Shown: positions 1 through 8,619 of the stretch, piece by piece | How the letters are laid out: every line of letters starts with the position of its first letter | Position numbering within the stretch: the first letter of the stretch is position 1 | NCBI RefSeq assembly: GCF_006345805.1 | Contig: NW_021828381.1 | Location: 1 to 8,619, forward strand | Direction of reading: 5' to 3' | Length of the DNA stretch: 8,619 nucleotides | DNA from: Octopus sinensis | Taxonomy: Eukaryota | The notes under the pieces: generated by a model | The model's database searches: none | Told to the model about the DNA's origin: nothing | Seen by the model: the letters and a program-made list of their open reading frames with translations, nothing else | Position numbers and translations under genes: made by a program

Positions 1-311
1 TTGATCTTTTACATACAAATGTAACAAAAAGGAAACAAAACTTATATAACGTGTGTGATATTTTGCATGCCGAAGGTACGGTCTGCCGAAAAAAAAGTAT
101 TTGATGTTTTATAAATTAGATAATAAAAAAAGCTAATAATGTCAAAAATAATGTGATTTTATTGAAAAATATATTGATTCCTATTTTATAGATTAGCCAT
201 AGCGCTAAATAAAAACTTAAACCTAACTCAAAACAGAGTTCTACCCTATCTAGAACCCTAATGTTAATAATTTTAAAAAAATTTTGATTTTATAGAATAA
301 TATTATGTCAC

Positions 312-347
312 ATGGGCGACTTGAAGCCTATGGGTGACCTGAAGCTT
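312..347 (+). repeat. Two-copy 18-bp tandem direct repeat
   Basis: ATGGGCGACTTGAAGCCT (312-329) and ATGGGTGACCTGAAGCTT (330-347): 15/18 identical, all three differences are C/T transitions. Confidence 0.7.
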
Positions 348-353
348 TTACGT

Positions 354-367
354 GTTGCCACGGTAAC
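354..367. promoter_or_regulatory. Candidate RFX X-box
   Basis: GTTGCC-AC-GGTAAC is an imperfect palindrome matching the GTNRCC-N(0-3)-RGYAAC X-box consensus. Motif match only, no functional evidence. Confidence 0.25.
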
Positions 368-523
368 CATGATACGTTACATAATAAAATATCATGTAGC
401 TCATATAGACACAATTCTAAAGTAATTTGTTATTTTCAAATAAAAAAAATAATTAAAACTGTATATATTAAATGGCTGACCTATTTTCTGTAGAATTTTG
501 TCGCATGGTATTGGTGTTATCTA

Positions 524-685
524 ATGTCGCACTTCAGGGCTTATGTCAAGGATATTAATGAATACGACAACATTAAAAAGATATTATGTGGAATTCAAAT
601 TGAGGATACCAATACTCAGAGGAATCGCAGATTGCGAAAAAAATCCTCACATTTTTTCGTGAGGAACAATAAGTTTTACGTTTAA
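524..685 (+). CDS. 53-aa ORF not in the supplied track, resembling the N-terminal segment of GIN1/Ginger-type (gypsy-like) integrases; possibly a truncated exon
   Basis: Manual translation gives MSHFRAYVKDINEYDNIKKILCGIQIEDTNTQRNRRLRKKSSHFFVRNNKFYV*. The frame is open from 494, just after a TTTTCTGTAG acceptor-like sequence. The resemblance is by eye only. Confidence 0.3.
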   Translation: MSHFRAYVKDINEYDNIKKILCGIQIEDTNTQRNRRLRKKSSHFFVRNNKFYV

Positions 686-725
686 TTCTAATTTAATTTA
701 GACTGTTTCTGAAAGGAAATATTGA

Positions 726-1609
726 ATTGGCGAAGGCGGCCATAAACTTGCCTTAGTTACTCCGCAAAAGTCAGCACTAGTCCTAAAGGGGATTCCGCGA
801 TGGATCTCCAATCGGGACCTAGAGCTGCACCTGAAGGAAACCCTCAGTTCGGTGTTCGTTCTCGAGCGATTCACGCGAGATGGTCTCAACATCCCAGTTG
901 CTAAGCTGACGCTTGACTCACGAGCTGAAGCTACTTCTTTGATCCGCACCGGAATCACAGCTGGTTTCTGCCTTATCACCTGTGAATGGTTCAGACCTCC
1001 TGTCGTCCGATGTTTCCATTGTCAGAGATTCGGACACCTGTCCCGTAACTGTCAAGAAAAAGCCCGGTGCTTATACTGCGGCAAGGACCACGACCGAAGG
1101 GAATGCCCAGGCAGCAAACAAAGTCTAGTGGAGCCCTGCGGTCGGCATTGTATCAATTGTGACCGCCCCGGCCACCTCGCTTCGTATGGTGGATGCCCGA
1201 CGGCCAAAGCTGCAACAGCAGCTAAATGGGCCGCCGCGCAGAAGCAATGCCTCGGTCTCCTAACCCAACCCGCATGGTAATGGTAAAAGCTAAGCCGGTC
1301 ACGCCTATCTGGAAAGTACGGCCGCTAATAACCCCGTGTGTGGCGGACGCCCATACCCAGACGACGCAAGTCGTTGAGGTTGGTGCGCAGAGCATGCAGG
1401 CCCCTGTCGCCGAGGCTGTGAAACCGAGGCCCGTCAGCCCAATAAGGAACGGTACTCAGCAGGCCAAAACGCAGGCGAAGGTAGACTCTCACAACAAGGA
1501 TGCTCTGTTGGAATTTTACCAACGCTGTGTCGACGCACTGCTGAAACTGGGAGTCAAACCCAAGAAGCTAGAAGAGCTCCTATCAGAGAGGAGCTCGCCA
1601 GCAAAATGA
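726..1609 (+). pseudogene. E1 ORF1, gag-like nucleic-acid-binding protein; 5'-truncated, with one -1 frameshift near 1224-1226
   Basis: The frame of the 852 ORF is open back to 726 (includes LVLKGIPRWISNRDLELHL). Knuckles: CFHCQRFGHLSRNC, CLYCGKDHDRREC, CINCDRPGHLASYGGC. The 1226-1609 ORF is its continuation: IWKVRPLITPCVADAHTQT aligns with E2 VWRKPTISRCFDSSTQT. Confidence 0.88.
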
Positions 1610-4215
1610 CCACGTCACTAAAAATCATCGCTGTGAATGCCCGATCTGTCAAGAGACGGCACCTCGACTTCGTTGAGATGGTAAACAGCGGCCATCCTGA
1701 CTTAATCGTCGTCAACGAGTCTAAGCTGAAAGAAGGTCAATGCTTCGAATTGCCAGGATACTGCTCCCTTGACCTGAAATGGAGAAATAACTCTACGCCT
1801 GGGACTGGGACGACTATCTACTACCTGCAAAATCTCAAGACACGTAACCTCAAGACTATCGAACGGAACCTATGCGAATTTATCTCGCTAGAGATTAAAA
1901 CCCAGCGCTTTTGGTTAAAAGTGGGCGGAATATATTGCAAAAACCTTGCTCCATGCATCGGTCTTATCGAAGACTTCTTTGTCAGCTCAAATCATTGCCT
2001 CCTCATCGGTGATCTAAACTCCAAACACACGGCATTTGGTTGTCGCGTGACCAATCGGGACGGCCGGTTACTTGAAAGAGCGGCAGGTAGGCTAGACGTC
2101 TGTGTCCGCACCTCGAAAGCCCGGAACCACCGCTCCCCATTCGGCTGGGACAACCTTTGCGTAGCACTGAGCTCTCAATCAGTCGCGAATCTTATGGGAG
2201 AACCAATAGTACTCGACGATATTGGGAGCGACCACCTGCCAATGCAGGTCTGTGTCCACGTCTCGGTAGACACCCAAATCCGTTGCCCACCACGATACAC
2301 CCTTTCGAACATCAACTGGGCGCACTAACGTTATGCTCTGAACTTGTTCTTTCGCAACAACGTACGCCCAGGCAGCTATCAATCTACCTCGGACATCGAC
2401 AACTCGGGCGCCGAATTGACGGACTTCATGCGACTCTACTTGGAAGCCCACGCTAGGAGGGTGCGCCCAACTAGCAAGGGCATTACACATCAAAAACCCC
2501 AAACTTCTCCAACTTCTGGGCGAAAAGAAACGCCTGCGAAACAAGCTCAAACGCTGTGCCGACCCAACGGACCAAGGTACCCTAAGGTCGGAAATCTCTC
2601 TGCTCAACCACAAATTGAACTCACAAGAAAGAAAGATCTTGAGAGGATGTGGAAGAAGGCCTGCTCTGGTCTTAATCACAGGAACCCAAACTTCTGGATA
2701 GCCTACAACAGACTCTCTAATCATCTCGTGAACTCTCCGGCACCAGAATTATCGAACTCAGCTGGAATGCCTGCGTCGGTGGAGGAAATCCCCAACATAT
2801 TTGCTGATCACCTGGACCGTCCTCTGCCGGACCATGAGGATCGCTGGGGAAACTCACATGCCAGTCCTATAGACCAAGCAGACTCCCTATCTGTTGATCA
2901 TCACCCAATCACCGCCGCTGAGGTGACCTGGGCCATCCTCTCGGCGAGGGACAACGCACCGGGGCATGACATGCTACCAATGAAAATGTTCAAAGAAGGC
3001 CCTCCGGAACTGTCTGAGTTTTTGGCACGCCTCTTCTCGGCTAGTCTTCGCTGGAGCCACGTTCCAAGTGCCTGGAAAGTCGCCGAAATCCGGATGATCA
3101 AGAAACCTGCAAAACCAGCTAACCTTGCCAGCAGCTATCGACCCATCAGTCTAATACCAACGATCTCGAGGCTTATGGAAAAAAATTATGACCAAACGCT
3201 TCGACTCCTTCGCTGAGCAGAAATGCGTGCTTCTGCCCCAGCAGTGGGGCTTCCGCTCGGGGCGCAGCTGCGCCGATTGTTTTCTGATTCTCCAATCGAT
3301 GGCTTTGAAAGCAATGGAGTTCAACGAAACTTTATCTTGCATCTGCCTTGACATCTCTAAAGCATTCGACAGCGTGTACCACCCAGACCTATTGGACAGG
3401 GTTCGCAGTTGTGAGCCAACGAGAGAGGCATTTCTCTGGCTGAATTGCTTTCTTTCTAACCGTATCTCCTTTGTGTCCCAGTCGGGCTTTCACTCCAGAG
3501 ATATACATCTCCGAAGGGGTGTCCCGCAGGGATCCAGTCTCAGCCCGCTGCTGTTCAACCTTGTGATGAGCAGCTTCCCTTCCTTCCCCAATCCGCGGAC
3601 AACTTTCCTCTTGTACGCTGATGACGTCCTCATTATGGATATTTCAAAAAGCCCCGCACTCTCGGAGCACCGTCTTTCCAGCTACATCGGAATGATAGAG
3701 ACCTGGTGTCGGGGTAAACAACTATCCATTGCTATGGACAAGTCGGCGTACCTTGAAATTAACTCACGGCGCAAATCGAGGCAAGAGCCTGAGATTCTCA
3801 GAAGACTTCCCCGCCCGAGCCACATTCGCTATCTGGGCTTGACGGTAGACTCTAACTCGGAGTACTTACTGCACATCACCCAAAAAAGGAAAAAGGCCGT
3901 TGCGGCCCTTCGCTTCCTGAGGGGTATGCATTTGGCCCCGACACTTTTCTGTTTGTCTTTCGCGCGACGATCCTCCCAAGTCTCTTGTATGGGATGGAGG
4001 CGTGGCACTATTCAAACCAATTCGGAAAAATATTGAAAAAATGTGAGAAGATCCGTCGCTATGCGTTAAAGCTAGCGTACAGATTGGATCTACGCGCCCC
4101 GCTACCCAACTGGGCAGAGGAGAAATCTCCACTAATCGAGAAAGTCATCCTTGATTCCATCCGAACTTTTCGTCGGCGGTCTCAGGTGACCGATCTTTTC
4201 GTGGATCGCGTCTGA
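1606..4215 (+). pseudogene. E1 ORF2, AP-endonuclease plus reverse transcriptase, disrupted
   Basis: APE motifs VNARS, VNESK, GDLNSKH, WD, GSDH. RT motifs YRPISL, QWGFR, LDISKAFD, GVPQGS, YADD (3614-3625), YLG. Lesions versus E2: in-frame TAA at 2326-2328, +1 at ~2500, -1 at ~2613, +1 in A7 at 3179-3185, -1 at ~3940. Confidence 0.95.
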
Positions 4216-4371
4216 AATTCAATCAGAGAGTGACTCTTCAAAACCCGCTCATATATTCCCTTAGGACGAATCTCGCAGAGCTCGACTGTCTTCGCAGTCG
4301 TCTCGTTTAACCTCGTCCACCTTTTTACTTAGTCTCTGTTTTACTTACAATAAAACTTTCCATTCATTCCT
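4216..4371 (+). other. E1 3'UTR with stem-loop, AATAAA and short TTCC(A/T)-type tail
   Basis: Follows the ORF2 stop. CGACTG/CAGTCG hairpin (4283-4300) inside GGACGA/TCGTCC (4264-4269/4313-4318). AATAAA at 4349-4354. The terminal motif is shared with E2. Confidence 0.75.
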
Positions 4372-4373
4372 GA

Positions 4374-5069
4374 GGTTTTACTTTCCAACGGTTCTACAAA
4401 AATGGACGGAGTATACCTGTTGGAAAGTTGAGTCTGAATTCGAGGGCAGAAGCCACTTCGCTTGTAAGGATGGGAATCGAAGTGGGATTTCAAAAAATAC
4501 GATGCGAATGGTTTAAAAACCCAGCAACAAGATGCTTTCGCTGCCAACAATTTGGTCACATTGCTAACTTCTGCAAAGAAGTGGAAAGATGTCTTTTCTG
4601 TGGTGGTGATCATAATATGAAAATGTGCCCGATTAAAGGAAAAACTGAGAAAAAATGTATAAACTGCGGTCTGAGTGGGCATTTGGCTTGCTACGGTGGC
4701 TGCTCTTCAGCTAAGGCAGCCACTGAACAACTAAAAAAGCAGCTCAGTGCCAGGGACAGACTGGCCAAAGCAGAACACTCAAAAACTGTATGGTCAAAAG
4801 CGGAGGCCGTTGAATCTGTATGGCGAAAACCCACAATTTCCCGCTGTTTTGACTCCTCAACGCAAACAGATGTTAGTGAAGACGCAACTTTGCCTCCCAA
4901 TACACAACACACAGAGCCTCCAACCCGCTTTAAGAGGAAAGCACCAACTATCGACGTTGAGCTTACCTCTATGATTCGCAAAATAATCGCTATATGCGAT
5001 GAAAAAGGCCTCGATATCAACAATCTGTTGTCCCTTTCTCTTGGAAGGGAAAGGATTGATCAGGCGTGA
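4374..5069 (+). CDS. E2 ORF1 (gag-like, three CCHC knuckles), lacking its N-terminus
   Basis: The frame is open upstream of the tracked 4428 start back to 4374. GFTFQRFYKNGRSIPVGKLSLNSR aligns with E1 VFVLERFTRDGLNIPVAKLTLDSR. Knuckles: CFRCQQFGHIANFC, CLFCGGDHNMKMC, CINCGLSGHLACYGGC. Confidence 0.9.
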   Translation, partial: GFTFQRFYKNGRSIPVGKLSLNSRAEATSLVRMGIEVGFQKIRCEWFKNPATRCFRCQQFGHIANFCKEVERCLFCGGDHNMKMCPIKGKTEKKCINCGLSGHLACYGGCSSAKAATEQLKKQLSARDRLAKAEHSKTVWSKAEAVESVWRKPTISRCFDSSTQTDVSEDATLPPNTQHTEPPTRFKRKAPTIDVELTSMIRKIIAICDEKGLDINNLLSLSLGRERIDQA

Positions 5070-7660
5070 GCCCCTTTCTGTCTATTATCGCTGTGAACGC
5101 ACGTTCTCTAAAGAGAAGGCGTTCAGAGATTGAGGATATGTTATCCCATAACCCCGTGGACCTTTTGATCGTAAACGAAACAAAAATCAAAAAACATGAT
5201 GATTACTACTTGGATGGCTATCGTTCCCTTGATATTAAGTGGAAGCCGGGCTCGATCGCTGGAACAGGCACTTCTATCTACTACAAATCAACTCTAAGGG
5301 TGAAAAATCTAAAAATTGTGTCCGAGGAATTGTGTGAATTCCTCACAATCGACGTCCTTCTGGAAAAAGGGTGGGTAACAATCGGAGGGATGTACTCAAA
5401 ATCCCTTTCCAATTATTCATCGCTTATCAAGGACTTTTTTGCCGATAAACACAATCATTTGTCAATACTCCTCGGGGATCTAAATGCCAAATGCATCATT
5501 CTTAAGAAGCTTTCAGAATCTCTCAGTTTCTCGGTCATCACATCAAAAACCCCAAATCATTACTCACCAGGAGGGTGGGACTATTTGGGCGTAGCATTGG
5601 TCTCTATGTCTACTCTTCAATTTATGGAACAACCGTACACCTTAAATGATATTGGAAGTGACCATCTACCAATTTTATACAAACTCAACCTTGGACCTTT
5701 AAAGGGTAAACCAACTTTTATACGATATAACCTCTCGACTATAAACTGGGAACACTACCGAAAATGTTTTACACTTTATCTGAGCAATTTCGCTCCTAAA
5801 CTTGACGAAAATTCTTCATCTGAGGACCTCGAGAAGTCTAGCAATTCCCTTATTGGATACATAAAGTCTTATCTGGAAACATATTCTACAAAAATCGTCT
5901 CAAACAATAGGAAAACTCACATGCCAAACATGAATGTTGAAATCCTACTAAGGAAAAAACAATGTCTAAGGAACAAACTCCGGCGCTGCGCAGATTTTCG
6001 TGACCGGTCCGTTTTGGAAAGTGAAATCTTCACCATTACGGAAGAAATAAGAAAATCGGCGAAGGTGGCGAAGGATAAAAAATGGAATACTGAGTGCAAA
6101 AAGCTACATAAAGGAAGTCCAAATTTTTGGAAGGTCTACTCGAAATTAACCTCGACGTCTGAGAAAACTATACCTAAACTGCTAAAACAAGATGGATCCC
6201 CTGCATCTCATGAAGAAATCCCGAACATATTTGCTGATAGTCTCAAAAGAATACAAGAAGTCAATCCGGATACAAATCTATCTGATTCAGCTTTGTTTGA
6301 TATGGAAAAAGAGTTGGAAGACAATCTTAGCTCATTACCAATGTGCTCGGAATCTATAACGTGCAAAGACGTGGAAAATGCAGTTAGATACTCCAAAAAT
6401 AACGCTCCGGGAAAGGACAAGATAACCATGCGCATGTTCAAAGAAGCTCCCAAGCAACTTTACGAATATTTGGGATGTCTCTTCTCCCGCAGTGTGAGCT
6501 TGGGATACGTCCCTTCTTCATGGAAACTGACGGAGGTAAGGATGATACGGAAGCCTGGAAAACCTGGTTACTTGGCGACAAGTTATAGGCCTATAAGCCT
6601 AATTCCTACCATCAGTCGAATAATGGAAAGGGTAATGTTTGAACGACTCTCTGAACACGTCGAGAGAAATGGTTATCTCAAAGACGTGCAGTGGGGCTTT
6701 CGGAGGGGTCGTTCCTGTGCTGACTGTCTTTATACACTCAATTCGTCGATTGTAAAGGCTCTGGATTTCAAAGAGTGTCTGACAATTGTGTCTCTAGACA
6801 TCTCAAAAGCCTTTGATATGGTTTGGCACCTCGGTCTCCTTAGACATCTGGCGAAGTGTCACATAGACAAAGGACTATTCCTATGGCTAAAAGACTTCCT
6901 CCGCGACAGGCGCTCTGTGATAAGCTTTCTGAACTATGACTCGGATGAACTGAAACTTAAAAGAGGCGTCCCTCAAGGATCAGTCCTCAGTCCTCTATTA
7001 TTCAACATTGTGATGAGCAATCTGCCGTCTCCTGTCAACACACGGACGGAAATTTTGATATACGCCGATGATGTTGTAATCCTTGACATTTCATCGAAAC
7101 CTGCCTTATCCGAACAAAGGATTATATCATATATGAATACAGTGGAGCAATGGTGCGATGAAAATATGTTCATTATTGCGCGTGAGAAGTCCGCATTACT
7201 GAGAATCACAGAAAGCAGAAATTTAATAAATTTACCGTGCCTGATCAAGAACATACCTCGACAAAACTCAATTAAATATCTTGGCTTGTTCATCGATGAA
7301 AAGGGAAACTATCTCGAAAACGCAAAATTAAGTAAAAGGAAAGCAACTAATGCTCTGTTCTGCCTGAGGAAGTTAAATTTGGAGCCTGATACTTTCCTCT
7401 ACGTTTTCAATACGGTGATCCTACCGGGACTACTATACGGAAAAGAGGGATGGTACTTCTCTAAAAAGAAGGACACCATCTTAACTAAATTTGAAAAGTC
7501 TCGCAGGCTCGCTTTGAAGCTTGCTTACCACCAAAAAGTTGAAGATCCAATCCCCCTGTGGCTTGAAAGTAAATCCTCCATGGTCGGTGAAACTGTCGAA
7601 AAAGCTATAAGTGGTTATAAATCCAACTCAATTGTCACTGGGACGTACCTGCAGAGGTAG
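5066..7660 (+). CDS. E2 ORF2, APE endonuclease-reverse transcriptase (864 aa), GTG start
   Basis: Uninterrupted ORF. APE motifs VNARS, VNETK, GDLN, WD, GSDH. RT motifs YRPISL, QWGFR, LDISKAFD, GVPQGSVLSPLLF, YADD (7061-7072), YLG. No RNase H or C-terminal CCHC; ends at the same relative position as E1 ORF2. Confidence 0.96.
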   Translation: MSPFLSIIAVNARSLKRRRSEIEDMLSHNPVDLLIVNETKIKKHDDYYLDGYRSLDIKWKPGSIAGTGTSIYYKSTLRVKNLKIVSEELCEFLTIDVLLEKGWVTIGGMYSKSLSNYSSLIKDFFADKHNHLSILLGDLNAKCIILKKLSESLSFSVITSKTPNHYSPGGWDYLGVALVSMSTLQFMEQPYTLNDIGSDHLPILYKLNLGPLKGKPTFIRYNLSTINWEHYRKCFTLYLSNFAPKLDENSSSEDLEKSSNSLIGYIKSYLETYSTKIVSNNRKTHMPNMNVEILLRKKQCLRNKLRRCADFRDRSVLESEIFTITEEIRKSAKVAKDKKWNTECKKLHKGSPNFWKVYSKLTSTSEKTIPKLLKQDGSPASHEEIPNIFADSLKRIQEVNPDTNLSDSALFDMEKELEDNLSSLPMCSESITCKDVENAVRYSKNNAPGKDKITMRMFKEAPKQLYEYLGCLFSRSVSLGYVPSSWKLTEVRMIRKPGKPGYLATSYRPISLIPTISRIMERVMFERLSEHVERNGYLKDVQWGFRRGRSCADCLYTLNSSIVKALDFKECLTIVSLDISKAFDMVWHLGLLRHLAKCHIDKGLFLWLKDFLRDRRSVISFLNYDSDELKLKRGVPQGSVLSPLLFNIVMSNLPSPVNTRTEILIYADDVVILDISSKPALSEQRIISYMNTVEQWCDENMFIIAREKSALLRITESRNLINLPCLIKNIPRQNSIKYLGLFIDEKGNYLENAKLSKRKATNALFCLRKLNLEPDTFLYVFNTVILPGLLYGKEGWYFSKKKDTILTKFEKSRRLALKLAYHQKVEDPIPLWLESKSSMVGETVEKAISGYKSNSIVTGTYLQR

Positions 7661-7687
7661 AAAAGAAAAAAAAAAAAAAAAAAAAAA
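7661..7687 (+). repeat. Poly(A) tract (AAAAG + A22) immediately after the ORF2 stop, internal to the inferred 3'UTR
   Basis: Read directly from the sequence. The family 3'-terminal motif lies ~100-160 nt further downstream. Confidence 0.85.
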
Positions 7688-7783
7688 TTTACTTGAGGGG
7701 GTCTCTCTTTTTTTTTTCTGGAAGAAGTCGATAGGGTAGTCCTATTGTTTCATTATACAAACTCCCCCCTAACCTTTAACCCT

Positions 7784-7820
7784 TCTCTGTTTCCAATAAA
7801 ACTTCCTATTCCTATTCCTA
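7784..7820 (+). other. E2 3'-terminal motif: TCTCTGTTT, CAATAAAACTT and (TTCCTA)3 tail
   Basis: TCTCTGTTT at 7784-7792, AATAAA at 7795-7800, three perfect TTCCTA units at 7803-7820. Counterpart in E1 at 4333-4371. Confidence 0.8.
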
Positions 7821-7829
7821 GTATTTGTT

Positions 7830-8433
7830 TTAGTGGGTGAACAATCCTACACTTTGCCGATTATGCTTCGCAATGATAGGAAGAGCCAACATCGAAGGAT
7901 CAAAAAGCACCGTCGCTATGTACGCTTGGGTGCCACAAGCCAATTATCCCTGTGGTAACTTTTCTGTCACCTTTAACTTAAGCTTATAAAAGTAAAAGGA
8001 TCGATAGGCCACGCTTTCGCGCCTTGCATACGTACTGAACAATGCAAATAAGGTGAGCTTTTACCCTTTCGCGCTATGGTAGATTCTGTTCCACCTGAGC
8101 TCACCTTTGGACATCTGCTTTATTGTTTAGCAGATGTACCGCCCCAGCCAAACTCCCCAAATGACACTGTTTTCAGATCCGATCGACCCCGAACGGGCCT
8201 TACACTGCAAACTTTCCCATTAAGGAAGCACGGTATTACTGAATTAGTAGGAAGACGACTGAGGAAGTGGTCTTACATTGTCGCTGCGGAACAGCTCCCA
8301 CCTATACTATATCCCCAATGTCCTCCTACAATGCCAATCTAGAGTCCAAGCTCAACAGGGTCTTCTTTCCCCGCTGATTGTCACGGGCCCGTTACCCCGT
8401 CTGTGGTTTCGCTAGAGTGCTGATAGGGACAGT

Positions 8434-8464
<31 letters not shown>

Positions 8465-8475
8465 TCAATTAAATT

Positions 8476-8507
<32 letters not shown>
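7830..8507 (-). rRNA. 28S rRNA: Internal fragment of a eukaryotic LSU (28S/26S-type) rRNA gene, from the helix 69 loop to just beyond the A-loop; interrupted at both ends
   Basis: The minus strand reads TATGACTCTCTTAAGGTAGCCAAATGCCTCG...GAGATTCCCACTGTCCC...CAGCGGGGAAAGAAGACCCTGTTGAGCTT...GGGAGTTTGGCTGGGGCGG...CACAGGGATAA...TTTTTGATCCTTCGATG...GGATTGTTCACCCACTAA, all conserved eukaryotic LSU blocks. Confidence 0.97.
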
Positions 8508-8512
8508 TCATA

Positions 8513-8619
8513 TTAATTTGGAGCCTGATACTTTCCTCTACGTTTTCAATACGGTGATCCTACCGGGACTACTATACGGAAAAGAGGGATGGTACTTCTC
8601 TAAAAAGAAGGACACCATC
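8513..8619 (+). mobile_element. Third, heavily 5'-truncated copy of E2 (starts in the C-terminal part of ORF2, runs off the window)
   Basis: 8515-8619 is identical to 7376-7480 (105/105). The match extends to 8513 if one A is lost from TTAAATTT. Confidence 0.93.

What the first reader, a model, noticed from the sequence alone, without database searches (positions are those of the whole stretch)
726..8619. Candidate new rDNA-targeting LINE lineage inserted antisense to LSU rRNA and forming mixed-family arrays
Seen: two junctions between E2-family DNA and LSU rDNA (7829/7830 and 8507-8513), both with the element antisense to the rRNA, plus a sister family E1 stacked directly upstream. Known: the classic rDNA specialists are R2/R4 (restriction-like endonuclease) and R1-clade APE elements, in sense orientation near the H69-H71 region; R5 and R9 are antisense but are restriction-like-endonuclease elements. 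The RT motifs here (LDISKAFDxVxH, GVPQGSxLSPLLF), the CX2CX4HX6C third knuckle and the absence of a C-terminal CCHC look I/Jockey-group, which to my knowledge is not known for rDNA site specificity. Inference: an independently evolved rDNA-targeting APE lineage.
Basis: partly seen in the sequence, partly recalled or inferred. Interest (0 to 1): 0.85.

Follow-up and report, generated by a model that had tools for sequence, protein, structure and literature searches.

The report
Octopus LINEs abutting a 28S fragment
Two damaged copies of an octopus-specific LINE retrotransposon lineage lie head to tail beside a 678-bp, diverged piece of the 28S rRNA gene. Their solitary relatives elsewhere in the octopus genome are not in rDNA, so the data do not support a new rDNA-targeting element.

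Summary
E1 (726-4367) and E2 (4368-7829) are sister APE+RT LINEs. A 28S fragment (7830-8507, antisense, Rfam LSU model ~2266-2945) follows E2. After 7 filler bases, E2 bases 7376-7480 recur exactly (8515-8619).

The window comes from an Octopus genome: E1 is 99.3% identical to an O. sinensis contig. Both copies are 5'-truncated. E2 has also lost its ORF2 ATG and 12 residues of its endonuclease.

The rDNA-targeting inference rests on a single 3' junction.
- The second junction is a 5' junction 680 nt away, or the breakpoint of a 1,139-bp tandem duplication.
- The array's left flank is not rDNA.
- The rDNA piece looks decayed, with 8.4% mismatches at highly conserved positions.
- The three solitary relatives I could fetch all end in non-rDNA sequence. 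One of them is a 70-74% identical E2 relative.

What recurs instead is head-to-tail stacking and a chimera with sense-strand 18S rRNA that was carried into a non-rDNA site. This points to template switching or nick reuse.

Clade placement stays unresolved within the I/Jockey group. The lineage may be the published "unknown I clade" of O. sinensis.

Verdict: an ordinary degenerate LINE patch from a poorly described lineage. rDNA specificity is unproven and unlikely (~0.12).

The parts
1..725 (.). AT-rich (28% GC) left flank, not rDNA. It carries a short ORF (524-685) that resembles an LTR-retrotransposon pol fragment. This is context, not part of the LINEs.
   Evidence: No Rfam hit, and no match to loci L004-L007.
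726..4367 (+). E1: a 5'-truncated, damaged LINE copy (51% GC). It starts at codon 170 of the 463-aa ORF1 seen in the full-length O. sinensis copy. The 3' end is ...AATAAAACTTTCCATTCATTCC.
   Evidence: 99.3% identical to L004 9121-11398. L004 continues 5' with an intact ORF1.
726..1609 (+). E1 ORF1 remnant: an RRM-like region and three CCHC knuckles. There is a 1-bp frameshift near 1233-1235.
1606..4213 (+). E1 ORF2 (APE + RT). The ATGA stop/start overlap lies at 1606. There is an in-frame TAA at 2326-2328, frame changes near 2492, 2611, 3180 and 3940, and a stop at 4211-4213.
   Evidence: The three indels relative to L004 are 1-bp homopolymer differences.
4368..7829 (+). E2: a sister-family LINE copy (41% GC), 5'-truncated inside ORF1 and joined directly to the E1 3' end.
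   Evidence: Homology to the E2-like copy in L005 begins at about 4371-4374, and L005 continues 5'. ORF2 is 44-47% identical to E1.
4383..5069 (+). E2 ORF1 remnant (228 codons, no start codon) with three CCHC knuckles.
5066..7660 (+). E2 ORF2: 864 codons, open, with APE (aa 1-~215) and RT (aa 494-741). It begins GTG because the ATG region is deleted (window PFLSII versus PFMSSYLTII in L005). A 12-aa in-frame deletion follows GDLNAKC, between bases 5494 and 5495.
7661..7829 (+). E2 3' UTR: an A22 run (7666-7687), a T10 run (7708-7717), a GAAGAAG motif plus hairpin, then AATAAA and (TTCCTA)3. The last 11 nt (7819-7829) are of uncertain origin.
7830..8507 (-). 678-bp fragment of 28S rDNA (Rfam LSU model ~2266-2945). 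It contains uninterrupted R2-site and R1-site regions. It is diverged at conserved positions and is probably an orphan or decayed copy.
   Evidence: 590.7 bits; 36 of 431 highly conserved consensus positions are mismatched.
8508..8514 (.). 7-nt filler (tcatatt) at the second junction.
8515..8619 (+). Second E2 segment, identical to 7376-7480 and running off the window. It is either a 5'-truncated E2 copy or the start of a second 1,139-bp tandem unit.
   Evidence: (D1, 100% over 105 nt).

Best explanation
The window is a transposon-rich, non-functional patch of an Octopus genome (O. sinensis or a very close relative).

E1 and E2 are inactivated, 5'-truncated copies of two sister families of an octopus-restricted APE-type LINE lineage. 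These elements move by ordinary target-primed reverse transcription. The endonuclease nicks at A/T-rich trinucleotides. The RT primes on an RNA whose 3' end is AATAAA plus a short repeat.

E2's 3' end was joined once, antisense, to a diverged 28S rDNA fragment. This was an incidental insertion into an orphan or decaying rDNA copy, not site-specific targeting. The second 'junction' is either the 5' end of another truncated E2 or the breakpoint of a 1.14-kb local tandem duplication of [E2 3' end + rDNA].

The head-to-tail E1|E2 stacking comes from RT template jumping onto another LINE RNA, or from re-use of the nick at a resident element's 3' end.

Shown: the anatomy, the host, the damage to both copies, the non-rDNA flanks of relatives, and the 18S chimera.

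Inferred: the order of events, the template jumping, and the pseudogene status of the rDNA piece.
For: (1) Host and lineage. The exhaustive search found O. sinensis proteins 74% (P0094) and ~99% (P0102) identical to the E2 and E1 ORF2 N-termini. E1 is 99.3% identical to L004.

(2) Both copies are dead. E1 starts at ORF1 codon 170 and has a stop and frameshifts. E2 is 5'-truncated, lacks its ATG, and lacks 12 APE residues that all four octopus relatives keep.

(3) Only one 3' junction with rDNA exists. The array's left flank is non-rDNA, and there is no target-site duplication.

(4) Solitary relatives end in non-rDNA sequence. These are the E2-like copy in L005, E3 in L006 and E4 in L007. Their 3' flanks start AAT, ATT and TTT, like the TTA here. 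This fits an A/T-rich nick preference without a shared motif.

(5) In L007 an 18S 3'-terminal fragment lies in sense directly 5' of E4. The whole [18S+E4] block is bracketed by a 1.82-kb direct repeat of non-rDNA. rRNA sequence was therefore carried in with the insert.

(6) L004 shows a second head-to-tail mixed array without any rDNA.

(7) The rDNA piece has 8.4% mismatches at highly conserved consensus positions and about a dozen broken pairs.

(8) Kilobase-scale local duplications are seen around these elements. This makes the 1,139-bp repeat plausible as a duplication.
Against: - No second copy of the E2 family proper could be retrieved. Its specificity is therefore judged from n=1 plus relatives at 70-74% identity or less. 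In the R1 clade, target changes occur between families.
- Two of five octopus loci show rRNA sequence touching these LINEs, which is more than a random genome sample would give.
- In both arrays the younger, more intact element lies downstream, as expected if successive elements use one fixed nick site. The downstream target of the L004 array is lost at a contig end.
- The antisense orientation of the 28S piece is not what simple template switching to mature rRNA predicts.
- I could not compare the fragment with the functional octopus 28S, so 'decayed' is an inference.
Confidence: 0.6

Rival explanations
1. E2 (and perhaps E1) is a site-specific LINE that nicks the rRNA-sense strand at CACCCACTAA^TAGGGAAC and inserts antisense. 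Successive insertions at the same nick built the E1|E2 array. Later rearrangement replaced the left flank.
For: - The clean E2/28S junction.
- Older E1 lies upstream of younger E2, as expected for repeated use of one site.
- The array in L004 has the same age polarity.
- rRNA sequence lies next to a family member in a second locus.
- No cephalopod rDNA element is listed in a 2024 review, so the niche would be open.
Against: - There is a single 3' junction.
- The second junction is 680 nt away and is of 5' type.
- The left flank is not rDNA.
- The closest retrievable relative (70-74% aa) and two other families sit in non-rDNA sequence.
- The 18S piece in L007 was imported, not targeted.
- The rDNA piece looks decayed.
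- This E2 copy has a deleted endonuclease loop and cannot itself testify to specificity.
Confidence: 0.12
2. A single concatemer made in one integration event by serial template jumping. The RT copied an E2 RNA as far as base 7376. It then jumped, adding 7 untemplated nt, to the 3' end of a read-through transcript of another E2 that sits antisense in rDNA. It copied the 678 nt of antisense 28S plus E2 back to base 4368, and finally jumped to the 3' end of an E1 RNA.
For: - All four segments are co-linear and in the same sense.
- The junctions have 0-7 extra nt, as template jumps do.
- The lineage demonstrably makes chimeras with cellular RNA: 18S-E4 in L007 and an H2B-like copy fused to a 5'-truncated E5 in L004.
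Against: - It needs an antisense rDNA-containing template, and hence at least one source E2 in rDNA, which is unobserved.
- E2 and E2' are 100% identical, which a duplication explains just as well.
- The right end of the event is outside the window.
- There is no direct test.
Confidence: 0.15
3. Assembly artefact. The contig is chimeric or collapsed. The terminal 105-bp repeat of an earlier segment reflects a cycle in the assembly graph rather than real linkage of E2 and rDNA.
For: - The window ends inside an exact repeat of itself.
- The three indels separating this E1 from the L004 copy are all 1-bp homopolymer differences, typical of long-read error.
- No window ORF is on record in the public gene-position index.
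Against: - The E2/28S junction lies in unique sequence well inside the window.
- E2's ORF2 is open over 864 codons, so the sequence is not generally noisy.
- A graph cycle would still imply a real tandem [E2 3' end + rDNA] unit.
Confidence: 0.08

Closest known systems
R1 clade of APE LINEs (R1, RT, R6, R7 in rDNA; TRAS and SART in telomeres)
   Same: - Two ORFs, with three CCHC knuckles in ORF1.
- N-terminal APE plus RT in ORF2.
- An overlapping ATGA stop/start between the ORFs. SART1 uses a UAAUG overlap (own knowledge).
- Arrays and an rDNA location for one copy.
   Different: - ORF2 is only ~860 aa and has no Cys-His motif after the RT.
- Relatives are scattered in non-rDNA sequence.
- The one rDNA copy is antisense to the rRNA.
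- The 3' end is AATAAA plus a short repeat.
- Grouping with R1 references could not be tested.
Jockey clade (jockey, and the Drosophila telomeric HeT-A/TART/TAHRE)
   Same: - ORF2 is APE+RT of ~860-900 aa, without RNase H and without a C-terminal knuckle.
- ORF1 has knuckles.
- Most best-scoring distant hits are ~890-aa, mostly unnamed ORF2s. The named nearest relatives are longer arthropod gene models.
- Head-to-tail mixed-family arrays resemble Drosophila telomeric arrays (own knowledge).
   Different: - No poly(A) tail.
- The PRE_C2HC domain is not detected in the full-length ORF1s, although it is found in a distant relative's ORF1.
- The host is a mollusc, and identity is only 24-30%.
'Unknown I clade' of Octopus sinensis (Martelossi et al. 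2023, PMC10294476)
   Same: - Same host genome.
- Described as 16 elements in the I superfamily, sister to the I-Loa-R1 and Tad1 references, with no reference sequence.
- This fits a lineage whose nearest known relatives are ~25-30% identical.
   Different: Identity with that clade could not be verified. The stored alignment supplement is cut before the O. sinensis rows. That paper reports nothing on targets or arrays.
R2 supergroup rDNA specialists (R2, R4, R5, R8, R9)
   Same: Location of one copy inside 28S, between the R2 site region and the 3' domain.
   Different: Those elements have a single ORF with a C-terminal restriction-like endonuclease and N-terminal zinc fingers. E1 and E2 have an N-terminal APE and a separate ORF1. 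The PDB R2 proteins match only the RT core.
LINE-mediated chimeric retrocopies (U6/L1-type chimeras; R2 end-to-end template jumping)
   Same: The sense 18S 3'-terminal fragment fused to the 5' end of E4 and inserted into non-rDNA. Short fillers at junctions.
   Different: The 28S piece in the window is antisense to the LINEs. Plain switching to mature rRNA therefore does not explain it.

Membership tests
Site-specific (rDNA-targeting) LINE, functional definition | Many independent copies share the same 3' junction nucleotide in the target | tested here: not met
   There is one rDNA 3' junction (7829/7830). The 3' flanks of the E2-like copy, E3 and E4 have no rRNA match. Only 7 junctions could be examined in all, and none from a second E2-family copy.
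Site-specific (rDNA-targeting) LINE, functional definition | The 5' junction lies at or within a few bp of the same target site | tested here: not met
   The left flank of the E1-E2 array is AT-rich non-rDNA. The only other rDNA junction is 680 nt away in the rRNA.
R1 clade | ORF2 with an N-terminal APE endonuclease and RT; ORF1 with three CCHC knuckles | tested here: met
   Pfam Exo_endo_phos, Exo_endo_phos_2, RVT_1 and zf-CCHC. The knuckles can be read in the translations.
R1 clade | A Cys-His motif downstream of RT in ORF2 (own knowledge of R1/TRAS) | tested here: not met
   ORF2 ends ~120 aa after the RT domain, and that tail contains no cysteine. The same holds in E5.
R1 clade | RT groups with the R1, RT and TRAS references in a phylogeny | not testable with these tools
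   No Repbase or Dfam references were available. The PDB holds only the R1Bm and TRAS1 EN domains, which gave no sequence match.
R2/R4/R5/R9 (RLE elements) | Single ORF, C-terminal restriction-like endonuclease, N-terminal zinc-finger/Myb domains | tested here: not met
   There are two ORFs, an N-terminal APE domain, and nothing after the RT. R2 structures align only over the RT core.
Jockey clade | ORF2 = APE + RT, with no RNase H | tested here: met
   ORF2 is 864 aa in E2 and 861 aa in E5.
Jockey clade | ORF1 with a PRE_C2HC domain before the knuckles; poly(A) 3' tail | tested here: not met
   PRE_C2HC is absent from the full-length ORF1s of E1, E3 and E4, but present in the distant relative L003. 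The 3' ends are AATAAA plus TTCCA, TTCCTA, TACC, TTCA or TTCC repeats.
I / LOA / Nimb / Ingi / Tad1 clades | RNase H domain downstream of RT | tested here: not met
   There is no RNase_H hit and no room for one. Some distant hits do carry it.
'Unknown I clade' of O. sinensis (PMC10294476) | Octopus-restricted I-superfamily lineage without a reference sequence | tested here: inconclusive
   The host matches, and the description fits. The published sequences are not in the stored part of the supplement.

The most novel reading that the evidence does not exclude
The E2 family, or the lineage as a whole, has a genuine preference for rDNA or for the 3' ends of resident copies. Octopus would then carry an APE-type LINE lineage outside the R1 and Tx1 clades that evolved target-directed insertion on its own. 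It would insert antisense in 28S, just 3' of the A-loop helix, and would build head-to-tail mixed arrays the way Drosophila telomeric elements do.
Probability: 0.12. Interest if true: 0.6.

Novelty: new member of a known kind. Interest (0 to 1): 0.3.

Why it matters
If rDNA targeting were real, it would be a further independent origin of site specificity among APE LINEs, and the first rDNA element reported in a cephalopod. A 2024 review lists only R4 of Biomphalaria for molluscs.

As the evidence stands, the value is more modest.
- It pins an almost undescribed, octopus-restricted LINE lineage to concrete full-length copies. These are E1 and E5 in VCDQ01007076.1, E3 in VCDQ01013128.1, and E4 in VCDQ01009291.1.
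- It shows that the lineage tends to form head-to-tail arrays and chimeras with cellular RNAs (18S rRNA, and an H2B-like transcript).
- It gives a caution for scans: rRNA sequence next to a LINE is not by itself evidence of rDNA targeting.

Tried and rejected
- **Recovering the window's own contig.** I looked up its ORFs to see past base 8619. E2 ORF2 from GTG, E2 ORF2 from the first ATG, and the E1 240-aa ORF are all absent from the index.
- **Searching JGI metagenome contigs.** Searches for the E2/28S junction and for the fragment's distinctive 28S variant gave 0 hits.
- **Finding more octopus copies.** Two profile searches returned only four O. sinensis proteins.
- **Classifying the endonuclease against solved structures.** There was no significant match to any LINE endonuclease. 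The whole ORF2 matches the L1 and R2 RT cores about equally.
- **Obtaining Repbase clade references.** I tried the supplement of PMC10294476, but the stored file is cut and holds neither the references nor the O. sinensis rows.
- **Consensus folding of the 3' UTRs of seven copies.** They are too divergent, and no pairs were predicted.
- **Distant Logan relatives (L001-L003).** They carry no rRNA and have no usable flanks.
- **Rejected: the 28S piece was copied from mature rRNA by template switching.** The orientation is wrong.
- **Rejected: the E1-E2 array is a simple insertion with a target-site duplication.** The flanks are unrelated.

Full report
**What is in the window.**
The plus strand reads as follows.
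- Bases 1-725 are an AT-rich flank (28% GC) with no RNA-family match.
- E1 runs from 726 to about 4367 (51% GC).
- E2 runs from about 4368 to 7829 (41% GC).
- Bases 7830-8507 are a minus-strand fragment of eukaryotic LSU rRNA.
- Bases 8508-8514 are seven filler bases.
- Bases 8515-8619 are an exact repeat of E2 bases 7376-7480.

The rRNA match scores 590.7 bits. In Rfam model coordinates it runs from about 2266 (UAUGACUCUCUUAAGG...) to 2945 (...GGAUUGUUCACCCACUAA). From my own knowledge of the R2 and R1 target sequences, the fragment includes uninterrupted R2-site and R1-site regions. Junction 2 lies 16 nt 5' of the R2 site, and junction 1 lies about 660 nt 3' of it.

**What the elements are.**
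Both elements have the same plan.
- ORF1 has an RRM-like region and three CCHC knuckles.
- ORF2 has an N-terminal APE endonuclease and an RT.
- There is no RNase H, and no Cys-His motif after the RT.
- ORF2 is about 860 codons long.
- In E1, E4 and E5 the two ORFs overlap by ATGA.

The E1 and E2 ORF2s are 44-47% identical. The word-indexed protein search found nothing above about 30% identity. The exhaustive search then found Octopus sinensis proteins 74% (P0094) and about 99% (P0102) identical to the N-terminal halves of the E2 and E1 ORF2s. It also found two further families at 40% and 32% identity. The nearest non-octopus relatives are arthropod sequences at 26-35% identity.

The host is therefore an Octopus, and the lineage is octopus-restricted as far as these databases show. 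A published survey of mollusc LINEs reports 16 O. sinensis elements as an unnamed 'unknown I clade', sister to the I-Loa-R1 and Tad1 references. That may be this lineage. I could not verify it because the stored supplement is truncated.

**State of the two copies.**
A full-length E1 in O. sinensis contig VCDQ01007076.1 (L004) has an intact 463-codon ORF1. The window's E1 is 99.3% identical to it but begins at codon 170. It carries an in-frame TAA (2326-2328) and several frame changes. The three indels that separate it from the L004 copy are all single-base homopolymer differences. Some 'frameshifts' could therefore be sequencing error.

E2 has three defects.
- It is truncated inside ORF1. The E2-like copy in L005 continues further 5'.
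- It has lost the ATG of ORF2. The window reads PFLSII where L005 reads PFMSSYLTII.
- It lacks 12 residues after GDLNxK in the endonuclease that all four octopus relatives retain.

Neither copy is autonomous.

**Does the lineage target rDNA?**
I fetched every octopus locus the tools could reach. The solitary copies give the following.
- The E2-like element in L005 (70-74% aa identity) ends ...GTTACCTACCTACC. It is followed by sequence with no rRNA match even at E<=1.
- E3 in L006 ends ...AATAAAAATTCATTCATTCATT and is followed by AT-rich DNA.
- E4 in L007 ends ...AATAAAAATTTTCCTTCC and is followed by a locally repeated non-rDNA segment.

All three solitary 3' flanks are non-rDNA. They start with A/T-rich trinucleotides, as does the TTA of the window's junction, and they share no motif.

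In the window itself, the array's left flank is not rDNA and there is no target-site duplication. The second rDNA junction is 680 nt away in the rRNA. It is the 5' end of a truncated E2 or a duplication breakpoint. Evidence for targeting therefore reduces to one junction.

The rDNA piece also differs from the eukaryotic consensus at 36 of 431 highly conserved positions, and it breaks about a dozen helix pairs. I read this as an orphan or decaying copy. I could not compare it with the functional octopus 28S.

**What recurs instead.**
L004 holds a second head-to-tail mixed array with no rDNA. Its order is as follows.
- An old E1.
- An H2B-like ORF fused to a 5'-truncated E5, whose 861-codon ORF2 is intact.
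- A full-length E1.

L007 holds an 18S fragment (model ~1190-1823, reaching the 3' end of 18S). It lies in sense directly 5' of E4. The whole [18S+E4] block is bracketed by a 1.82-kb direct repeat of non-rDNA sequence at 98.9% identity. That geometry means the 18S sequence arrived with the insert. This is as expected if the RT jumped from the 5' end of the LINE RNA to the 3' end of 18S rRNA. The lineage therefore associates with rRNA sequence through RNA-level chimerism, and with its own kind through end-to-end joining. It also sits in regions prone to kilobase-scale duplication.

**Most likely history of the window.**
An E2 RNA was inserted by target-primed reverse transcription at an A/T-rich nick (CACCCACTAA^TAGGG on the rRNA-sense strand) in a 28S fragment. 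The 5'-truncated cDNA was joined to the 3' end of E1, either by a template jump or because E1 already occupied that nick. The repeat of E2 7376-7480 after 678 bp of rDNA and 7 filler bases reflects a 1,139-bp tandem duplication or a second truncated E2.

The rivals are listed below.
- True rDNA specificity: about 0.12.
- A single multi-jump concatemer using a read-through E2-antisense-rDNA transcript: about 0.15.
- Assembly artefact: about 0.08.

In all of these, at most one real insertion into rDNA is documented.

**Comparison with known families.**
The architecture fits the I/Jockey supergroup.
- It fails the R1-clade feature of a post-RT Cys-His motif.
- It fails the I/LOA/Nimb feature of an RNase H domain.
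- It fails the Jockey features of PRE_C2HC and a poly(A) tail.
- It has nothing in common with the RLE elements R2, R4, R5 and R9 beyond the RT core.

Clade placement needs reference sequences that I could not obtain. A 2024 review of TEs in rDNA lists only R4 of Biomphalaria for molluscs. A real octopus rDNA specialist would therefore be new, but the present data do not establish one.

**Verdict.**
The finding is a new member of a known kind: a poorly described LINE lineage. Interest is 0.3.

Noticed in passing
L004 5186-5687 (VCDQ01007076.1): A complete H2B-like histone ORF (5211-5573; Pfam Histone, E=2e-12) sits between the 3' end of an old E1 and a 5'-truncated E5. It has no canonical histone stem-loop. 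This unit and the full-length E1 both begin AAACTTGCAA...ATGGCACCTAA (MAPK...). Either a variant-H2B mRNA was retro-copied by template switching, or the E1 5' end derives from an H2B gene.
   Followed up: partly
L007 6069-14536 (VCDQ01009291.1): A block of [18S 3' fragment + full-length E4] (7887-12720) is flanked by a 1.82-kb direct repeat at 98.9% identity, in target-site-duplication geometry. A 5-kb inverted copy of the region is also present. This is either an unusually long duplication accompanying a LINE insertion or a complex local rearrangement.
   Followed up: partly
window 7661-7720; L006 12505-12590: Right after the ORF2 stop, E2 has an A22 run followed by GAGGGGG...TCTC and a T10 run. 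E3 has A18-GAGGG...CCCTC-T6. This may be a conserved long hairpin in the 3' UTR. A downstream GAAGAAG motif plus hairpin differs between E2 (ATAGG/CCTAT) and the E2-like copy (GGTAAG/CTTACC) while keeping the pairing.
   Followed up: partly
window 524-685: A short ORF (…RRLRKKSSHFFVRNNKFYV) in the AT-rich left flank resembles the region upstream of integrase in LTR-retrotransposon pol proteins. It suggests that the flank is itself old transposon debris.
   Followed up: no
window 1603-1609; L007 9998-10004; window 5063-5069: ORF1 and ORF2 overlap by ATGA (stop and start sharing bases) in E1, E4 and E5, which suggests termination-reinitiation. The window's E2 has GTGA and has lost the nearby ATG.
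   Followed up: partly
L004 3318-5042: A 1.7-kb minisatellite (units such as AGGCTCAGAAGCCCAGAAAGCTCAGAAGCATAC) has expanded inside the 3' part of the old E1 copy.
   Followed up: no
L005 7745-9662 and 11246-14189: The E2-like copy is interrupted by two insertions. The first encodes a fragment that looks like the C-terminal part of a DDE transposase (…NPIELAWSTFKAEVKK…).
   Followed up: no

Follow-up and report, generated by a model that had tools for sequence, protein, structure and literature searches.

The tail of a truncated octopus LINE lying beside a short, diverged piece of 28S rRNA sequence is probably what is found near position 7820 of the window, the whole 8,619-nt stretch of Octopus sinensis DNA analysed here. 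On this reading, and with the same confidence as the reading as a whole, positions 7795-7820 are the ordinary 3' terminus of a LINE copy, E2, whose (TTCCTA)3 is its version of a family tail, and the likeness of TTCCTA to the ribosomal TTCCCTA is a coincidence in a family with TTCC/ATTC-like tails. An earlier note on this DNA had proposed that the tail mimics the displaced half of a 28S target and rebuilds a target-like site at each 3' junction.

The window opens with an AT-rich, non-rDNA flank (1-726, 28% GC, with a GC step at ~700-730) that has no Rfam match at E<=1 and no similarity to the rest of the window. At 144-185 this left flank carries a 21-nt unit repeated twice (81% match), suggestive of no function. 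The flank is followed on the plus strand by E1 (727-4370), a 5'-truncated and slightly damaged LINE copy with an ORF1 and an ORF2 encoding APE and RT domains. The E1 terminus (4349-4371), which can be aligned to that of E2, consists of AATAAA, AC and a TTCCA-type repeat, TTTCCATTCATTCCT. Three ambiguous bases, TGA, lie between E1 and E2, and homology to E2 runs from 4374. The direct head-to-tail contact that had been described is therefore real, with E2 beginning at the end of the E1 tail and at most 3 nt between the two. E2 (4374-7820, plus strand) is likewise 5'-truncated; it has an ORF1 without a start and an intact ORF2 of 864 aa (5066-7660), and it terminates in AATAAA (7795-7800), AC and (TTCCTA)3. 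Beyond it lie an AT-rich 9-nt spacer, GTATTTGTT (7821-7829), which occurs once in the window and is not rRNA, and then 678 nt of 28S rRNA sequence on the minus strand (7830-8507), antisense to the LINEs. This fragment is followed by a junction filler, TCATATT (8508-8514), whose TCATA repeats the preceding 5 nt, and by E2' (8515-8619, plus strand), a second E2 copy whose first base corresponds to 7376 and which runs past the window end. The order of tail, spacer and minus-strand 28S sequence is thus as the earlier note gave it, and Tandem Repeats Finder returned the tail at 7803-7820 with a period of 6, 3.0 copies and a 100% match.

Relatives of these elements were examined in four contig regions (L125-L128) of O. 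sinensis assembly GCA_006345805.1, which together with the window make five sampled loci. Over 2279 nt E1 and O. sinensis VCDQ01007076.1 share 99.3% identity, and in the latter the ORF1 coding sequence extends farther upstream; window 727-3003 matches L126 9121-11398 at 99.3%. At the point that corresponds to window 727 the L126 copy continues as GC-rich ORF1, in a 457-aa frame with the start MAPK..., and therefore E1 is truncated at 727; the left flank of the window has no counterpart in L126, where the E1 copy runs on upstream. The coding sequence of E1 is interrupted by an in-frame stop (2329) and by frameshifts close to 3183 and 3950. Such damage (2329, ~2460-2640, ~3183 and ~3950) is present despite the 99.3% match to another copy, P0102, with the N-terminal half of ORF2 intact. 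In E2 there is no start codon, and the first in-frame codon aligns with E1 position 852, while a relative of E2 in L125, 73-82% identical, has at least 430 nt more at its 5' end. CpG depletion was tried as an age marker and proved uninformative, the observed/expected ratio being ~0.85-1.1 everywhere sampled in the genome.

Pfam matches in E2 ORF2 (RVT_1 at 3.9e-39, Exo_endo_phos at 2e-6) and CCHC knuckles in both ORF1s identify the domains, and E1 and E2 are 38-54% identical in protein sequence. The E2 APE domain keeps the catalytic GDLN and SDH motifs. A 12-residue segment that is present in E1 and in two O. sinensis relatives, ..H/C-T-S-F-G-C-x-x-T-N-R-D-G.., is missing from it (window 5480-5500, ORF2 residues ~143-144). 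When solved structures were searched by sequence, no link of the E2 endonuclease to those of R1Bm or TRAS1 emerged.

An exhaustive representative search returned one protein 74% identical to the N-terminal half of E2 ORF2, one nearly identical to E1 ORF2 from a contig of the O. sinensis assembly, and a third relative at 40% identity. NCBI lists the 74% and 40% relatives, and a further, more distant protein, under Octopus sinensis, and the best relatives in the databases from outside octopus are only 24-31% identical. A word-indexed search with the whole E2 ORF2 missed the octopus relatives and gave a best match of 27% identity; exact look-ups of E2 ORF2 from either start codon had no match, and protein-pattern scans for E2 copies in metagenome and viral contigs found none. 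Distant Jockey-like contigs from Logan contained no rRNA and gave no information on the tail. Family copies are present on four O. sinensis contigs, L126 holding a 164-nt E1-like 3' end, and they are dispersed with variable 5' truncation (E1 at 727, E2 inside ORF1). E1 and E2 are members of a diverse, dispersed APE+RT LINE family with a CCHC ORF1, distantly Jockey/I-like, and the evidence points to a family that is uncharacterised but conventional.

The tail pattern is a trait of this family. E1 in the window ends in AATAAAAC TTTCCATTCATTCCT, the E1-like end in L126 in AATAAAAC TTTCCATTCCATTCC, and the ending of an E1-like copy other than that of the window is AATAAAACTTTCCATTCCATTCC; E2 ends in AATAAAAC (TTCCTA)3. 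The L125 element ends in AAATAAAG TTACCTACCTACC (unit TACC), a second lineage in L126 in AATAAA TTTTTCCTCCC, and that in L127 in AATAAAA ATTCATTCATTCATT (unit ATTC). Two further ends come from L128, AATAAAA ATTTTCCTTCCTT on the plus strand and AATAAAAA ATTCTGTTCTGTT on the minus strand, with the units TTCC and TTCTG. All seven lineages compared have, 0-3 nt behind AATAAA, a 4-6-nt unit of their own in two or three copies. The E1 end had earlier been described as a similar ATTCCT; the actual sequence is ...CATTCATTCC(T), ending at 4370/4371 with the unit TTCCA. The 3' flanks of six of the seven lineage tails are not rRNA, consisting of AT-rich or other sequence, and no rRNA was found anywhere in L125, L126 or L127. 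Annealing of the tail to the primer strand was considered and rejected, ...CACTAA-3' not being complementary to (UUCCUA)n.

Tails of this kind have a known counterpart in short-repeat-tailed LINEs, among them CR1/L2-type elements, eel UnaL2 with (TGTAA)n and the I factor with (TAA)n. The octopus elements share with these an ORF2 with APE and RT domains, truncation at the 5' end in many copies, and a 3' end in which a lineage-variable unit of 4-8 nt is repeated a few times. Three features of LINEs with short tandem-repeat tails are found here: an APE+RT ORF2, a repeat unit that varies among the seven lineages, and dispersed truncated copies. Unlike CR1/L2, UnaL2 and the I factor, the octopus family has the repeat 0-3 nt behind AATAAA in every lineage, and its ORF1 carries three CCHC knuckles, as in Jockey/I/R1-type elements. 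Another feature of such LINEs is a conserved stem-loop in the 3' UTR to which the reverse transcriptase binds; the E2 3' UTR folds no better than shuffled sequences (z +1.05), and the E1 3' UTR gave z -2.49. Directly behind the E2 ORF2 stop, at 7661-7718, a 27-nt A-run is predicted to pair with a downstream T-run around a GAGGG/CTC core. A comparable A-run and T-run were seen by eye in the distant L127 lineage (~12505-12590), and the pair could be a candidate conserved 3'-UTR hairpin.

The rRNA sequence beside E2 was identified by two alignments. The minus strand from 7830 matches the eukaryotic LSU rRNA model RF02543 with 590-595 bits. A blastn comparison of the fragment with E. coli found nothing, and rrlH was instead aligned directly; in this alignment the fragment spans ~1912/1915-2565, its end falls exactly on A2565, and U2552 and G2553 lie in the A-loop as they should. 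Across the junction the Rfam consensus reads ...CaCuAA and then UAGGGAACGUGAGCUGGG, and the rRNA match stops at ...CACUAA. The canonical plus-strand LSU sequence that the earlier note gave for the site, CACGTTCCCTA|TTAGTGGG, is correct by this consensus. The rrlH alignment likewise bears out a break after E. coli A2565, 2 nt from L2563, which is a documented group I intron site (PMC3112068).

The fragment is diverged. Against the Rfam consensus, 36 of 430 highly conserved (upper-case) positions are mismatched (8.4%), transversions outnumber transitions, and two bases of the peptidyl-transferase centre, E. coli 2452 and 2507, are U in place of C. It is most likely an orphan fragment, neither a functional rDNA unit nor a specific target. 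E1, by comparison, is less than 1% diverged from another copy, and E2 has an intact ORF2 of 2.6 kb and shares 105 nt with E2' without a single difference, so that the LINEs look much younger than the 28S fragment. At least one helix of the fragment is retained by a double change (GCAGC/GUUGC to GCACC/GGUGC). A piece of 18S rRNA in L128, described below, keeps the pairing of helix 45 through a change of CCG..CGG to CTG..CAG. Double changes thus preserve some base pairs in both pieces, and it might be that the rRNA of the host diverges unusually far and that the two pieces are young. In searches for the uninserted 28S of the host, an ORF inside the rDNA was spurious and had no relatives, a signature-pattern scan returned bacterial 23S genes only, and a junction-proximal pattern had no match in the genome contigs.

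In the proposal of the earlier note, E1 and E2 would be 28S-specific elements that nick after A2565, with a tail that mimics the displaced TTCCCTA, so that the site is rebuilt and reused and head-to-tail arrays result. We consider this highly improbable, although several of its observations are sound. The break position is real, as is the one-base difference between TTCCTA and TTCCCTA, and E2 does sit exactly at the end of the E1 tail. Taken alone, the tail match has a chance of 0.001-0.03: a random hexamer unit falls within one edit of TTCCCTA with a chance of 0.001 in the anchored register and 0.007 in any rotation, and of 0.027 for either half-site on either strand. These figures are too low, because the family tails are generally TTCC/ATTC-rich. 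A half-site could in principle matter, given that in the APE LINE R1Bm ~5 bp on each side of the nick are important for cleavage (PMC1919474). There is also a precedent for re-insertion in R1 arrays, which form by insertion into a rebuilt target (PMC2718515).

The window itself, however, does not present the rebuilt site. The 9-nt spacer between the tail and TTAGTGGG breaks it, so the E2 copy does not recreate TTCC(C)TA|TTAGTGGG, and the displaced half, TTCCCTA/TAGGGAA, occurs nowhere in the window. The 5' flank of E1 is AT-rich and not rDNA, and E1 is itself 5'-truncated. E1 has the unit TTCCA, and its relatives have other units and mostly non-rRNA flanks; the 28S fragment is short and diverged; and E2' meets rDNA at ~1912 and not at 2565. 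R1 and R2 lie in the same orientation as the rRNA, which allows co-transcription, and in the R1 clade the part of ORF2 beyond the RT holds a Cys-His motif. In the window the ORFs of E1 and E2 are on the plus strand and the rRNA is on the minus strand; residues 742-864 of the translated E2 ORF2 contain one Cys only and no Cys-His motif; and rRNA touches E2 on its 3' side only, where an rDNA-specific LINE has its target on both sides. Elements of the R1 clade are also characterised by a 3' junction that is precise and does not vary, located at the nick in the bottom strand (PMC2718515), and the single E2/28S junction seen, in one copy only, carries the 9-nt spacer.

Neither a tail that rebuilds a target-like site nor a specific rDNA target whose displaced half is mimicked is supported by these data. 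Non-rDNA flanks behind other E2 copies with the same tail had been named as an observation that would tell against the mimic; such flanks are indeed seen, but behind the tails of relatives and not behind copies of E2. Judging from the sequences compared, the tail probably does not serve to copy a ribosomal target, and the idea is weakened by flank evidence that comes from relatives rather than from E2. If it were true, TTAGTGGGTGAAC would be expected after most E2 tails, and CACGTTCCCTA/GTTCCCTA before full-length copies.

The arrays of R1 in Drosophila offer a close comparison for the E1/E2 pair. Their copies are inserted in sense orientation into genuine 28S genes, and the target is rebuilt by 14 or 33 bp of duplicated 28S sequence between one copy and the next (PMC2718515; PMC5932611). 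Both cases show head-to-tail copies that are often 5'-truncated, and in R1 one preferred site explains them. Unlike the R1 arrays, E1 and E2 have no rDNA between the copies, are antisense to the rRNA and have relatives with non-rRNA flanks.

On the reading we favour, target-primed reverse transcription would have placed E1 and E2, as 5'-truncated copies, in direct succession within AT-rich DNA, and by analogy with other short-repeat-tailed LINEs reverse transcription may have started on the tail repeats. As to the order of events, the 28S fragment would have been present already, as the older sequence, when E1 and E2 inserted. The spacer GTATTTGTT (22% GC) would most simply be AT-rich DNA left between the LINE pair and the fragment, though with a single copy to judge by, the untemplated bases suggested in the earlier note are another possible source. 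Some observations sit less easily with this account: the searches returned no second copy of E2 proper, so that its exact tail is seen with a single flank; of the five loci sampled, two (the window and, with 18S, L128) have rRNA touching elements of the family, a hint that the LINE family and rRNA may truly be linked; and a landing beside the fragment does not account for E2' at the other end of that fragment.

E2' is 100% identical over 105 nt to E2 7376-7480, at a period of 1139 nt, and in the stretch 8503-8619 the 28S right end joins E2' via TCATA|TCATA|TT. The right end itself (E. coli ~1912) lies ~16 nt upstream of the region of the classical R2/I-PpoI site. One option is that E2' is a second insertion at ~1911/1912 of an rDNA remnant.

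Alternatively, the 28S piece could be rRNA cDNA captured during the integration of E2', with top-strand priming behind the E2 tail (twin priming) and joining of the product to the truncated E2' cDNA. A2565 would then be the start of rRNA reverse transcription, and GTATTTGTT target DNA or a target-site duplication. We regard this as unlikely, though it agrees with much of the anatomy. Read on the plus strand, 7830-8507 is complementary to the rRNA from 2565 back to 1912, just as a cDNA would be if its extension began on the left, and the piece is inverted relative to the 5'-truncated LINE with short fillers at both joints. An inverted cellular-RNA segment is thus found at the 5' joint of the truncated E2', with 5-7 nt of filler. 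L1 chimeras with 28S rRNA pieces of 50-482 nt have been reported, their inverted segments being attributed to twin priming (bioRxiv 10.1101/2025.02.02.635956), and the sense 18S piece in L128 is as a template jump would give. The window resembles the LINE-1/28S chimeras in having an rRNA piece of a few hundred nt, inverted, at the 5' end of a truncated LINE, but differs from them in LINE family and host, in its longer and diverged fragment and in that flanking duplications are not seen. The fragment, at 678 nt, exceeds the reported L1 cases, and the duplication expected after E2' would lie outside the window. Its 8.4% mismatch at conserved positions, set beside the E2/E2' identity and the intact ORF2, is an age mismatch that argues against capture, unless octopus rRNA is itself this divergent.

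It is also conceivable, if quite unlikely, that the order E2, 28S piece, E2' arose because 7376-8514 (1139 bp) was duplicated in tandem, forms a small array of such units or was collapsed in the assembly; an insertion would then be recorded by the left junction alone. The 105-nt repeat is exact, its spacing is 1139 nt and it continues up to the last base of the window; TTAA-type microhomology and the TCATA/TCATA duplication mark the joint; and only one LINE landing near an old fragment would be required. The window, however, makes only one joint visible.

Head-to-tail contacts recur at another locus. In L126, which holds no rRNA, two tails of the E family are each joined without a spacer to sequence that starts AAA(A)ACTTGCAA. 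The first contact is with the 5' end of a histone-fold (H2B-like) ORF and the second with that of a full-length E1 copy; the opening codons of this E1 copy are like those of the H2B-like ORF. The shared AAACTTGCAA 5'-end motif resembles a histone H2B 5' UTR. The H2B-like ORF (5186-5570; Pfam PF00125, 2e-12) lies directly behind the E1-like tail. At 8617-8700 the full-length E1 copy resembles the H2B-like ORF both in its 5' UTR (AAAAACTTGCAA...) and in its N-terminus (MAPK..GQKR). This 18-nt motif also stands at 3355-3372, before a satellite of ~1.65 kb (GGCTCAGAAG-type). The two motif copies in L126, with the satellite preceded by one, look like a target-site duplication.

In L128, positions 7887-8417 contain the 3' third of 18S rRNA in sense orientation, up to the 18S end (..GAACCTGCAGAAGGATCA), ~180 nt upstream of an E-family ORF1. 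In the stretch 6069-14536 the unit of 18S and LINE lies between the two copies of a 1.8-kb direct duplication, 98.9% identical.

A more general tendency may lie behind these contacts, and we put it forward tentatively, as possible rather than likely: for the octopus LINE family the ends of resident copies may be preferred insertion sites, at tail/flank junctions or at the AAACTTGCAA motif, giving mixed head-to-tail arrays without an rDNA target, and its RT may also repeatedly pick up rRNA at 5' joints, antisense through twin priming in the window or sense through a template jump in L128. The head-to-tail contacts within the family, together with the repeated-site arrays of R1, make such junction reuse plausible independently of rDNA. 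In this form, if true, the reuse idea of the earlier note would be right and its ribosomal mimicry wrong, whereas a rebuilt ribosomal target, if true, would be a new array-making route for a site-specific retrotransposon. The head-to-tail habit of the family and its contact with rRNA at two of five loci bear on LINE arrays and on LINE/rRNA chimeras outside mammals and insects.

What the first reader, a model, noticed from the sequence alone, without database searches (positions are those of the whole stretch)
8480..8619. Same element family rejoins the same rRNA fragment 678 bp away, in the helix 69 loop: second target, transduced rDNA, or giant duplication
Seen: the rRNA stops at ...CCTTAAGAGAGTCATA (8507) instead of continuing GTTACTCCCGCC, and a 105/105-identical E2 segment starts at ~8515. 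The break (C1914/U1915 equivalent) is 16 nt upstream, in rRNA sense, of the intact R2 site at 8491/8492. Inferred models: (a) a second insertion site in H69; (b) E2 read-through transcripts carried 678 nt of antisense rRNA as a 3' transduction, giving a repeating [E2 3' end + rRNA] unit; (c) a very long target-site duplication, conceptually like the long TSD described for rotifer R9; (d) misassembly. Perfect identity implies recent activity or an artefact.
Basis: partly seen in the sequence, partly recalled or inferred. Interest (0 to 1): 0.8.

Follow-up and report, generated by a model that had tools for sequence, protein, structure and literature searches.

The report
Second truncated retrotransposon copy joined to rDNA
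A piece of ribosomal RNA gene is flanked on both sides by the same jumping gene, and the second junction looks like the start of a shortened second copy. This is most likely an unusual duplication at the element's one normal target, a variant of what R1 elements do in flies, and not a new target site; the sequence ends too soon to prove it.

Summary
Antisense eukaryotic LSU rRNA runs from 7830 to 8507 (678 nt). It starts exactly at the 3' end of an APE/RT LINE ('E2', copy 1, about 4374-7829) and stops inside the helix 69 loop, 16 nt from an intact R2 site. Seven extra bases follow (TCATATT, of which TCATA repeats the preceding 5 nt). Then 8515-8619 repeats E2 7376-7480 at 105/105, and the window ends.

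The junction has the anatomy of the 5' junction of a second, 5'-truncated E2 copy, head-to-tail with copy 1.

I could not extend the window. E2 is absent from every collection searched, and its best protein relatives are 27% identical.

Best reading, about 0.35 for the specific mechanism and about 0.6 for its class: copy 2 also sits at the normal site, and only its 5' join is abnormal. It was sealed 678 bp downstream, giving a very long target-site duplication.

A plain tandem duplication, a deletion between neighbouring inserted units, and an RT template jump all give the identical sequence. A true second target in H69 has no significant site similarity (about 0.15). An assembly artefact remains possible (about 0.1).

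The closest precedent is R1 tandem arrays with rDNA spacers. Interest is moderate.

The parts
1..725 (.). AT-rich non-rRNA DNA (24-31% GC) upstream of E1. It shows that this is not a canonical rDNA unit on the E1 side.
   Evidence: Composition. No rRNA or other Rfam match. No antisense 28S sequence from beyond the site. No Pfam match for its small ORFs.
726..4376 (+). E1: a GC-rich (about 50%), degenerate APE/RT LINE with a CCHC ORF1. It has no start Met for ORF1. ORF1 and ORF2 are broken by at least one in-frame stop (2326-2328) and several frameshifts. Its 3' tail abuts E2 copy 1.
   Evidence: ORF pieces. Pfam zf-CCHC, Exo_endo_phos and RVT_1. 43-46% amino-acid identity to E2. 3' UTR end homologous to the E2 3' end (D6).
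4374..7829 (+). E2 copy 1: an APE/RT LINE, 5'-truncated within ORF1 relative to E1 (homology starts at GFTFQRF). ORF1 runs to 5069 and has three CCHC knuckles. ORF2 (5066-7660) is intact at 864 aa. The 3' UTR carries an A4GA22 run (7661-7687) and ends ...TATTTGTT with no poly(A) tail.
   Evidence: Sequence read.
4371..4380 (+). E1 tail / E2 copy 1 head junction, ambiguous over about 7-9 nt (GGTTTTA). It may retain TTA, the first 3 nt of the rRNA at the target site. No rDNA spacer is present.
   Evidence: Alignments; reading.
7830..8507 (-). A 678-nt fragment of eukaryotic LSU rRNA, antisense to E2. It runs from the helix 69 loop (8507) to CACCCACUAA (7830). The R2 site is intact at 8491/8492. 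The fragment carries compensatory changes, so it derives from a real, divergent rRNA.
   Evidence: Rfam (603 bits, few non-canonical pairs; for example CGGGG...CCCG replaces CAAGG...CUUG)..
7829..7830 (.). Normal E2 3' junction ('site S'): rRNA sense CACCCACUAA|UAGGGAACG, in the A-loop/H92-H93 region. It lies 2 nt from a group I intron site (CACCCACU|AAUAGGG).
   Evidence: Intron-bearing rDNA contigs L003, L005 and L006.
8503..8514 (+). Junction: the last rRNA bases TCATA (8503-8507) followed by the 7-nt filler TCATATT (8508-8514). An AGTCA^TAG-like match to the site S core ACTAA^TAG lies on the + strand 2 nt before the break.
8515..8619 (+). E2 copy 2: the start of a 5'-truncated copy, identical to E2 7376-7480 (the last ~95 codons of ORF2 begin here). 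It is cut off by the end of the window.
   Evidence: D1, 105/105.

Best explanation
The junction at 8507-8515 is the 5' junction of a second, 5'-truncated copy of E2, lying head-to-tail with copy 1.

E2 and its diverged relative E1 form an APE-type LINE family. It inserts antisense at one site of the 28S gene (S: CACCCACUAA|UAGGG) by target-primed reverse transcription from a nick in the rRNA-sense strand.

My preferred mechanism is as follows. After copy 1 was in place, the same nick position was used again, because the half-site on the rRNA side survives an insertion. A new cDNA was made but stopped at E2 position 7376. Its end was then joined, with a few polymerase-added bases (TCATATT), to an E2-sense-strand end 678 bp downstream, in the helix 69 loop, instead of next to the nick.

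Filling in then duplicates the 678 bp. This gives copy 1 - rDNA(678) - copy 2 - rDNA(678) - rest of 28S, which is a very long target-site duplication.

Shown: both junctions, the orientation, the truncation point, the filler, and the stacking of E1 and E2 at one position.

Inferred: that copy 2 is followed by TTAGTGGG, that S is a specific target, and that the far break was the second-strand break of the same insertion event.
For: Geometry. A break in the E2-sense strand downstream of the primer nick must leave the upstream flank of the new copy ending at that break, and must leave an rDNA spacer that begins exactly at S. Both are seen.

The junction looks like a TPRT 5' junction. It has a 5' truncation plus extra, locally templated bases. 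This matches what is described for 5'-truncated R1 and R2 copies (PMC2718515, sections 9-15).

Repeated use of one site. The E1 3' tail, homologous to the E2 tail, abuts the truncated head of E2 copy 1 within a few nt and with no spacer. E2 copy 1 in turn abuts rRNA at S without a poly(A) tail.

Precedent. R1 forms tandem arrays separated by duplicated 28S sequence. These include low-copy tandems with longer or shorter rDNA spacers and 5'-truncated tandems (PMC2718515 section 13; PMC5932611).

Weak support. On the E2-sense strand, AGTCA^TAG lies 2 nt before the break and matches the site S nick core ACTAA^TAG at 6 of 8 positions. This is in the top 0.9% of positions, or about 0.12 after correcting for 14 positions tested.

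Relative ages fit. E1 is heavily degenerate, whereas E2 ORF2 is intact and copy 2 equals copy 1.
Against: The window ends 105 nt into copy 2, so its 3' flank, the key prediction, is unseen.

No other E2 copy could be found anywhere, so site specificity rests on one 3' junction plus the stacking.

Three other mechanisms give the identical sequence and cannot be separated here: a plain tandem duplication, a deletion between adjacent inserted units, and a template jump.

The other E2 5' junction in the window (with E1) was made at or next to the nick, so a 678-bp stagger would be exceptional for this family.

The similarity of the far break to the nick site is not significant after correction.

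E1 is flanked upstream by non-rDNA, so the locus is already rearranged.
Confidence: 0.35

Rival explanations
1. A rearrangement without retrotransposition. Either a 1139-bp tandem duplication of [E2 7376-7829 + rDNA 678] sealed by end joining or polymerase slippage, or an end-joining deletion running from the H69 loop of one rDNA unit into an E2 copy at site S of the neighbouring unit. Both leave exactly the sequence seen.
For: The predicted sequence is identical to the observed one. A short filler that copies the adjacent 5 nt (TCATA TCATA) is typical of templated insertions at end-joined breaks (general knowledge). The locus is already rearranged, since E1 is flanked by non-rDNA. Unequal exchange is known to act on such dimers (PMC5932611).
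Against: This needs a separate rare event with both breakpoints inside this 1.1 kb, or a deletion of nearly a whole rDNA unit. A 5'-truncated element with extra bases at its head is the ordinary signature of TPRT at a site that this window shows was used repeatedly.
Confidence: 0.22
2. A second insertion site. E2 nicked the rRNA-sense strand in or next to the helix 69 loop and inserted a truncated copy there, in the same unit and orientation as copy 1. The 678 bp is then simply the rDNA between two targets.
For: This is the simplest reading of the map. It needs no duplication. R1 and R2 co-occupy single units, and R1 has many off-target insertions at sites resembling its target (PMC2718515 section 14). 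E2's endonuclease lacks 12 residues after GDLNAK that E1 has, so its specificity could be altered.
Against: The H69 break does not resemble site S on the strand that would be nicked. The best match within +/-3 nt is 7/20 overall and 4/8 in the core, which is the top 11-20% of all positions in the fragment. An off-target hit landing 678 bp from S, in the same orientation and next to an occupied S, would be a coincidence. The duplication-type models explain it automatically.
Confidence: 0.15
3. A single chimeric insertion made by an RT template jump. Reverse transcription primed at S copied a 5'-degraded E2 RNA to position 7376, added a few bases, jumped to the 3' end of a read-through E2 transcript carrying 678 nt of antisense rRNA, and copied it up to the truncated head now next to E1.
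For: One event explains copy 1, the spacer starting exactly at S, the filler and copy 2 together, inserted between the E1 tail and S. End-to-end template jumps with added nucleotides are a known property of R2 RT, cited in PMC2718515 section 10. Elements without poly(A), such as R1, use read-through transcripts (general knowledge).
Against: It needs a read-through RNA ending exactly in H69 with no sign of why. ATTAAA at 8468-8473 lies 34 nt upstream, and there is no poly(A). In vivo chimeras of this size are rare.
Confidence: 0.08
4. An assembly artefact. Either a chimeric read or graph loop joins rDNA to E2, or the contig merges different rDNA units, so copy 1 and copy 2 are not on one molecule. 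In that case the 105/105 identity is simply the same graph node used twice.
For: The window ends 105 nt into a repeat of itself, as contigs do when they re-enter a repeat. Both rDNA and E2 are multicopy. No reads are available.
Against: The junction carries a templated 5-nt duplication, which a blunt chimeric join would not make (1/1024 by chance). A path through 8508-8514 requires reads with that junction. The orientation and the exact start of the spacer at S fit a biological process.
Confidence: 0.1

Closest known systems
R1 tandem arrays / double insertions in Drosophila rDNA (PMC2718515; PMC5932611)
   Same: A site-specific APE LINE without a poly(A) tail. Copies lie head-to-tail. They are separated by a piece of 28S that begins at the element's normal 3' junction. 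5'-truncated members and variable spacer lengths occur. Non-templated bases are found at 5' junctions.
   Different: R1 spacers are 14 or 33 nt, equal to its TSD, whereas here the spacer is 678 nt. R1 lies in the rRNA sense orientation at another site, whereas E2 is antisense at CACCCACUAA|UAGGG. R1 tandems arise by insertion into the 5' TSD copy, whereas E1/E2 copy 1 here stack with no spacer.
R9 of bdelloid rotifers (126-bp target-site duplication in 28S; from memory, cited as ref. 22 in PMC5035012)
   Same: An rDNA-specific element whose second-strand break lies far from the primer nick, giving an exceptionally long duplication of 28S.
   Different: R9 has a restriction-like endonuclease and belongs to the R2 group, and its 126-bp TSD is a regular property of every copy. 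E2 has an APE endonuclease. 678 bp would be over five times longer. The only other 5' junction of E2 in the window shows no such stagger.
L1-type 3' transduction and RT template-switch chimeras
   Same: Flanking DNA downstream of a source copy is carried between element sequences.
   Different: There is no poly(A) after the carried segment. The flank upstream of copy 1 is not the other half of an interrupted E2.
R2 families with 28S-like sequence in their 3' UTR and shifted 5' junctions (PMC5035012, section 14)
   Same: The 5' junction is displaced by about 110-130 bp from the canonical site, and 28S sequence is associated with the element's end.
   Different: There the result is a replacement (deletion) of 28S, and the 28S-like part has diverged as true 3' UTR. 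Here the geometry is that of a duplication, and the rRNA is a normal gene fragment.

Membership tests
R1-like tandem dimer (element - rDNA spacer - element) | Two copies of the same element lie head-to-tail in the same orientation. | tested here: met
   8515-8619 equals 7376-7480 on the same strand.
R1-like tandem dimer (element - rDNA spacer - element) | The spacer is rDNA that starts exactly at the element's normal 3' junction. | tested here: met
   rRNA starts at 7830, directly after the E2 tail, and is continuous to 8507.
R1-like tandem dimer (element - rDNA spacer - element) | The same rDNA segment also follows the second copy (spacer = TSD). | not testable with these tools
   The window ends at 8619. 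No other copy or longer contig was found.
R1-like tandem dimer (element - rDNA spacer - element) | The element is specific for one rDNA site. | tested here: inconclusive
   There is one precise 3' junction at S, plus E1 and E2 stacked tail-to-head at the same place. No independent copies were available.
R9-type long TSD element | Restriction-like endonuclease, R2-group protein. | tested here: not met
   ORF2 has an N-terminal Exo_endo_phos (APE) domain and RVT_1.
R9-type long TSD element | Every copy is flanked by the same long duplication. | tested here: not met
   The 5' junction of E2 copy 1 abuts the E1 tail with at most 3 nt of possible rDNA.
R1 clade of non-LTR retrotransposons | APE + RT ORF2, and an ORF1 with three CCHC knuckles. 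| tested here: met
   Pfam. Three Cys-His motifs were read in ORF1.
R1 clade of non-LTR retrotransposons | Phylogenetic placement of the RT within the clade. | not tested
   The best database relatives are unnamed and only 24-27% identical. The PDB hits are L1 ORF2p and R2.
R1 clade of non-LTR retrotransposons | A Cys-His motif downstream of the RT in ORF2 (from memory). | tested here: not met
   No Cys-His motif is present in the last ~120 residues of ORF2.
L1-type 3' transduction | The transduced flank ends in poly(A), and the whole unit is flanked by the two halves of its target. | tested here: not met
   TCATATT, not poly(A), lies at 8508. Upstream of copy 1 is the E1 tail, not E2 ...7375.
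Eukaryotic LSU rRNA gene fragment | A match to the family covariance model above the gathering score. | tested here: met
   RF02543, 590-603 bits against a cut-off of 50.

The most novel reading that the evidence does not exclude
E2 is a new antisense-inserting, 28S-specific APE LINE that does one of two things. Either it can place its second-strand nick at a distant endonuclease-like site (AGTCA^TAG in the helix 69 loop), creating a 678-bp target-site duplication. From memory, I know of no longer TSD for a LINE. Or it genuinely uses the H69 loop as a second target. Either way it builds [element tail + rDNA] repeat units that could seed a satellite.
Probability: 0.25. Interest if true: 0.65.

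Novelty: new variant of a known kind. Interest (0 to 1): 0.4.

Why it matters
How the second half of LINE integration is completed (second-strand break and 5' joining) is still poorly understood. A site-specific element whose 5' join lies 678 bp from its primer nick, with both ends in a sequence known to the base, would be a clean natural example.

It would also show the first step from double insertion towards a TE/rDNA satellite, as proposed for the Drosophila R1 array.

If it is instead a rearrangement or an assembly loop, it is ordinary. The element family itself has no close relative in the databases searched, inserts antisense to the rRNA and sits 2 nt from a group I intron site. It is more interesting than this one junction.

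Tried and rejected
Extending the window or finding other E2 copies all failed:
- Exact-protein look-up of ORF2: nothing.
- Protein database searches with E2 ORF2 and the E1 RT: best hits 27% and at most 39% identity, no close relatives.
- The contigs of the two best hits are bare elements without flanks.
- Searches with the C-terminal 94 aa in viral and metagenome contigs: none.
- Exact E2 tail and an rRNA signature of this lineage in genome contigs: none.

A junction-pattern scan (E2 tail GTT + antisense rRNA) in metagenomes returned four loci. Three are group I introns at CACCCACU|AAUAGGG, one of them with a His-Cys box ORF. The fourth is a PIF1-helicase contig. None is a LINE.

Simple 3' transduction was rejected: no poly(A), and the wrong upstream flank.

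Insertion of copy 2 before E1 (R1-style insertion into an upstream TSD copy) was rejected because E1 is far more degenerate than the identical E2 copies.

I looked for 28S sequence from beyond site S upstream of E1 and found none.

I looked for ribozymes or other RNAs at the element heads and found none.

My first impression that 524-685 encodes an LTR-retrotransposon pol remnant got no Pfam support.

Literature searches did not yield a map showing whether any named R element uses site S, nor a statement on orientation. Those points rest on memory.

Full report
**What is in the window**

Bases 1-725 are AT-rich DNA (24-31% GC). This stretch has no rRNA or other Rfam match, and its small ORFs match no Pfam family.

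From about 726 to 4376 lies E1, a GC-rich and degenerate LINE. Its ORF1 has CCHC knuckles and its ORF2 has an APE endonuclease and a reverse transcriptase. ORF2 is broken by an in-frame stop and by frameshifts.

E2 copy 1 abuts E1 directly and runs from about 4374 to 7829. It belongs to the same family but is only 43-46% identical to E1 in protein. Its ORF1 homology begins at GFTFQRF, inside E1's ORF1, so the copy is 5'-truncated. Its ORF2 (5066-7660, 864 aa) is intact.

The 3' UTRs of E1 and E2 are homologous to their very ends (D6). E2 ends ...TATTTGTT at 7829 without a poly(A) tail.

From 7830 to 8507 runs eukaryotic LSU rRNA on the minus strand, antisense to E2 (Rfam RF02543, 590-603 bits; TTAGTGGGTGAAC at 7830). 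The fragment keeps the structure through compensatory changes, for example CGGGG...CCCG where the consensus has CAAGG...CUUG. It therefore derives from a real, rather divergent rRNA gene.

**Check of the observation**

- In rRNA sense the fragment ends ...CACCCACUAA at the E2 tail. I call this position 'site S': CACCCACUAA|UAGGGAACG.
- The fragment begins UAUGACUCUCUUAAGG. The break falls within the 11-position loop of the hairpin that Rfam pairs as GGA...UCUC. This is helix 69.
- The R2 site at 8491/8492 is intact and lies 16 nt from the break.
- After 8507 come seven bases, TCATATT. Then 8515-8619 equals 7376-7480 at 105/105, and the window ends.
- TCATA in the filler repeats the five bases before it. 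That has probability 1/1024 for a random filler, so the extra bases were copied by a polymerase. They were not produced by a blunt chimeric join.

**What the junction is**

Copy 2 has the same orientation as copy 1. It starts at an internal position of E2 and is preceded by a few extra bases. This is the standard anatomy of the 5' junction of a 5'-truncated non-LTR element. Microhomologies, non-templated bases and small duplications at such junctions are documented for R1 and R2 (PMC2718515).

The map is therefore E1 - E2 copy 1 - 678 bp rDNA - truncated E2 copy 2.

**Geometry**

E2 cDNA synthesis must be primed by the 3' end of the rRNA-sense strand at S. Suppose the E2-sense strand is broken downstream of S, at position S-677, instead of opposite the nick. 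Its 3' end (...GAGAGTCATA) then primes second-strand synthesis, and fill-in duplicates the 678 bp.

The new copy then has an upstream flank that runs from S to S-677 and ends at the break. That is exactly what is seen.

The rRNA half of site S survives an insertion, so a second event at the same nick, next to the tail of copy 1, gives the observed order in one step.

The window itself shows that this position is reused. The E1 tail and the E2 copy 1 head meet within a 7-9 nt ambiguous stretch (GGTTTTA, 4371-4380). This stretch may retain TTA, the first bases of the rRNA at S.

**Mechanisms that cannot be told apart here**

Three other mechanisms give the identical final sequence:
- a plain 1139-bp tandem duplication;
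- an end-joining deletion from H69 of one unit into an E2 copy at S in the next unit;
- a single chimeric insertion made by an RT template jump from a degraded E2 RNA to a read-through E2+rRNA transcript.

All four predict TTAGTGGGTG after the tail of copy 2. Only a true second insertion site predicts GTTACTCC.

**Weighing the models**

*Second target.* I compared a 20-nt window around the S nick with every position of the fragment on both strands. Canonical 28S sequence, from general knowledge, stood in for the two missing flanks.
- On the strand that a second-site insertion would nick, the best match within +/-3 nt of the break is 7/20 overall and 4/8 in the core. That is the top 11-20% of positions, so it is unremarkable.
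- On the E2-sense strand, AGTCA^TAG lies 2 nt before the break and matches the core ACTAA^TAG at 6 of 8 positions. That is the top 0.9% of positions, or about 0.12 after correcting for the 14 positions tested.
- This is a weak hint that the element's own endonuclease made the distant second-strand nick.

*Simple 3' transduction.* This is contradicted. There is no poly(A) at 8508, and the DNA upstream of copy 1 is the E1 tail, not the other half of an interrupted E2.

*R1-style order* (copy 2 first, later insertions into the upstream duplicate). This is unlikely because E1 is far more decayed than the identical E2 copies.

*Artefact.* A window that stops 105 nt into a repeat of itself looks like a contig ending as it re-enters a repeat. 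In that case the perfect identity says nothing about age. The junction-spanning sequence and its templated filler must nevertheless exist in reads.

My estimates:
- long TSD: 0.35;
- non-TPRT duplication or deletion: 0.22;
- second site: 0.15;
- artefact: 0.10;
- template jump: 0.08;
- something else: the remainder.

Together, about 0.6-0.65 that copy 2 is followed by TTAGTGGG.

**Attempts to get more sequence**

- No gene with exactly E2's ORF2 product is on record.
- The closest proteins among 5.8 billion are 24-27% identical for E2 and at most 39% for the E1 RT.
- The contigs of the two best hits are bare elements without flanks.
- Viral, metagenome and prokaryotic-genome collections hold no relative and no exact match.
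- A scan for the junction motif GTT+TTAGTGGGTGAACAATCC found four metagenome contigs.
- Three of these carry group I introns at CACCCACU|AAUAGGG, 2 nt from S. One of the three has a His-Cys box ORF.
- The fourth encodes a PIF1-like helicase. It carries two copies of a 29-mer identical to window 7826-7854, in a non-rDNA context. I cannot explain this.

**Comparison with what is known**

The closest precedent is R1.
- In seven Drosophila species, R1 copies form tandem arrays at the normal site, separated by the 14-bp 28S TSD (PMC2718515 section 13).
- D. melanogaster has a megabase-scale R1 array with 33-nt rDNA spacers.
- It also has low-copy tandems with other spacer lengths, and 5'-truncated tandems. 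These are thought to start as double insertions and to expand by unequal exchange (PMC5932611).

The present case shares the head-to-tail order, the rDNA spacer that starts at the normal 3' junction, the truncation and the extra bases. It differs in three ways. The spacer is 678 bp. The element lies antisense to the rRNA at a different site. E1 and E2 copy 1 stack without a spacer.

R9 of rotifers (126-bp TSD; from memory) is the known long-TSD case. It is an RLE element, and its TSD is regular.

I file this as a new variant of a known kind. Membership in the R1 clade was not tested phylogenetically. By reading, the C-terminal Cys-His motif that I recall for that clade is absent.

**Verdict**

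The structure is most likely an aberrant, duplication-type 5' junction at the one normal target, not a second target in helix 69. Interest is moderate (0.4). The decisive data are the next ~1.2 kb and spanning long reads.

Noticed in passing
window 4374-7829 vs 7830-8507: E2, and by inference E1, lies antisense to the rRNA gene. It cannot be co-transcribed with the rRNA as R1 and R2 are. From memory, all named 28S/18S-specific R elements are sense-oriented. I found no statement on this in the papers searched.
   Followed up: partly
window 7829/7830; L003 4894-5194, L006 624-922 (minus), L005 ~213-1026: The E2 insertion point CACCCACUAA|UAGGG is 2 nt from a group I intron site (CACCCACU|AAUAGGG). 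That site is occupied in three unrelated metagenome rDNA contigs. The L005 intron carries a His-Cys box homing-endonuclease-like ORF.
   Followed up: partly
L004 2523-2551 and 2677-2705: A metagenome contig encodes a PIF1-like (Helitron-type?) helicase and is not rDNA. It carries two copies, 154 bp apart, of a 29-mer identical to window 7826-7854 (E2 tail TGTT + 25 nt of antisense rRNA). The 29-mer includes the window's CCTACACTT variant. I have no explanation.
   Followed up: partly
window 1606-1609 and 5066-5069: ORF1 stop and ORF2 start overlap as ATGA in E1, a stop-start coupling arrangement like that described for SART1 (from memory). In E2 the same position reads GTGA, and the first ATG of ORF2 is 24 codons further in.
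   Followed up: no
window ~5480-5500 (E2 ORF2 residues ~139-145) vs E1 2020-2060: E2's endonuclease lacks 12 residues that E1 has just after the GDLN(A/S)K motif (HTAFGCRVTNRD...). Pfam covers only the first half of E2's APE domain well. The endonuclease may be altered or impaired even though the ORF is intact.
   Followed up: no
window 726-4376 vs 4374-7829: E1 is about 50% GC and E2 about 41% GC, in a flank of 24-31% GC. The more degenerate element is the more GC-rich one, which is odd if both have long resided in an AT-rich genome.
   Followed up: no
window 7661-7687: An A4GA22 run sits directly after the ORF2 stop codon of E2, inside the 3' UTR and about 140 nt before the real 3' end. E1 has nothing comparable.
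   Followed up: no
window 7949 region (rRNA, minus strand; GGGAUAAUUGGC): The rRNA fragment has U where the peptidyl-transferase-centre base C2452 (E. coli numbering, from memory) is nearly universal. It also has UGUCCAAAGG in place of UGUCCUAAGG. Compensatory changes occur elsewhere in the fragment. The copy could come from a very divergent lineage or could be a decaying orphan.
   Followed up: partly
window 4380-4428: An 18-nt inverted repeat (83% complementary, 13-nt loop) lies at the truncated head of E2 copy 1, within ORF1-homologous sequence.
   Followed up: no
window 312-345: A short tandem direct repeat, ATGGGCGACTTGAAGCCT / ATGGGTGACCTGAAGCTT, lies in the AT-rich flank. The origin of the flank is unknown.
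   Followed up: no
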